A stretch of 64,000 bases of DNA from a virus (IMGVR_UViG_3300037468_000493:1-64000), one strand, 5' to 3'; counted from the first letter of the stretch, positions 1 through 64,000 are shown. Notes: generated from the sequence alone by a model not told the origin. Program-made: numbers and translations.

Positions 1-348
1 GATGCGCACTTACCAACCTTGGCAACGCGGAATGCTCCCATCAAGGCCAGCTAGCTTTTGCATAAAAAATCTCACAGCACACCCATGAGGCAGCCCCATA
101 AACCAACTAACACTCCCCGCCGCCGCCATTGCCGCCATCCAGGCCAACACCCCCTACGCCACGATTCGCCGGGATGCCTGCATGAGACTGGCTCAGCGAA
201 TCGCAGCTAACCCCGAGAACTACACAGTCGCCGACTTAGCCGATGCCCATGCGGTGCTTAGGCCCACGGTGATGGGGGAGGAGGTGGGGGCAACATACCA
301 CCCGCCGCTATCCCGCAACGATCTCAAAAAGAAATATGGCCAACCCTC

Positions 349-377
349 TTGACATCACTAGCGCTAGTGATTAATAT
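349..377 (+). promoter_or_regulatory. Sigma70-like promoter with perfect 18-bp palindromic operator in the spacer
   Basis: TTGACA(349-354)-17 nt-TAATAT(372-377); ATCACTAGCGCTAGTGAT palindrome at 354-371. Confidence 0.7.
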
Positions 378-402
378 AGAGGAGTACTGAGGGAGCAAGG
401 CT

Positions 403-705
403 ATGATCACCAATCAATCGACAGCCGTCACCACCCTTTCTACCGCCGAGCAACGCCGCCGCGACTTGGCCGCGCAGTCGTGCGGGCTGTTGACTGAGCA
501 GTGGGAGAATGGCTACCTGTGGTCATTGGCTACCGCTGGCGGGGTGCATGTTTCTATCGTCAGCGGCAAGCGCCCTTACCGGGCAGTGTGGCAGACCAGC
601 GGCGATCGCATGGTCAAGGGTGCGTTAAGGGCTGTGGACTTTGAGCGCAGCCGGAGCTTTGGGAAGGTCGAATCGTTGTTTAAGTTTTTGAGGGAGATTG
701 AGTGA
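403..705 (+). CDS. Hypothetical phage protein
   Basis: ORF directly downstream of a promoter and a GGAG RBS. Confidence 0.6.
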   Translation: MITNQSTAVTTLSTAEQRRRDLAAQSCGLLTEQWENGYLWSLATAGGVHVSIVSGKRPYRAVWQTSGDRMVKGALRAVDFERSRSFGKVESLFKFLREIE

Positions 706-881
706 TGAAAATAAATCAAGTTTGCCTGGAGGGGGCTTATTACTCCGCTAGTGATATGGGGCTAACTAGCCTCGATGTTGACGATGATTTTGAAATTGAC
801 GGTACTGAAGGTGCGGAGAGTTACACCGTTGATCGGATCGAAGACGGAATCGCGTACTGTGCTTTTATGGGGGCGGCATGA
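705..881 (+). CDS. Small acidic hypothetical protein (58 aa, MKINQVCLEGAYYSASDMG...), not in ORF track
   Basis: Translated by hand; overlaps the upstream stop (TGATG) and the downstream start (ATGA). Confidence 0.6.
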   Translation: MKINQVCLEGAYYSASDMGLTSLDVDDDFEIDGTEGAESYTVDRIEDGIAYCAFMGAA

Positions 882-1087
882 CCACCCCCGCCGCCCGCTA
901 CAGGCAAAACCACCCCGATCGCATAGCGACCACCAATTTCAACATTGCCCGCCGCACAATTAAACGGGCATCTGTGCGATTTATGGTGGGCCGGGACGAA
1001 GATGTGATGGCTTGGCTGGAGGCTACCTACGGGGCCAGCGGTGGCCCTGAGATATTGCAGGCTCTCAGAGATGCTCTAGCCCCCTAA
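878..1087 (+). CDS. Small putative DNA-binding (ribbon-helix-helix-like) protein
   Basis: Basic N-terminus, short beta segment ASVRF followed by two helices; translationally coupled. Confidence 0.4.
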   Translation: MTTPAARYRQNHPDRIATTNFNIARRTIKRASVRFMVGRDEDVMAWLEATYGASGGPEILQALRDALAP

Positions 1088-1189
1088 CTCTATGCCCTGT
1101 ACCAGATGAACTTGCCGCCATAATCAGCGCGGCAACGTCTATTAGTATTAATTCAGTCGAGGCAACCGCTACTAAGGAAGGCAAAGATT

Positions 1190-1480
1190 ATGACTATTGA
1201 AGAACTGAAAATTGCTGGATAGTACGAAGTTACCCAAGTTGGGTACGAGGATAATTGGTTTGAGGGGGAGCTATCAACCCCTAGTGGGAGCTACCTTTTT
1301 CATCCCTGTGTGAAGGGCAGTGATGGCTCTCCTATTAAGGAGTTGTTTGACTTCTTCTACGATGACATCGTAGAGCCCCTTGAGAAAAAGGGGTTGGTCG
1401 TAGACCTAGAAGATAGCTTTCCTCCTGCTTATCCCTTGCTCTTGGAAGAGCACTCTCCCGTTCTTACTGGGGATCTTTAG
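1190..1480 (+). pseudogene. Acidic 96-codon ORF interrupted by one in-frame TAG (1220-1222)
   Basis: AAGGAAGG RBS, ATG 1190; the frame stays open for 85 codons after the TAG and ends flush with the next gene. Confidence 0.55.
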
Positions 1481-1705
1481 GTGCCTAACCTCCCATCCCA
1501 ACTTGCCCAGGCGATCACTAGCCTGGGCCTAACCACATCCACTGCCGCCCGCAAGATTGGCGGCGACATGGCGGGGTATAAGGCCGCCTACAAGCACCTG
1601 ACCCGACTCACTGAGCCTAACCCACCCGAGACTATAGCCCTGCTTGAGGCCGACCTTGAGGCACTGGGGCTAGAGATTACTATCACACCAAAACCCCGCC
1701 CCTAA
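1481..1705 (+). CDS. Putative HTH-like small regulator
   Basis: GLTTSTAARKIG...LEALGLEITI pattern resembles XRE-type HTH proteins. Confidence 0.45.
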   Translation: MPNLPSQLAQAITSLGLTTSTAARKIGGDMAGYKAAYKHLTRLTEPNPPETIALLEADLEALGLEITITPKPRP

Positions 1706-1724
1706 CCCGGCGGGGTTTTTCTTT
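1690..1724. terminator. Bidirectional intrinsic terminator
   Basis: AAAACCCCGCC-loop-GGCGGGGTTTTT between convergent genes. Confidence 0.75.
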
Positions 1725-1729
1725 GCGCC

Positions 1730-2056
1730 CTACACCACCCATTCCCGCGCCATCGCCAGCCGATCCCGCAATGCCGCCTCCCGGCTCGGGGTGTGAAACC
1801 GTTGCCGACGGAGCCAGGTTAGGGCATCCTGGCGGCCCTTGGCGTGATTGCAGGAGTAGCAGGCCCTGGCCCAGTTGATAGGATCGTCGGAGCCGCCCTT
1901 GTTGAGCGGGATCAGGTGGTCAATCGTCCCAGCACCCAATACCCCACAAAAAAGACACCGCCCGTCCCCAGAATGGAGCAGGCGGTGTCTTAAGGCTTTT
2001 TTGGCGCGGCGTGGATCTTGTTCGTCCAGGTGAATAAGTTCATCGTGGCGAGGCAT
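1730..2056 (-). CDS. HNH endonuclease
   Basis: CLFCG...TIDHLIPLNKGGSDDPINWARACYSCNHAKG. Confidence 0.9.
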   Translation of the reverse strand: MPRHDELIHLDEQDPRRAKKALRHRLLHSGDGRCLFCGVLGAGTIDHLIPLNKGGSDDPINWARACYSCNHAKGRQDALTWLRRQRFHTPSREAALRDRLAMAREWVV

Positions 2057-2291
2057 GGCAAAGTCAAACGCGATGCCTCTATTCTACCCATCGGATCGCG
2101 GCCACCTGCACGTTGTCCCCAGTCGTGCCAACATCATGCACCGCCTGCGCCAACGCATCCTCGTAGGAGCCGTTTGCGATAAAGCCCCAGCAACAGCAGC
2201 CGACGTATACGGCCCATCGCGGGGGTGGGATGGTGATTCGGGCTGGGGTCATGGGGCTGCTCCTGGTTTTGTGCCAGTGGGGTGTGACACT

Positions 2292-2336
2292 AATACTTAC
2301 AAAGTACTTGCAAAATACTTGCAGTGGCAGTATATT
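2292..2336 (+). promoter_or_regulatory. Promoter with three tandem 11-bp direct repeats overlapping the -35
   Basis: AATACTTACAA/AGTACTTGCAA/AATACTTGCAG (2292-2324); TTGCAA-17-TATATT. Confidence 0.65.
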
Positions 2337-2364
2337 AGAAGGGTAGAGCAAACGAGGCCACCCA

Positions 2365-2706
2365 ATGAACACTATCGCAATCGCCAACCACCTAAATGTA
2401 GCCGCCGACGCCATCGTTGAGGTTCAGGAATGGGCAAGGGTGTTGTGGGTTCGGGTTCGTGGCCTAGGTGCTCGGTTCGTTAGCAAAAAGGTAGGGCAAA
2501 AAATGGAAGCAACAGAAGCAACTGAAACAGTTTTAATGACAGCGGTTCGCATTGCCAAAAAGCAAAATGAGCTGATGGATTTGTGGAATCGGCAGGGAGA
2601 TGAAGCTGCATTTGGTCAATACCACGAACTCACTGATAGCCACGATAAAGCGTTTCGCCAACTCTCAAGAGAGGAACGCCGTGAATATATGCGGCTAGTT
2701 GACTAG
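2365..2706 (+). CDS. Hypothetical protein (cyanobacterial mobile-element type, EWARVLWV...RFVSKK)
   Basis: ORF following a promoter and a GAGG RBS. Confidence 0.65.
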   Translation: MNTIAIANHLNVAADAIVEVQEWARVLWVRVRGLGARFVSKKVGQKMEATEATETVLMTAVRIAKKQNELMDLWNRQGDEAAFGQYHELTDSHDKAFRQLSREERREYMRLVD

Positions 2707-2773
2707 ATCACCAGCGCACAGCCGGGAGTAGCGCCCCGGTATTCCGCCAAGAAAAACAACAAAGTAACCACCG

Positions 2774-2986
2774 ATGACTGTTAATGCAATAGAAATTTAC
2801 GAAGACCAGATCACTGCAAGCAACTGGCGAGTTGGATGCATTCTTGAGGATGTGCGTCACAACTCACCTACCTTGGGATGCCAGTTTGAGGTAATTGATC
2901 ACGACAACAATGGCAATGTAGAACTTCGCCAGCTTAGCGACGATGAATACGTTATCACTGGAGAGATCTTCGCCCGGATTCGTTAG
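2774..2986 (+). CDS. Small acidic hypothetical protein
   Basis: ORF track; co-oriented in the operon. Confidence 0.55.
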   Translation: MTVNAIEIYEDQITASNWRVGCILEDVRHNSPTLGCQFEVIDHDNNGNVELRQLSDDEYVITGEIFARIR

Positions 2987-3034
2987 CTACCCCCCACACA
3001 CAGCGCCTTGCCCGGTTCGCTACCGGGCCTAACC

Positions 3035-3313
3035 ATGCCTACCCCATCCCGCAATGTGCTTAGCTTATCGCTGAGCACAGAAGATCAAACCTTGCTGGTT
3101 GATGTCCTGGCCGAGGCTGGGTTCAGCAAGCCCACCCAGTTTTTGAGGAGTGTCGCCCGTCGCCAGATTGCGATCGGCCCTCCCAATAATGCAGGGTTGC
3201 AGCGGCAGATTAGCGCCCTGGCTGAGCAAGTTGAGATGCAGTCCAACGCCATCGATGAGCTACGCTGCCATGCTGCAGGGCAACCCCCGCGATCGCCCAC
3301 GGATCTACCATGA
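3035..3313 (+). CDS. Ribbon-helix-helix-like regulator with coiled coil, coupled to csf1
   Basis: VLSLSLSTEDQTLL...AGFSKPTQFLRSVARR; ATGA overlap with csf1; likely start ATG 3035. Confidence 0.55.
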   Translation: MPTPSRNVLSLSLSTEDQTLLVDVLAEAGFSKPTQFLRSVARRQIAIGPPNNAGLQRQISALAEQVEMQSNAIDELRCHAAGQPPRSPTDLP

Positions 3314-3975
3314 ACACACCTCAATTATTGTACGCATCTCCCCCCGCTGAAGGTGCGGCGGACGGCCATTGCTCAGTCTGTGGATGGCATGGGCCGACCT
3401 ATGCCAAGGCTCAGGTATTTAGCAAAAGTACCGGGGCCGTGTCGGTGCTGGCGACGGTGCCAACTGATCGCATCTGCGTCCATTGCGCTGCACTGTGGGG
3501 AGAACCTAAAGTTTTTGCCCGTGCAGTACTGGCCACACCGGAAGCAGTACTGTTCCCGACTATCGCCCCCGACCCAGCAGGGCAACGGCCCACCTGGGGG
3601 CAAGCGCTAGCCGCCCTAGACCCTACACGGCCTCGGGTGTGCATCCTCACCACTGACCCCAAAAAACGGGTATGGCCCTTTGCTCAGGTAAGCCAGGGCG
3701 ATCGACTCAGCATGTACGTCCACGACCCTAGCCGGGGCATCTCAGGCAATCGCGTAGTGAGCCTGTCGCTATTGCTGACTACGATCGCTGGTATTGAAGC
3801 CATCTACAATCTAGGTTTTAGCAAAACCGCCATTGAGCGGGGGTTGCTGGATGATTTAAAGCGCGCCAAAGCACTAGGCATCCCCGACACCGTTGCCCAT
3901 GAAAGATACTTGCAAAGTGTCCGTATACTCCCTGAATTTTTGACTTCCCTAATAGTCGCTCAAAAGGATCCCTAG
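3310..3975 (+). CDS. csf1: Type IV CRISPR-associated Csf1 (Cas8-like large subunit)
   Basis: CSVCG and CVHC zinc pairs, KKRVW motif, GFSKTAIERG motif; position in operon. Confidence 0.85.
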   Translation: MNTPQLLYASPPAEGAADGHCSVCGWHGPTYAKAQVFSKSTGAVSVLATVPTDRICVHCAALWGEPKVFARAVLATPEAVLFPTIAPDPAGQRPTWGQALAALDPTRPRVCILTTDPKKRVWPFAQVSQGDRLSMYVHDPSRGISGNRVVSLSLLLTTIAGIEAIYNLGFSKTAIERGLLDDLKRAKALGIPDTVAHERYLQSVRILPEFLTSLIVAQKDP

Positions 3976-3977
3976 TT

Positions 3978-5396
3978 ATGCCTGATCGCATTTTGCTCAA
4001 GCTCACTGCCCTAACCCCTGTAGCCCATGGTGAGGCCGGGGCCAACAGTACGGGGCCGAATAACACGACCCTCTTTAATCGCCAACTCCAGCGGCTCACT
4101 AAAGAAACAGTGGGGGTGGACGTGGAGGTCGCCAGAGACGCCATTGCAAACCTACTGACGGCCATGCCTATCGGTGCCGATACCTTTCCCCTGCTGGAGT
4201 CGCTGAAAGGATCTGAATTGGTGGCAGCTCTATTTGTGGCCCAGGTGCCAATCATGTTCCCCGGAGACGGTGAGGGGCTATTTACTGGAATGGAGCGCTA
4301 CCGAATGTTAAGCACCCGTTTAGCCGATGGGGCCAAGTGCTGCGCCACGTTGCCTGAGTTGTGGAGCTACCTTAGCCGGAAGCTAATGCTCCCCATGTTT
4401 CCCTCTTACGGGTTTGAGGTAATGCGGGCGTTTTTCGTCCTCCCCAAGGCCATTCAGGGGCAATCAATTCAGGCCATTAGCAAAGCCCTGGAACTTACGG
4501 TAATGGCCGCTCGGATGCTGGCAGAGAGCATCAAGGCCGAGCGCAAAAGTGCTAAAGACAATAATCCCAGCCTGTTTGCCGCGCAGGTCTACCAGGCCAG
4601 CCCTGAACAGTTAGCCGACCTCACCCGACCCAAGGCTGAGGCGATCGTAATGCCCGTCCCGAGTATTAGTGGTAACGCCCTGAGACACTGCCTAATCCGT
4701 GAACCCGGCGCAAATCGGCTGATTCAATCCCTAGGACTGGAACCCTACACCGACCGCGATGGGGATCACCTGGGCTTAGGCATCACTCGATTTTTGTACG
4801 GCGGTGGGCAGCTTGCCGCTAAAGCCAAAGCACCCAGCGCCAGTGACATTTACGAAGCCGAGGTTCGCAGCCGTTACCCCATTGTTGATGCCGTGGGTGG
4901 TAGCACTGATTCCTGGTTGATGGCCGAAAGCGCCTGCAAGGTCGCCGGATGGGTAGTCTGCGCAGAAAACAATGTGGCTACCCAATCGATCGCCGGGGTT
5001 GAGTCGAAGGTGAGCATTTTCGATTACCTCAGTGAAGAAACCAAGACCAGAACCGGCATTGGTGGCAAGGACAAAGAATCAGGGCAAATGATTTTCTCTT
5101 ACGAAACCCTAGCCGCTGGGCTACCCCTGATTGTTGAGGTATTGTTCAATCCCTTCACCCAACCCCTGACCATTGGCGCTGTGTGGCAAGCGGTGCATGA
5201 CTGGGCCAATGAAGGAGGCATCGTTGGGGGCCGTTCCCAGATTGGCCATAGCCGATTTGCGTTGGAGGTATTGCAAGGTGCATACGGGCTGGAAGGCAAA
5301 GCCTACCTTGATTACCTAGAGACAGAGCGTGATAATCTACGCCCTGGCTTACTCGATGCCACGATGGGGACTGGGGCAGTGCTATGTGCGGCTTGA
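3978..5396 (+). CDS. csf2: Type IV CRISPR-associated Csf2 (Cas7) with a large helical Cas11-like insertion
   Basis: N-terminal LTALTPVAHG...TLFNRQ; VPSISGNALRH; LYGGG; QMIFSYETLAAG; Gly-rich VGGRSQIGHS loop. At 472 aa it is longer than a typical Csf2. Confidence 0.85.
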   Translation: MPDRILLKLTALTPVAHGEAGANSTGPNNTTLFNRQLQRLTKETVGVDVEVARDAIANLLTAMPIGADTFPLLESLKGSELVAALFVAQVPIMFPGDGEGLFTGMERYRMLSTRLADGAKCCATLPELWSYLSRKLMLPMFPSYGFEVMRAFFVLPKAIQGQSIQAISKALELTVMAARMLAESIKAERKSAKDNNPSLFAAQVYQASPEQLADLTRPKAEAIVMPVPSISGNALRHCLIREPGANRLIQSLGLEPYTDRDGDHLGLGITRFLYGGGQLAAKAKAPSASDIYEAEVRSRYPIVDAVGGSTDSWLMAESACKVAGWVVCAENNVATQSIAGVESKVSIFDYLSEETKTRTGIGGKDKESGQMIFSYETLAAGLPLIVEVLFNPFTQPLTIGAVWQAVHDWANEGGIVGGRSQIGHSRFALEVLQGAYGLEGKAYLDYLETERDNLRPGLLDATMGTGAVLCAA

Positions 5397-6079
5397 TTCA
5401 TAGCCCACGGTTTCGGACTGGTGACCTTGAAGCATGGCGGCGGTTGGAATTAGCAGACCGCCTCTATGCCCAGCGATACCGGGCCAAACTACAGCGCATG
5501 GCCGATGAAGCACAGGCAACCATCGCTGCATTCCTAGAGGATGGCCCCGCCTATTGTTCGGTAAGTTGGGGCAAGGATTCTGTAGTGGTGGCTGACCTTT
5601 GCCGGGGGATGGATTTGCCCATGGGCTACATCAGGATTACGCCCTTCAACAATCCCGACTGTGATTTAGTGCGAGATGCCTTTGCCCCTGAGCACTACCA
5701 CGAGGCGATCGTAGTGCGGCCCGATGATGAAGAATGCTCTCACAGTAGCGGCGTTTTTGATGAAGGCGGGAAACTGCTAGAGGCTGAGTTCGACACCGAT
5801 CGCAGAATCACCGGAATCAGAAAAGATGAATCGCAGTCTAGGCGACTCAGGGGCAGTGCCAACACTAAGCGCAGTTGCGTCCCCATTGCCAAGTGGAGCA
5901 CTCAGGATGTTTTTGCCTATCTTGCACTTCACAATCTGCCCATCCATCCTGCCTACGCAATGAGCAACGGGGGGCAATTCCATCGCAATAATCTACGGGT
6001 TGCGTCAATCGGTGGGGTTCGTGGAACCCAATTTAATCGCCGCGAATGGGAAAACCTTTACTACCCAGAAATCCTATGA
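5384..6079 (+). CDS. cysH: CysH/PAPS-reductase-family protein of type IV-B systems
   Basis: PP-loop SVSWGKDS, GIRKDESQSRR, PIAKWSTQDVFAYL...LPIHPAY. Confidence 0.88.
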   Translation: MCGLIHSPRFRTGDLEAWRRLELADRLYAQRYRAKLQRMADEAQATIAAFLEDGPAYCSVSWGKDSVVVADLCRGMDLPMGYIRITPFNNPDCDLVRDAFAPEHYHEAIVVRPDDEECSHSSGVFDEGGKLLEAEFDTDRRITGIRKDESQSRRLRGSANTKRSCVPIAKWSTQDVFAYLALHNLPIHPAYAMSNGGQFHRNNLRVASIGGVRGTQFNRREWENLYYPEIL

Positions 6080-6771
6080 AAATCATCCACATCCCCGAAC
6101 TAGACGCTATGGGCACTCGCTTTGCATCCCTACCCATGGCCCCATTTTGCCTTACCCTACGCACCCTAAAGCCAGTAGCGGGCAACGACGCTTTGCACCT
6201 AGACGGTCTACTAGCTAAAGCGGTGGTGATTGAGGCCATGCGAGGCAAACCACTGGCCCCGACCGAGGATGCCTATTACATGCCCTTGCCATTGGGGCTA
6301 GAGCGGTTGCACCTGGGCTTACCCGTTTGGCAGTGCAATGATTTTGCCGCCGTTGACGCTGCCGTAGGCCATACCCATTATCACCAGCGCAGCGACTCCA
6401 ACCCTTACGACCCAGCCGCAACCGTAGCCACATTACCCCAGAAGAAACGCCGTAGAATGCCACCCACGACCGAAGGGCAATACATGAGCTACCGTGTCCC
6501 CTTGCAGTACACCGAGGCCGATTGCTGGCAATGCGAAGCCGTGGGCAATGCCGATGAGGTGCTGCGGCTGCTGAATGAGTACATCTCTTCTGTAGGCAAG
6601 AAAGGTAGCCATGGATGGGGGCGTGTATTGTCGTGGGCGGTTGAATCAATCAATCAATTTGAACTTTCGCGCCCAGTCCCCACTGCTGATACCTCACGGC
6701 CCTTCAATGCTCAGATCATGGGGTGGACGCCGCCCTATTGGCATCGCGGTCTATGGCGACTTTGCGGCTAG
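6076..6771 (+). CDS. csf3: Type IV CRISPR-associated Csf3 (Cas5)
   Basis: LHLDGLLA, PLPL, GQYMSYRVP, VGKKGSHGWGRV Gly-rich loop, RPVP, PPYW; ATGA overlap with the cysH stop. Confidence 0.85.
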   Translation: MKIIHIPELDAMGTRFASLPMAPFCLTLRTLKPVAGNDALHLDGLLAKAVVIEAMRGKPLAPTEDAYYMPLPLGLERLHLGLPVWQCNDFAAVDAAVGHTHYHQRSDSNPYDPAATVATLPQKKRRRMPPTTEGQYMSYRVPLQYTEADCWQCEAVGNADEVLRLLNEYISSVGKKGSHGWGRVLSWAVESINQFELSRPVPTADTSRPFNAQIMGWTPPYWHRGLWRLCG

Positions 6772-6834
6772 CCCACGGATCGCCCCTAGCCCTGCCCTAG
6801 TTGACTTACTTGTGGCTAAATGCAATATTCAATT

Positions 6835-6953
6835 TAGGCAGAGCCTCTGAGGTTCCCGTAGGGAGCCGACACTTCTACTTTGCAGGGTTCCCCTAGCCCC
6901 ACCCCAACAGAAAGCCCCTGATCCAGCGATGGATCAGGGGCTTTCTGTTGGGG
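6835..6953 (+). ncRNA. Candidate small structured RNA downstream of csf3
   Basis: Putative promoter TTGACT(6801)...CAATATT(6823-6829); hairpins AGGCagaGCCT and GGTTCCCgtaGGGAGCC; ends in a 24-bp stem. Confidence 0.4.
6902..6953. terminator. Perfect 24-bp inverted repeat (bidirectional terminator)
   Basis: CCCCAACAGAAAGCCCCTGATCCA-gcga-TGGATCAGGGGCTTTCTGTTGGGG. Confidence 0.75.
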
Positions 6954-7038
6954 ATATCCGGCTACTCGCTCAGCCACGTCCTGAGCAGGGCAACGGCTTC
7001 GGCTACCGTAGCGCCACTATGGTTACCGAGGGTGGGGG

Positions 7039-7614
7039 TTAGTCGGCCTTGAGGATATCAAGTTCCCTGTTCTCTCGCAACCTTGCGCAGTTATATCGAA
7101 ACCTGGCGACATCTTGCTCAGACCAAAGATCGTCCTCAAGCGCTACAGCCATATCCTCGTCGCCGTCGCAAATTTCCATCAGTTCTCCAAAGTCAAGCCG
7201 GATAGTTTCTTCTGTGGACATTGAGGCAAAGTCCGGGAATCCGACAAAAGTTTTTTCTGGATTTAGTCTTGGGTCTTTGTGCCTCGGGATTTGACGGCCA
7301 CGGGAGTAAATCGGGGCGTTGTTCAATGGTGGGCTGTAAAGCGCTATCAGCTCAGACTCTAATCGCTTCAGATCTACCCAAGGCTCAGTGACCAGGTAGG
7401 CCAATTGGATGCCGCCAATGCCAGAAAGGTCACTCCTTCTATGGTGACCGTTCCATCTACGACGAAGGCTTGTACTGGTTATCCCAATATAAAGAACCTG
7501 CCCCCGAAACATGGCGAAGTAAACCCCGGGAGTTTCGGGCAACTGCCCTCGTCGTTCTATTGGGACGGATGGGAGCAAGCTAGGCTCAATCGTCGCTGCC
7601 GTCATCTGGCTCAT
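7039..7614 (-). CDS. GIY-YIG nuclease domain protein
   Basis: PGVYFAM...VLYIGIT..LRRRW..H...LESELIALYSPPLN. Confidence 0.85.
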   Translation of the reverse strand: MSQMTAATIEPSLLPSVPIERRGQLPETPGVYFAMFRGQVLYIGITSTSLRRRWNGHHRRSDLSGIGGIQLAYLVTEPWVDLKRLESELIALYSPPLNNAPIYSRGRQIPRHKDPRLNPEKTFVGFPDFASMSTEETIRLDFGELMEICDGDEDMAVALEDDLWSEQDVARFRYNCARLRENRELDILKAD

Positions 7615-7864
7615 AGTTGTTCTTCTCCAGTGCCTTGCGCTTCCATTCCTCAACCGTCACGCCCTGGCCTTCGGCTAACTCAGCAGCCATCTGATCTATC
7701 TGCTCAGCATTGGCTTCTACCCTGGCCTGCACCACGTTCTGCCACATTCCGGCAATCGTCTGGCCTTTGGCCTCAGCCCACCAAATAAACCGCTTCATGT
7801 GCCACGCAGGCAGCCGTACAGAGTATCGCTTCATGTTTCGCCGGGGTGACATCGCTAATCTCAT
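7586..7864 (-). CDS. Putative ribbon-helix-helix regulator divergent from the ATPase module
   Basis: KRYSVRLPAWHMKRFIWWAEAKGQTIAGM pattern. Confidence 0.5.
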   Translation of the reverse strand: MRLAMSPRRNMKRYSVRLPAWHMKRFIWWAEAKGQTIAGMWQNVVQARVEANAEQIDQMAAELAEGQGVTVEEWKRKALEKNNYEPDDGSDD

Positions 7865-7988
7865 AACACCACCAAAAGTGTATGGGCTAAGTCGATTCTA
7901 GTCTATTTTGCTGGACAGGTGTTGCATAGGTGCATCACAGTGTGCTACAACAGTCTCATGAAAGCCCGATGAAAGGTCATGAAAGGTC

Positions 7989-8339
7989 GTGAAAACTTTT
8001 ACAGCCCCTCCAACAATCGCCAGAAGCACCGCACTGCGGCAGCTTTCGGCTATTCGGTATCCAGGGGGCATGAAAACAATCTCGATTCCGACCATGTGGC
8101 GCTGGTGCAAACTAGCGGGCATTGAATCAGGCCTTAGGGAGTTCACGGAGTCTCAGTGTTTTCGCCTTGCCCAAATCGCCCAATGGCTGCGGCAGGGGCA
8201 TTCAGTCGAACAAATCCAACTATTTCTAGGAGTGCAGACCAATGACACAAGCAACCGAACGCAACAACAGCAGCAATCCCAGCCGGGGGCAGGGGTTTGG
8301 GGGGCAGACAGCAACCCCTGGGGCGCATTCTGGGGCTAG
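7989..8339 (+). CDS. MerR/excisionase-like HTH protein
   Basis: ISIPTMWRWCKLAGI...REFTESQCFRLAQIAQWLRQGHSVEQI. Confidence 0.6.
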   Translation: MKTFTAPPTIARSTALRQLSAIRYPGGMKTISIPTMWRWCKLAGIESGLREFTESQCFRLAQIAQWLRQGHSVEQIQLFLGVQTNDTSNRTQQQQQSQPGAGVWGADSNPWGAFWG

Positions 8340-8679
8340 TCCTCAGGCCCAGGTAGCTGTCGAGATATCGCAGCTACGAGATCAGGTAAATCAGTCTCTA
8401 GGCGGTGCCACGGCAAGCATTAGCGCGATCGTGGATGAGTACCAAAAACAGGCCCAACCCCTTGCGGATGAGGCCTCCACACTGATTTACGACATGCTCA
8501 GCAACCGCACATTCTTCAACCAGGTTGGGCGCAATGTGGCCCAACTAATGACTCAGCACCCCATGGGTGCTCGGCATGAATTGGGAAAGCCGACATTGAA
8601 GCGCTTGTCGTTCGAGCCCTTGAAACCGGGGACTCAACAGAGCTACTTAACCAGTGCCGTAGACACAACGGAGGGTTAG
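8242..8679 (+). CDS. Hypothetical helical protein
   Basis: AGGAG RBS; in operon. Confidence 0.6.
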   Translation: MTQATERNNSSNPSRGQGFGGQTATPGAHSGASPQAQVAVEISQLRDQVNQSLGGATASISAIVDEYQKQAQPLADEASTLIYDMLSNRTFFNQVGRNVAQLMTQHPMGARHELGKPTLKRLSFEPLKPGTQQSYLTSAVDTTEG

Positions 8680-8697
8680 TTCTAGCCCTGTTAGATG

Positions 8698-8887
8698 CTT
8701 TGACACACCCTTTGACAAAGGCTTTGACACACTCCCATTTTCTGAACCCTGTCAAAGCCTTTGTAAATCTGTCAAACGACCATATATCAACAGTTCAGAG
8801 CTTTGGCTATTCTTCTGAATCTGAAGCTTTGAAACCTGTTCAAAGCCCCCTAGGGCACCTTCTCCCCGTTCAAAAAAGTTGTCAAAA
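8698..8887. repeat. Cluster of 8-bp CTTTGACA direct and inverted repeats
   Basis: CTTTGACA at 8698, 8710 and 8722 (12-bp period); TGTCAAA at 8750, 8770 and 8880; variants at 8827, 8838 and 8868. Confidence 0.75.
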
Positions 8888-8891
8888 ACCA

Positions 8892-9407
8892 ATGACCTTT
8901 ATCTCTGCCCCCTCACGATTCTGGCCCCGAATGAGTGTCCTAGGTGCCCTTGGCCTATTGGCTCTAGTGGGCTTTGCTGGGGCCGTCAACACGGTGGGGG
9001 TGTGGAACGGGAGTAAGGCTGAAGAATTAGCCCAGTCCGCCGAGATGGCCGATGCAGTGGCCGCAATTAAGGCGAAGGAAGCTGAGGTTAAGGCCCAGAC
9101 TGATCTAGCTGCCAGCTACTCAGAACTAGGGCTGGCCCAGGCTACTTGCGCGGACACCTTGGCTCAGTTCTATTTCCAGCCGGGGGTGTCTCTGGCCCAG
9201 CAGTTGCAACAATGGGGGTTTGACTTTGGGGCACCTCGCTACAACGCAGACCAATGGGTGCCGCTATTTGATAGCGCTGGGCTGTTGTCCGGAGCCGTGC
9301 GTCGTGATCCTGCGACGGGGCATCAAGTTTTTGTCCAGGCCGACGAACAGACGCTAGATCAGGCTGCAATCTGTAATTCCAATCAGCTTACGAAGGAGAC
9401 CCTATGA
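8892..9407 (+). CDS. Single-TM membrane protein with coiled coil
   Basis: Hydrophobic VLGALGLLALVGFAGAV segment; likely start ATG 8892, after the repeat cluster. Confidence 0.6.
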   Translation: MTFISAPSRFWPRMSVLGALGLLALVGFAGAVNTVGVWNGSKAEELAQSAEMADAVAAIKAKEAEVKAQTDLAASYSELGLAQATCADTLAQFYFQPGVSLAQQLQQWGFDFGAPRYNADQWVPLFDSAGLLSGAVRRDPATGHQVFVQADEQTLDQAAICNSNQLTKETL

Positions 9408-10168
9408 CTATGAAATCAGCAGCACCTAGACCTATTGGGGCACATATCCTATCGCCCTTTGAGTGGGGGGCCAAGTCTGTAGCTTGGTTAACTAACCCTG
9501 CAAAGAAGGGAGGATTTCGGTTTATCGCCTATGGCTTTGCCGTGGGCTGTATGTTGATTCAGGTTGAAACGATTTACTCAGGCATGGACCAGAGCCCAGC
9601 GGCTCAGCATGCTGGGGTAGAGAACCCGAAAGTGCTGCCTAAGCCGGGTTTCCCTGATGGGGCCAACATTGGATATTTGATGCCTCCGTTTTGGAACCCC
9701 ATCAAAAGCACCATCAACTTTGCCACATCGTGGCTACCATTCCGCACTGAGTTCAAGCCCGTTTATCGGTTCTCTGTATGGGGCGACCCCAACTGGTATG
9801 TCGCTTGGCTGATTGGTCTTTCCATTGGCGGCATTGAGGCCATGGCCATTCGCAAGATTGGCGACTGGGGGCAAAAGATGTCCAAGTTCCAGAAGCTAAA
9901 TGGGCGTGTAATTCCAGACCTGAATCCTCAAGCGATCGCCGCTACCAAACTGGCCAAAATTGAGCTTCAGGCTGATGGCCTGGGTGATTACTTGTGGATG
10001 GCAATATTAATCGTCACGGTTTACGGGATTGAATTTTACGCCTTTGTTCGTAGCGTGACTGGGTTGCAGATGCCCATGTTCACCCTGGTTGTCTATGCCC
10101 TGATCAACGTGTTTGGGTTTGAGGCGTTTTGGTCACTGGCTGATCGCGCTGGCGAAGAAAAAGAGTAA
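9404..10168 (+). CDS. Polytopic membrane protein (about 4 TM)
   Basis: Several hydrophobic segments; ATGA coupling; AAGGAG RBS. Confidence 0.7.
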   Translation: MTMKSAAPRPIGAHILSPFEWGAKSVAWLTNPAKKGGFRFIAYGFAVGCMLIQVETIYSGMDQSPAAQHAGVENPKVLPKPGFPDGANIGYLMPPFWNPIKSTINFATSWLPFRTEFKPVYRFSVWGDPNWYVAWLIGLSIGGIEAMAIRKIGDWGQKMSKFQKLNGRVIPDLNPQAIAATKLAKIELQADGLGDYLWMAILIVTVYGIEFYAFVRSVTGLQMPMFTLVVYALINVFGFEAFWSLADRAGEEKE

Positions 10169-10177
10169 AGGTATCCC

Positions 10178-12058
10178 ATGGAAAGCATCATCTACAGCGA
10201 CACCTACAACGCCTTGCTCGACTACCATACCCACCTTGATAGCGAGGCTCAGCAGTCACAGGCGTTCACTGGCCTGTATAAGCTCACCAGCCTGGTGGGC
10301 CTGAGCCTGGGAGGGATGACATTGGCCACCCTCACTGGTTGGGGTGCGTTGGTGGTAGCTGGTGCTGGGCTGGGGTATATCGGTACTCTGATCTCAGAGG
10401 GCCGTAAGACCGGGAAGGTAATGCCACTGCCGTTCATCCCTGTGGGCCTTGATGCTGTAGCCCGTGGCGTGGCTCAGGTAGGGGGTGGCGATGATTCCGA
10501 TGAGGTGATCCCTTACCACTACTTGAGCAGCCACCAAAAAAGCGATTACGCTTTGCTGTCTGTGCTGCTGCCTGAGATTGCAGTGGCCCTTGACGAATTG
10601 CCCACCAATACCGCTAAGAAGGTGGCGTGGTCGCGCATGTCCCGGCGATTCCATCAGCACTATTCCAGGCACATTAAAGACAATCCAGACCTGATCGCCA
10701 TGGGTGCAGACCGGGATAAGTTGGCTCAGTTGGTTTTAGCCACCCCTGACGAATTGCGGCAAATTGCCATGCAGCCTACGGCCACGGCATTGCCAGCCGT
10801 GGAACCGCCCCCCGCCATTGGCCCTACCACCCAACTCACTGCGGTAGATGTTGCAGCGGTAGCTGTAGAGCCTGACCCATGGGTGAGCACTCCAGAACCG
10901 TCCATGCCTGTGGAAGTCTACGCAGCCCAGGTGCCTGTGGTTAAACAGCCGCTAGCCGCTACCCTGTCGGTAGCCAAGACGGCTCTAGAGCAGATTAAAC
11001 AGTCACCCTATAAGTCGAGGATTTTCTTTGGGGCACAACGATCGGGTAAGTCGATGCTGGTTGCCATTGCCTCAAAGCAATTGGCCGATCGGGGCGTGAA
11101 AGTCTACCACCTTAACCTGCTGAGCTATGCCAAGGATGGCCTAGACGAAGATGCCAAGTACACCCAGCACTGCGTCAAGTCGGTGCGCGGCGACATCTCA
11201 AAGATGAGTGACCAAGAAGTTACTTGGCTCGTGACCCAGTCGATCGCCCTGGTGAATGAATGGTGGGCACAGGATAACGCGATCCTGATTGTTGATGAAT
11301 GGGCCTACCTAGCTGCTAAAGATTGCCAATTTGCTTTGATGATTCAGCCATTGGTGGGGCTTATTGCAGGGAAGATGTCAGCACTCAACAGCAGCGGCAT
11401 GAAGCGTACTCTAGCGGTGTGGGCCGTCGCACCCAAGATGGTGGCTGGCAACCTCACTGAAAGCGGCAAGTCCATCAAGTCGATGGAGTGTGTCTACGTC
11501 ACCGTGCCCCCGGCTCAGACCGTAGATTGGCAGGGTCAAGGCGTTGGTTTTGACGAGCAGTTGTTCGACCAGGTCAGCAATAACTACGCCATCACCCGGC
11601 CTACTATTTCTGATTCGGCTAGCAGCCGGATTGCATTTGTCGGCGATCGCTGGCTGCCCCTAGGCACTACTCCAGACATGCTGGATGAGCCCTTAGCCCA
11701 CCCTCGCCAACTTGCTATTCCTACCATGCCCCAGTGCGCTGTAGCCGTAGCCGAGCCCCTGGTGCAGTCTGCCCCTATTTCGTTGTTTGATGAGCCTCGC
11801 TACCCAGAAATCAAGGCACTAATTCCTAAGTGCGATGAGGTTACGGCGGGGATCTTGAAATGGTTGGTCAAGCTGGGCAACGGAGCCAAGGTTACCACGT
11901 CAATCGCGGCGGTGGATGCTTGGGTTAAGACTGCCATTCGCCTGGGCAAAATCTCCAATGCCCAAGCCGAAAGCATTACCCCATTCTTGGCAAGACTTGA
12001 GGCCCTGAAGTACCTGGAATCTACTGGCGATAAAGCGTGGATTGTCAGACTGCGCTAA
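10178..12058 (+). CDS. Membrane-anchored P-loop ATPase (FtsK/HerA/TraB-like) with C-terminal winged-helix-like domain
   Basis: N-terminal TM hairpin, Pro/Ala linker, Walker A GAQRSGKS, Walker B ILIVDE, C-terminal ITPFLARLEALKYLESTGDKAWIV. Confidence 0.7.
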   Translation: MESIIYSDTYNALLDYHTHLDSEAQQSQAFTGLYKLTSLVGLSLGGMTLATLTGWGALVVAGAGLGYIGTLISEGRKTGKVMPLPFIPVGLDAVARGVAQVGGGDDSDEVIPYHYLSSHQKSDYALLSVLLPEIAVALDELPTNTAKKVAWSRMSRRFHQHYSRHIKDNPDLIAMGADRDKLAQLVLATPDELRQIAMQPTATALPAVEPPPAIGPTTQLTAVDVAAVAVEPDPWVSTPEPSMPVEVYAAQVPVVKQPLAATLSVAKTALEQIKQSPYKSRIFFGAQRSGKSMLVAIASKQLADRGVKVYHLNLLSYAKDGLDEDAKYTQHCVKSVRGDISKMSDQEVTWLVTQSIALVNEWWAQDNAILIVDEWAYLAAKDCQFALMIQPLVGLIAGKMSALNSSGMKRTLAVWAVAPKMVAGNLTESGKSIKSMECVYVTVPPAQTVDWQGQGVGFDEQLFDQVSNNYAITRPTISDSASSRIAFVGDRWLPLGTTPDMLDEPLAHPRQLAIPTMPQCAVAVAEPLVQSAPISLFDEPRYPEIKALIPKCDEVTAGILKWLVKLGNGAKVTTSIAAVDAWVKTAIRLGKISNAQAESITPFLARLEALKYLESTGDKAWIVRLR

Positions 12059-12136
12059 TCAACACCCAGTACTCTACGGGGTTCTGGCTGGTGGTTCGCT
12101 GCCGAGGTATTCAGATGTATTTACAGGAGGCACCTA

Positions 12137-12508
12137 ATGACTTACCGAAAATTCCCAAAATACGATGCACGAAAATACGCCTGCGCATTTTTTCCATTTC
12201 TCCAGGCGCGGCATATCCATCACACTATCTACAAAGGGCCAGAACGGCTGTACTGGGATATGTTGCCATTGTCGGTGCCTGCCCACTGGCTGATCCACGG
12301 TGTTGCTGGGGGCGTGCTCACGATGCCCAAGGCGGTGACTCGCCAGAACTGGATCGCCCGCCGGTTGCCCCTGACTTGGTTTTGGAAGTACCCCAACCCC
12401 ATGCAACGCCTACTTCATGCATGGTGCAGGGTTCCGGGGTTCCTAAGGATTGCTGGGATTCTGCTGGGGCTGTGGGTCTACATTGCGCCAGGATCGCTAG
12501 GGCTTTGA
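12137..12508 (+). CDS. Hypothetical membrane-anchored protein, possibly a degenerate HNH
   Basis: HIHHTIY...PLSVPAHWLIH; C-terminal TM; AGGAGG RBS. Confidence 0.5.
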   Translation: MTYRKFPKYDARKYACAFFPFLQARHIHHTIYKGPERLYWDMLPLSVPAHWLIHGVAGGVLTMPKAVTRQNWIARRLPLTWFWKYPNPMQRLLHAWCRVPGFLRIAGILLGLWVYIAPGSLGL

Positions 12509-12525
12509 CCCCACACCACCCTAAC

Positions 12526-12559
12526 AAAAAGCCCCCCGGTATCCACGCCGGGGGGCTTT
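12526..12559. terminator. Bidirectional intrinsic terminator
   Basis: AAAAAGCCCCCCGG...CCGGGGGGCTTT. Confidence 0.75.
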
Positions 12560-12595
12560 GACTATGAGGACATACCACACTCTACATAGTGTATC

Positions 12596-13276
12596 TCACG
12601 GCCCAACCGTGACAGCCTTGACGAACACCCCGTCAACCATCGCCCCATTACGGCCCTCAATCTTTGCCAGGGCCAGGGCCAAGCACTCTGGGCCTGATAG
12701 TTCCAGTAAGATCCGCGCCTCGTCCTCGACGCACCGAGCAACTGTCCCGATTTCAGCAAAGAGTGATGTATTTGCTATGTTTAGCGATGCCGCGTAGTCA
12801 AAGCTGGTTTTCAGGCCAAGCGCCCAATCACCGACAAATTGCCAAGTGGAGAGTCGATGATTGGGCGCTTTTTGTCGGCATGAATCCAAGGTTACCCCGT
12901 GCATCGCCGCCAGGATAGTCAGCGTTACCAACACATCACCAAACTCTAGGGCAATGCGATCAAGGCGACGATCCAGTACGCCCTCGCCCTCAACAATCAG
13001 CCCCAATGGAAACAACTGCAAGCGCATGGCCTTAGACTTAGCCAATTTCCGCCGCTCTAATTCGGCCTCCCCAATCTCTTCCATGATCTTCTGGTACTGG
13101 CCCTGGGTAGTGCCCAGCAGGGGGCGGCCAGCAGGGGATATGATCCGGCGATGGGTGGCCCATGCCCTGATCTTGGGCTCTAGGGTGGCATAGGTGGGGA
13201 GGGTGCTGGATAAAGGCATGGGGCTACCGTGAGTTATGGGGGTTATTTTAGCTTGGGTCATTGTCGCCATCCTCAT
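12596..13276 (-). CDS. MazG-like nucleotide pyrophosphohydrolase
   Basis: WATHRRII...QKIMEEIGE...EFGDVLVTL...CLALALAKIEGRNGAMVDGVFVK. Confidence 0.75.
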   Translation of the reverse strand: MRMATMTQAKITPITHGSPMPLSSTLPTYATLEPKIRAWATHRRIISPAGRPLLGTTQGQYQKIMEEIGEAELERRKLAKSKAMRLQLFPLGLIVEGEGVLDRRLDRIALEFGDVLVTLTILAAMHGVTLDSCRQKAPNHRLSTWQFVGDWALGLKTSFDYAASLNIANTSLFAEIGTVARCVEDEARILLELSGPECLALALAKIEGRNGAMVDGVFVKAVTVGP

Positions 13277-13520
13277 CTAAAATTTCACTGCACCAATCAC
13301 ACCAAGCCATGTGGGCCGCCCATGGCATCTCGTAATCGTACACCGTCAGCCCGCCGCCCGCATCGCGCTCAAGCTGCACCAAGATCCCCCGATTAACCAG
13401 GGCCTCTATCACCGCCTCATCCCACACACCAGGCGATCGGTGGTGCTCATCCATGGCGTGCCAGTTGGCGCATTGCTGCTGATCGGGGGTGAGGTTGGCG
13501 AAGTCTATGGGGGTGGTCAT
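13248..13520 (-). CDS. Hypothetical acidic protein
   Basis: Coupled to the HTH gene. Confidence 0.6.
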   Translation of the reverse strand: MTTPIDFANLTPDQQQCANWHAMDEHHRSPGVWDEAVIEALVNRGILVQLERDAGGGLTVYDYEMPWAAHMAWCDWCSEILDEDGDNDPS

Positions 13521-13747
13521 AGCTGGACCTCAGATCTTCCAACCTTGGCTGAATATGCCAAGTCAGTCACCGTCACTTCAAATGCTGACGCCACATCTCC
13601 AATTTTCCACAGTGGCACCTGGGGATCAGTGCGGCCCCGCTCCCAGTTGCGGTAGCTAGCAGGGGTAATGCCAAGCCTTTCGGCCATCTCGTCTTGCGAC
13701 AGCCCTATCGACTGCCGACGCATCTTGAACCAATCGCCTAACAACAT
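13517..13747 (-). CDS. Cro/CI-type XRE HTH regulator
   Basis: RRQSIGLSQDEMAERLGITPASYRNWERGRTDP. Confidence 0.92.
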   Translation of the reverse strand: MLLGDWFKMRRQSIGLSQDEMAERLGITPASYRNWERGRTDPQVPLWKIGDVASAFEVTVTDLAYSAKVGRSEVQL

Positions 13748-13805
13748 GATGCCTCAATGATTTACTGCACTTCCACTATATATCAAACTTCTTTATATAA
13801 ACAGC

Positions 13806-13836
13806 TTGACACTAGAGCGAACCAGGGGCTATCTTT
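13806..13836 (+). promoter_or_regulatory. Promoter divergent from the XRE regulator
   Basis: TTGACA...TATCTT. Confidence 0.5.
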
Positions 13837-13890
13837 GATTTATCGCCCACCACTTCACGGGGCCACCACAATACTCTGAGGACTCACATC

Positions 13891-14403
13891 ATGGCCGACT
13901 ACGAAGACCTAACCCGAGAGCAGTTAATTGAGGCCCTGGCCGCTGCCAATGCCCGCGTAGAGGCCATGCGGATCGACCCCACCTACAAGGTGCTGACCCG
14001 CGTGGCCCTTGACGCAGAGCCACCCCAGCACGGCGCAATCGTGTTCTGGGATGTTGACCACATGCACGAGCTTAATGAGCAATGGAGCTACGAGATTGTG
14101 GATGCTCGCATCCGGCTGGTTTGCCAGTCAATCAGAGAGCGGGAAGACTGCATCCTGGTGGCCCGGTGGTACTCCGGGGACGAGCTTATCTACTGCTGCC
14201 CCACTGCTGATGCCGCCCTCGCCGCTGAGCGCATCGTTGAGCTATTCCGGGCTCAGGGCATTGGTATCACTGCCGGGGTCGCCAACATTGGCCCCGACGG
14301 CTGGCAGGCTGCGGTCAGCGCGGCATCGTCGCTGGTGCAGTCTGCGAAGAAAGCGGGAGACAGGGGCCGTGTGCATTTTATACTTAAAGCCCCAAAAGTA
14401 TAA
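13891..14403 (+). CDS. Stand-alone GGDEF-like (diguanylate cyclase fold) protein with SGDEL motif
   Basis: DPTYKVLTR, FWDVDHMHELNE, ARWYSGDEL, TAGVA, AKKAGDRGRV. Confidence 0.8.
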   Translation: MADYEDLTREQLIEALAAANARVEAMRIDPTYKVLTRVALDAEPPQHGAIVFWDVDHMHELNEQWSYEIVDARIRLVCQSIREREDCILVARWYSGDELIYCCPTADAALAAERIVELFRAQGIGITAGVANIGPDGWQAAVSAASSLVQSAKKAGDRGRVHFILKAPKV

Positions 14404-14437
14404 TTCTGGGGATTCAAATTGTACTTGAGTAGAAACA

Positions 14438-14653
14438 ATGAAAGCACTTTCAGATCTGCCCAACACTGAAGGATTCGAGTTTCAAGCCGTCTTGAAGGAT
14501 GGCACTACAACGCCTTGCAAAGTGGTTTTGCATCCTGATGGGTATCACACCACAGATTTACCGTTCAGTACGCTTAAAAGATGGTTTTATACGGCTGAGG
14601 CCCACGGCACAGAGAGGGCGTTTGCAAGTAATTTATTGAGGATAAACCCATGA
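14438..14653 (+). CDS. Hypothetical protein
   Basis: ORF track; coupled to the next gene. Confidence 0.55.
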   Translation: MKALSDLPNTEGFEFQAVLKDGTTTPCKVVLHPDGYHTTDLPFSTLKRWFYTAEAHGTERAFASNLLRINP

Positions 14654-15057
14654 CCCACCCCAACGCAGAACCGTTGACCGAAGCCGAGCATGAGAGGGTG
14701 AATCAGTTGATTAATGAGCTGAATCAGTTGATTAATGATACGTACTTAAAACCCAGCGATTTCTTGTCCCACCCCTGGGACAGCGTTACTCAGAATAACG
14801 AGCACGAAAGGATTGCTCGAAACATAATGGTCATTCTGTCCCGCACGGGTAATAAATGGCGCTCAATCCAATGGGACGAGTACACCACTGAGCGGGCTAA
14901 GGATGGCAGCTTCAACGCGCTCAAAGAACGCCCTTGCTTTGAGCGCGTTGTGAGCTACTGCGCAAGCCCAGAAACGGCTAAATCTTTCTCGCCTGGATGG
15001 ATGCGCGATACAGACAAGTTAACGGCAGCTTATTTTGACACCCACGCCGCCGGGTAA
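14650..15057 (+). CDS. Hypothetical protein
   Basis: ORF track; ATGA coupling. Confidence 0.6.
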   Translation: MTHPNAEPLTEAEHERVNQLINELNQLINDTYLKPSDFLSHPWDSVTQNNEHERIARNIMVILSRTGNKWRSIQWDEYTTERAKDGSFNALKERPCFERVVSYCASPETAKSFSPGWMRDTDKLTAAYFDTHAAG

Positions 15058-15236
15058 AAGACCTGCACCAGGTCATCCCCCCGCCATACCCTGAGGTTGC
15101 CGTTGCTGCTGCGATCGAGACTATAGCCTGGCCAATCCTCAAGTGGCAAGGGCAAGATACAGGGGTCAGGCGGGGCCAGCATTAAGCGGTCGAAGACGTA
15201 GCTAACGACGGCGCGATCGGTGTTTTCCATGGCGGT

Positions 15237-15464
15237 GTGGCGGAGAGTATAATTACGATTCTACCGCGAGAGGTCACCGTGACAAATGCCATGACCCGCC
15301 GTGTCCTTTACTGGACATTCCATCTTATTTTTGCAGTATTTTGGATAACCGTAGGTGCTCTGTGGGGATGGTCTCCGCTGGGAACAGCGCTATGGGTTGG
15401 GCTGATGGCTTTTCTCTGCGACATGGCGATCTATTCTTTGGCCAAGGCCATGGCTGGGCGGTAA
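15237..15464 (+). CDS. Small two-TM membrane protein
   Basis: Two hydrophobic segments. Confidence 0.5.
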   Translation: MAESIITILPREVTVTNAMTRRVLYWTFHLIFAVFWITVGALWGWSPLGTALWVGLMAFLCDMAIYSLAKAMAGR

Positions 15465-15566
15465 CATTCGCGGTAGTAGTATAAGACAATGGAGAGGCCC
15501 ACACCGTTAGAGCGGCTGGGCCATGGTGCAACTAAAGTCAGTAGTCACACAAGAGGATTCTAACCA

Positions 15567-16037
15567 ATGTCAAACCTAGATAGTCTGATTGCTCTGATTG
15601 GGGATCTTGAGGAAGGGGATCGTATTCCCCCTGGAGCCATTCAGTTAGCCAAAACAATAGGGGCCGCGATTATATTCGGATACTCCGATGATGGGGTAAT
15701 GGTTGAGGGGATAGTTAATGACCAGGGATCTGCCTACGACGGCAATACTCTTTGGCTTGATCGTCAGGGATTCTTGCCCATTAATGAAGACTTGACGCTG
15801 CAAGATGATGAACCCGGAACGATTGATGAATGCCGGAATATTGTTGCCCGGTTTGATTCAGCAGTAAAGCTCCGCGCTATTTGGGGGGGCTCCAGGGCTG
15901 CTTGGTGCTATGAGGTTTGTGTAGAGCATCGAACCTTTGACATCAAAGAAGACTCTAGCGACTACAATACCCCGGCGAATAATGTTTGGTGCCGGGGTAT
16001 TGTGTTCTTGTTGCCTGAAACACCTGTAACAGCGTGA
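15567..16037 (+). CDS. Conserved-looking acidic phage protein
   Basis: IIFGYSDD...HRTFDIKED...WCRGIVF; GAGG RBS. Confidence 0.65.
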   Translation: MSNLDSLIALIGDLEEGDRIPPGAIQLAKTIGAAIIFGYSDDGVMVEGIVNDQGSAYDGNTLWLDRQGFLPINEDLTLQDDEPGTIDECRNIVARFDSAVKLRAIWGGSRAAWCYEVCVEHRTFDIKEDSSDYNTPANNVWCRGIVFLLPETPVTA

Positions 16038-16283
16038 CACTCGTGGCGCTCCCTTGCGCGAATCTCCTAGGCCCCCAGCACCATTGCAGGCTTCATGCCT
16101 CGTGTGCTGGGGGTTTTGTTTTGGGCTAAGGTTTCTTCGGCGACGGCATAACACGGCTCATAAACTCCTGCACCTGGGGCCAGCTATACCCTTTATCAAG
16201 CAACGCCTTGGCCGCTTCCTCATGGGTAATGTGCGCTCGGGGGAATGGGTTAAGAGGTATTTCAGGCATAAAAAACGGCCACA

Positions 16284-16733
16284 CTATGCCACCTTGACTG
16301 ACTCCGCCCCAGCATAGCCTTGCTTGGCAACGACGAAATAGCCGTCGTAGTCGCCGCCCAGTAATGCCCTGTAAAACTCAGCCGATGCCGCTGGCCGAAT
16401 AGCCCAGGCATAGCCCAGCCGCACTGCATCAGCCGTTCCCAGCAGGGTTGCTAGGTTTGCTGCCGATAGTTGCATCGTTACGTCTGTCGCGGTAGCTGTG
16501 TTGAGCCCCCGAGCAAGGCCACTGCCCACTGATAGGGTCAGGGCTGGGGTAGCGCTGGCGGGAGTGCCTTTTTTATCCTGGGCAAAGATCCGCAGCTCAA
16601 TGGCCGCGTCGGTGTAGACCGTGGGGGTATAGGATCCGCTGGCAACGTCGCTGGCATTGCGCGTGAATGTGTAGCGCATTGGGGCCGAGGCCGCGCCAAG
16701 TAGAATTGTTGCCCCGTTCAGTGGATCAGTCAT
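16284..16733 (-). CDS. Putative virion/baseplate-associated protein
   Basis: End of the tail operon; beta-rich. Confidence 0.5.
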   Translation of the reverse strand: MTDPLNGATILLGAASAPMRYTFTRNASDVASGSYTPTVYTDAAIELRIFAQDKKGTPASATPALTLSVGSGLARGLNTATATDVTMQLSAANLATLLGTADAVRLGYAWAIRPAASAEFYRALLGGDYDGYFVVAKQGYAGAESVKVA

Positions 16734-17014
16734 ACGCAGCTCCCAGAATCTACGCCAATTGTAGCCGCCAACTCTTGTACCGATACCCCAGCAACTAGGG
16801 CCACGACAGCAATCGCTGCCCCCAGGTCCTCCACCCTGATCGCCGCTGCCAATGCTGCTGACGATAGCGAGGGGGCCAGTGATGCCGCCGCGATAGTTGC
16901 ACCCAGTGCCGCGATGGTGACGCAGGGCAAGAACCGGAGGATAAAGAATACTGCCCGAGGGTTAAGCCCGAGGGGGTAGAGGTTGTTTTGCAACCCTAGG
17001 GGGTAAAGACTCAT
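16730..17014 (-). CDS. Hypothetical Ala-rich protein
   Basis: Coupled on both sides. Confidence 0.45.
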   Translation of the reverse strand: MSLYPLGLQNNLYPLGLNPRAVFFILRFLPCVTIAALGATIAAASLAPSLSSAALAAAIRVEDLGAAIAVVALVAGVSVQELAATIGVDSGSCV

Positions 17015-20000
17015 CGCGGCACCCTTTCTACTGCGGTTGCCCCAGTCGTTGCAGGATCGCCGTCGGCATCTACCAGATCAAATACCGTCCTCACGCTACC
17101 GTCAGCATTGTATTGGGTGGCGGTGCTGGCTGCGTAGTTGATTTTGTGGCGGCCAGAGGCTACTGCCCTAGCGGCTGCCTCTGCGGCGATTAGCGCATTG
17201 TGGCGATCGGTCGTGAAGCCCGCCGCCTGCACCTGGGCCAGGGTCGCCGCCGAGGTAATGGCCGTGGCCTGTGCTCCGCTGAGAGTGCGATCGCCTCCCG
17301 AGTACACCCAGACCTGAGCCGCTGTCAATGTGCTTAGCCCACTGGTTGCGGCTGTAATTGCCGCTTCCACAGCGCTTTGATCGGCTGGATCGCTGGGTAG
17401 GGTGTCCGTCTTGGCCTTGATCAATGCAATGTCGCCATTCGCCGGGGCTGTGTAACCTGCGGTGGCTAACCTGCTGCTGATGGCGGCATCAATCCGCCCG
17501 GTGACCGTTGGGGTCAAGCCTACGTCAGCCAGGGCCGTATCAACTTCGGCGTTGACCTGGGCCGTGCTGAGGTTATTGAGCCCTGCGATCGCCGTTGTGA
17601 CCGTCCCAACATCGCTGGTTAGCTCTGCCCGTGTCGGAGGGTCGTAGGCCGTCAGGGCCGCTGCTGCCGCCGCCTGGGTAGCTGTAGAGTCGAGGGGCGG
17701 TGTGGTGAGGCTATAGCCGGTTTTGTCGTTATTCGTGCCCACTGTCACGGCTCCGCTCGTGATGGTCAAGGCTGAGCCGATCCGAGACAGTAGGGTGGTC
17801 ACTCCGCTGGAGTCTGCGATCGCTGTCAATGTGCGAGTAGCCGCAGTCCACACAGCGTCGAATGCCCCCGCCGCAAACTTAGCGCTGGTGAATGCTCCAT
17901 CCTGAATCTTGGCAGGGGTGATCGCCCCGTCTGAAAGGCTATAGCCAGTTTTGTTGGTGACGGTGCCTACGGTTGTCACGTTGGCTACTGTGTCGGTAGC
18001 CGGGTCAAAGTAATCGGCAGCGGCCAGTGTTCGTGCTGTAATTTGAGCCGGGATTGTGGCGTCGGTATCTACCAGGATGGCATCAACTACGGTGTCGATC
18101 GCCCCTAGTTGAGTATCCAGATTGGCGCTGCCCAGACCCACTGCCGACCGTGTCCCCGCTGCGTCAAGGGGATTGTTTCGGGCCACTAGGGTGTCGAGGT
18201 CTGCATCCACACTGCCCGCAGAGGGTGAGCCTGCCGTTGGGGCCAGCTTGAGCGCATCGCGTACCTGTTGAGCCGTTAGCCCACCGCCCGAGGGTGCATT
18301 GACGAGGGCCGCTGTGCTAAATACTCCAGCCGTTTGCAATGTCGCAGCTAGATCAGCTAGGTCTTCAGCCTCGCCCGCCGTCAATCCACTGGTGCCTGAT
18401 TCAAATGTCAGTAGAGTGCCTAAGCTGAGCGCATTTGGGTTAATGCCACCGGTGCCGGGTTCGCCGGGGGCTACCAGGCTGCTCCCATCAGCGCTGGTGG
18501 CATTGCCCCCTACAATATTCAGCCGGGTTGAGCTAGTGTTGTCAATCTCAAAATTGGCAAACACAAAGTTATTTGCGGTAATAGCGACTGATGTATCGGC
18601 ATTAATTAGTCGAATCCCTGGGGCCGTTGAGGATACCCACACGCCCCAAATATAAATATCCTGCCATAGGCTTAGGCCGTCGGCATCAGAGGCGTTCACC
18701 TGAACTCTACCGCCGCCACCCTCTAGACCAAAACTGTAGGGGCCACTATTAGACGCATCAAGGGTACTGCCATCGTTAGCAGCAGTTAGCTCCGTGACCA
18801 CCGTACCGCTAGCGTTTTTGATCCGCCCCCCGATTTGCACGGAAGTTGAAGCAACAATATCTTCATGCACCTCATTTAATTCAATGGCCGGATTTACCAC
18901 CACAGGATCATTAATCCCTGCCGTTGTGCTCCACAAAAATTCTTGGATATATAGCGGGGTAGCTGTGGCAACCCCAGCACTACTAGCCCAGTAAATCGCC
19001 TTGCGAACAACCCTGTCTCCATTGGCCAGAGTTAAGGCAACACTGGCCCCGCTACCGCCACTAATCGTTGTATTAGTTAGTTGAGTTTCAGCGATCAATG
19101 TAAATATTGAGCCGCTGGCGTTTGTGCCTGCTGTGGATATTGTGATAGGTGTTCCAGCAATATCCGATTCCTTCACAAACAGCGTGATAGCCCCACTAGA
19201 AATGGTGGCATAGTAGCGCCCACCATCGACTATCTGCGGGCTAGTCGTGGGCAAAGTTGCCCCTGCTGTAGCTTGGATTTTGGCGTTTGTATAGGGGCTA
19301 CCCGTAGCAAATGCTGGGGGCTGGCTGTTGCTGTCGTTGCCTAGGGTAATAGTGTCTGGGCCAGTGTTGATGGCGCTGCTAGCGACCAGAAAAGATTGCT
19401 GGTGGGCTAGATATAGGCGAGTGCCATTGACTAGGCTGGCGGCGGTGTAGGCAACAACTGGCTCCTGAATCGTCACGCCCGCCCCTGCCGTGATGTTTGC
19501 CGCAGAACCGAGCGGAACTAACACGGTTGCCGTCCCACTTGTCACGTTGATCGTAGTTGTTGCCGCAAAGGTGCAATTTCTTAAATCTAAATTGGCCCCA
19601 CTGCGATCTGCATTAGGGAATACTTCTAAAGTTGAGCCATTCTGGAAAAAGAAATCTATTGTATAGGTCGCCTTTTTGCCTAGGCGAACGGTGGCCCCAG
19701 AGGCCACGGTAATGCCACTTGAGTTGGTGATATCTGCCGTGGCGGTCGTCAACCGTAGAGCTGATCCACTGCCAATAGTGCCCGAGTCGTCAAAGTCAAA
19801 TGTGTAGTTGAAAGCTAAAGTGAATGCAACCGGAGATACGCCCGCAGAGAAGTTGAAGTAATCCAGCGACGAGGTTAATTCCGCTAGGTTTGCAGCGGTG
19901 ATTAGCCTAATTGAAAGTGATACGGCTACGTTATTTAGATTATTGGGCAATAGCTGAGCCCCGGCAACATCAGTAATCTGAAAGAGGCTAACTCTAGCTG

Positions 20001-21165
20001 AGCTAACATCTGCCGTTGCAATCCACAGTATCCCATCTGTCGCTTGGAACTGAAATATTGACTGAGGGCCATTCCCAACGTTTTTTGTTATTAGCGTATT
20101 CGCTGTAATTGTGGCTTGGGACTGGACAATTCCGTCAGTCCCCGCAATTTGAAATAGACTGACTCTATTTGAACCATTATCGGCTGTCGCAATCCACCGG
20201 GTTCCATCTGTACCTTGAAGCTGAACGACTGAATAAGGGTTAGTCCCAACGGGTTTGGTTATTAAAGTATTCGCTGTAATTGTGGCTTGGGACTGGACAA
20301 TTCCGTCAGTCCCCGCAATCTGGAATAAACTGACTCTACTTGAAGTAAAATCGGCTGTTGCAATCCACCGGGTTCCATTTGTCGCTTGGAACTGAACGAC
20401 TGAAAAAGGGTTAGTCCCAACGGTTTTTGTTATTAAAGTATTAGACGTAATTGTGGCTTGGGACTGGACAATGCCATCAACGCCCGCAATTTGAAATAGA
20501 CTGACTCTATTTGAACTAAAATCGGCTGTTGCAATCCACCGGGTTCCATTTGTCGCTTGGAACTGAACGACTGAAAAAGGCGTAGCCCCGACGGTTTTTG
20601 TTATTAGCGTATTCGCTGTAATTGTGGCTTGGTCATCAACAATGCCATCAACGCCCGCAATCTGAAAGAGGCTAACTCTAGCTGAACTACTATCTGCTGT
20701 TGCAATCCACCGGGTTCCATCTGTACCTTGGAACTGAAATACTGAACGAGGCGAATTCCCAACGGTTTTGGTTATTAAAGTATTAGACGTAATTGTGGCT
20801 TGGTCATCAACAATGCCATCAACGCCCGCAATCTGGAATAAACTGACTCTACTTGAACTACTATCTGCCGTTGCAATCCACCGGGTTCCATCTGTCGCTT
20901 GGAACTGAAATACTGAGTAAGGGTTAGTCCCGACGGTTTTGGTTATCCGCGTATTAGACGTAATTGTTGCTTGGTCATCAACAATGCCATCAACGCCCGC
21001 AATCTGGAATAAACTAACTTGATTTGAAAAAAAATCGGCTGTTGCAATCCACAGGGCTCCATCAGTCGTTTGGAACTGAACGACTGACTGAGGGTTAGTC
21101 CCAACGGTCTTAATCCTCATGGGACGCAGATCCAGATCCAGCGCAAAGCGATAGTTAACCGCCAT
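17011..21165 (-). CDS. Large tail fibre/adhesin with N-terminal seven-repeat beta-propeller
   Basis: 1384 aa; 7 x 57-aa repeats (VGTNP.SV...WIATAD..S.RVSLFQI); C-terminal Ala/Thr-rich fibre repeats (DKTGYSL, VWTAATRTLT). Confidence 0.7.
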   Translation of the reverse strand: MAVNYRFALDLDLRPMRIKTVGTNPQSVVQFQTTDGALWIATADFFSNQVSLFQIAGVDGIVDDQATITSNTRITKTVGTNPYSVFQFQATDGTRWIATADSSSSRVSLFQIAGVDGIVDDQATITSNTLITKTVGNSPRSVFQFQGTDGTRWIATADSSSARVSLFQIAGVDGIVDDQATITANTLITKTVGATPFSVVQFQATNGTRWIATADFSSNRVSLFQIAGVDGIVQSQATITSNTLITKTVGTNPFSVVQFQATNGTRWIATADFTSSRVSLFQIAGTDGIVQSQATITANTLITKPVGTNPYSVVQLQGTDGTRWIATADNGSNRVSLFQIAGTDGIVQSQATITANTLITKNVGNGPQSIFQFQATDGILWIATADVSSARVSLFQITDVAGAQLLPNNLNNVAVSLSIRLITAANLAELTSSLDYFNFSAGVSPVAFTLAFNYTFDFDDSGTIGSGSALRLTTATADITNSSGITVASGATVRLGKKATYTIDFFFQNGSTLEVFPNADRSGANLDLRNCTFAATTTINVTSGTATVLVPLGSAANITAGAGVTIQEPVVAYTAASLVNGTRLYLAHQQSFLVASSAINTGPDTITLGNDSNSQPPAFATGSPYTNAKIQATAGATLPTTSPQIVDGGRYYATISSGAITLFVKESDIAGTPITISTAGTNASGSIFTLIAETQLTNTTISGGSGASVALTLANGDRVVRKAIYWASSAGVATATPLYIQEFLWSTTAGINDPVVVNPAIELNEVHEDIVASTSVQIGGRIKNASGTVVTELTAANDGSTLDASNSGPYSFGLEGGGGRVQVNASDADGLSLWQDIYIWGVWVSSTAPGIRLINADTSVAITANNFVFANFEIDNTSSTRLNIVGGNATSADGSSLVAPGEPGTGGINPNALSLGTLLTFESGTSGLTAGEAEDLADLAATLQTAGVFSTAALVNAPSGGGLTAQQVRDALKLAPTAGSPSAGSVDADLDTLVARNNPLDAAGTRSAVGLGSANLDTQLGAIDTVVDAILVDTDATIPAQITARTLAAADYFDPATDTVANVTTVGTVTNKTGYSLSDGAITPAKIQDGAFTSAKFAAGAFDAVWTAATRTLTAIADSSGVTTLLSRIGSALTITSGAVTVGTNNDKTGYSLTTPPLDSTATQAAAAAALTAYDPPTRAELTSDVGTVTTAIAGLNNLSTAQVNAEVDTALADVGLTPTVTGRIDAAISSRLATAGYTAPANGDIALIKAKTDTLPSDPADQSAVEAAITAATSGLSTLTAAQVWVYSGGDRTLSGAQATAITSAATLAQVQAAGFTTDRHNALIAAEAAARAVASGRHKINYAASTATQYNADGSVRTVFDLVDADGDPATTGATAVERVPR
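19975..21115 (-). repeat. 171-bp tandem coding repeats (7 units)
   Basis: GCAATCCACCGGGTTCC recurs at a 171-bp period (e.g. 20531, 20702, 20873). Confidence 0.9.
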
Positions 21166-21483
21166 CTACCGCGCCCTCCCCAGCCATTGCACCGCCCGAT
21201 CGCGCCATGCCCCAGCAACCCGCGCCAGGTGCCACCGCCAGCCAGTGTGGCGGAGTGTGTGGGCCTTTTCGTCGGGGGTGGGTCGGCCTGGGGTATAGCT
21301 CATGTCCCTAGGCTATGGTGGCCCAGCCCATAGCCTAGTAAATTCGGCTCTTTTGGCAGGCAGATTTAGCAAATAATCAGCGCTTGTCAGGAGTGGTGAG
21401 CATGGGGTATAGCTCATGGCATTACCGCGCTATCCCCTGGCCTAGCCCATGGTAAATTTATTGAAACGTGGTATGGAGCGAGC

Positions 21484-21777
21484 ATGGACATTAACCTAGC
21501 CATCTATGGCGGTGCAGTCTGCACGGGAGCCCTGGCGGCAGTGACCGCGCAATGGGTCTACAACGAATGGTTGTGGCGGCTCGATCGCAGTACAGTGATG
21601 ACGCCCAGCATCAAAGACCCCCTGGCCCAAATGGCCGCGCTCAATACTTTGCTGGAGGCGATCCGAGATGAGGATGCGCGGGAGGCTGGGCCTGTGCGTC
21701 AACCACCGATGCCCTATCCAGACCTGGATGAGTGGGGAGTGATGCAGGACTACGAGGGGGAGGAGGGGCTTAGTTAG
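21484..21777 (+). CDS. Small N-terminal TM protein
   Basis: GGAG RBS; hydrophobic N-terminus. Confidence 0.55.
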   Translation: MDINLAIYGGAVCTGALAAVTAQWVYNEWLWRLDRSTVMTPSIKDPLAQMAALNTLLEAIRDEDAREAGPVRQPPMPYPDLDEWGVMQDYEGEEGLS

Positions 21778-21806
21778 GGTAGGTAGGTGATGCCCTCAAT
21801 GGTGCT

Positions 21807-23333
21807 TTAACCAAAGCTAGGCGGAAGAATTAGAGGGATAGACATCAGTATCTCGGTTGTCGCTGGAGCCGATGCAACACCAGCAGCGGGCAGCGCTACT
21901 TCAACGCTGAAGCTATCAATCGCGCCGCCAATGACGCAATTAAATCCCCGATAGACGTACACATTATAGATGTCATTAAACTCGCTGTTGGCCGCCGTTA
22001 CCGTTACCGTCCCTGTTACCGGCTCAGATCCCAGCAGCGGCCCAGAGAAGCTGATTACAGCCTTAAATCCATTGCCAATTAGTATTCTATCCACTAGCAA
22101 CGAACCACCAACACAGGCGTTTAATGTGCCTGTGACATTCGTTTCTGTACTTACTTGAGTGAAGGTTCGTAATAGGTGGGTCAGCGGGTATCGCCAATCT
22201 GGGTAGGCATCGTTTTGATGCACTTTGAAAAAGGGTGAAGAGTTCAAGCCTGATGATAGTGGTATCTCAATGTTATTGCCAAGAGAACTCCCGCTCGACA
22301 ATGGTGAAACCGGGACAGAGGAAATATTGCCTCCAGCATTTAACTGTATGTATTCGTAGTCGGTAAAAATCTGAGTTTCTACGTTATAGGCGTGTTTAAT
22401 GAAAAAGAAAACGTTCCTTTCGTGTCCTGAAATGTAGGCATTTGCAAATTCAGGGCGATACATTCCAGGCTCAGTTTCAGGATCTGGAATGTTCGCAGAG
22501 CCATCGTGGGCGAGTGCCCATGACTTGGATTGAGGAGGTGCGATACCCTTCACAGCAAAGCGATTCATAAAACCGCCACCCTTCACGTAATACATTTGCC
22601 CAGCAGGAATCGCGGCAGGCACTGGATCAGCATAGGGCACTACTGCATACATCAAATGTATTCTCGCAGAACTGCGCCGAACGTAAACTCTACGGGTGCC
22701 ATCGTAGCGGGCTCTGTATAAATCAGATTTCACGTAACCTTTAGCGGCCACTTCAGGCGGTATGTTCCCCTGATCCCATTCAAACTGAGATATTGTGTAG
22801 CCAGTGTACTCATAGACTTCATCAATGCTGACGACCGTTCGCCTGCTAGTTCCACTGGATGGGATCGGGGTATCATTCCCAAAAGTTTCCCCCTGTAATG
22901 GAGCAAAAACAAGATGAGCAGTACGACCTGAAGCAATTTTCCCCTCCGTAAAAAACTGGCCAGTAAATTCTGACACTAGAGGAATCGCTGGTGTTGGGAA
23001 TAGGCGAATCCCCCATGTAAATGATTGATTGTCCGACAGTGTAGGGTAAATGTCATCAAAAGGATTAATTAAAGTTGTATCAAAATAGCCCTCTTCACCA
23101 GGGGTCTTGAATGTATAGTTTATATCTGCGGCCCAAATTATTAACTTGAAACCTGGAGGGATTTGGTCAGGTGGAGCAGGATCAAAGTATCTGGCAGGGA
23201 GCGTGTAAACAAGTTTGTCGTAGCCGTTGCTGACTACCCAAAATTCGGATCGATCTTCGTATTCTGAACGGTACAAGATAGCCGCCACCCCGGCCCCACC
23301 CCCATACCAAATAAAACTGCCTAGCCCCATCAC
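21807..23333 (-). CDS. Putative tail/receptor-binding protein (AT-rich)
   Basis: In the tail operon; aromatic and beta-rich; lower GC than flanks. Confidence 0.5.
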   Translation of the reverse strand: MMGLGSFIWYGGGAGVAAILYRSEYEDRSEFWVVSNGYDKLVYTLPARYFDPAPPDQIPPGFKLIIWAADINYTFKTPGEEGYFDTTLINPFDDIYPTLSDNQSFTWGIRLFPTPAIPLVSEFTGQFFTEGKIASGRTAHLVFAPLQGETFGNDTPIPSSGTSRRTVVSIDEVYEYTGYTISQFEWDQGNIPPEVAAKGYVKSDLYRARYDGTRRVYVRRSSARIHLMYAVVPYADPVPAAIPAGQMYYVKGGGFMNRFAVKGIAPPQSKSWALAHDGSANIPDPETEPGMYRPEFANAYISGHERNVFFFIKHAYNVETQIFTDYEYIQLNAGGNISSVPVSPLSSGSSLGNNIEIPLSSGLNSSPFFKVHQNDAYPDWRYPLTHLLRTFTQVSTETNVTGTLNACVGGSLLVDRILIGNGFKAVISFSGPLLGSEPVTGTVTVTAANSEFNDIYNVYVYRGFNCVIGGAIDSFSVEVALPAAGVASAPATTEILMSIPLILPPSFG

Positions 23334-23890
23334 CCACCCCTGACCACGACCGTGGCGTAATAGATCCCCGTCCCTACGTCATCGACCCGGACTCCTACAA
23401 AGTCAGCAGGCTCAATCACCGTCACCCCGAGAGTCACAGCATTACCATTCACTAAAAGCGTCCCGGTGCCTGCTGTGGCGGCCTCTCCCGTCTCTGTGCG
23501 GTTTGAGATAGTGAAGCTCACGGCCACATACTGAGCTTCGGCCCGAGGGATGATGCCGTAAACATTGTTGACCACTGGCCCCGGTATGCCGATCGCCCGT
23601 TCGGTGGTCTCCGCTGCAATATCAGGCAACCGCCCTTGGATAGGTGGCACAGACGCGATCGTGATAATGCCGATTGGGTTACCGGGGATAAACGCAACCG
23701 CCGCATCCAGCCGAGGTTGAGAATCTCCAATCACCCGGCCCTGCGCTCGTCGGCCCTGGGGGTCTTCCACGTTGCCGACCTGGCCCTCTTGCCCCTTGAC
23801 CCAGCCCTTCCAATACCAAACAGCACCCTCGGGCTTTAGCGGGGCGATTCGTTGGGCGGCGGCGGTGTTGTACTGGCTAGGGGAGGGCAT
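23330..23890 (-). CDS. Putative tail protein
   Basis: Operon context. Confidence 0.5.
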   Translation of the reverse strand: MPSPSQYNTAAAQRIAPLKPEGAVWYWKGWVKGQEGQVGNVEDPQGRRAQGRVIGDSQPRLDAAVAFIPGNPIGIITIASVPPIQGRLPDIAAETTERAIGIPGPVVNNVYGIIPRAEAQYVAVSFTISNRTETGEAATAGTGTLLVNGNAVTLGVTVIEPADFVGVRVDDVGTGIYYATVVVRGG

Positions 23891-23892
23891 AG

Positions 23893-24672
23893 CTAGGCGG
23901 CAGGGTCATCGGCGGCATAGAGCGGATAGTTGAGCTGCCCGGTAGCGCTGGCAGCAACGATGGTCTGGGTTGAATCAAACCTAAAAAACTGGGCCACGGT
24001 GCCTGTGGTGTTCCCCGGCGTGGCACTGCCCCCCCTGATGATGGCACAGCCGCTATAGGTGATGTTGGCCCCATTGGTATTATCGAGCAGAATAGGCACC
24101 GTCAGAACGGCATAGTGCGATCGAGTAGCCAGGGCCGCGTCTGGCTCTACCAGGATAGAGGGGCTGGCGGGGCTAACGGTGGGCCGATTGCTGGTACTGC
24201 CTGCGGTGGTAGGGTAGGCCGCGATTTCGTAGCGCTCCAGGTTTGCCACGCTTAAGAATAGGTTGTACTGGCTCCCGGTGATGATTGCGCCGGGGGTGAC
24301 CTCGACGGCGGTGTGGGTGCCACTACCCTGGGTGGTAAGGTCGATCGCACTACCGATCGCCCCCGCTGTGGTCAAGGTCGCCACGGTGATCTGAGTAGTG
24401 CTCGCAACGGAGGCCACATAGTAGGCGGTCTCTGCTACCAAGGGGGCCGGGAGCACCCCGGTGGTTTCAAACCGGAGACAGGTGCCCACGGCATAGTCAC
24501 TGCTGGGCACCGTGACTACATTGGTGCTGGTGTTGACATCCGTTGTGGCAAAGGTGCGGCTGGCCCCGGTTGCAGCCATATTCATCAACATTAGGTGAAA
24601 GCTATCGCCATTGCTTTTGTAGAGCAGGTTGAGGTGACGGGTTAGCTCGGATAGGGGTGTGATTGAGGCCAT
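23893..24672 (-). CDS. Putative tail protein
   Basis: TTGVLPAPLVAETAYYV...IDLTTQGSGTHT motif typical of virion fibre domains. Confidence 0.6.
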   Translation of the reverse strand: MASITPLSELTRHLNLLYKSNGDSFHLMLMNMAATGASRTFATTDVNTSTNVVTVPSSDYAVGTCLRFETTGVLPAPLVAETAYYVASVASTTQITVATLTTAGAIGSAIDLTTQGSGTHTAVEVTPGAIITGSQYNLFLSVANLERYEIAAYPTTAGSTSNRPTVSPASPSILVEPDAALATRSHYAVLTVPILLDNTNGANITYSGCAIIRGGSATPGNTTGTVAQFFRFDSTQTIVAASATGQLNYPLYAADDPAA

Positions 24673-24704
24673 GGGTTTGCATCCTTTGGTCTATTGTGGC
24701 AGAT

Positions 24705-25400
24705 TCATGAGATGACAGGCTCCGGCATCTTAGGATGGGTAATCGCCCAGTCTCCGGCTTCCAGTGATGGGTTCCACTGGGGCCGCAGTTCAACTTCAGG
24801 GAACCCATCTGCGTTTAACCAAGGCAAAGGGCAGTATCCAAGTTTACTCAGGTGATAGCCAATAACTGAGTCTTCACTTACCTGATCCCCCTTGTAGAAA
24901 AAGTTTTGCCTTTCGCTGGATGGCAGTCTCTCTAGGTAGGCTGCAAGGCGGATTAGCAGTAATCGAGAAAAAGCCACCCCAGCCCCAGTTGTAGATAGGA
25001 TACGTGCTTCAGGCTGATAGAACACTTGCCCGATCCAGTCAGTACAGGGGTCAGGCATGAAGGCTTGGCGGCGAATCTCCGAATCTGGATCGACTTGGAT
25101 CAAAGTCGGCGCGGTTGTTGCAGATAGCGACTGGGAGAAACCACGAATCAAATGGTCTTCGCATCGTCCCGGCAATTTTAAGCGTTCAGGATTGCAGATT
25201 GCAGTAATCCCTATCATGGCGTTTAGCTGCGAAACTAGCTCAGTATCAACCGGGCCATCCGATGTTGCCACAATTCTGGATTCACTGTACCATCTGCGAA
25301 TCATCCCGACTAGATTCAGGACAAGGTGTTGATCCCCTTCCCAGAAAAAAAAGAAAAAATCTACTCCTTTACTCATTCCGCCCCCTGGCAGAATCCTCAA
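24705..25400 (-). CDS. Putative GT-A-fold glycosyltransferase
   Basis: IVATSDG, IQVDPDS (DxD), GAGVAFSR, SEDSVIG, ITHP. Confidence 0.6.
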   Translation of the reverse strand: MRILPGGGMSKGVDFFFFFWEGDQHLVLNLVGMIRRWYSESRIVATSDGPVDTELVSQLNAMIGITAICNPERLKLPGRCEDHLIRGFSQSLSATTAPTLIQVDPDSEIRRQAFMPDPCTDWIGQVFYQPEARILSTTGAGVAFSRLLLIRLAAYLERLPSSERQNFFYKGDQVSEDSVIGYHLSKLGYCPLPWLNADGFPEVELRPQWNPSLEAGDWAITHPKMPEPVIS

Positions 25401-26292
25401 GGATTTTGACTAACTTTTCTGCTACAGCTACATGTCCGTATGGCTCAGCCATCGATAGGGCTTTGTCATAGTGCAATGGTCGACGGTTAAGCACTGCGCT
25501 GGCAAATCGATCTGGGCTACCGTCGATTAGGTAGGGGGTGCCTGCCAATGTTTCATCTGGGCCTCCACTGCCCCTAACTGCGATTGGGGTGCAGCCGTGG
25601 GCCAGTGATTCAACCACAGGCATCCCAAAGGGTTCATGAGGGCACGGAGCAATAAGCCATTTTGCTTTCAAATAGTAGGGTTTTGGGTCTTTTTGTCTAG
25701 CATACAAAACCTGGTCATGAATCCACCTTGCGTTAATGTCTCCCCAAACATCACGAGATGATGGGCCGACAATTGTTAATCGAAACTCTGGAGTTCTAGG
25801 CAAATCTGCCATCATGTTAAGCAAAAGGGAAAGCCCTTTACTGCGCTCTACCCTGCCCACAAATAGCAACCCTTGCCTTGATTTTGGATCTACAGCATTA
25901 ACTTCGCTTGCTTCAGGCAAGATGATTGCCTCAGGCAAGACCGCCGCCCCAGTAAAGCTATTTTGTGTATTTGCCCGCATGTGCTCAGCGGTAACTATCC
26001 ATTGATGCACTCCACTTTCTAAAACGAATGGTTCTGGCCGGGTAACGGGGTTTTGCCTAATCCATGCAACCCGTTTAGCTACTGGAACACACTTGAGTAA
26101 GTCAAGATTTTCCAGACACGTTACTGCGTACCACTTAGACGGAGAAAAAAGCTTAAATCGAATCCAATTTGTGCAATCAAGCGCAATTGCAGGTTTGCCG
26201 ATTGCATTGAGTCCAGCAATCAAGTTTGCCGTGCTTACGGCCTTGCCCGACCAGGGTTCTTCCCTAGTCAAGAACGTTATAAAACGGCCCAT
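25369..26292 (-). CDS. GT-B glycosyltransferase (family 4-like)
   Basis: LLFVGRVERSKGL, LTIVG, EPFGMPVVESLAHGCTPI. Confidence 0.9.
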   Translation of the reverse strand: MGRFITFLTREEPWSGKAVSTANLIAGLNAIGKPAIALDCTNWIRFKLFSPSKWYAVTCLENLDLLKCVPVAKRVAWIRQNPVTRPEPFVLESGVHQWIVTAEHMRANTQNSFTGAAVLPEAIILPEASEVNAVDPKSRQGLLFVGRVERSKGLSLLLNMMADLPRTPEFRLTIVGPSSRDVWGDINARWIHDQVLYARQKDPKPYYLKAKWLIAPCPHEPFGMPVVESLAHGCTPIAVRGSGGPDETLAGTPYLIDGSPDRFASAVLNRRPLHYDKALSMAEPYGHVAVAEKLVKILEDSARGRNE

Positions 26293-27227
26293 CGATTGCC
26301 CCCAGTCGTGCCAGCGACATAGGCCGTGACAGTTACAGCCCCGTAGCCGCCCGAAACCAGTGCGTAATAGAGCTGGCCTTGATAGTCAGCCGTCACTGAG
26401 TTATCAGGCGATCCGCTGCTGGAGCTAATCAAAGGGGTGCCGCTGACAACTACCCATCCTGATGATGCTGTAGTTGATGCTCTCCACATTGTTCTTGAGC
26501 TTAAGGAAGTTCGGCTTTGAATAACAATTTCGCCCAAGAAGGCTGGCGTCCTGGAATTTAATGGGCTAGTGCTTATTTCGGTAAAAGCTGTACTGCTACT
26601 GCTAGCAAGACTCAACGTCCAGCTAGCGATCGTGCCACTGCCTCCGGCCAGGTCTGAGGTAAACACCAGCGTCGTGGACGAATAGCTAGTGATCACCCCT
26701 TCCATATAGTTAGCAGGAGTTGCACTGCTAGCGAGTCGAATCCTTGATCCCACCACATAGGCCAGCCCCGCCTGTGTGGTGACGCTGATTGAGCCACTAG
26801 AAGCAATCGTGCGAGACGTGGTTGAAGTCCCCCCGTAGCCTGCCCCTGCCGCCCCCCGATCGCCTGCCAGGCTGAGGTTCCAACTAGCAAACGTGCCACT
26901 GCCTCCGGCTACATCCGAGGTAAACACCAGGGTCGTGGACGAATAACTGGTAACAACCCCTTCCATGTAGTTAGCAGGGCTGGCGCTACTGGCAAGCCTT
27001 ACCCGGCTACCCACGACGTATGCTAAACCAGACTGAGTGCTGACGGTGATTGATCCACTAGAGGCGATCGCCCGAGATGTCGTCGAAGTGCCCTTGTATC
27101 CAGGCACTAAGTTTTGAGCCGTCACAAAATGATCAAGGCTAGATCCAGCCCTTGCTACCAGAAAACGATCTGTTGAATTTAGCGTTGTTATTTCGTCGGT
27201 AAAACTACTCAGTTTTTTGTTAGGCAT
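26277..27227 (-). CDS. Tail fibre protein with two tandem ~80-aa repeats
   Basis: [48 protein letters not shown] occurs twice. Confidence 0.7.
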
Positions 27228-27639
27228 CGCTTTCCAGTATCAATAAATCGCCGGACTCTATTAAGAAACTGCCTTCAGATTCTAAGTCTAAAACATCTAC
27301 AAGTTGCTGTTCAAAAGATGGTATCCCGCCCATCAACATCCCCCCCAGCACCCTAGGCACAAATTGATAATGGGGCGGGGCCAGGGGCACCGCTGCTACC
27401 GTCACCAAAAACGAATCAGTGGAGGTTGCCGGGGTCGGGGTAGCGCTATCCTGAACGCCCCAGACCAGGGCCGTAGCCGTCTGTAGCGTCGTCGGGGTGC
27501 CTGTGATTAACCCCGTGCTGGCGTTCAGGCTAAGCCCAGCCGGGAGCCCTGAGGCAATGCTGTAGACGTAGGGCGGTGTCCCCCCGCTGGCGATTAGCTG
27601 GATTGAGGCAGGTAGGCCGGTGATGAGGGATGATGTCAT
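27220..27639 (-). CDS. Ig-like (He_PIG-type) virion protein
   Basis: [34 protein letters not shown]. Confidence 0.8.
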
Positions 27640-29609
27640 ACCAAATCCCCCATCGGCCCAGCTTGCAGACCGCCAGTTGTATTAATGGGCCGTTTGGGCA
27701 CCGTCACCGCAGACCCTAGCCTGCCAGCCTCCCGCCCGGTGTAGCCAAAGACTATGCGCCGGGGGGCAAACTCTAGGTACTCAGCATCGCGGATCAATGC
27801 CCGATCTCCAACGTGCTCCATCCTGGCTGGGGTCAAGGATTCGCCCGATACTACAGCCCTCTCCACATCAAACGAGAGCTGCCCGGTCTGCTTCAGGGCC
27901 AATATCATCCTGGCGATCGCTGTCGCGTGTTGCCCGTCGGTGCCCCAGGCCCGTTGTATCGTCACACTGCGGCGTTTGCCGAGGTTGCTGGCTACAGCCT
28001 CATCTCGGCTCCGTACATCAAGGGCGACGGGTTCTGTCGCAGGGCGAATGCTGGGGGGCTTTGGTGCCGCGTCAATGGTTCTGGCGACGGGTTTTTGGTT
28101 AGGGTCACGGACTAGGCCAGTATCGTCACTCCTGCCAGTGATCGACATCTTTGCGATCGAGTAGCCTACAATCTGCTCATACCGCCCATCGGGCTTATAG
28201 GTGTTGCGCTCTAGCTCACGGCTGAGCAACCGCACCGCTGTCACACTGGTTTCGGCTTGGCCTGGTTCATCAGTCAGAGATAAGCTGACCAACGTCCCGT
28301 AAGTATCCAGCACCCGTTCAATGGGTACGCCCCTGGTGTCGTAGGTAAATTGCTCCCGAGTGCCCTGCCCGCCGACCAGTGTAGTATCTCCGTAGTACGT
28401 TGAGGTTTTGGAGAGCCGGGTTTTTGGAACCCCGTTATCTATTTCAATCCCACGGGATATCGCCATCACATCGTTATTCGTCAATGGCAGTCCTAGGCCA
28501 TTGAAGGTTCGGGAAATCTCACCCTGACAGACCGTCACCCAAGCCGTGTTGCCCGCCTGAGTTGCCGGGAATAGCCAGAATTGTTGAGCTCTAATTTCGT
28601 AGTCTTGGCTCCATGATGTGCTCCCATCCCTGGGCTCATCTTCAATCCGCTCACAGACTACAATGTCTGCCCCCGTCCCCGGCGATGGCGCGGCGGCTAG
28701 GGCGATGGTGATAGGGTAGGTCTGCATATCCTCCTCGTCCCCGCCGTCCTCTGTAGGCCGAGCAATGGTCGTTGAGAATACGGTAGCCGTCACCGCCTCT
28801 ACTGCCTCGTCCAGGGGCTGCACAGAGGGCTCAATCTGGGCTAATTGCTCCAAGGCCCACCGGCCTGCAAGGGTCGCTTCGTCAGGGAGTGTCGGGTACT
28901 TCTGCACCTTGATGATTTCGTTGGCCGGGTCGCAGTAGAGCAGGTAACCTCGGGCAGATGCAATGCTGGCGGCGTTGATGTAGGGGTTGCTGCCACGCTT
29001 TTGAGCCGCGATGAACCCATCAGGGCGAAGGCTGCCGCCGTAGAATGTCGCGGCCAAGTCGGTGTTCACCCCCGAGAAGTCAATGTCTGCATCAACCAGG
29101 TAGGCTACGTTGCTGGCATCTTTGGGGGCTGTGAGTTCTGACTTTATCTGGTCAGTCCAGACTGAAAAACTGACGCTAGTTAAAGTGGAGGTTCGAGTAT
29201 TGGTTCGGCTCCGGGTAGTGCTGATCCGTCGCGTCGGCTGGGCTGGGAAGTCCCGGTTCACCATGCCTAACTTGCAGGTCACCTCAATCTCAGTCTGCGA
29301 TGCGGCCAAGGCCGAATCCCATTGACTAACTACGGCCTTGGCTACCCGCCAGTACCAGGTATTTCCATTGGCCTGTACCTCGATCTGGTTGCCGGGGTTA
29401 AAGTCTGCGTTTGTGGTCGGGTCGAGGTCAACCAGGGTGAGGCCATCGATAGCCAGCGTAATGCCACCCTGCCAGAGTTTACCAAGGGGGTTCTCGCTGT
29501 CGATGAGGGTTGATTCGATGCGGCCATGGGTTAGGTAGGCAGTGTAGTCTGTGCCGTCAATCAAGACGGTAACGTCAGCCGTGAGATCGACAAAGCCTTT
29601 CCATACCAT
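27636..29609 (-). CDS. Putative tail tip/hub protein
   Basis: 657 aa; first gene of the tail-tip operon; [12 protein letters not shown]-terminus. Confidence 0.55.
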
Positions 29610-29693
29610 GGGCCTATTCTACCCTGGGTATCCGGCTATGCAGCGGGCATAGCTCACGGTACTTTTATGGGCTGTAGTGCTAACTTCTTAGCG

Positions 29694-29826
29694 CCTGTAC
29701 AGGGTGTGCAGGCCATGCAGGCTCTCGTTGAAATTATTTGGGTGTGTGTGCGGCGAAATTTTTTCGGAAACACACATCACTTTCACGCTAGGAAACAGGG
29801 GTGTTTGCCCTGCACGGCCTGCACAG
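29694..29826. repeat. 133-bp element, copy 1 (terminal 15-bp inverted repeats)
   Basis: Near-identical to 43184-43316 and 43349-43481. Confidence 0.9.
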
Positions 29827-29831
29827 TGCTA

Positions 29832-29954
29832 ATAAGTTAGCGCCCCTGGCAGACTCGCCATCTACCAGGGGCGCTAACTTATCGCGGTAATCCCCGGCCT
29901 AACCGCCGGGGCAGCTGTCAAGGATTCCTTGACAGCTGCCCCAGCGGTTAGGCC
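29832..29954. repeat. Two long adjacent palindromes
   Basis: 18-bp stem at 29832-29882; 59-bp near-perfect palindrome at 29896-29954, centred at 29925. Confidence 0.85.
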
Positions 29955-29966
29955 AGCCTCTTACGG

Positions 29967-30179
29967 TCATGCCGTGGCTTCACTGATTAACTCTAATTGC
30001 TCTATGGGCCAGTGAGCTGTATGCGTGGCAGGCGGCGGCGGTTGCAGCCTAGCCGATTGGCATTCGTAAGGGGTGCCCTCATCGTGAGTGATGATCTCAA
30101 TCACGGTGTAGGTGTCATAGGTGCAATCTTCGGCGGCTACCAATTCCCCGCCGTACTTCATCGTGGCTGCGTGTTTCAT
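29967..30179 (-). CDS. Hypothetical protein
   Basis: ORF track. Confidence 0.4.
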   Translation of the reverse strand: MKHAATMKYGGELVAAEDCTYDTYTVIEIITHDEGTPYECQSARLQPPPPATHTAHWPIEQLELISEATA

Positions 30180-30466
30180 AATTAGGTGTGCCTACTTGGT
30201 TAGGGTACTGCCCATGGGCGCGTCAACGCCGCGACGGGCTACCACCATAATACTCCCATGAGTCGCCGTTGTCAGGTCATTGCAGATAGAATATCGCCAT
30301 CACATATCACTGACCCCACCGCCACTTCATACCGCAGGGCCTATCGTTGATGCTACAGAACTCTATCGGCTGTAGCTTTGCCCCCTGCCACGCCTGCCAG
30401 CCCATCACCGACGCGATCGCCACCAATGCCGCTACTCCAACCCCAGCCGCTACTTTGTAAAACATA

Positions 30467-31219
30467 ATGGATATCTCTAAAATTACTGCCCAGGCTACCC
30501 GCTACCGGGCCAGCATCGGGGCTAACTACCGGGCGGTGCGGTACAACGGCACCCAACTCAACGTTAACCCAACGATTGATCATATGGGGCTAGACCTGGC
30601 CTTCCTCGCCACCGATGCAGTCCGCAACTCGATTGAGCGCTGGAAGTGCTACTTATCCAAAGAAATCTTGGCCGAGTCCAAGATCCCCGCTACTGCCTTG
30701 GCTGATTACGACTTTGGAGCCTGGGAGATTTTTGAGGATGGAGCCTGGCTCAAAGTCTTTATCCAGGATGTACCCAAACAACAGACCGGGCGCTGGGAAG
30801 TCACCTTTGCCCGTGGACTGGTCGAGGTGACAATGACCGTGACCTACCGGGTGGGCTCTGGCAGCTTCACCACAGACGCTGCCACGGGCAACCCCATTGA
30901 GGCCAGCACCGCCGCTACCTATTACGCCGTGGTATCCCAGGGCAGGGGCAGGGCCGCCGCCGTGGAGGTCGCAGGGTTACCAGCGGGGCGGCTATTCCTC
31001 GAAGGCCACTTCAGCACCGCTACCGGGGAACCAGCACTCATGCCCGCTAACCTACAAATTCAAAAGCCATGGCCTGCTGTGCTAGCGGTCGGCAATGGCC
31101 TAGAGGTCGAGGGTACATTCTCCGTAGCCCTGTCCGGGGCCAGCCCCTGGAATGCTGCTGAAGTAGGGCGCGGTGGTAAGCTGCAAGGAAACTTTATTAG
31201 CGCTGGGAGTGGCCGGTAA
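30467..31219 (+). CDS. Putative head-tail joining/closure protein
   Basis: Start of the tail block; DAATGNPIE motif; beta-rich. Confidence 0.45.
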   Translation: MDISKITAQATRYRASIGANYRAVRYNGTQLNVNPTIDHMGLDLAFLATDAVRNSIERWKCYLSKEILAESKIPATALADYDFGAWEIFEDGAWLKVFIQDVPKQQTGRWEVTFARGLVEVTMTVTYRVGSGSFTTDAATGNPIEASTAATYYAVVSQGRGRAAAVEVAGLPAGRLFLEGHFSTATGEPALMPANLQIQKPWPAVLAVGNGLEVEGTFSVALSGASPWNAAEVGRGGKLQGNFISAGSGR

Positions 31220-31506
31220 TGTCTGATGAGTTAGTCGAAAGGTTAATCATGCCAAAGCAAAAACCAATCCCTGAAGCGATAGCCGAAACCCATTATGCAA
31301 ACGAAGCGATCGCCGCTAAATTCAGCGAAGTAGAAATGCTAGAGCCTGAGTTTACCCCGGTTGAAATCTCGGTAAATTCTCAGGGGTGGAAGTATTTTGT
31401 CGGGCTTACCCCTGGCCAATGTGTCTCCGTCGAGGAGGCTACCTACCAGGGGATCCCGATCGTCATTGATAGGGCTCAGATTGAGCCTGTGGTGCTTGTG
31501 CCTTAG
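31219..31506 (+). CDS. Hypothetical protein
   Basis: TAATG coupling. Confidence 0.5.
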   Translation: MSDELVERLIMPKQKPIPEAIAETHYANEAIAAKFSEVEMLEPEFTPVEISVNSQGWKYFVGLTPGQCVSVEEATYQGIPIVIDRAQIEPVVLVP

Positions 31507-31593
31507 CGCTGGGAGAGGCGTTAGGGCAGTAAAAACCCCTCGGGGGAGGGGCGAGGGGTTGAGACTGGGTTAGTCACCTCCCCATGGTTTGGT

Positions 31594-31707
31594 TTAGCAC
31601 AAAGCCTTGAGCATTTCTTCTTTGAGCAGGTGCTTACCCTTGCCGTGGGCATTTCGCCAGGCGATACCCCTTATGGAGCATTCGCGGCGCAACTCTGCAT
31701 TGCTCAT
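31594..31707 (-). CDS. 37-aa HeH/SAP-like mini-protein (MSNAELRRECSIRGIAWRNAHGKGKHLLKEEMLKALC)
   Basis: Translated by hand; near-identical to the C-terminus of 61201-61620. Confidence 0.6.
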   Translation of the reverse strand: MSNAELRRECSIRGIAWRNAHGKGKHLLKEEMLKALC

Positions 31708-31760
31708 CTTGGCCCAGTCAGGTGTGGGCACCTTCCCCCTCTGCTCCAACTGGCGGGGGT

Positions 31761-31973
31761 TTAGGCAAGTGCACAGGATATCGCCATGGCGCTTACTTGA
31801 TTGCTTTCAATAGCCGCCTTAACCCATGCGTAGGCATTCCGCAAATCTACTTCTTCGTTAACCAAATATCGTTGCGTGTCGGGGAATACGCCAGCATCAA
31901 TGACGGTTTTTAGCTGCTTAGCGTTGTAGATGCCGTGATACTTTAGTGCCTGCTTAGCTTCTGATCTAGTCAT
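31761..31973 (-). CDS. Small cassette-borne hypothetical protein
   Basis: Start reassigned to the ATG after the conserved leader with GAGG RBS. Confidence 0.65.
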   Translation of the reverse strand: MTRSEAKQALKYHGIYNAKQLKTVIDAGVFPDTQRYLVNEEVDLRNAYAWVKAAIESNQVSAMAISCALA

Positions 31974-32033
31974 CGGTGGTGCCTCTTTGCGGTGGTATGT
32001 AACCACTATAACCCCGCTTGACTGTTGCGTCAA
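31971..32033 (-). promoter_or_regulatory. Cassette promoter/leader A
   Basis: TTGACG-17-TATAGT, then CATACCACCGCAAAGAGGCACCACCGATG. Confidence 0.8.
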
Positions 32034-32054
32034 TAGGCAAAGTGAAAAGTGAAA

Positions 32055-32312
32055 TTAGTTTTCACCTTTCCCTTCCCTCTTGCGATCCCTGGCCTCATTG
32101 CCGGTTTTGCCCGTGCGCTTGCGACTGGCCCTAGATCGATCGGTGCTACTGGTGCCCCCATCGGTGCCGTGCCTGTAGCCGCCATGGGTAGCCCCTGACT
32201 TGGCTACCTGCTTGCGGCATTGGGGACACCGCCAGCGATCGCCGTTAGAGTGCATCGGTGCATGTCCACAATGGGGACAGGTTGGTGCGGTGGGGTTGGG
32301 TTTGTGTGTCAT
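32055..32312 (-). CDS. InsA-like zinc-ribbon protein with basic tail
   Basis: CPHCG...RWRCPQCRK. Confidence 0.7.
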   Translation of the reverse strand: MTHKPNPTAPTCPHCGHAPMHSNGDRWRCPQCRKQVAKSGATHGGYRHGTDGGTSSTDRSRASRKRTGKTGNEARDRKREGKGEN

Positions 32313-32334
32313 GGTTGAGTTTCCTATGAAAACA

Positions 32335-32600
32335 CCTCCGGCGGAAGGCTACGCAGAGCAGCAACCCCAGGGAATCGGACTAGGCGTTCACCACATTGAC
32401 CGCCCCTGCCGTTTGTAGCCGATAGTGGGAATCCCCTCTAGGGGGCACCGTCGCTAGGGCCATTGTTCACTCCCCGACAGGATCTTTAAGCGGTGTAGCT
32501 GGTTTCAGCGTTGGCCGATGTAGGATCCATGCTCTGCGTATCACCCCCCGCCGGAAGCTTTGACTACGGGTGTGCATCCCGGTGGGCTTTTAGCCGATAC
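32335..32600 (-). ncRNA. Candidate large structured RNA / 5' leader
   Basis: Own promoter; 14-bp and 11-bp long-range closing helices with three G-U pairs on the minus strand. Confidence 0.65.
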
Positions 32601-32603
32601 CTA

Positions 32604-32632
32604 ATATTAACCCCTTTTGAGTGTTGCGTCAA
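32604..32632 (-). promoter_or_regulatory. Cassette promoter B
   Basis: TTGACG-17-TAATAT; flanking sequence duplicated with promoter A. Confidence 0.8.
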
Positions 32633-32653
32633 TAGGCAAAGTGAAATTAGTTT

Positions 32654-33079
32654 TCACAGTGTGACTTGATCCCCCATCACCAGTAGATAAAGCTGCTGAA
32701 AACTGAGCCCCAATGCAGCCCGCCGCGATTCAAACCGTCGGCGGGTTTCTGCTATGGTCAGCCCGGTCTTTTCAGCTAATGGCGCAAAGGTACTCCCGTC
32801 AAATTCTTCGGCCCACAGGCAGAACAGTTGAGCCGGTGGAATTTGCCAGTCATGGGCCAGGGCGATTAGATCGTCGACGGCCCACGCGACTAGCCCCGAT
32901 TCTCGCTTTGAATATTGGTGTAGGGTCAGGGCTGTTTGTGCTCGGTACGCGGCATCGACCGTTGGGTAGCCCAGAGATCGCCGGACTTCCCTAAACGCTG
33001 CCACCATCCGCCGCCGATTATTTGCCAAATCTGCCTGCCAAAAGAGCGTAATCCCCGCCCCTATAGTAACCCAGCCCAT
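32654..33079 (-). CDS. XRE-like HTH protein
   Basis: FREVRRSLG...YSKRESG...DDLIALAHDWQIPPAQLF. Confidence 0.55.
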   Translation of the reverse strand: MGWVTIGAGITLFWQADLANNRRRMVAAFREVRRSLGYPTVDAAYRAQTALTLHQYSKRESGLVAWAVDDLIALAHDWQIPPAQLFCLWAEEFDGSTFAPLAEKTGLTIAETRRRFESRRAALGLSFQQLYLLVMGDQVTL

Positions 33080-33090
33080 AGTCTAGGGGC

Positions 33091-33483
33091 ATGGCTACAC
33101 TTCGATGGAATCCCCCTAAGCTCACCTCACACACGGCCCGCTATGAGTGGGGCGTTCCCTATGCCGCCGCCCAGCATGAGGGGGCAACCCTGCGCAATGG
33201 TGGCACCATCCCGCCCCGCCCCTGGACTGAGTACCCGCTCGAGAATGGTCTGCGCCTGGATCAGGATTTAGCAGGCAACTACCGGCGATCGCAAAATCTA
33301 GACGCGGCATTCAAAGCCACTGCCACCGCCTACAACCGGGCCATGCAGGAAGCGATCGCGTCTCCGGTGTGGAACTGGCCCCGCCGCACCGTAAGGAGTG
33401 ACGGCAGCATAGCTGGAAGCCCAAGGTCGATCGTGGACACTGGCGACTTGCTCAATTCCCAGAAACTGAGTTTTGAGCGATGA
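33091..33483 (+). CDS. Tail completion/neck protein (HK97 gp10-like)
   Basis: PYAAAQHEG...PPRPW; SPRSIVDTGDLLNS. Confidence 0.7.
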   Translation: MATLRWNPPKLTSHTARYEWGVPYAAAQHEGATLRNGGTIPPRPWTEYPLENGLRLDQDLAGNYRRSQNLDAAFKATATAYNRAMQEAIASPVWNWPRRTVRSDGSIAGSPRSIVDTGDLLNSQKLSFER

Positions 33484-33866
33484 CCAAGTTTGCCACCGTC
33501 TCAGACCTACGCGGTTCCCTGGCTACCTTGCTCAATGCTGAGCTAGGCACCTTTGAGAACGGGATCAAGCGCATCTGGGTACGGCCCCCAGACCCACCTG
33601 CGGGGGCCGCCGAGGGGCTAGAGTGCATCATCCAGCGCATCCCCGCTGGTGCTGTCCGGGGTAGCAGCGGGGGGCAACGAAAAGACCTCCGGCGCTGGGT
33701 GGTGACCCTCACCAACTATGCCGAGGATGGGGCCATGGCCACCGCCACTGACAAGATCAAAGCCACCTATACCCTAGCCACGGCCCCCCGCTATGTGCCC
33801 CCCACTGACAAAAACTACGAAAGCATAAGCTTCCAAATTTTCGATCCCACCCTCATTAATCCTTAG
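33480..33866 (+). CDS. Putative tail terminator
   Basis: Size and position immediately before the tail tube gene. Confidence 0.55.
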   Translation: MTKFATVSDLRGSLATLLNAELGTFENGIKRIWVRPPDPPAGAAEGLECIIQRIPAGAVRGSSGGQRKDLRRWVVTLTNYAEDGAMATATDKIKATYTLATAPRYVPPTDKNYESISFQIFDPTLINP

Positions 33867-33874
33867 GAGTCACC

Positions 33875-34828
33875 ATGGGTTTCCCCTCTGCGCTATCTGC
33901 CTCAACTAATCCCCGTGTCTACGTTGCCCGCATCCCAACCGGTAACAGCCTGCCGACCTTGTACGGTTTTGCCAGCAACGATGCTGAAGCGGCGGGTAGC
34001 ACCACTATCACCCTCGACCTAATCACCGTTGACGGGGGCGCGGCGTCAGGGTCTATTGAACTAGAGCACGATCAACCCATCCTATTCCCCGCCGACGCCG
34101 TAGCGAACCCCGTACTCGTCAAGGGCGTTGGCACCTTGGGCAGCCACACGATCATTGTAGATAGCGGTACTGCACTGCCTACCAATAGCGTAGCTGTCGG
34201 AGACTACATCACCTTTGCTGGTGATGCCCAGCTATACCGCATCACAGCCAGGACTGCCGCCTCTACTGATTACACCATCCGGGTATTCCCTGCCCTCAAG
34301 TCTGCCCCCGCCGACAATGCCGTGGTGACGGTCTACAACCTGCTACGCCTCAACCTGGCCTCCGGCGTCCAGTTTGTGACCATCACCACCTCTGGTGTAT
34401 CAGTGCCTGTGACCGGCTGTACCTACAGCATGGCTGCTACTGCCGCCTCTCTAGCCACCCCTGCCTACAAGCAATTGCTGGGCATCGAGTCGTCTAGCCC
34501 AACCACCTCAGTTGAAACCGCTGACGTAACCACCAACACCCTGGTCACCACCCTTAGAGGTACCGTCGGCTTTGAGCTGGCCGTGGAGGGCATCGGTATC
34601 CCTGGCGATGCAGCCTTCCGTGAGATTATCCAGCCATTCCTGCTGGACAAAGATCGGGCCGCTGAATCCCTCTACACCCGCTATGAATCTTCAAGCGGCG
34701 CAAAGGTCTACCAAGGCCCAGGCTCATTGACCGAGGCCGACGCCGGGGAAACCGTCAACGAAGCTGATACCTACTCGGTCACCATGTCAATCTCAATAGG
34801 TTCTGACTTTGGTTACTGGATCCGTTAA
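33875..34828 (+). CDS. Major tail tube protein
   Basis: AGGAG RBS; C-terminal tube-like beta pattern (YQGPGSLTE...TYSVTMSI); precedes chaperone and tape measure. Confidence 0.7.
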   Translation: MGFPSALSASTNPRVYVARIPTGNSLPTLYGFASNDAEAAGSTTITLDLITVDGGAASGSIELEHDQPILFPADAVANPVLVKGVGTLGSHTIIVDSGTALPTNSVAVGDYITFAGDAQLYRITARTAASTDYTIRVFPALKSAPADNAVVTVYNLLRLNLASGVQFVTITTSGVSVPVTGCTYSMAATAASLATPAYKQLLGIESSSPTTSVETADVTTNTLVTTLRGTVGFELAVEGIGIPGDAAFREIIQPFLLDKDRAAESLYTRYESSSGAKVYQGPGSLTEADAGETVNEADTYSVTMSISIGSDFGYWIR

Positions 34829-35063
34829 GTACCTCAGTTCTAGCCGCCTACACTGCATCGACTGTCAGGTCGTTGGTGGGCGGCTAGAGGCTGGCTGGGT
34901 CTACAGCGATGGCTATTTGATGCCCGTCGAGACCCTCACCGATGGCCATGGCTTTGAGGTAAAGGTCGCCATCCCTGAAGACATCCAAGCCCTACAGCAA
35001 CCCTCTACTTTCTCATTCGCTAACGAACCCGTGGAGTTCTATCTTGCCCATGAAAGTACTTGA
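34809..35063 (+). CDS. Hypothetical tail-region protein
   Basis: Fills the gap between tube and chaperone genes. Confidence 0.4.
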   Translation: MVTGSVKYLSSSRLHCIDCQVVGGRLEAGWVYSDGYLMPVETLTDGHGFEVKVAIPEDIQALQQPSTFSFANEPVEFYLAHEST

Positions 35064-35757
35064 TTTAGTGGCTGCCCTGCCAAAGTTAGGGGGCTTTAAT
35101 CGCCTAGAGAAGGAGGAATACTACCGCCTATTCCTGCAAAGCTCAGAGGATACCGTAGCCCTGCTGACCATCGCCGCCGAGATTGCCGCCGACAAGGGCT
35201 GGAGCCAGGAAGAAGCGATCACCCGGCTCCAAAACATGGAGACGGGTAGCCCTGAAGATTTATTGGCGCTATCCGACCATCTCCCCCGCATCCTAGAGTT
35301 TGACCAGGCTAAGAAGCGGGCCAAAATCATGGAAGGGTTTGCCCTCGCCCAACTCATACTCATTTCGCGTTTGCCCGTGGCGTGGATTCGGGGCCAGTCT
35401 GAGGCCCTCACCGCCTACGGCATAGAGATTGACTGCGATGCCCTAGGCGAGATTCCCCGCCGTGATTGGTTATCCAGTGAAGTGCGCCGGGGGGCGATCG
35501 CCCAAATAGTCGACCTATTGCCCGAACAGTTTATCCGGCCCCTCGAAGACTTTGCCATTGCAGAATTAAACGAAGGCCGCACCGACTATGTTTCATCTGA
35601 GGATAGGGACGAAACCCCTTTAGTCGTGCCCAGCGAATCCTTAGCGAATGCCGCACCGCCTGCGACAGAGAGCGTGAGTTCTGGGATAAATGCTACTTCC
35701 GAATCCAGAGCGCTGGTGTTCAAGACCCCTGTTACCACTGGCAAGAAATCGGCCTAA
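35050..35757 (+). CDS. Tail assembly chaperone (G-like)
   Basis: Between tube and tape measure; contains a slippery site. Confidence 0.7.
   Translation: MKVLDLVAALPKLGGFNRLEKEEYYRLFLQSSEDTVALLTIAAEIAADKGWSQEEAITRLQNMETGSPEDLLALSDHLPRILEFDQAKKRAKIMEGFALAQLILISRLPVAWIRGQSEALTAYGIEIDCDALGEIPRRDWLSSEVRRGAIAQIVDLLPEQFIRPLEDFAIAELNEGRTDYVSSEDRDETPLVVPSESLANAAPPATESVSSGINATSESRALVFKTPVTTGKKSA
35616..35622 (+). other. -1 ribosomal frameshift site C CCT TTA
   Basis: XXXYYYZ heptamer in the correct phase; the -1 frame is open from 35619 into ORF 35781-36056. Confidence 0.8.
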
Positions 35758-36056
35758 CCCCTATCTGGCGAGTCCGGCAAATGGTATCGACGCTGATTGA
35801 GCAAGACGAACTAAAGGCCAGGGCTGGCAGCTATGCGATCGCCCGATTTGCCCTGACTCAAATCAGCCGCAAGGGCACCAAGATATCCATTGAAGACTTC
35901 ATGCCCTACAGCGATCCCAACGCCGCGCAGAAGCAGGGTGAAGGTATCCCGGCAAAGACCGTGGCAATCATGCGGCAATTGGTCAAGGGGCGAGCGTTAC
36001 CAGCACGGGTGGAGGCGGCAGCAATACGGGCATTAGGAGGAATGGGCGATGGCTGA
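35619..36056 (+). CDS. Tail assembly chaperone GT frameshift extension
   Basis: FSRAQRILSECRTACDREREFWDKCYFRIQSAG...MVSTLIEQ...DFMPY. Confidence 0.7.
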   Translation, partial: FSRAQRILSECRTACDREREFWDKCYFRIQSAGVQDPCYHWQEIGLTPIWRVRQMVSTLIEQDELKARAGSYAIARFALTQISRKGTKISIEDFMPYSDPNAAQKQGEGIPAKTVAIMRQLVKGRALPARVEAAAIRALGGMGDG

Positions 36057-39000
36057 CTTAGGAGAATTAGTCCTCAGGCTTAGGGTTGATGACAGTCAGT
36101 ACGCCCGAGACCTACTCAGGGCCAAGGCCCAGGCTGCTGCGCTCAAAGATATCCGGGTTGGCCTCCGGGTTGACAATAGCCAGTACACCCGAGACCTACT
36201 CAAAGCCAGGGCAGAAGCTCAGTCGCTCAAAGATATCCGGGTTGGTCTACAGCTTGACAGCAGCCAATACACCCGCGACTTACTCAGCGCCAGGGCACAG
36301 GCTGAAGCGCTCAAAGATATCCGGGTTAATCTCCGGGCTGATGGACTGGGGGGCGTTGATGCTGGCCTACAGAGAGTCGGAACCAGTACCCGTGATGTGA
36401 GGACATCGTTCTCTGTCTTGCAGGGGGCGATCCAGGGCGCAGCCCAGGCCATCACCCAAAGCCTGATTCAGATCGGCGGGTCATTGCTAAAGCTCCCTCT
36501 CAACATTGTGGGTGGGTCGCTTAACAGCTTTGCAGAATTAGAGACAGAGTTGGTAAACTTAGGCGCAAAGACTACCCTGGGCAGAGAGGGCATACAACCC
36601 ATCGCTGATGAAATCCAGAGGCTTGGCCAAGAATCAACAAAAACATCAGTAGAAGTCGCCCAGGCCGCAAATACTTTATCTCAGCTAGGCGTAGCGCCTG
36701 ATGAGATTCAAAAGCAACTTGCAGGGGTGGTGAAACTATCTGAAGCTACAGGGGCAGGCTTGGTGGAGGCCGCTAAGCTTAGTACAGGTGCCGCTAAGAC
36801 TTTTGGATTTTCAGCTGACGAAATCGCCGATCGATTGGCATCTTTAGCTATTGACACCGCTGCGGATGTTGGAGACGTTCAACAGCTTTTACAACAAACT
36901 AGCGGTATTTTTAATCAGTTAGGAGATTCAGCAGATCCCGACGAACTATTAGCTTTTTTTGCTACACTCATCGATGCAAACATAAACCCAGAAGTGGCGG
37001 CTACAGGTTTAAGGTCAGTAATTGAAACATTAGTAGACCCCAAAAAAGCTGACGAATTAAAAGAGCTAGGAGTTGACGCATTCGACGCAACAGGAAATTT
37101 CCTAGGGTTTGACACTGTACTCAGGCAATTGGCAGCAACGCAAAAAACCTTGAACCCTCAAGATTTCACAGGTAAACTTCTTAGCGCTTTTGGGGCTGGA
37201 GGTATTTCAGCAATTACAGGAGGACTAGGCGGTTTAGATAAAAACTTTAATAAAACACTTGATGGACTAGAAAACTCTACTGGCAAAACTGATGTAATTA
37301 AAGAAGAGCTACAAAAAGGACTTCCAGCCGCTATAGAACAATTTGGCGGATCCCTGAACACGCTTGATGTTGCATTTGGCGCATCAATCGCCCCCATTCA
37401 AGAAGGGATATTACGACTAGGGACAACGTTGCTTAATACCTTAAGCAAGTCCGACATTTTTGATCAGCTTACTACCGCGTCAAATGGTTTCTTTAAGGCA
37501 CTGCAAAGCAATGAAGGGTTTGTTGCAGAGCTAGGCAAAACCCTCGTTTCCACATTTGGATCAGTCCTTAACGCCATTGCATCCGTCGTCACTCGAATCA
37601 CAAACGAATTTATAGCTAACCCTGAAGAGATCCTGGCCCGTGTTCAAGGTTTTGTGACTCAAGCTGGAGTCGTGATCACCAACGCCATTCTTGGGGCCGG
37701 TGCTGCCTTTCAGTTTATCGTCCAAAACTTTGATGAAATCGTCGCCGGGGTGCAGGCCCTGGGGGTTGTCATTGCCGCCGCGCTGGCAGGCAATGTCATT
37801 GCCGGGGTAGTCTCGTTTGGGGCGACCCTAGTCAGCATTGCCTCCACCGTCCTCCCGGTTGTCATCGGCGCATTTACCGCGCTATCAGGCACCGTCTCCG
37901 GGCTACTGCTGGCATTCCAGGCGGGGGGCATCGCCGGGGTAGTGTCTAGCCTTGGCGCTACCTTCTCCCTGTTCGCGGCATCGTTGGCCCCGCTACTGCC
38001 CATCATTGCCGCCGTGGCTGGGGCGATCGCATTAATCGTCGTCGCGTTCAAGGCATTGCGGTCGGAGCGGGGCCAGGAAGTTCTAAGTGCGATCGGGGCC
38101 ACGGCCAAAGAATTGTTTGACTCATTCCGCAATAGTGAACCCGTGAAGGCGTTCTTAAATCTGCTGGATTCAATCAGGGATCTGGGAGTTGCGCTCATCC
38201 CAGTTATCCAAAATGTAGTCGGGGAAATGATTCGATTTGGCGGCGTTGGGATTGAAAATATAAAGTCAGCTTTTGCCTCAACGGGAATTAGCGTCAATGA
38301 TATTTATAAAACATTTTTACTCTTAAATCCTGTTTTTGCCGGTGCAATTGCCCTTTCCAAAACATTGCTTTCAATCGTTACTGACATTCTCAATCAGACC
38401 GCCACTGTCATTGACAACCTCACCGCTGCTATCAGTGGGCCGAAGACACTTGAAGTATCAGGAGTCGATGGGCTAGGCGACTCGCTGAGGGAGGGGGCCA
38501 ATGCTCTAGGGACAGCAGGGAAAAACATAGCGGATGTCGCCAAGCCCCCCGCAGCAACCCCCGCAGCAACCCCCGCAGAACCTCCCGCTGGCCCCACCCG
38601 TGACCTTGCTGCTGAGCAAAAAGCTGCCGCCGATGCCCTTGCCGCTGCTGAGCAAAAAGCTGCCGCCGATGCCCTTGCCGCTGCTGAGAAAAAGGCCGAG
38701 GACGACAAGAACGCCCGACAGACCGCCTTTGACAATGCCCGCATTGCCCGTGACATCGCCGCCGAAGATGCCAAACTAGCCCGTCAACAAGCCTTCGAGG
38801 ATACCAAACGCGCCAATGCCCTTGCCTTAGAATCTGAGATTGAAAGCCGCAAGATAGCGACCGAGCAGGCGATCGAGGCCATCAAAGAAGAGGGCCGCCG
38901 CCGGGAGGAAGAATTTAACGCCCGCCAAAATGCTGACAAGCTAGCCTTCGAGGATGACCTGGCTAAGCGTAAAAACGCCGCTGAGCGCCAGTTTGCCCTA

Positions 39001-39777
39001 GACGAAGCTGAAACACTGGACGAGCGGAACAAGCTGGTTGAGGGCTTCGCCGCCGAAGATCGCAAGGCCGCTGTTCTGGCCCCCTTCGAGCAAGAACAGC
39101 GAGACTTTGAGGCACAGCAGTTAGAAGATAAGCGCATCTTTGAAGAACAGCAACGCGCCCTTGATGCCGAAGCTGAAGAACTTAAGCGCCAGTCTGAGCT
39201 AGAAATCAACGCCCTCAACCTTGAAGCCAAAAATCAAGAGATTGCCCTAGAGCGTGACTTCCAAAACAATGAACGCACCCTTGATCGCCAAGCCAAAGAA
39301 CAGGAGCGGGCTAGGGAGGCATCTTTTAACGCCACCGAGCGCAGGCTAGATGAAGAATCTGCCCGAAGGATTGAGGCGCTCAAGTCCGGCAACGACGCCG
39401 CCGCCGTCACTGCCTTCCGTCGGGGTGGCACCTTCGCCGCTGGCCAAAACATTCTCGCTGGGGAGGCTGGCCCAGAACTGCTCAAAGTCGGCGGTAAGCA
39501 AGCCCTGGTCACCGAACCCAGCCTCATGCGCTTTGACTCCCCTGGCCGCGTCACTTCCGCACCCTCCACCCGGCGCAAGCTATCCCAGGGGCAACTAGCC
39601 AGGGCAGGGGCTGGGGGTGAGCTCAAGGCCATGCGCAAGGCTCTGGAGCGATCGCTAGCTAGGCCCCCCGCCGACATCAACACCACAGTCCAGGTGCAAG
39701 GGCTCAGTGCCGATCAGGTACGGCGACAATTGGCTATGCACCAGTCCGACTTATACCGCAGCCTAGGGGGCCTCTGA
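36049..39777 (+). CDS. Tape measure protein
   Basis: 1242 aa; MADLGELVLRL; TP901-like core (IQRLGQESTKTSVEVAQA, AATGLRSV..L..P); coiled coil; AGEAGPEL. Confidence 0.92.
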   Translation: MADLGELVLRLRVDDSQYARDLLRAKAQAAALKDIRVGLRVDNSQYTRDLLKARAEAQSLKDIRVGLQLDSSQYTRDLLSARAQAEALKDIRVNLRADGLGGVDAGLQRVGTSTRDVRTSFSVLQGAIQGAAQAITQSLIQIGGSLLKLPLNIVGGSLNSFAELETELVNLGAKTTLGREGIQPIADEIQRLGQESTKTSVEVAQAANTLSQLGVAPDEIQKQLAGVVKLSEATGAGLVEAAKLSTGAAKTFGFSADEIADRLASLAIDTAADVGDVQQLLQQTSGIFNQLGDSADPDELLAFFATLIDANINPEVAATGLRSVIETLVDPKKADELKELGVDAFDATGNFLGFDTVLRQLAATQKTLNPQDFTGKLLSAFGAGGISAITGGLGGLDKNFNKTLDGLENSTGKTDVIKEELQKGLPAAIEQFGGSLNTLDVAFGASIAPIQEGILRLGTTLLNTLSKSDIFDQLTTASNGFFKALQSNEGFVAELGKTLVSTFGSVLNAIASVVTRITNEFIANPEEILARVQGFVTQAGVVITNAILGAGAAFQFIVQNFDEIVAGVQALGVVIAAALAGNVIAGVVSFGATLVSIASTVLPVVIGAFTALSGTVSGLLLAFQAGGIAGVVSSLGATFSLFAASLAPLLPIIAAVAGAIALIVVAFKALRSERGQEVLSAIGATAKELFDSFRNSEPVKAFLNLLDSIRDLGVALIPVIQNVVGEMIRFGGVGIENIKSAFASTGISVNDIYKTFLLLNPVFAGAIALSKTLLSIVTDILNQTATVIDNLTAAISGPKTLEVSGVDGLGDSLREGANALGTAGKNIADVAKPPAATPAATPAEPPAGPTRDLAAEQKAAADALAAAEQKAAADALAAAEKKAEDDKNARQTAFDNARIARDIAAEDAKLARQQAFEDTKRANALALESEIESRKIATEQAIEAIKEEGRRREEEFNARQNADKLAFEDDLAKRKNAAERQFALDEAETLDERNKLVEGFAAEDRKAAVLAPFEQEQRDFEAQQLEDKRIFEEQQRALDAEAEELKRQSELEINALNLEAKNQEIALERDFQNNERTLDRQAKEQERAREASFNATERRLDEESARRIEALKSGNDAAAVTAFRRGGTFAAGQNILAGEAGPELLKVGGKQALVTEPSLMRFDSPGRVTSAPSTRRKLSQGQLARAGAGGELKAMRKALERSLARPPADINTTVQVQGLSADQVRRQLAMHQSDLYRSLGGL

Positions 39778-40253
39778 TGTCCAATAAATTTACGCTGATT
39801 CTTGCAGGGCAGACCAGCATCGTCCTTACCCATTCCGCCGGTCAGTTATTTGCCCCCGCGCAGCTAGGATTCACCAGCGTAGGCGACACCAATCTTCGAG
39901 GCATCTCCCTAGTCGGCGCTACCCCGGTGCAACCGCTCGACCTGGTCTTCGACGCGGCTTTGACCAATGCACAATTCTGTACCTTCCAGCAGTTTGCCTA
40001 CCAGCAAGAGGTGGGGGGCCAGAAGGGCGATATCGTGCTTAGGAATGAATGGTACAGAATCAACGCTAACTGGGCTGCCGTCAATAATCGATCAACCGTG
40101 GGCAGCGCTGTCACTACCGCAGGCATCTCCCAGAGCTACGTTCAGTATCCTGTGCTTCTACTGTTGCCAGAGGATTGGTTTGAGCCCCTGGGCCAGAACA
40201 GCGGGGGGCAGTGGTGGTCGGTGAAGTTTACGGCGAAAGAGTTGACGGCTTAG
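39777..40253 (+). CDS. Putative distal tail protein
   Basis: Directly follows the tape measure gene (TGATG). Confidence 0.55.
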   Translation: MSNKFTLILAGQTSIVLTHSAGQLFAPAQLGFTSVGDTNLRGISLVGATPVQPLDLVFDAALTNAQFCTFQQFAYQQEVGGQKGDIVLRNEWYRINANWAAVNNRSTVGSAVTTAGISQSYVQYPVLLLLPEDWFEPLGQNSGGQWWSVKFTAKELTA

Positions 40254-40547
40254 CGCCGCGACACCAATAGCCGCGCTCTCATATCCACGTCAACCCACCA
40301 GGTTCTACACTGTCGGCAGAAGTCAGCGTCTAGGCCTGGGATCTGCATTGGGTGGTTGCATCGGCCTGTATTGGGGCGTTCAACAGATGGCGTCAGTTCA
40401 AACATAGCCGGGACGCATAAATGTAGGCGTTGACCAAGGTGCCAACGTGTTGCTTTTGATCCGGGGTAAGCCCGGAGTCAACCAGGGCGGCAAGGGCTTC
40501 ACTGGCTAGGGCGGTGCAGTCTGCGATCGTGGCCGGGGGTTGGGTGG

Positions 40548-42626
40548 TCATGGGGCATCTAGAACACGGTTCAATAGCGGAAAGTCATATTCTTCTAAAC
40601 TTTGCTGATATGCAGTAAAGTACGTTTGAACCTTAATCCTTTCTTTCTCATCATGATTAAGCTTTTGGTTAAGGTTTGATTCAATTAGCCATGTACTTAA
40701 TTTTCCAGCCCGGTTGACCTGGAAATTATGATCAACTTGCCCTAACGGCTTGCCATCTTTGCCATCTAATAAAGCTGGATCGCCTGTCCTCGGGTCTTCC
40801 CCTACTATCTTTGCGTTTGTTACAGGACAGTGACCGTGGTAGCGAAAATGAACAAAGCGAACATGAAGATCTCTGACCTTTTCACTCACCCTGTCACGTT
40901 TGTTCCGAAGTTCTTCTCCTAGCTGTTGACGGATCTCCTCAACAGAGCCGCCAATGCTAGCCATCCCATTTTCTAGATTGTTTATCTTTGCCAGCCATTC
41001 AACAGATTCTTGATATCCTGTAGGCTCCCAATGCTCTAGATTATTGATTGTTGACTGAAGTTTGAGTATGGTAGCTTCAATGCGATCGAATCCCTTTTTA
41101 TTCTCATCCTGGCCTCGAACAATCAGGGCTGTAACCTTCTCAAACTCTGCCTTTAACTCTGGAATGAATTGAGATGGCAGCGCTGCATTTATCCCGTTGT
41201 TACCAACAGCAGGATCTTCTAGGCGAGATGCTTCCGAGTTTAGCTGCCGTTCTAGCCCCCGGTCTTTGATGCCCTTGACTTGCGAAGCCAGCTTATTATT
41301 GTATCGAGCATCGCCCAGGTAATCCAAAGCCAGCCAAGCTGGAACCAGGTGCTTCTCTGATGGTTTCAGGATAAACCCATGATTGGCCAAGGCGTGGCGC
41401 AGTGTGCCTTCGTCTCGGTTTCGCCCACCTGCTTTGATCCCGATCGCAAGCCGGTGATCGGTAGCACCTTCTACCCGGTAAAACTCCACGCCGCTGTACT
41501 CAGCCAATGCCGATAGCTCCAGGGGAAGTCCGGTAGTCGATTTCAAATCGACTACCGGAATCAAAATCTGCTTGTCGGCTAATGCAAAGCTATCCACAAA
41601 GTCTTTTGGCCTTGACTCGCCTGTCTTAAACAGGCTCAGCGTGGAAGCACGATAAAGCGGGATACCCATAAACTCTACATCGGGTGCTGGCAGCTTACCA
41701 TCAGCTACAGCCGCCGCAAACTCTGCAAGGGTAGGGGCGATGTTGGGGTCTATGCCGTGGCTCGCCTCTCTGTGCTCTGGCTGAAGTGCAGAGCGTGGCG
41801 TGTTGACGATAGCCCTGGAGTCTTGGTCTATGCCGTGGCTCGGTTCGCTGCTCGCTGGCTGAATAGCTTCGGTAACCTGGGCTTTGATTGGACTTGATCT
41901 ACGGGCTTTGGTCTGTGGAGGGGCATTGACAATAGGCGACACAGCGATCGCATCATCCCAATCAAAGACTCTGCCCCTGTATTTTGAAAACGCCTCAATC
42001 AACTGGCGGCTGTAGTAGGTGTTGGCTCCGCAACGCTTGTACCACTTGCCACCCCCAGAGGGATCTAAGTATTTTATGCGAAATTCTCTTTTACAAGCCA
42101 GGATTGAGGCGTTACAAGAGTCGCAGGGATCTTCCCCGCCATATCCGAACCCAGCCGCAACCGCGTCAACCCGCAACCACTCCGTCGGCTCAACATTAGC
42201 AGGGAAAAACGCTGATATATCATCTTGAGCCTGAGCACTGGTGAGAGGCTTCTGCTCAACTGGGGATGGGGTGCTCACCCGTGGCTCAGGCTCTATCCAT
42301 CCATCCCGTTCGGCCTGCCACCTGGTAACCTGATCAGCGTAATCCTTCTTCTCTTTTGGAATAAACGGCGTCAATTCTGGCAACGGCGTCAATTCTGGCT
42401 CGGCCATGAGCGCAAACAATGGCAACGGCTCAGCAGTGCTGCGGTTGTGGCCTGGCGGAAAGTCACGAGCAGCCCACTTGCAATTACTGCACTCATACCT
42501 AAACCCGTTCTTCTTTTTGTCACGTCGCGTCGTGTTGTGCCCGCAGTTTTCGCACCTTCTAACGTGCAGACCAGTAACCGACACTACCCATTTTTCAGTT
42601 AATCCGGACGCACTCAATCCACTCAT
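40548..42626 (-). CDS. Large multidomain protein: N-terminal zinc ribbon, coiled coil, C-terminal HNH-like motif
   Basis: CENCG...RYECSNC; CPVT...QVDHNFQVN...WLI. Confidence 0.5.
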   Translation of the reverse strand: MSGLSASGLTEKWVVSVTGLHVRRCENCGHNTTRRDKKKNGFRYECSNCKWAARDFPPGHNRSTAEPLPLFALMAEPELTPLPELTPFIPKEKKDYADQVTRWQAERDGWIEPEPRVSTPSPVEQKPLTSAQAQDDISAFFPANVEPTEWLRVDAVAAGFGYGGEDPCDSCNASILACKREFRIKYLDPSGGGKWYKRCGANTYYSRQLIEAFSKYRGRVFDWDDAIAVSPIVNAPPQTKARRSSPIKAQVTEAIQPASSEPSHGIDQDSRAIVNTPRSALQPEHREASHGIDPNIAPTLAEFAAAVADGKLPAPDVEFMGIPLYRASTLSLFKTGESRPKDFVDSFALADKQILIPVVDLKSTTGLPLELSALAEYSGVEFYRVEGATDHRLAIGIKAGGRNRDEGTLRHALANHGFILKPSEKHLVPAWLALDYLGDARYNNKLASQVKGIKDRGLERQLNSEASRLEDPAVGNNGINAALPSQFIPELKAEFEKVTALIVRGQDENKKGFDRIEATILKLQSTINNLEHWEPTGYQESVEWLAKINNLENGMASIGGSVEEIRQQLGEELRNKRDRVSEKVRDLHVRFVHFRYHGHCPVTNAKIVGEDPRTGDPALLDGKDGKPLGQVDHNFQVNRAGKLSTWLIESNLNQKLNHDEKERIKVQTYFTAYQQSLEEYDFPLLNRVLDAP

Positions 42627-42711
42627 GTCGCAACCGTGAGATTACCACGATTCTACCATAACGGCCACACGGCCCCCCCCACCCCCCCCGGCCTGCCACC
42701 ACTCGACGCAA

Positions 42712-42745
42712 CAAACCCCCGCCATTGCTGACGGGGGTTTTGTTT
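42712..42745. terminator. Intrinsic terminator
   Basis: CAAACCCCCGCC...GACGGGGGTTTTG. Confidence 0.6.
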
Positions 42746-43183
42746 GGGTGAGCCAACTTGCCAAACTCAACCCATGAGCTTCTCGAACTCTCTCCATAAT
42801 ACCAAAACAAAACCCCTTCGCTAGGCCAGGGGTTTCTCATCGGGGCAAGCATACCTCTCGAGGGTGAAACCCTTGATTTACTTGGGGCTGGGGGTAATCA
42901 GCAAGCATCACCCCTCGTCCATCCACAGCAGCCCTATCCACGGGGTATTCACCTCAGCCTCGCGCCGTACCCAGTCCAGGGCCACCCCAGGCCGCGCATC
43001 CTCGCTCCACCACTGACACACCGGGCGGAACGTGATCGACACCTCGCCCAACTGCCAGCAGTCTGCCACCTTCACCCCGCAAGTGTAGTAGCGGAGCCAG
43101 GGGTAAAAGGTTCGCAGTAGGGGCGGCATGGCGGGGGGACTTGTGGGGCTACCGTGATTCTACCGCAGGTCACCCTCACCCTA

Positions 43184-43481
43184 CCTGTACAGGGTGTGCA
43201 GGCCATGCAGGCTCTCGTTCAAATTATTTGGCTGTGTGTGCGGCGGAATTTTTTAGGAAACACACACAGCTTCTGCGCTAAGAAACGGGGGTGTTTGGGG
43301 TGCACGGCCTGCACAGCCCTAGCGCGATTGCTCAAAACCCTTCTGTACCCTGTACAGGGTGTGCAGGCCATGCAGGCTCTCGTTCAAATTATTTGGCTGT
43401 GTGTGCGGCGAAATTTTTTCGGAAACACACATCACTTTCACGCTAAGAAACGGGGGTGTTTGGGGTGCATGGCCTGTACAG
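43184..43481. repeat. 133-bp element, copies 2 and 3 (165-bp period)
   Basis: 43184-43316 and 43349-43481, same orientation as 29694-29826. Confidence 0.9.
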
Positions 43482-43731
43482 CCTTAGCGCGATCGCCTAA
43501 AACCCCTGTTCTCTCGTTGCGGCCATCATTGCCTGGCTCATTACTACAGGAGGCACAGGGCACTATTACCTAATCTTTTCTTATATACTTTTACTGTGTA
43601 TAGACAGCACAAAACAGACCACGTTGCCGGGGTCTTTTCAAAATTGTAGCACCTTGCACAGCCCTGAACGATGCCGCCAACCCCGACCCGGCGCGGCCTA
43701 GGGTGGTGCACTACACAGTAGAGAGAGCACC

Positions 43732-43917
43732 ATGACCCTAGACCCTGGCGATCGCTGCTACTACCGCACTGCCAATTCCCTGTACCCTGCCGTCGTCGTG
43801 GGGTGCCCCATGGACGTGCTGGTGCTCCGGGTAGACTGGGGCGATCGCTGCACTGACCTGGGCCTAGAGTGGGCACCGGGTAGCGAGGAGTGGGGCAGGA
43901 TTGCGCCACCGTTCTGA
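43732..43917 (+). CDS. Small SH3/Tudor-like hypothetical protein
   Basis: LDPGDRCYY...YPAVVV; followed by a terminator. Confidence 0.4.
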   Translation: MTLDPGDRCYYRTANSLYPAVVVGCPMDVLVLRVDWGDRCTDLGLEWAPGSEEWGRIAPPF

Positions 43918-43935
43918 GCCCTGGGGACAGGCACT

Positions 43936-43967
43936 AAAAAACCCCCCGGCGCTGGCCGGGGGGTTTG
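43936..43967. terminator. Bidirectional terminator
   Basis: AAAAACCCCCCGG...CCGGGGGGTTT. Confidence 0.7.
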
Positions 43968-43982
43968 CTTTGGCCTCGTGGC

Positions 43983-44183
43983 CTAGCGCTTGAGCGCTGT
44001 AGCTGCAATCTGTAGCGCGGCGGCTACGCTTGCGTCGAAGTCCATCTCGCGTAGCCTAGCCTCGTTGTGCCGTTCCTTGATGGCGGCCATCCGTGAGCGG
44101 TGGGCTCTCAGCGCCCCCTGTAGTTGCCCTTGGATGTATTGGGCGTCGGTGGCGATTGCGTCGATCATTGTTTGGTTTTCCAT
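43983..44183 (-). CDS. Small helical hypothetical protein
   Basis: Leader GCAAGGCACCACCATG resembles the cassette leaders. Confidence 0.55.
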   Translation of the reverse strand: MENQTMIDAIATDAQYIQGQLQGALRAHRSRMAAIKERHNEARLREMDFDASVAAALQIAATALKR

Positions 44184-44743
44184 GGTGGTGCCTTGCGTAC
44201 TACTCCTCAACTATAGCCGCGCAATAGCCCACAGCCAAAACCCTTGCACCTAGGGCGTTTCAGACCCCAGCACCGGCAAAACTCTCAGAAAATACCCCTA
44301 AATCTGGCCCTGGGATCGCTGTTTTTGAGGCTACCTAGTACAAACGGTCATAAAGGTTTTGCAAAGCAAATGGCGTATCTTTATAAAGCCAAGTTAAAGC
44401 ACCCTGACAAATGTACTACCCTTACCAGAACCCTTGCGGGGTGGGGCTTTGGGGCGTCAACAGGCTTTACGCAGTCTTTATATAAAGGTTGAGGATTGGG
44501 CTCAAACCCTTGCGGGGCGTGGCTTTGAAAACTTCACAGTAGGGCAGGCTTCACGGTGGGTTTGTGTGGCTGGGAGAAGGCGCGACCTGGGCCATAGCCA
44601 TTCGCCATAGGTCTTCCCGTCCACGCCAACTGTACCGGGGTTCTGATTGACAAGGCCATAGTTGGCAGCCCTACCCTGCGGTGTTGCAAAGGCTATGGCA
44701 CAGATCGCCCTACCATTCTACCAAGCGACCCCCAGCAGTTAGG

Positions 44744-45079
44744 CTAGAGAAGTGGGCCAGGCTGGAGCGCATAGCGGGGCAGGGAGGAGTATTGAACAAA
44801 AAAAGGCACCCCTGCCAATAGGTCTACGCCATCAAAAACATCAGAGGCTAGCCCCTCCGGCTTTACCAATGCCCATCCCTCGATACACTCAATTGGTTCG
44901 CACCAGGTAGTAGTACGAGGGGCGCTCGGATCTAGTTCACCTGTGGCGGCATTTCGCCCAATCAGCCCAGCCTCATCAATTGCTGCTGGATTGTAGTCCG
45001 TGATTGCAGCACGAATATTGCCATCAATGACGGATTGGGCGGATTGGGCGTCTTCAAGAGTTTGAAACAATAAGTACAT
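44744..45079 (-). CDS. Hypothetical virion-associated protein
   Basis: Follows the SGNH gene. Confidence 0.5.
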   Translation of the reverse strand: MYLLFQTLEDAQSAQSVIDGNIRAAITDYNPAAIDEAGLIGRNAATGELDPSAPRTTTWCEPIECIEGWALVKPEGLASDVFDGVDLLAGVPFFVQYSSLPRYALQPGPLL

Positions 45080-45096
45080 AATTCACCTAGCGTGAT

Positions 45097-46473
45097 CTAC
45101 GGCACATTAGGAGCGGTTAGCCCCCATTTAATAGCTAACTTTTTGGCGAGTAGCTGATTCCAGTAGGCGGTGACTTCGCCCTGGCAAAATCCGATCTCAC
45201 CAATTCTGCCACGCAAGCGCCAAGCATCTAGTACAGGGGCACCCACATAAAGCACCGTTGCGGCTACCTGTGTGGTTGAGTTTAAACTACCAGTAGACCC
45301 CCACACTCCATTCTTCAAAACAGATGTTCGAGGTAAAGCATTAGTTCTAATTCTGTAATTAGCTCCCAGGACATTAGGATTAAGATCCATTGCACTCGCA
45401 TTCAAAGCGCTACCCCCATTTATTGGGTCACTAAACCTTAATACCGCAGCGGGTTCGGATTTAAGATTAACATTGTTATCCCAGGAATCAGTGGGGTGCA
45501 TCCCCCAAATAAAGCCAGTAGTAGTGGTAAAGTCGTCTGACTGTAAAACCACCCAAGAGGCCATAGGTTTACAGTCGAATGTAAAGCCAGTTAGTTTCAG
45601 GAAATCGCGTCTATTGGCTCCATCGAAAAGAATTGCATTCTTGCTATTAATGCCTGTTGCCGTGAATAAAGGCTGACTAGCACCCGTCGCCTGCACTAAG
45701 TTACGACTACCCGCAGATGCCCATGATGAGACTCTGCTGCTTGCCAGAGTAATTGTGGCCGTTGCCTGGGCATCCCAATGATCCCAGTAGTTCGGTAGTT
45801 GTGAATACTGAAAATTGTTAAAGAAGTCTGCATAAAGCTGGTCGTAAACAATGCGGGCCATTTGGTCACAGGCATTGACCGTGGGGTGAATTTGGTCAGA
45901 GTACCAGTACGTTTCACCTGCTGCGCCGCTATACCCGATCTCGTAATTAAGATGGAACCCAGCTATTTTGTACCCATAGGTTGCTGAACCTGTAATCAAT
46001 AAACTGTTGTAACTTGATCGATTGACCTCTGAATAATTCTGTCGGGGCAACATAGTACAAACTATGATGTTTGCTGGTAAAACACCACGAGCCAAGATTA
46101 AATTCAGGCAAACTTCAAAATCTGCAAACTCTTGGGCTGGTGTTTTTGCCCCTAGAACTAAGCCATTAGTGCCAGCAAACATCACAACCTTAGAAACCGA
46201 ACTAAAGCTATTTATGCTTGCTGTCAGAAGAGCATTGATTGTTCCAGTACTGGAATGGTCGTAATTCCAAGATGCACCACCAGCACCGATTCTAGTCAGG
46301 TTTACTGCTGACGCTTGCCGGGTAGCAATTAGGTCTTTCAGGGCTAGGGAAAAGAACCCAGGATCAGGATAATTATTTATAATGCTGTCCCCGACCATTA
46401 AAAGGTCTATCGTGGCAGCCGCCCCCGCCCCCCCCGATCGCCCCAACCCCAACCCGAGTCCCATGCTTGGCAT
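45097..46473 (-). CDS. SGNH/GDSL hydrolase fused to a lectin/ConA-like domain
   Basis: GDSI, AGTNG, DQIHP; WDAQ...VSSW...GRIGEIG. Confidence 0.8.
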   Translation of the reverse strand: MPSMGLGLGLGRSGGAGAAATIDLLMVGDSIINNYPDPGFFSLALKDLIATRQASAVNLTRIGAGGASWNYDHSSTGTINALLTASINSFSSVSKVVMFAGTNGLVLGAKTPAQEFADFEVCLNLILARGVLPANIIVCTMLPRQNYSEVNRSSYNSLLITGSATYGYKIAGFHLNYEIGYSGAAGETYWYSDQIHPTVNACDQMARIVYDQLYADFFNNFQYSQLPNYWDHWDAQATATITLASSRVSSWASAGSRNLVQATGASQPLFTATGINSKNAILFDGANRRDFLKLTGFTFDCKPMASWVVLQSDDFTTTTGFIWGMHPTDSWDNNVNLKSEPAAVLRFSDPINGGSALNASAMDLNPNVLGANYRIRTNALPRTSVLKNGVWGSTGSLNSTTQVAATVLYVGAPVLDAWRLRGRIGEIGFCQGEVTAYWNQLLAKKLAIKWGLTAPNVP

Positions 46474-46730
46474 TAGCCCACCCTATAACCAGTACATTGT
46501 CCAGCCGATAGCGTCACCGTTGCCGCCAATTTATCGCCAAACGTCTGTACTTGCCCTGCTGCTAGGGCATAGCCGCTGTAATTGGTGGGCAGGCCAGTGG
46601 TGCTAAATGTGCAGCCGTTAGCGCTCGCCTGGATGGCGCTGAATGGCCCCGTTGTAGAGGCTGTGGTTGTGATAGGGATTGGTGTTCCCCCGATTAATTT
46701 TTGATTGGCATTGGTGATAGTATTTTTCAC
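46473..46730 (-). CDS. Small virion protein
   Basis: Head operon context. Confidence 0.5.
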   Translation of the reverse strand: MKNTITNANQKLIGGTPIPITTTASTTGPFSAIQASANGCTFSTTGLPTNYSGYALAAGQVQTFGDKLAATVTLSAGQCTGYRVG

Positions 46731-46732
46731 AA

Positions 46733-46957
46733 CTATTTGCCCCCTTTCAACTCGCTACTCAGCTTTACAATACGATTGGTTTTGCCGTCTTGCTTGATTA
46801 CAACAGCGGGGTTTTCTTTGCTGCCATTGCGAACGATGGTAGAGTCGCCAGACTTGATTTCAACGCGCCCTGTACTCACTCGGGTAACAGTGCCAGTGCC
46901 TGTGCCAGTGCCATAATTCCAGGTAACGGTACTGCCTTTTTTAGGGGTTGCCATCAC
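46733..46957 (-). CDS. DUF2945 (Tudor-like) protein
   Basis: KKGSTVTWNYGTGTGTGTV...RNGSKENPAVVIKQD. Confidence 0.75.
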   Translation of the reverse strand: MMATPKKGSTVTWNYGTGTGTGTVTRVSTGRVEIKSGDSTIVRNGSKENPAVVIKQDGKTNRIVKLSSELKGGK

Positions 46958-47283
46958 TTTTTCTCCTGCCGCTTTACGAAGGCTGCCGCCGACTTGATCG
47001 CAGCCTTGCCACCCCAGCCCATGACGGCTTGGATAGCCTTGGAGTCAGCGGCAGTCTTGCCCTGGGCGGCGGCTTTATCAGCGGCGGGGATATGGCGGGC
47101 AAATGCAGCAACACGCTTAGCAGTCTCTAGTGTCATCGGTTCCCCGCTGGCGAATTGAGCGGCGCGCTTAACCCCGGTGGGCGTCATGGCGCGGCGGCTA
47201 GGCGGTAGCTCTTGCCGTAGCTCCAGCACACGCTTTGCCTGGGTCTGTGCTGATTTTGGGGGTATCCATTTCGGGGTTGTCAT
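46954..47283 (-). CDS. Basic phage head-region protein
   Basis: GVKRAAQFASGEPMTLETAKRVAAFARH...GWGG. Confidence 0.65.
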   Translation of the reverse strand: MTTPKWIPPKSAQTQAKRVLELRQELPPSRRAMTPTGVKRAAQFASGEPMTLETAKRVAAFARHIPAADKAAAQGKTAADSKAIQAVMGWGGKAAIKSAAAFVKRQEKK

Positions 47284-47285
47284 CG

Positions 47286-47690
47286 CTATTCCTCTGGGCT
47301 GGTGTAAATTTCCTCAGCCTCGCTTTGCCCGTACTCGGCAACCAGGATAGGTAGCACCGCTTCATCCCAGCCGCTAACAGGACGGGCAATGCCGTGGCCT
47401 TCTGCGATCGCTTTCAGGGTACGCCAGTTGCCATCCTCGGCTAGTCCCTGGAGCTCGGATAAGCGGGCATCAATGGAGGGCCGGTCTACTTGCCTTTGGG
47501 TGGTTTCTTCGGCTTGCCCTTGGGCTTCATTGGCTTCATTTTGTATGGCATCGTTGTCAATGGGTAAAGGGGTAAGGGCAGGGGTGGCAGCATCTTCCCA
47601 CGGTGCATCTACACCAGGGCGATAGTCTGATTGATTAATGATCAGCCGATGGCCGCCGCGATTGATTTCAATGGTGGGAAGAGTCGCCAT
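47286..47690 (-). CDS. Hypothetical head-region protein
   Basis: IINQSDY motif; operon context. Confidence 0.6.
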   Translation of the reverse strand: MATLPTIEINRGGHRLIINQSDYRPGVDAPWEDAATPALTPLPIDNDAIQNEANEAQGQAEETTQRQVDRPSIDARLSELQGLAEDGNWRTLKAIAEGHGIARPVSGWDEAVLPILVAEYGQSEAEEIYTSPEE

Positions 47691-47692
47691 AA

Positions 47693-48091
47693 TTATGCCG
47701 CGTGAGTAATTGCACCAGAAATCGCCAGTTGCCCGGATTGCATCACCAGCACCAGGTGGCTAGTCAATGCCCCAGATTCGGTAATGCTGATGTCCGCCCT
47801 ACCGCTGGAGTTGGTCACTAGGTAACCTGCCAGTTTGGCCACTGAGGATATTAGCAAACCCCTGGAGTTAGCGATCGCCACGGCTCCACTAGCCGCGTGA
47901 CCGATGGTTAATCCAGTAGCCGCCCCTGCAATGTACCAAGGCACCATTACTGATTTAGTCAGCGGGGTGCCTTCGCGGTCGAGGAGCTGGATTTCGGTGA
48001 TGATTGCATTAGTAGCTTCAGCGCCTACGGTGAACTGTGCCCCATAGGGTTGGGCCTCAAGTTCTGCCCAGTTTGTGATTAGTTCAGTCAT
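47693..48091 (-). CDS. Putative head decoration protein
   Basis: Immediately after the major capsid gene; beta-rich. Confidence 0.5.
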   Translation of the reverse strand: MTELITNWAELEAQPYGAQFTVGAEATNAIITEIQLLDREGTPLTKSVMVPWYIAGAATGLTIGHAASGAVAIANSRGLLISSVAKLAGYLVTNSSGRADISITESGALTSHLVLVMQSGQLAISGAITHAA

Positions 48092-48148
48092 TGGTTTTCA
48101 CCAGATAAAGGATAGGGGCCATTGCTGACCCCATCAAACTAAGCAGGT

Positions 48149-49294
48149 TTAGCCAGCGATCCGCACCGCCAATTGAGGACGGACGGCTCGAACCCCGTAT
48201 AGACAATCAATCGAAAACACAGTGCGCTTCCATTCCCGTTGGATTTCAAAACGCATTGCCAGTCCCGACACATCATCCACTAAGGGCTGAATGAGTGAGC
48301 CTGGAGTTTCCAAGTCCATCATCGGTCGGCTGGCAAACGCAAACGCCTCCCGATGAAAGGCTAGGTTTGTCGTATGAGATGCAACAAACGTCACCACAGC
48401 ACCATCAGTCACGTTAGCCGCCAGTGCAGGGCTAATGCCCACGGTGGTTTCGTTCGCGGTTGGCGCATCGGCGGTCACGCTGGTGACTACATACTGCTGG
48501 GTATTGCCTGCAATCGTGAACACATCGCCCACCACAGGCAGGGTAGCTAGGTCAGCCCCAGAGGCGTTGTCCAGCACCAGGGAGACGGCCCCGGCGGTAG
48601 CGTTAGCGTCGATCGCAGCCGTCGCGGGAGCCCCCAGTGTATGGGTCGGAACTTGCTGGTCTTGATACCAGTCAAAGCCCAGGGCTCGGGTAATGGTGCC
48701 ATCACGCAGCGCTTCAGAATCGCCAGATTCGTTGACCTTCTGCAACACCGAAAGGCCGAGGGCGTTGGCATAGCCAAATGGGTCTAGCACCATGCGCCGC
48801 TCGTCCATGGGGGCCAAGGCACTGTTGAGGACTCGGGCAGCTTGCTGTGCCTCTAGGGTGGAGGTACCGAAGGGGTTAACGCCAGCGGTGCCCACAACGT
48901 TGTAGACCTCTTTGTAGAGAGCAAAGATTTCAGAGTTGATCTTATTGGCCAGGGCCTTAACAGCTTTCTCAATGGCTCGGGGCCGGGTGCCTTCTTGCAC
49001 CTCTTTGATTTCCTTGTCAGTCATCACAAAAGTAGCAGCCTGGAATTTGTTTAGGACTAGCTGCTTTTTGGTGCTGGCCACATCAGAGATGATGTTGCTC
49101 GCTGGGGTAGCGCCGGGGGTGACATCAAACGCCGTCATATCGTTAAGGTCGTTAATGTCAATGGTGCTGCCCTGGGCGGCTGCATCGGAACTGTAGTTAT
49201 TGTTGACCAGGTTGGGGAGCACACAAGTTTCTCGCAATACTGAAAGGATATTGGCGAGAATTTGAGGCGTTAAATTTTCGATTGCGTTAGCCAT
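48149..49294 (-). CDS. Major capsid protein (P22-coat-like HK97 fold with insertion)
   Basis: QGSTIDI, ALANKIN, GFDWYQDQQVP, NLAFHREAFAFASRP, SIDCLYGV..VRPQLAVRI. Confidence 0.9.
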   Translation of the reverse strand: MANAIENLTPQILANILSVLRETCVLPNLVNNNYSSDAAAQGSTIDINDLNDMTAFDVTPGATPASNIISDVASTKKQLVLNKFQAATFVMTDKEIKEVQEGTRPRAIEKAVKALANKINSEIFALYKEVYNVVGTAGVNPFGTSTLEAQQAARVLNSALAPMDERRMVLDPFGYANALGLSVLQKVNESGDSEALRDGTITRALGFDWYQDQQVPTHTLGAPATAAIDANATAGAVSLVLDNASGADLATLPVVGDVFTIAGNTQQYVVTSVTADAPTANETTVGISPALAANVTDGAVVTFVASHTTNLAFHREAFAFASRPMMDLETPGSLIQPLVDDVSGLAMRFEIQREWKRTVFSIDCLYGVRAVRPQLAVRIAG

Positions 49295-49461
49295 GATCGT
49301 TCCACATTGAATAGGGCAAAGAGGTTTGTAGCGTCTCTACCTGCATCGCAGTGGATACCCATCGGGCGTCCGGCGCTGAAAAAGGGGTGATGGTCATCGA
49401 CCATCACCCCCCAATAGTACCCAATTTTTCGCAGTTGTGCTAAGGGATTACCGCAAGAGTA

Positions 49462-50337
49462 TCATGGGCGAATGTTAACGCGCTGCTTCCCGCTTGCGAT
49501 CGCCTTGAGTTCTGCCGGGGACATGCTGCCCATATTGGTCAGGTCGTCCCGCGACATGATTATGTCACCGCCTCGGCCATTGCCTCCGACCACGCCAGCG
49601 CCCGAGGATTTGTTGTAGGCGGCGACCATAGTCTGCAAGACAGATCCATACCGGCCTTGTTGTATTTGGCGGATAAAGTCTCGCAAGTCGGCCTTCTTCA
49701 CCTCGCCTGGTGCACTGGGATCATCGACAAAACCCAGGGGCTTTCCATCGGGGCCAGTGATCGACTTCACCTCAGACCGATAGCTCACCACAGTCTCGCC
49801 ACGCATGACAGGTATGTAGTCAAAGTCGACGTGGGACGTGATAAAAGATTCAAACATACCGGACTCTGCCTCATTGGCGGGTGAGAATCCAGCCTGCTGG
49901 CCGATGGCAGTAATGGTCTGCGATCGGGCTGTTTCCTGAAGGCTTTGGGTGAGTAGGTTGATCCGTTGGTCGTAGGCCTGTTTCAATTCAGCCTTTTCCC
50001 GCTCCGTCTGCAATCGCACTTCAGCTTCTTTTTTTTGCCGTTGCTCTTCCTCAACCTCTTGCCGCTCCAACTGAGCTAACTTTTGGCGCAATTCGGCAGG
50101 GTCAGCACCACCCAAAAGTTCATCAAATAAATCTGCCTTCTTAGCCTTACTCTTGAGATCTTGATTATCTGCCTTGATTCGTTCAAGGGCAGATTTCAGC
50201 GCAGCCACGTCGCTAGCTGGAATCATCCCAGACTCATCAGGGATATCGCGGATTCCTACAGAATCATTGGAAGGGATCACTGTACTGGCATCGCCAGCCG
50301 CCGCCACGTCGGGGGCGTTTGTGAGGTCATCAGCCAT
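49462..50337 (-). CDS. Capsid scaffolding protein
   Basis: Acidic N-terminus, coiled coil, SSGAGVVGG; precedes the capsid gene. Confidence 0.75.
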   Translation of the reverse strand: MADDLTNAPDVAAAGDASTVIPSNDSVGIRDIPDESGMIPASDVAALKSALERIKADNQDLKSKAKKADLFDELLGGADPAELRQKLAQLERQEVEEEQRQKKEAEVRLQTEREKAELKQAYDQRINLLTQSLQETARSQTITAIGQQAGFSPANEAESGMFESFITSHVDFDYIPVMRGETVVSYRSEVKSITGPDGKPLGFVDDPSAPGEVKKADLRDFIRQIQQGRYGSVLQTMVAAYNKSSGAGVVGGNGRGGDIIMSRDDLTNMGSMSPAELKAIASGKQRVNIRP

Positions 50338-50369
50338 TTGGAATACTCGTAATCGGTACGACTACAAGT

Positions 50370-51197
50370 TTAGCCGATAGGTAGGCGATCGCTCAAAGTA
50401 GCCATGCGATACTCAACCCGACAACGGCAACGGCCCCTACACCGGCAGGCCACACCCACCGGGGTTACCTCCGCAGCCGGTATCCAATCAGGACGGGCAA
50501 GGCCAGGACAGTCGGGGCAGTGGTCGGCGGCAGGGTCAAGCATTCGTCTCGCCATCCACCGACCATCGAGGTGGCTTTGGTGCTGGGCATCAAAGAAACT
50601 GGCCCCAGCGCTGTAGCCATACCGCCCCGCCCGGTATCGTGCCATCTTCTCTGATATCTCGCCGTCGGCAATACCCTGGGCCAGATTAGCTAGTCCATCA
50701 AGGTCCGCCACTATCTGCCGTCGCAATCGTTCTAGATGTTCTGGGGTGAGCTGCCCCGCTGTACCGGCCCCGGACTGGGCCATCCGAAAATGCGATCGCA
50801 CAATATCCCGGCCCATGGCCCGTTGCCATTGCTCCAGGCTCACGTCTCCGGCCACCATGCGATCGGTGAGTCGTTGCATCCGGGCTTGGTTCTGGGCCTG
50901 TTCTGTCAGTACCCGGCGTTGGAGGTCTGTGGTCGTCAGCGGCGATCGCCCTTGGTAGTATCGCCCATCCCGCGCACTGTAGGCCAAGCCCCTGGGGGTG
51001 AAGTTAGGGATCAGGGCCAGCAGTAGGGCCGCCACCAATAGCTCCTCAAGGGCGTTGCTGGATTCCCGGTTGGATTCATCAATGAGGGTTTGCAGTTCAG
51101 CCGTATCGTAAGGCGGCTCAAGGGCGTCTGTCCCTACCAGTGCCTCAAGTTCGGCTAGGGGGTAGGCAGTGCCGTTGATAGTGAGGGTTTCTACCAT
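50370..51197 (-). CDS. Head morphogenesis (MuF-like) protein
   Basis: C-terminal HCPDC...CRCRGRCRC. Confidence 0.7.
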   Translation of the reverse strand: MVETLTINGTAYPLAELEALVGTDALEPPYDTAELQTLIDESNRESSNALEELLVAALLLALIPNFTPRGLAYSARDGRYYQGRSPLTTTDLQRRVLTEQAQNQARMQRLTDRMVAGDVSLEQWQRAMGRDIVRSHFRMAQSGAGTAGQLTPEHLERLRRQIVADLDGLANLAQGIADGEISEKMARYRAGRYGYSAGASFFDAQHQSHLDGRWMARRMLDPAADHCPDCPGLARPDWIPAAEVTPVGVACRCRGRCRCRVEYRMATLSDRLPIG

Positions 51198-51257
51198 GGG
51201 CCTCAAGGAAAAACGGGAAGCCCCTCGGGTGAGGGGCGGGGGTTAGGTGAGGGTGGT

Positions 51258-51497
51258 TTAGGCTGCTTTTGCAGTCCTAATTGTCAAGCTTCTGTGATGC
51301 CAGTCTGCGCTTACTGCACCTTCACTGGCAAGCCACTTAGCTGATTTAAGTGCGTTTTCCCTGCCCTTAGTTTTGGCTGGGAAGAATTTTTGAACACCTC
51401 CGTCAGCGATGCCCCGTCCATTTTTGATTTGGATGGTGCCAATTTTTATCCATTCGCCACTGGCGGATTGTGCAGCGATTTGAAAAGTAGTAGCCAT
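51258..51497 (-). CDS. Small cassette-borne basic protein
   Basis: Own promoter, GGGAGG RBS and downstream hairpin. Confidence 0.7.
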   Translation of the reverse strand: MATTFQIAAQSASGEWIKIGTIQIKNGRGIADGGVQKFFPAKTKGRENALKSAKWLASEGAVSADWHHRSLTIRTAKAA

Positions 51498-51559
51498 GTA
51501 AGTGCCCTCCCAGGCGGTGGTATGTATCCACTATAACCCACACCTTTTGTGACTGTCAA
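51495..51559 (-). promoter_or_regulatory. Cassette promoter/leader C
   Basis: TTGACA-GTCACAAAAGGTGTGGGT-TATAGT...CATACCACCGC. Confidence 0.8.
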
Positions 51560-51614
51560 CCATCATTCTGTACTACTTTGGACTGGTACTGGTGAAGGCC
51601 ATAGCCTTGATCCC

Positions 51615-52031
51615 CTAAAACAAAATATTCCCGCCCTCGGTCACCGCCCCCAACACATCCTGCGGGTCGATCAAGTCTTTCAGCTTGGCCTTAAGTGCTG
51701 CCAGCTTATTGGTGTAGGCGGTACTCTCCTGCACCCCAGAGGGCGATCGAGTAATAGACAACTCCCCGGGGATCGACACACTGGAAATACCATCGTTGGC
51801 CGTCAACCCCAGGTCTAAATCTTCATCGGGGTCTCCGTACAGGGCCACCTGTAGCGCCTCAATCCGTTCCAGCAACCGCTGCACTTGGGCCACCACGGCG
51901 TCGCCATACTGCGCATCAAAAACTTCAACATCGCGTAACAACGTTTGGAGCCGGGATGACTCAGTACGCTGGTGTCGCTCCAGGTTCAAGGCTTCGGCGA
52001 TGGCAATACGGTTCGCGGTGGTGAATGGCAT
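51615..52031 (-). CDS. Putative head-tail adaptor
   Basis: Follows the portal gene; helical. Confidence 0.55.
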   Translation of the reverse strand: MPFTTANRIAIAEALNLERHQRTESSRLQTLLRDVEVFDAQYGDAVVAQVQRLLERIEALQVALYGDPDEDLDLGLTANDGISSVSIPGELSITRSPSGVQESTAYTNKLAALKAKLKDLIDPQDVLGAVTEGGNILF

Positions 52032-53557
52032 TACTGCACCCCCATGGTAGGTTGGCCAGGTGTAGCCGCAGATAGCCCCAGTGTACCACCAACCAACGGC
52101 TCACCCTGGCCTGCTACCGCTTCCATCTCTTCAGTATAAACGCCCAATTCTTTGCGTTTCACATCGTATTCAGCTTTGTTCAAAGCCCCTGCCAAGAACT
52201 CAGACTGCCAGAACATCAACTCTTGGGCCGTCGGCGGGGTTGATAGCACTGATTCAGATATTGTGATGCCACCCACAGGATTTTCAGGGCTCCAGTCAGG
52301 GTTGCTGAATCGTTCCCACAGGTCAAAAACTGACTGCACTGCTGATTCCTTACGGCGAGCAATATTGCGCAGACCTAACCGGGATTGGATAGTTTCGATC
52401 TCAGCCTCGGTCGCAGTTCTGGCGACCGTGCCATTGCTCAAAAAAGCCTGGGCCATATCATCCATCGCCGCTAACCGATCCCGTTGCCCTTCCCGAGTGG
52501 AGGCGATCGCAGTGCCCGCAGGCTCCAGCAGGTTGAGCGATGCCCCACCCGCTAACGTAATCACCCGACCACTCCCGGCTAGGTCTGGTTCCTTCTCCGG
52601 GGCCGCGCCAGGGTACGTTTTCACCAGCATGGCGTAGTTGCAACGGTCTTCAGCCGTGTTTAGGCTGCTGTGCTTGTTAAAAAACTCTAGGTTGAAATCA
52701 ACCAGGGGCATATACTCAGGAGTCCCGCCCCGGTCATTGTCATTGTCCACGCCAGCAAATAACAGCGGATCCCCATAGGGCGAATACCATACCAATGGCA
52801 CTCGGGCCAGGGGACGGCCAGCAGCGTCAAAGATGGGGCTAGGAGGCTTAGTCTGCATCAACTCACTGCCCAGCCCCTTTGCAGCCCTGGGAACATCTTC
52901 CCATTCTTCGTACAGGCATTGGTAGCGCTGTTCAGCCCCACCGGGTAGCCGGATAGGGGTGCCTAGCTGCTCCAGCGAAAATACCCAATACCGATTTCGC
53001 ACGGTGTAGCCAAACCGGCCCTCTGGCACCGACACAGACCGCCGGATACTGATTAGCGATATCTCTAAATGGCCGTTAACCAGCATGGTCTGCGGGGCAC
53101 ACACATCCCGCAAGTTGATCGGGATAAACCGGGGTCGTCGTGTCTGGCGTTGCTCGTCGCTGCTCTCCGCTTGTGGAGTATCGACCAGGCCCAGAACGCC
53201 GTTATAAAGCAAGGCCTCAATGTCCCAGTCCAACAATACTGACTCCAGACTATTCCCCTGGCCGTCGAAGTCGTCTCGGGCATCTAGCACCGTCTGGGGT
53301 ACATCGTCATCGAGGACAAATTCACTGAGCAAACCAGAGTGTGCCTTGACGGCGGGACTAAGTTTATTGGCAAAGGCCACTGATTCGATCCGGGCCTCAT
53401 AAACCTTGTCGTGTTCGCCCAACTGCTGCCGCAGGTAACGACGCTTTAATTCGTCAGTGTGAAGGCCATGGTAAACGTCCCCTAGCCGGAGCCATAGGGG
53501 GCTTAAATATGTTTGCCAATACGAGGGCCGCCAGTCTGGCGTGTCTGTTTTTGCCAT
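52031..53557 (-). CDS. Portal protein (DUF4055-like)
   Basis: YLRQQLGEHDKVYEARI, GLVDTP, RPRF, RTATEA; follows terminase. Confidence 0.85.
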   Translation of the reverse strand: MAKTDTPDWRPSYWQTYLSPLWLRLGDVYHGLHTDELKRRYLRQQLGEHDKVYEARIESVAFANKLSPAVKAHSGLLSEFVLDDDVPQTVLDARDDFDGQGNSLESVLLDWDIEALLYNGVLGLVDTPQAESSDEQRQTRRPRFIPINLRDVCAPQTMLVNGHLEISLISIRRSVSVPEGRFGYTVRNRYWVFSLEQLGTPIRLPGGAEQRYQCLYEEWEDVPRAAKGLGSELMQTKPPSPIFDAAGRPLARVPLVWYSPYGDPLLFAGVDNDNDRGGTPEYMPLVDFNLEFFNKHSSLNTAEDRCNYAMLVKTYPGAAPEKEPDLAGSGRVITLAGGASLNLLEPAGTAIASTREGQRDRLAAMDDMAQAFLSNGTVARTATEAEIETIQSRLGLRNIARRKESAVQSVFDLWERFSNPDWSPENPVGGITISESVLSTPPTAQELMFWQSEFLAGALNKAEYDVKRKELGVYTEEMEAVAGQGEPLVGGTLGLSAATPGQPTMGVQ

Positions 53558-53574
53558 GGCCGTATTCTAGCCCA

Positions 53575-55032
53575 TCACCACATCGCGGGAGCACCGAGAG
53601 AGATCCTGCCCTCGACAATAGAATCCATCACCGCAAATGCCATCGCCATCGCCATTACTCGGTCATCATGGCCTGTTTCTGCCTCCCGTTCCCGCAACGA
53701 AAATGCCTTCATTTCTCGGATGCCCTCCCAGTCGGCGGGGTAGATGGCCTCACCCCGTTCCACAGCGATCGCAATGCGGTCGGTGTTGGTCACCTTAGAT
53801 ACCCGGCTGGTGTTGATGTTCTCAAACCGGGTAAAGGGTCGGCGCTTGCTCAGGTTCTCTAGTACCACCTTCCCGCCGCTATTGCCCTCCACGGCTACAA
53901 TCTGGGGTTTGTAGCGATCGCAGTAATCCATCACAGCTACCATGCTCAACTCCACCGACCGCTGGCCCTCAGCGTACTCTGCCACCAAACTAGGGCACCC
54001 ATCAGTGATATCCCACACCTGGGCCACGAACCTATCATCGCCGCCGAAGTTGGGGTCAACTCCCATGACATACCGGTGCCCTGCTGCTGGCTCTGCCCAG
54101 GCTCCTATGGCCTGCCCGTCAACCGACTGCGCGTGGAACAATGCCCCGCCGGTGCTGTCGTCAAAGGATATGTTAAATTCTCGTTGGGTCTGGGCTTCGG
54201 TGATCCGTTGTTTCTCCCGAACCTCAATCAAGTAATTGTCATTCTGCCCATGCAGCGGGTGAGCCCGCCAATGGATGATCGCCTTACCCCAGCCCTGTTC
54301 ATCGACCCATTCTTGGTAGGGCTCAATCAGTTCTTCCCGCATCTGGCGGCAAATATCTAGGGCATCCACATCACCATTGTTTTCGGTGAAGGTTTCGTAG
54401 TACAACCCTGTTTTGGCGTTAGGGGTGCTCAGCAAAATAGTGTGAGCCTGGCCTTGTTGCTCCGGCACCGACTGCGCCGGAGTGCTAGCCCCAAACAGCT
54501 CCTCAAACCCCGACACAAAGGCGCACTCATCAAATAAAATATCCCAGATTGATTCCAGTCCACGCCCACTGTTCTGGCTAGCGGTGCGAAACACAATCCG
54601 CCCCCCGCCCTCCACGGCGATATCCTTCACGTTGTTGCTAGATAGCGGGATTCCGGCGCTGGCTGCCATCAACCGCACCCGTCGGGCAATGTTGGCCGTA
54701 TCGTCCTGGCCCTTACTGAATACCGCTGCAAAGTAGGTCGGATAAAGACAGGCCTTGTGCAAAAACTTACTGGCGACCATCTCAGTCAAGCCATGTTGTC
54801 GGGGCTTGACGATGACCACACCCCGGCATCGGTCTATCAGGGTGCTGATGTTTGTCTGAAAGAAGTAAGGGTCAAACGGCACCATCTGAGTTCCCGACCG
54901 AATACGGGTCAGTCGGGCAAAGCTGGGCCAGTCTCTAGGGATATGAACCAGGTGTTGCGGCACGGCCTGGAGCGATCGCCGCCGTCGCAGTTCTAGCTCT
55001 GCCCGAGCCCTGGTCGCAAGGTCAACCGCCAT
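53575..55032 (-). CDS. terL: Terminase large subunit
   Basis: KPRQHGLT, LFDECAF, LSTPN, GVDPNFGGDD, HDDRVMAMA. Confidence 0.93.
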   Translation of the reverse strand: MAVDLATRARAELELRRRRSLQAVPQHLVHIPRDWPSFARLTRIRSGTQMVPFDPYFFQTNISTLIDRCRGVVIVKPRQHGLTEMVASKFLHKACLYPTYFAAVFSKGQDDTANIARRVRLMAASAGIPLSSNNVKDIAVEGGGRIVFRTASQNSGRGLESIWDILFDECAFVSGFEELFGASTPAQSVPEQQGQAHTILLSTPNAKTGLYYETFTENNGDVDALDICRQMREELIEPYQEWVDEQGWGKAIIHWRAHPLHGQNDNYLIEVREKQRITEAQTQREFNISFDDSTGGALFHAQSVDGQAIGAWAEPAAGHRYVMGVDPNFGGDDRFVAQVWDITDGCPSLVAEYAEGQRSVELSMVAVMDYCDRYKPQIVAVEGNSGGKVVLENLSKRRPFTRFENINTSRVSKVTNTDRIAIAVERGEAIYPADWEGIREMKAFSLREREAETGHDDRVMAMAMAFAVMDSIVEGRISLGAPAMW

Positions 55033-55498
55033 TGGCTAATTTCTCCAGCGCAGAGTCCGACAGGGTGCTGATGTCGATCACTTCCTGGCGTTCGGTTGCG
55101 AGTCCTTCGGTCATGCGTTCTGCATCGATCGCCCACTTGAGCCACGCCAATGCTTCCGCAGGCTTCAGCGTAGTTGGGTCGGTGGCTTGCATCGCCAGTA
55201 TCGCCTTCTGCCCTGCCAACCTTGCGGCCTTCATGTGGCGGGTCAGCATCTCGGCGGCATCGATAATTTTCTCGACCTGGGCGGCGGTAGCCTGAACGTC
55301 AGGTACAGTCCCGGTCAGTGTACCTAGATTCTCTCTGTACCGCTTCCGCTGATCCGGCCAATCCTCTTGACTGGCACGGTTTCTAAGGCTTGAGTACGCA
55401 GGTGCTCCAGTGTACTTTGACAGCCGTTTATAGTCCAGGTCATCAGGCCCCTGAACAAACTGATCGCGCCAAATCTTCCAGTTAACTCTTGTACCCAT
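55022..55498 (-). CDS. terS: Terminase small subunit
   Basis: N-terminal HTH (LRNRASQEDW); overlaps terL. Confidence 0.75.
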   Translation of the reverse strand: MGTRVNWKIWRDQFVQGPDDLDYKRLSKYTGAPAYSSLRNRASQEDWPDQRKRYRENLGTLTGTVPDVQATAAQVEKIIDAAEMLTRHMKAARLAGQKAILAMQATDPTTLKPAEALAWLKWAIDAERMTEGLATERQEVIDISTLSDSALEKLANGG

Positions 55499-55530
55499 CG
55501 CTCAATAATAACAACCCTCCACCGCAAGCG

Positions 55531-55749
55531 TTAGGCTGGCTCAGATTGCAGTAACAGAGTCGCCCCATACCCCGGCCCCAATACCACATCAGCGATCGCG
55601 GCCTTTAGCTCCGGGGACATGGCCTTGGGCAAGGCTTCGGCTATGGCTTCTGAGGTGGCTTCGCCTTTGTAGTTATCCGAGAAATCAGAGGCCCAGTCAA
55701 AGGCATCGTCAGATAGTTCGCCGTTTACCAGCCAATTTGAATAGTCCAT
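55531..55749 (-). CDS. Small acidic protein
   Basis: ORF track with RBS. Confidence 0.55.
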   Translation of the reverse strand: MDYSNWLVNGELSDDAFDWASDFSDNYKGEATSEAIAEALPKAMSPELKAAIADVVLGPGYGATLLLQSEPA

Positions 55750-55856
55750 GGTTTACCTGCTTCTCCTACCTTCTGCGATTCCGACTCTCAAGGCGTCTCT
55801 AGTGGATGATGCGTGGGCCTATAGTACAAGGTGAGGGATTGCTTGTCTGGCATATG

Positions 55857-56693
55857 TTACCTAATCGTCAGCATATACCTTGCGCTAGTCAGTCCGGGTG
55901 GGGTTACGCCCTGCTTTGCGTTAGTTTTGTCCCGATCTGTAGCCCCTGCCCTGAGATCATATTTGTTGTCGGACGATCCACTAACTAACCACTTATTGAA
56001 TTGAGCGGGTGTAACCCTATCCCCTATCGCAGACCTTAGTTCATGGATGGGGATGCTATCGCCCGGTTTTTTGCCAGCAAGTCGGCTAGAAATGGCCCGA
56101 TTAAATCCTGCCTGAGAATTAATAACCTCCCCGCTTTTAGTGCCTCTCCGAGCCTCTACAGCAGATTGCACCCTATTAGTCCCAGCGGAAGCTAAAGGCT
56201 TGATGCTGCTCCTCGTAAGGCCGCCCATATTAAAATCGGCTCTGCTATTAGCGTAGGAAAGATTTTTTTCAGATCCGAATTGAACTTTGTCATTTTGCAT
56301 CGCTTGCCGTAACTGGCTGCTAAATTTAGCATCTGTAAGCCCAGGGTGCTCAGATTGCATCCTGGCTTTCAAGTCGGCGATGGTTATAGGGGTGGTGCTT
56401 GCGACTCCCTGAGGAACCTGCTCTAGGCGTATTTGTTCAATATGCTGGAGCGCTAAATCTTCAAAATCTGCCTGGCTTTTAATATCGCCCAATGGGGATG
56501 CAGACGGATTCGCTTTCTCGGCCCCATCCATCACACCGCCACCACCGCCACCGCCGCCACCGCCGCCCTTCTGGCTAGCATGGTTCCCTGCCTTTACAGC
56601 GGCCCCGCCGTTGCCTGTCTGTCGATGGCCTATAAGTATGGCAATATCGCCGTTACCATCTTGGCAATGGTTGGTGCGGGTTGCGTTAGTCAT
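55857..56693 (-). CDS. Poly-Gly linker protein with two winged-helix-like repeats
   Basis: PITIADLKARM...KFSSQL and IPIHELRSAIGDRVTPAQFNKWL; cassette promoter upstream. Confidence 0.55.
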   Translation of the reverse strand: MTNATRTNHCQDGNGDIAILIGHRQTGNGGAAVKAGNHASQKGGGGGGGGGGGVMDGAEKANPSASPLGDIKSQADFEDLALQHIEQIRLEQVPQGVASTTPITIADLKARMQSEHPGLTDAKFSSQLRQAMQNDKVQFGSEKNLSYANSRADFNMGGLTRSSIKPLASAGTNRVQSAVEARRGTKSGEVINSQAGFNRAISSRLAGKKPGDSIPIHELRSAIGDRVTPAQFNKWLVSGSSDNKYDLRAGATDRDKTNAKQGVTPPGLTSARYMLTIR

Positions 56694-56755
56694 CGGTCGG
56701 TTCCTCTCTTGCGGTGTATGTACCTACTATAACCCACACCTTTTGCAACTGTCAA
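56691..56755 (-). promoter_or_regulatory. Cassette promoter/leader D
   Basis: TTGACA-GTTGCAAAAGGTGTGGGT-TATAGT...CATACACCGCAAGAGAGG. Confidence 0.8.
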
Positions 56756-56782
56756 CTCCACTCAGAAATCTTTTGGCCATCG

Positions 56783-58050
56783 CTATAAATTCTGCTGTGA
56801 CCATAATTCGCTAGACTCCGGCGTGAATACCAAGATGGGGCGTTGATTGCTGTCGAGCCACTGTGACCACCCCATAGTTCCATCAGCTTGTTTTTCGTAG
56901 TCCCCGGCCCAGGCAAAGCAGGCAACATTGACAGGGCAGTAGACAGACTCCTTATACCCCCAAATATAGCCTAACAATTGCTCGTAGGACATCTTATTAG
57001 TAATGCCCTCGTGCCTGGCCGCGCTCCAAAATCTCGGCCCTGCGACGGCCCCGATATGTTGCCCAATAGGCCATACGCCATCTGGGAGCCAGGGCAATAC
57101 CTGATCCCGCCAGGTTTCGTAGTAGATCAAGTCGCCATCGGCTAGGGTATCCCAGGCCCAGTTAACAAAATCTTGCATCAAGGGATAGCGCTGGGGATAG
57201 ACCTGCTTGTAGGGCTCAAAGTAATCAGATCGTTCACCTTGCTGGGAGTCGTAGGCTGCGATACCCTCCACGGCGGCATAGTGCCTGAGGGCGGCTATGG
57301 TTTCGGCAATGGCAGGGTATTTGGCATGGTTGCGGGGGATGGCCTGGTCAAGGATCTCTGGCCCCAGCTTGGCCTTATCCCTGTCAGGCATCTTGGCAAT
57401 TTGCTTATGGCTGAGATGCAATGCCTGCACCCAAATGCCCTCCACCCCGAGCGCGGCCAGAGTCTTGACCATGGCCTGTGGGTCGGGTATCCATTGAGGC
57501 ACGACGGGGTTGACGCCAACGCAGACCCGGTGACCCCTAGCTATGACCTCAGCTATCATCTCTAGCCGCTGGGTGGGCCTAGGCGCACCGGGGGCACTGA
57601 TAGCCCCTATGCCATCGTCGAGGGTTTCCAGGCTGACGTAGAAGACCGTGGGTCTACCCTCAATCATGTCCAGTGCTGAGGGGTAGGTCTTGAATGGTTT
57701 CAGTAGGCCGTGGCCCCCCTTGGTCTGTAGGGACATCGGTATCCCCATTTTGACCATGGCCTTGATGAGGGGCAGGCTGTAGGCTAGGTTGCTACCGGCA
57801 AAGGGGTCAACGTGATTGGAGAAAACTACGGGGTATTTGGTCTTCAGGAGGTGCCCTTCGAGGGTATCGGCCCAGTAGCGATTCCTGAGCATTCGCAAAG
57901 CCTGTTTTGGGTAGGCTTTGCGAACGGGCTCGTTCAGGTTCGCAAAGCAAAAGGACATGAATGGCTACATACATTTAGAGACAGGTTGAGGGGGAAGCAG
58001 GCATTCAGCAAGAACCCGCCGTGATATAAAGTAAGACTTTGTTTTTCCAT
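56783..58050 (-). CDS. Radical SAM (spore-photoproduct-lyase-like) protein; CxxxCxxC motif split by a -1 frameshift near 57950
   Basis: Frame from ATG 58050 gives ...CSHSCPF; the -1 frame continues CFANLN...DPF...LQTKG...APRPTQRLEMI. Confidence 0.75.
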
Positions 58051-58815
58051 CTATGCCACTCCCTTTTCTAGGCTAGCTGAACCGATCCGAACATATCTTG
58101 ACTCAACTAAATCATACACCCATTCATTTGGATAGTTGAAAACAGCAAACTTACCATGGTGTTCAGCCGCTAAATCGTCATATCGTCTAGCGGCAGATTC
58201 TGCACTGCGAAACCCAGACTCAGCAATAGATGTACTGTATTGAATTTGAACCCTAAATGTATCAACAGCCTGGCTAACACCCTTTAGGCTGGAAACCCTA
58301 GGATCCTTGCGTGCGTGCGGCCTAATGTTGTACGCATTCTCAGCCTTTGTAGCCAGTCTTAGATTAGACCTTCGGTTGTTCAACTTGTTCCAATCAATAT
58401 GATCACAATGCTCACCCTTGACCACCAATCGACCAAGCATTCTTTCAAGAATAAGAGGTGCCAGGTAAATGGTAACGTTAGGGAAAACACTATGACTTCG
58501 GCTTACGTTCCTAGTGAAATAAGAATTTGACTGACAATACCAAGAATAATCAGCAAGATCTCTGTCGCACAAATCAACGAAGCAAGATATGCCGTTTGCT
58601 GCGATGATTTCTATGCAATCACCATGCTCCACCCACTTAGGCTCAACCCTTTTGAAGCGAGACTTAAGCAAATCAGTCTGATAAGCAATAATATCCATGA
58701 TCAAAATTGAAACCGCGACTACACCTCTAATTATAGCATTTGCAATTGCACTTGCACTTGTGACATTTGGCAAGAACCCGCCATAGTACAGGGTGAGGCT
58801 TTGCTTGTCTGGCAT
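58051..58815 (-). CDS. HNH-AP2 homing endonuclease
   Basis: CDHIDWNKLNNRRSNLRLAT..N; KGVS...AARRYD..A...HGKFAVFNYP. Confidence 0.9.
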   Translation of the reverse strand: MPDKQSLTLYYGGFLPNVTSASAIANAIIRGVVAVSILIMDIIAYQTDLLKSRFKRVEPKWVEHGDCIEIIAANGISCFVDLCDRDLADYSWYCQSNSYFTRNVSRSHSVFPNVTIYLAPLILERMLGRLVVKGEHCDHIDWNKLNNRRSNLRLATKAENAYNIRPHARKDPRVSSLKGVSQAVDTFRVQIQYSTSIAESGFRSAESAARRYDDLAAEHHGKFAVFNYPNEWVYDLVESRYVRIGSASLEKGVA

Positions 58816-58849
58816 GACTGCTCGCGGTAAATACTGGGCAGAATAATCC

Positions 58850-58879
58850 TTGACAGTTACGAAAGGTGTTTGCTATAGT
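58850..58879 (+). promoter_or_regulatory. Cassette promoter E
   Basis: TTGACA-GTTACGAAAGGTGTTTGC-TATAGT. Confidence 0.75.
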
Positions 58880-58918
58880 GTTTATAGACAAGCAAACAAC
58901 CACACAGAGGCAAAACCA

Positions 58919-59152
58919 ATGACTGCACCCAATTCAACCAATCTAGTCGGCAAAGCTCTAAAAGGCAAAGGCAAGCTCACATGGACAATTGCCAAGAGAG
59001 AAGTTAGGGCTAAGTACATTGCTTGTTTTGGCAAGCCCCCCGCTGATTGCTACCTGCTAGAGCCTTCCAACACTTCAATGCGATCCGAATGGATCACTGT
59101 TGAGCAGCTTAAGAGAGATGTTCAGCTTGGCATTACCAAGTTTTCAAAATAA
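58919..59152 (+). CDS. Small basic cassette protein
   Basis: ATG after GAGG, downstream of promoter E. Confidence 0.6.
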   Translation: MTAPNSTNLVGKALKGKGKLTWTIAKREVRAKYIACFGKPPADCYLLEPSNTSMRSEWITVEQLKRDVQLGITKFSK

Positions 59153-59194
59153 CCCTCAGAGCCAGCAAACAACCACCGCAAGGAACCTCAATCC

Positions 59195-59452
59195 ATGAAC
59201 ACTCCCATCCAGACTTCGCTAGGCACCTACCACCACTCCACGATGGCTCCTGAGTTTTCCATCTTTGCAGCACCCAAAACCAGCAAGCCCCGCAAGGCAT
59301 CTAAGCGCATCTCGATTGGTGCTTCTGTTCTCTTTTATGGCAAGCCTGCAACCGTCATTGCTAAGCACTCTACTAAGGGCTGGTGGACTGTTCAGTTTGA
59401 AGATGGTCGCACTGCATCCGGCGACCGCAAAGCCTGCATTACCTTTCCCTAG
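59195..59452 (+). CDS. Small SH3/KOW-like protein
   Basis: IGASVLFYGKPATVI...WWTVQFEDG. Confidence 0.55.
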   Translation: MNTPIQTSLGTYHHSTMAPEFSIFAAPKTSKPRKASKRISIGASVLFYGKPATVIAKHSTKGWWTVQFEDGRTASGDRKACITFP

Positions 59453-59472
59453 AACTAATCATACTGGAGCGT

Positions 59473-60165
59473 CTAGGTCGGTACTGCCCCGCCGCCCTGC
59501 CCCTGGTCGGGGTGGTTGCCTTTGTCAGACGCACGTTTAGGATATGGTTTCCGCAATGGCTCTATCTTAGCCCGCATCTCTGGTGTGAGTGGGTAGAGGT
59601 ATTTGTGTTTGCCGTCCACCACCCTGCAAGGCAAACCCTTTACAGATTTAGCCCCACCGCTGCCAAACGGGCTATAACTGGCCTCTCTGCTGTGCACCCA
59701 CTTCCCATCCTTAAAATATTCTCTCGTCTTATCACCTTTGCCTACATATATCCAGTTTGAAGCCTGGTAAACCCCTCCGTGGTGCCCTTGTGCTGGATCT
59801 GCATAGCTGATCACCAATTCAACGCCAGCACTTTGTCTTTGTAAGAATTTAAGCGCCAGTGCGATACATTTTGAGACACTGACCTTATGCTCTCTCATGG
59901 CAATGCGCACCAGTTCACAGAACCCAGTCGCGCTACACCCATAAGCTTTGCCAGCCAAGTGATTAGCACCTCTGGCGAAGATCACAGCGCCTATAAAATT
60001 ACCATCCTCCCAAATGCCAATTTTTACCAATTTGCCTAGGGGCATCTTTTTGGAATAGTGCCAGTTCATAACAGCGTATTTTGATGCTTTTGCACTGCAC
60101 CAATCGAGCCGCAATTCTGGCTTAGTACTGCTTGATAAATTGGTGGCCACAGTTGGGGCAGACAC
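59473..60165 (-). CDS. Mom-like DNA adenine modification enzyme
   Basis: WHYSKKMP, GAVIF, ELVRIA, SYADPAQGHHGGVYQASNWIYVG, KHKYLYPL, PYPK. Confidence 0.8.
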   Translation of the reverse strand: MSAPTVATNLSSSTKPELRLDWCSAKASKYAVMNWHYSKKMPLGKLVKIGIWEDGNFIGAVIFARGANHLAGKAYGCSATGFCELVRIAMREHKVSVSKCIALALKFLQRQSAGVELVISYADPAQGHHGGVYQASNWIYVGKGDKTREYFKDGKWVHSREASYSPFGSGGAKSVKGLPCRVVDGKHKYLYPLTPEMRAKIEPLRKPYPKRASDKGNHPDQGQGGGAVPT

Positions 60166-60673
60166 AATCGATCTCCTTTGGTTCTATCTGATCTAATCGG
60201 CCTTGCTCATCCTCGCCAACGGGTTCAAAGTCTGGCACCTCCTCACCCCATCCCTCAATCTCATCCGCCGTGAACCATGGCGTCAGGTCAATGTCTTCGC
60301 CCAATTCTGCTAGCGCATCGGTATCCCACGATAGGTTAACCTCGCCCACGCGATTATCAGCCAGGGCCAGTTCACGGCCTGCGGGGCTATCCAGCTCAAT
60401 GTCCGTGCGTTGCACCGCGACGAGTTGTTTGCCGTCGGTCTGCACCACAATCACATCTTCTAGGCCCAACTCCCCAAACTTGGCATGGGTCTTGTTTCCT
60501 GCAATGACACGGCCATGCTTATCCAAAAGGATTGAGCGGCCCGCCCCGAACTTTTCCAGGCTCTGGGTCAGCATGAAGTTCCCCCTCTCGGTGCCCTGGT
60601 TGGCATTGCGATCGTCGGGGATGAGGTCTGAGACTTTGCGGGCTGTAACCCGGTCGTAGATGTCGTCAGCCAT
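60122..60673 (-). CDS. ParB/Srx-like N-terminal domain protein with C-terminal zinc knuckle
   Basis: RNAN...SLEKFGAGRSILLD...IAGN...LADNRVGE..W; CPNCGHQF. Confidence 0.8.
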   Translation of the reverse strand: MADDIYDRVTARKVSDLIPDDRNANQGTERGNFMLTQSLEKFGAGRSILLDKHGRVIAGNKTHAKFGELGLEDVIVVQTDGKQLVAVQRTDIELDSPAGRELALADNRVGEVNLSWDTDALAELGEDIDLTPWFTADEIEGWGEEVPDFEPVGEDEQGRLDQIEPKEIDCVCPNCGHQFIKQY

Positions 60674-60845
60674 GGGCTACCTAAGAATAAAGGCCCTGAG
60701 TACGCAGGGCCAGAGTGATCTTGTCCGTCGCTCTGGGGTCTGACTCCAGAAACAACGACTCCATTCTATCAGCCAGAATCTCGCAGTACTACTGTAGGGA
60801 TTCCAGCCCCCCGATACACCAGTACAAAGTAGTACAGAACAGTAG

Positions 60846-60909
60846 TTGACAGTCACAAAAGGTGTGGGTTACAGTGGATGCATACCACCGCAAAGAGGCA
60901 CCACCGATG
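60846..60909 (+). promoter_or_regulatory. Cassette promoter/leader F
   Basis: TTGACA-GTCACAAAAGGTGTGGGT-TACAGT...CATACCACCGCAAAGAGGCACCACCGATG. Confidence 0.8.
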
Positions 60910-61104
60910 ACTACCGCAATGCGCCAAACCATTTCTAGCAACAACAGCGCCACCATAACCGCCGCTGCATCGACCGAAAAATTCAGCATTCGCCTAGAAG
61001 ACAAGCTAGTAGGCGAGACTCACACCGTCACTATTTTTGACGCAGCAGAAGCCCGACGCCTAGCCGCCGCTCTATTGCTATGGGCCGACAACGCTGACGC
61101 CTAG
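60907..61104 (+). CDS. Small cassette-borne protein
   Basis: Start after the conserved leader. Confidence 0.65.
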   Translation: MTTAMRQTISSNNSATITAAASTEKFSIRLEDKLVGETHTVTIFDAAEARRLAAALLLWADNADA

Positions 61105-61110
61105 CATCAC

Positions 61111-61149
61111 GCCAGTTGGAGTAAAGGGGGTTCGATTCCCCCTCCTGGC
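61111..61149 (+). other. tRNA T-arm-like mini structure
   Basis: GCCAG...GGGGG-TTCGATT-CCCCC..CTGGC. Confidence 0.5.
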
Positions 61150-61200
61150 CTGAGCCCCACCCACTACACGGGGCCATTCACCACATTGAGGATTCACACC

Positions 61201-61620
61201 ATGACCGCATTCGAGATTTTCATGTACGCCGCTGCAATCCTGACCGTGCTCTGGCTCCGTGCCGAGCCCCAGGCCCCCACCCCGATCGCCGTCGCGCCAG
61301 CGGTGCAACCAGTTGATGACCTTCCCGCCCTCCCGGTGCTGCTAGCCCAGTCCGAGAAGCTGACCGCGCCGCCGGTGGTGACTTCGCGCACGGTAGCCGC
61401 CGATATGGTTGAACCGGTAGCGATCGCCCGAATTGAGGATGCCTGGATTGCTGAGCTAGAAGTAGAGCCACCCTCGCCCACGGCGGCAGCAGATTATTTG
61501 GAAACCTGGAGCGCCCAGGAGCTACGCCGCGAATGCAGCCGCCGGGGTATTGCCTGGCGTAATGCCCACGGCAAGGGTAAGCACCTGCTCAAAGAAGAAA
61601 TGCTCAAGGCTTTGTGCTAG
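61201..61620 (+). CDS. Membrane-anchored protein with C-terminal HeH/SAP-like domain
   Basis: N-terminal TM, Pro/Ala linker, ELRRECSRRGI...KEEMLKAL. Confidence 0.65.
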   Translation: MTAFEIFMYAAAILTVLWLRAEPQAPTPIAVAPAVQPVDDLPALPVLLAQSEKLTAPPVVTSRTVAADMVEPVAIARIEDAWIAELEVEPPSPTAAADYLETWSAQELRRECSRRGIAWRNAHGKGKHLLKEEMLKALC

Positions 61621-61712
61621 GCATGAACTGGGGAGGTGACTAACCCAGGCACAACTACACCCCGCACCTCCCCCGATGGGCACCCACCACCACCCCTACC
61701 AGGACGCCACCC

Positions 61713-61922
61713 ATGACTACCTGCCCCCACTGCCACTACAGCCCCTGCCACCGCCACGACAAGACCAGGGCAGGCACTCAGCGGTGGATGTGCCCCCAAT
61801 GCCTCAAGGCCCACAGCGAGAGCGGCCTAAAGGGGCGGCCTAGCATTGGCGATCGCCCCATGACCGACGCTGAGCGAATGCGGCGGAGCAGGAAGAAAAA
61901 GAGAAGCACGGGACTACCGTAG
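61713..61922 (+). CDS. InsA-like zinc-ribbon protein with basic tail
   Basis: CPHC...KTRAGTQRWMCPQC...GRP...MTDAERMRRSRKKK. Confidence 0.7.
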   Translation: MTTCPHCHYSPCHRHDKTRAGTQRWMCPQCLKAHSESGLKGRPSIGDRPMTDAERMRRSRKKKRSTGLP

Positions 61923-62939
61923 CGACTCCAGCACCCGCAGCGACTCCAGCACCCGCTGCATCATCAGGCATGGGATACCGTTGCCGATGATCTTGGTGGT
62001 TGCCCCCTGATACCAATCGGGCATGGTTTGGATGCGGCCAAAGGCTTGGGTATTGAATGCCACTACCCTGCCGCCCACCTGCGCCCGTATGCTGCGCTTA
62101 GCCTGAGTCGCTGAAACAGTAAACATGGGTTCGGCATCGGCTCGGATGGTCAAACCCCGCTTGCCCTTTTCGTCCGGAGCGCCGTTGTACTGATCATCAA
62201 TGACGAAGGCTTTAATCAAATTGCCGCCCTGATTAGTCGTCAGGGTGAACGATGGTCTGTCCCATGGCACAACCGGCATGGTTCGTTGGTCGGTGGGGTG
62301 AACCATGAAGGACTTGTTTAGCTGTGCGGGCAGCCGCTCCAACTGCCATAGTGCAAACTGGCTATCCGGCAACCCAGGGATCAAATCCTCAATGGCCTCA
62401 TACCACCCCCGCCACTTCACCGGCTGAGGTAATGGCCCAACGAACCCGCCTTTGACCGCCCGCAGGATTAACCGGCGGCGGGTCTGGGGTACTCCAAAAT
62501 CTGCTGAATTGAGCACATCCACATTGACCCAATACCCAGCCCCCCAGAGATGATCCACAATGCGCTGGAACCCTGGGGCCTTGCGGTAGCCCTCCACGTT
62601 CTCCAGGGTGACGGTGCTGGGCTTTAGCACCCGTAGCGCCTCAATACAGGCACTGGCTAACCCATCGTTGTCATTGCCCACCTTGCCGCGGGTCTTGGCC
62701 ACGCTGAAATCTTGGCAGGGCGGCGACATGTGCAAATGGTCGGGGCTCTCCACACTGGCCCAGTCAAACCCGATCACCGAGGCTGTATGTACCGTGTCCC
62801 GGTGGGGGAGGTTGGCATTTGCAACGGAAGCAATATCCGGCTCTAGCTCAACACCCCAAAGCAACTCATACCCCGACTGCATGGCCCCGATGTCGGCCAG
62901 CCCCCCGCCGGTGAATAACGAAGCGAATGTTTTTGGCAT
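61914..62939 (-). CDS. C5 cytosine DNA methyltransferase
   Basis: SLFTGGG, SPPCQDFS, LENV, QTRRR, IIGNG. Confidence 0.93.
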   Translation of the reverse strand: MPKTFASLFTGGGLADIGAMQSGYELLWGVELEPDIASVANANLPHRDTVHTASVIGFDWASVESPDHLHMSPPCQDFSVAKTRGKVGNDNDGLASACIEALRVLKPSTVTLENVEGYRKAPGFQRIVDHLWGAGYWVNVDVLNSADFGVPQTRRRLILRAVKGGFVGPLPQPVKWRGWYEAIEDLIPGLPDSQFALWQLERLPAQLNKSFMVHPTDQRTMPVVPWDRPSFTLTTNQGGNLIKAFVIDDQYNGAPDEKGKRGLTIRADAEPMFTVSATQAKRSIRAQVGGRVVAFNTQAFGRIQTMPDWYQGATTKIIGNGIPCLMMQRVLESLRVLESLR

Positions 62940-62963
62940 AAAATATCCTTGTGGTTCAGGTGA

Positions 62964-63884
62964 TTGAACTACCGCGCCCCGGCTGCTACAACAGCGTGGG
63001 GCATTACCATTTTACCTTACAAATCTCACAGTAGAATCATAGGAGCATCTACGCCCTACCCTTGCCCTGCCCTGAGATGCCCTGTGAGTCAGCCTACCCC
63101 CTTATCTTTGGTCTTCGGCCCTGACTTTGGGGTTTCACATCGCCATCCTGATGGAGAAGTACGGTATTGGCGCGATCGGCTCGCAGGCCACATCCGAGTA
63201 TTTAAACCGGTAGTCGGCGGGGTTGAGCGCAATATGTTTGAGCTGGGCCGTCACCCTAGCTGCTGGCTGCGGATTGGCTGGGAATCTGTCTCCGGCCATG
63301 AGCGGCAACGCACCAATGAGGCTGGTTACCCACTATTTGGGGCTATCAGCCGGGTGATGGTCACCATTGCCTGGGCCAGTGAAACAGACTACCCCTGGAT
63401 CAGCCATAGCAAATGGCTGGTGATGCCTGGGGGCGTGTACGTGGGCAAAGATGGCCACCGCGAATCTAGCACTGCCCGCAATGGCGTTTACCTCAATGGC
63501 CACAGGCTCAGCGATGGCGACAACCCCGAGTCCCTATTTGAGCCAGGGCAACACGAGGCTTATTTGTCCCTGGGCAAAACCGGGCGAATCATTATCGTCG
63601 ACGGCTCCCTGGATGAACACAGCACCGGCTGGCCCACTCAGGTCTGGACTGGGGCCAATTGGCCTGATGGTGAGGCTGACGAACCTAGCACCGACCTATC
63701 CCCGCAACGACTCCAAGTAGAGGGCCAGGTGGCAGCGGCAAAGACCGGCGCTGATGTAACCGGGCGAACCATGGCAGACCTGGCCGCGATTGTGCTGTAC
63801 GGCCCGGAGGGCGTGGATGCTCGCCTCTGGTGGGCATTCTGCGGCCTCCTTGGGGCTGTAGTGTTGTGGATTTTGGAACGATAA
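62964..63884 (+). CDS. Putative FHA-domain membrane protein (start uncertain)
   Basis: STARNGVYLNGHRL FHA-like motif; C-terminal TM. Confidence 0.45.
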   Translation: MNYRAPAATTAWGITILPYKSHSRIIGASTPYPCPALRCPVSQPTPLSLVFGPDFGVSHRHPDGEVRYWRDRLAGHIRVFKPVVGGVERNMFELGRHPSCWLRIGWESVSGHERQRTNEAGYPLFGAISRVMVTIAWASETDYPWISHSKWLVMPGGVYVGKDGHRESSTARNGVYLNGHRLSDGDNPESLFEPGQHEAYLSLGKTGRIIIVDGSLDEHSTGWPTQVWTGANWPDGEADEPSTDLSPQRLQVEGQVAAAKTGADVTGRTMADLAAIVLYGPEGVDARLWWAFCGLLGAVVLWILER

Positions 63885-64000
63885 TGTCTCACTCGTACCC
63901 TTCCGTAAAAACGGCGATCCTCACCGGGGCGATCGGGCTGCATTATCAGCCAATCCACAACTTGAGCGATAGACGGCTGCTAGGCTATGAAGCGCTGGCC

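What the first reader, a model, noticed from the sequence alone, without database searches (positions are those of the whole stretch)
32335..32632. ~270-nt structured RNA with its own promoter, upstream of a zinc-ribbon gene
Seen: promoter B (TTGACG-17-TAATAT, minus strand) is followed by ~290 nt with no convincing ORF. On the minus strand CTTCCGGCGGGGGG pairs with CCTTCCGCCGGAGG (14 bp, three G-U pairs that would be A-C mismatches on the plus strand), and TACGCAGAGCA pairs perfectly with TGCTCTGCGTA. These helices enclose ~170 nt containing further stems (GGATC/GATCC, GCTGaaacCAGC, CCCCtagaGGGG), and ATCGGC(T/C)A recurs three times. Inference: an unrecognised phage ncRNA, riboregulator or ribozyme, and a second candidate ligand for the IV-B complex.
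Basis: partly seen in the sequence, partly recalled or inferred. Interest (0 to 1): 0.75.

Follow-up and report, generated by a model that had tools for sequence, protein, structure and literature searches.

The report
New structured RNA gene in cyanophages
This stretch is a self-contained gene (own promoter, about 270 nt) for a large folded non-coding RNA of a family not in Rfam; it occurs in several freshwater phage contigs, its fold is kept by compensating mutations, its function is unknown, and nothing links it to the phage's type IV-B CRISPR complex.

Summary
On the minus strand, TTGACG-17-TAATAT (32632-32604) precedes a ~270-nt non-coding stretch (32600 to ~32330). It folds into two small 5' hairpins, a ~12-nt linker, a ~30-bp rod and a multi-helix core.

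I found four more copies at 93, 90, 78 and 74% identity: L005, L011, L017 and L018. A DNA run showed a fifth variant. Every fetched copy has its own sigma-70-like promoter, and homology starts at the -10 box and ends at the rod.

- **Fold:** 96% of pair cells are kept. 15 pairs show compensatory changes, against 6.4 in shuffles (0 of 500 reach 15). Substitutions spare a structure predicted from the window sequence alone (P<5e-5 for three copies). This holds only on the minus strand.
- **Known families:** no Rfam family matches. There is no MITE-like copy family, and the genome has no RT or Ro gene.
- **Zinc-ribbon gene:** this neighbour is not conserved. In three of five fetched contexts the next gene is a convergent, unrelated gene.
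- **Type IV-B:** a sister phage keeps the operon without the RNA, and another phage has the RNA with no Csf2 found in its 79%-complete record.

Best reading: an autonomous, cassette-borne, probably trans-acting phage ncRNA. Expression is untested.

The parts
32643..32654 (-). Spacer box AAAACTAATTTC, directly after the stop codon of the 141-aa gene. It is part of the repeated terminator/spacer/promoter unit that bounds the cassettes.
   Evidence: It occurs only twice in the genome, at 32654-32643 and 32062-32051. The 19-mer CTTTGCCTATTGACGCAAC also occurs twice. The same box follows the terminators in L011.
32604..32632 (-). Sigma-70-type promoter TTGACG-17-TAATAT of the RNA
   Evidence: All other copies have equivalent promoters: L005 TTGACG-17-TAATAT, L011 TTGACA-18-TAATAT, L017 and L018 TTGACA-18-TATATT. 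The -35 and spacer sequences are not homologous between lineages, and homology begins at the -10 box.
32326..32600 (-). The structured RNA as modelled. The start site is inferred at about 32600-32597, the rod ends at 32335, and the U-tract runs to 32326.
   Evidence: The covariance models score it at 341 bits (R1) and 318 bits (R2). Homologues are L005:2429-2702, L011:2249-1975, L017:3595-3321 and L018:3620-3321.
32584..32595 (-). Hairpin H1: a 4-bp stem with a GAAA or AAA(A) loop
   Evidence: There are four different stem sequences: GGCU/AGCC, GGCU/GGCC, GGGG/CCCC and GGCC/GGCC. Two of its pairs show compensatory changes. The variant in run X5 is also compensatory.
32566..32582 (-). Hairpin H2: a GGGG/CCCC stem with a 7-nt loop
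   Evidence: One pair changes from C-G to G-C.
32554..32565 (-). Linker AGUCAAAGCUUC, invariant in all five copies. Its last four bases pair only in the window and L011.
   Evidence: Alignment A10.
32521..32557 (-). 5' strand of the closing rod
   Evidence: The helix has 29 pairs common to all five copies, and 33-34 in the window. Six of its pairs show compensatory changes and 94% of pair cells are paired.
32370..32520 (-). Multi-helix core with long invariant junction and loop stretches (ACACCGCUUAAAGAUC, CUACAAAC, GGGGCGG, CAAUGUGGUG)
   Evidence: L018 carries an insertion of about 43 nt in one peripheral hairpin while the rest of the core is kept.
32335..32369 (-). 3' strand of the closing rod
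   Evidence: Two G-U pairs in the window and L005 are G-C in L011, L017 and L018.
32326..32334 (-). U-tract UGUUUUCAU after the rod (terminator-like)
   Evidence: A U-tract is also present in L005 (UUGCUUUUUGCU). It is absent in L011, L017 and L018.
32055..32312 (-). 85-aa zinc-ribbon protein with an Arg/Lys-rich tail. It is downstream of the RNA here but is not a conserved partner.
   Evidence: Only sub-threshold zinc-ribbon Pfam hits. Homologues appear. It is homologous to the second zinc-ribbon gene at 61713-61922.
31510..32657 (-). 1148-bp accessory cassette array: promoter-RNA-zinc-ribbon gene, then promoter-90-aa gene-51-aa gene-terminator. The whole array is absent from the sister phage.
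   Evidence: The flanks join precisely in L003, at 92-93% nucleotide identity on both sides.
32005..32033 (-). Second cassette promoter TTGACG-17-TATAGT
31535..31552 (-). Intrinsic terminator GCCCCTCCCCCGAGGGG + T-run, closing the array
   Evidence: The same terminator sequence occurs twice in L011.

Best explanation
Window 32600 to ~32330 (minus strand) is a gene for a ~265-270-nt structured non-coding RNA of a family not yet described.

**Shown**
- Each of the five fetched copies sits directly behind its own strong sigma-70-type promoter. Sequence homology starts at the -10 box and stops at the end of the closing rod.
- The fold is two 5' hairpins, an invariant linker, a ~30-bp rod and a conserved multi-helix core. 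It is maintained by compensatory and wobble-compatible substitutions, on the minus strand only.
- The promoter+RNA unit occurs in at least four different gene contexts, in accessory or early regions of freshwater phages that are probably cyanophages. In this phage lineage it lies in a promoter/terminator-bounded cassette array that a 92-93% identical sister phage lacks.

**Inferred**
- Host RNA polymerase transcribes it early.
- The very stable rod defines or protects the 3' end. In the window and L005, where a U-tract follows, it would act as an intrinsic terminator or attenuator. Elsewhere it could serve as a stop for 3' trimming or as an RNase III-type processing stalk.
- The invariant junctions and loops of the core act in trans as a binding surface for a protein (an RNP or a decoy) during host take-over or counter-defence.
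- In this window, read-through would also make the RNA the 5' leader of the zinc-ribbon gene. That is a local consequence of the cassette order and not the RNA's conserved role.
- It is not a dedicated ligand of the type IV-B complex.
For: **Homologues**
- L005 is 93% identical.
- L011 is 90% identical, and its flanks are otherwise unrelated to the window.
- L017 is 78% and L018 74% identical.
- A further variant sits in a 9-kb DNA contig of run X5.
- The C-terminal tails of proteins P0005-P0009 and P0013 are antisense translations of the RNA. More copies therefore exist in metagenomes.

**Promoters:**

**Covariation**
- On the five-sequence alignment, 96.3% of pair cells are paired.
- 15 pairs show compensatory changes against 6.4 in shuffles. 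0 of 500 shuffles reach the observed number, and slid controls give 4 or fewer (one search agrees).
- I also tested a structure predicted from the window sequence alone. L011's 25 substitutions break 3 pairs (null mean 11.3). L017's 56 break 11 (null 23.1). L018's 62 break 8 (null 24.7). All three give P<5e-5. L005 gives P=0.03.
- The plus-strand fold is not spared (P=0.49 and 0.13).
- Independent single-sequence folds of L011, L017 and L018 give the same architecture.

**Autonomy of the unit**
- In L005/X5, L017 and L018 the next gene is a convergent, conserved 107-118-aa gene.
- No zinc-ribbon gene of either type was found in G003 or G004.
- The cassette array is an indel relative to L003.
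- There is one copy per genome.

**Not coding:**

**No known family:**

**Type IV-B link rejected:**
Against: - There is no expression evidence. The only RNA-library contig that matched covers 31900-32071 and not the RNA.
- There are only five full sequences, from about three lineages. The five-sequence alignment was fitted to the model, which favours the structure.
- The U-tract after the rod is present in only 2 of 5 copies, so termination at the rod is not general.
- In the window and L011 the zinc-ribbon gene has no promoter of its own and starts 23-50 nt after the rod. There the RNA is physically a leader, so a cis role cannot be excluded.
- In most other contexts the RNA's 3' end overlaps the 3' end of a convergent conserved gene. 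That could instead point to a cis-antisense role.
- No partner protein or trans target was identified. The longest complementarities within the phage genome are 13-mers at chance level.
Confidence: 0.55

Rival explanations
1. The RNA is a cis-acting 5' leader or attenuator of the downstream zinc-ribbon/Arg-rich gene. The layout resembles lambda pL-nutL-structured leader-N: small hairpins just after the start site, a large stable structure, then the ribosome-binding site of a small basic protein that might bind its own leader.
For: - In the window and L011 the RNA directly abuts two different zinc-ribbon paralogues that have no promoter of their own.
- The U-tract and a small hairpin covering the AGGAA Shine-Dalgarno sequence follow the rod in the window.
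- The proteins have Arg-rich tails.
- Lambda nutL lies about 200 nt upstream of N, with a highly structured intervening leader (PMC5725501, citing PMC275398 and PMC126142).
Against: - In three of five fetched contexts no gene lies downstream on the same strand.
- Zinc-ribbon genes occur without this RNA in L004, L006, L007 and in the window itself at 61713-61922.
- Homology ends exactly at the rod, before each ribosome-binding site.
- A ~30-bp rod is too stable to be a switching helix.
Confidence: 0.15
2. The RNA is a base-pairing riboregulator, in the manner of the immunity RNAs P4 CI and P1 C4, or a cis-antisense RNA. It would act through its invariant single-stranded linker or loops, or through overlap with the 3' end of the convergent GRALCHRAIELRWY-protein mRNA.
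For: - The 12-nt linker AGUCAAAGCUUC is invariant and is unpaired in 3 of 5 copies.
- The RNA is convergent with, and overlaps, that gene in L005, X5, L017, L018 and the contigs behind P0005-P0009 and P0013.
- In L017 and L018 it lies in the integrase/sigma-factor early region.
Against: - The window phage and L011's contig lack that gene altogether.
- No complementarity above chance was found in the phage genome.
- A size of 270 nt with ten helices is far more structure than known antisense regulators need.
Confidence: 0.12
3. The RNA is a ribozyme, self-cleaving or otherwise catalytic.
For: The size, the multi-helix junctions and the long invariant unpaired stretches are typical of complex-folded RNAs.
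Against: No ribozyme family matches at any threshold. No recognisable catalytic core motif was seen. No experimental test was possible.
Confidence: 0.08
4. The feature works at the DNA level: a MITE or other inverted-repeat element, or a pair of operator sites for the InsA-like zinc-ribbon protein.
For: In L011 the 14-bp and 11-bp arms are perfect inverted repeats. The type-2 zinc ribbon resembles InsA or transposase zinc ribbons weakly.
Against: - There is a single copy per genome.
- The invariant 23-mer of the 5' arm has no match in 185,579 species genomes.
- Nothing matched in the phage or plasmid collections.
- There is no target-site duplication.
- The conserved block extends 43 nt beyond the repeat, up to the -10 box.
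- Covariation occurs in internal helices and is strand-specific.
Confidence: 0.03
5. The RNA is a dedicated ligand or guide-like RNA of the phage's array-less type IV-B Csf complex.
Against: - The two are 26 kb apart.
- G001 has Csf2 at 94% identity but no RNA.
- G004 has the RNA, and no Csf2 was found in its 79%-complete record.
Confidence: 0.03

Closest known systems
PeSL (promoter-early stem-loop) cassettes of T4-like phages (Arbiol et al. 2010, PMC2839356; Comeau et al. 2014, PMC4122927)
   Same: Short composite terminator+promoter repeats bound small accessory units. Closely related phages differ by whole-cassette indels and swaps at these repeats. Here the repeat is GCCCCTCCCCCGAGGGG-T-run + AAAACTAATTTC + TTGAC(A/G)..TATAGT.
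   Different: This is a different phage type, a siphovirus-like and probably cyanobacterial phage. The repeats are not sequence-related to T4 PeSLs. This cassette carries a large structured RNA and not an ORF. The RNA unit brings its own -10 box and has no standard terminator.
Large structured ncRNAs of unknown function that occur in phages and prophages (GOLLD, ROOL; Rfam families; from my own knowledge)
   Same: They are big, multi-helix, covariation-supported RNAs carried by phages, with no known function and no obligatory neighbouring gene.
   Different: There is no sequence or structure match to any Rfam model. At about 270 nt it is much smaller than GOLLD or ROOL. It has its own consensus promoter and a rod that closes the whole molecule.
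Lambda N leader (pL-nutL-structured, RNase III-sensitive leader-N; PMC5725501, citing PMC275398 and PMC126142)
   Same: In the window and L011 the order is promoter, small hairpins, a large stable structure, then a small Arg-rich protein gene.
   Different: No boxA/boxB similarity was tested or seen. The association with the protein gene is not conserved. The structure is about three times larger.
Leader-derived phage immunity RNAs (P4 CI, P1/P7 C4; from my own knowledge)
   Same: They are RNAs made from the start of an early transcript in a temperate phage's regulatory region.
   Different: Those RNAs are about 70-80 nt and act by short base pairing with repeated targets in the same operon. 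No such targets were found here.
Type IV-B Csf ribonucleoprotein
   Same: A complex of that type is encoded in the same phage genome.
   Different: Presence and absence of the RNA and of Csf2 do not track each other.

Membership tests
Any Rfam 15 family (riboswitches, ribozymes, RNase P, tmRNA, SRP, 6S, Y RNA, GOLLD/ROOL and others) | Covariance-model score at or above the gathering threshold, or at least a suggestive E-value | tested here: not met
   The whole window at gathering thresholds gave 0 hits. Permissive E<=10 scans of 300-900-nt stretches of the window and L011 gave only noise, or nothing.
tRNA / tmRNA | Detection by ARAGORN | tested here: not met
   0 genes in the window.
MITE / inverted-repeat mobile element | Many dispersed copies, terminal inverted repeats at the ends of the conserved unit, and a target-site duplication | tested here: not met
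   There is one copy per genome and 0 matches of the invariant 23-mer in genome contigs. The conserved unit extends 43 nt beyond the repeat, and the flanks (..CAAAG and TGTTT..) are not duplicated.
Retron msr-msd ncRNA | A reverse transcriptase gene next to an ncRNA closed by inverted repeats | tested here: not met
   No RVT_1 match anywhere in the 79.7-kb genome. The neighbours are a zinc-ribbon gene or a helical-hairpin protein gene.
Y RNA / Ro RNP | A TROVE (Ro/Rsr) protein encoded with an RNA closed by its 5' and 3' ends | tested here: not met
   No TROVE match in the genome and no YrlA match in Rfam.
Riboswitch / cis-regulatory leader | Consistently in the 5' UTR of the same class of gene, with an expression platform | tested here: not met
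   The downstream gene is zinc-ribbon type 1 (window), type 2 (L011), or a convergent unrelated gene (L005, L017, L018). A U-tract is present in 2 of 5 copies.
Stand-alone ncRNA gene | Its own promoter in every copy, and conservation limited to the transcribed unit | tested here: met
   Promoter matches of 9-11 out of 12 directly upstream in all five copies. Homology starts at the -10 box and ends at the rod.
Stand-alone ncRNA gene | A discrete transcript is detected | tested here: inconclusive
   The one RNA-library run that matched holds only 31900-32071 as a contig. No raw-read RNA data were available.
Conserved structured RNA | Base pairs maintained by compensatory substitutions beyond controls, on one strand | tested here: met
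   (minus strand) against (plus strand).
PeSL-like shuffled cassette | Repeated terminator/promoter units at the boundaries of indels between close relatives | tested here: met
   L017 and L018 use a different terminator and promoter sequence but the same layout.
Type IV-B Csf-associated RNA | Co-occurrence with csf genes | tested here: not met
   G001 has Csf2 but no RNA. G004 has the RNA, and no Csf2 was found in its incomplete record.

The most novel reading that the evidence does not exclude
This is the first representative of a new class of large, complex-folded phage RNAs with a biochemical activity of its own. It would be either a ribozyme or the RNA core of an RNP that disarms a host factor such as a defence nuclease, RNA polymerase or a sigma factor. 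Freshwater cyanophages would trade it as a plug-in promoter+RNA cassette.
Probability: 0.2. Interest if true: 0.85.

Novelty: new variant of a known kind. Interest (0 to 1): 0.58.

Why it matters
Large, intricately folded bacterial and phage RNAs are rare, and they have repeatedly turned out to be ribozymes or RNP cores. This candidate is unusually well defined for one found in a single window.
- It has exact boundaries, its own promoter in every copy, and covariation in most helices.
- It moves as a cassette between phage genomes, which argues that it confers a selectable function on its own.
- It shows that promoter/terminator-bounded accessory cassettes in cyanophages can carry RNA genes as well as small ORFs.
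- It removes one speculative candidate ligand for the enigmatic type IV-B complex.

Tried and rejected
**Searches that found nothing**
- blastn of the locus against 50,697 GenBank phages and 72,556 plasmids gave no match.
- Exact-pattern scans of IMG/VR with four conserved pieces returned only L011.
- The genome-contig scan with the invariant 5'-arm 23-mer gave 0 hits.
- The genome-contig scan with the type-2 zinc ribbon returned only unrelated transposase-like zinc ribbons.
- Covariance models R1 and R2, with filters off, found nothing in L004, L006-L009, L013 or L015, nor in the whole records G001 and G002.

**Candidates examined and dropped**
- L007's 220-nt untranslated gap before its zinc-ribbon gene looked superficially similar (GAACCAATGGCCC). 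It is not a homologue and folds only weakly (z = -2.0).
- L004's 115-nt leader (z = -1.0) and L005's 300-nt insert (z = 0.2) are not structured.
- An antisense-target search within the phage genome found only 13-mers at chance level.
- No RT, TROVE or RNase III gene was found in the genome.

**Expression**
- The only RNA-library run that matched (X16) held a contig at 31900-32071. A part without cover proves nothing, so expression is simply untested.

I could therefore not fetch the contigs behind P0001-P0004 or behind P0006-P0009 and P0013, which must contain further RNA variants.
- The genome search cannot draw relatives for a virus record, so cyanobacterial genomes could not be scanned with the model.

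**Side branches**
- The AlphaFold model of the convergent 107-aa protein is only a two-helix hairpin with a disordered tail (pLDDT 67). That is too simple for a meaningful fold search, so none was run.
- The protein atlas gave only generic zinc-ribbon look-alikes for the 85-aa protein.

Full report
**1. What is in the window**

The window is part of a 79.7-kb IMG/VR virus record with direct terminal repeats. The record carries a tape-measure gene and tail genes. GCGATCGC (HIP1) occurs 39 times. From established knowledge, that enrichment points to a cyanobacterial host.

On the minus strand the 141-aa gene ends at 32654. After it come, in order:
- the box AAAACTAATTTC;
- the promoter TTGACG-17-TAATAT at 32632-32604;
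- about 290 nt with no credible ORF;
- the ATG of an 85-aa zinc-ribbon gene at 32312.

The minus-strand fold has MFE -117.7 kcal/mol and z = -3.05. The plus strand gives z = -1.56.

**2. It sits in a shuffled cassette array**

L003 is a sister phage, 92-93% identical on both sides. It lacks window 32657-31510 entirely, and the flanks join precisely.

The missing 1148 bp holds two promoter-led units and ends in the terminator GCCCCTCCCCCGAGGGG + T-run. The same terminator + AAAACTAATTTC + promoter unit recurs in L011. Related metagenome contigs carry different cassette contents between the same landmarks.

This is the layout described for PeSL cassettes in T4-like phages (PMC2839356, PMC4122927).

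**3. Homologues of the RNA**

| Copy | Location | Identity to window | Found by |
|---|---|---|---|
| L005 | 2429-2702 (+) | 93% | zinc-ribbon homologues |
| L011 | 2249-1975 (-) | 90% | a 29-mer of the 5' arm in IMG/VR |
| L017 | 3595-3321 (-) | 78% | the convergent gene |
| L018 | 3620-3321 (-) | 74% | the convergent gene |

L011's flanks are otherwise unrelated to the window.

The L017 and L018 copies came from a side observation. The ORF antisense to L005's spacer is a real conserved gene encoding a 107-118-aa protein with the motif GRALCHRAIELRWY. Using it as bait gave L017 and L018. L018 has an insertion of about 43 nt in one peripheral hairpin.

A DNA run of a named organism (X5) holds the L005-type layout in a 9-kb contig with yet another RNA variant.

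The C-terminal tails of P0005-P0009 and P0013 are literal antisense translations of the RNA's 3' part.

**4. Boundaries**

In every copy a promoter matching 9-11 of 12 consensus positions lies directly upstream. Between lineages the -35 and spacer sequences are unrelated. Homology begins at the -10 box and ends at the last pair of the rod. The conserved unit therefore coincides with the predicted transcript.

**5. Structure and covariation**

The consensus has ten helices:
- H1, a 4-bp hairpin with four different stem sequences;
- H2, a second small hairpin;
- an invariant linker, AGUCAAAGCUUC;
- a rod of about 30 bp;
- a core with long invariant junction stretches.

On the five-sequence model alignment, 96.3% of pair cells form standard pairs. 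Fifteen pairs show compensatory changes, against 6.4 +/- 1.8 in shuffles. None of 500 shuffles reaches 15. Sliding the 3' partners gives 4 or fewer (one search agrees).

That alignment was fitted to the model, so I added a test that uses no information from the homologues. I took the MFE structure of the window sequence alone. For each homologue I counted how many of its pairs the observed substitutions break. I compared that with the same substitutions placed at random.

| Copy | Substitutions | Pairs broken | Null mean | P |
|---|---|---|---|---|
| L005 | 19 | 4 | 7.7 | 0.03 |
| L011 | 25 | 3 | 11.3 | <5e-5 |
| L017 | 56 | 11 | 23.1 | <5e-5 |
| L018 | 62 | 8 | 24.7 | <5e-5 |

The same test on the plus-strand fold shows no sparing (P = 0.49 and 0.13).

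Single-sequence folds of L011, L017 and L018 recover the same architecture, with z = -6.6, -2.5 and -4.0.

The small ORFs inside the RNA change mostly non-synonymously.

**6. What it is not**

- **Known RNA family:** no Rfam family matches at any threshold, and ARAGORN finds no tRNA or tmRNA.
- **MITE:** there is one copy per genome, no hit to the invariant arm in 185,579 species genomes, no target-site duplication, and the conserved unit is larger than the repeat.
- **Retron or Ro RNP:** the genome has no RT and no Ro protein.
- **Conventional riboswitch or leader:** the downstream neighbour differs between copies.
  - In the window it is zinc-ribbon type 1.
  - In L011 it is zinc-ribbon type 2. 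The orthologue of that gene in the window, at 61713-61922, has no such RNA upstream.
  - In L005/X5, L017 and L018 it is the convergent gene. In L017 and L018 that gene follows a phage sigma-70-like factor.
- **Conserved partners:** G003 and G004 have no detectable zinc-ribbon gene of either type. The window phage has no copy of the convergent gene.
- **Type IV-B ligand:** G001 has Csf2 at 94% identity but no RNA, and G004 has the RNA with no Csf2 found.

**7. How it most likely works**

*Shown:* it is an autonomous promoter+RNA unit, conserved as a fold, that moves between phage contexts.

*Inferred:*
- Host RNA polymerase transcribes it early.
- The rod fixes the 3' end. A U-tract follows the rod in the window and L005 but not in L011, L017 or L018. 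Termination at the rod is therefore context-dependent, and 3' trimming or RNase III-type processing is the alternative.
- The invariant unpaired stretches of the core act in trans as a binding surface for a protein.
- In this window, read-through would place the RNA in front of the zinc-ribbon gene. That resembles the lambda nutL-structured leader-N arrangement (PMC5725501). I keep it as the main rival, at 0.15.
- A base-pairing or cis-antisense role (0.12) and catalysis (0.08) also remain possible.

**8. Novelty and score**

This is a new RNA family in a known general category, phage-borne structured ncRNAs of unknown function, carried by a PeSL-like cassette system in probable cyanophages. 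The evidence for a real, selected fold is strong for so few sequences. Function and expression are untested. Interest is 0.58.

Noticed in passing
window 61104-61160 (+): A tRNA-like minihelix lies between two genes of the second cassette array: GCCAG ... GGGGG-UUCGAUU-CCCCC ... CUGGC, with the T-arm-like hairpin at 61126-61142. ARAGORN and Rfam report nothing there.
   Followed up: no
window 61713-61922 (+) and 61914-62939 (-): A second zinc-ribbon/Arg-rich paralogue (69 aa, weakly InsA-like) has a 3' end that overlaps a convergent C5 cytosine DNA methylase. The same gene pair occurs in L011, where the RNA precedes the zinc-ribbon gene.
   Followed up: partly
L017:2414-3357 (+); also L018: These phages encode a sigma-70-like factor (Pfam Sigma70_r2, 1.3e-17). 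It is followed directly by a conserved 107-118-aa protein with the motif GRALCHRAIELRWY, which has no Pfam family and models as a helical hairpin with a disordered tail. That protein may be a sigma partner, and its 3' end overlaps the RNA's 3' end.
   Followed up: partly
L003:6662-7844, against window 30264-30114: The sister phage carries about 1.2 kb where the window has about 150 bp. This is another accessory indel next to the tail genes.
   Followed up: no
L004:4844-4995: In a 74.5-kb provirus record the zinc-ribbon homologue has a similar promoter (TTGACGTAACA...). Its ~115-nt leader ends in a strong terminator-like hairpin just before the gene, so expression there seems to need read-through.
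   Followed up: partly
DNA run X5 laid on window 31900-32800: A run labelled with a named organism, not a metagenome, holds the L005-type layout in a 9-kb contig at depth about 30. This may be a host culture or a lysogen.
   Followed up: no
whole genome G000: HIP1 (GCGATCGC) occurs 39 times in 79.7 kb, consistent with a cyanobacterial host.
   Followed up: partly
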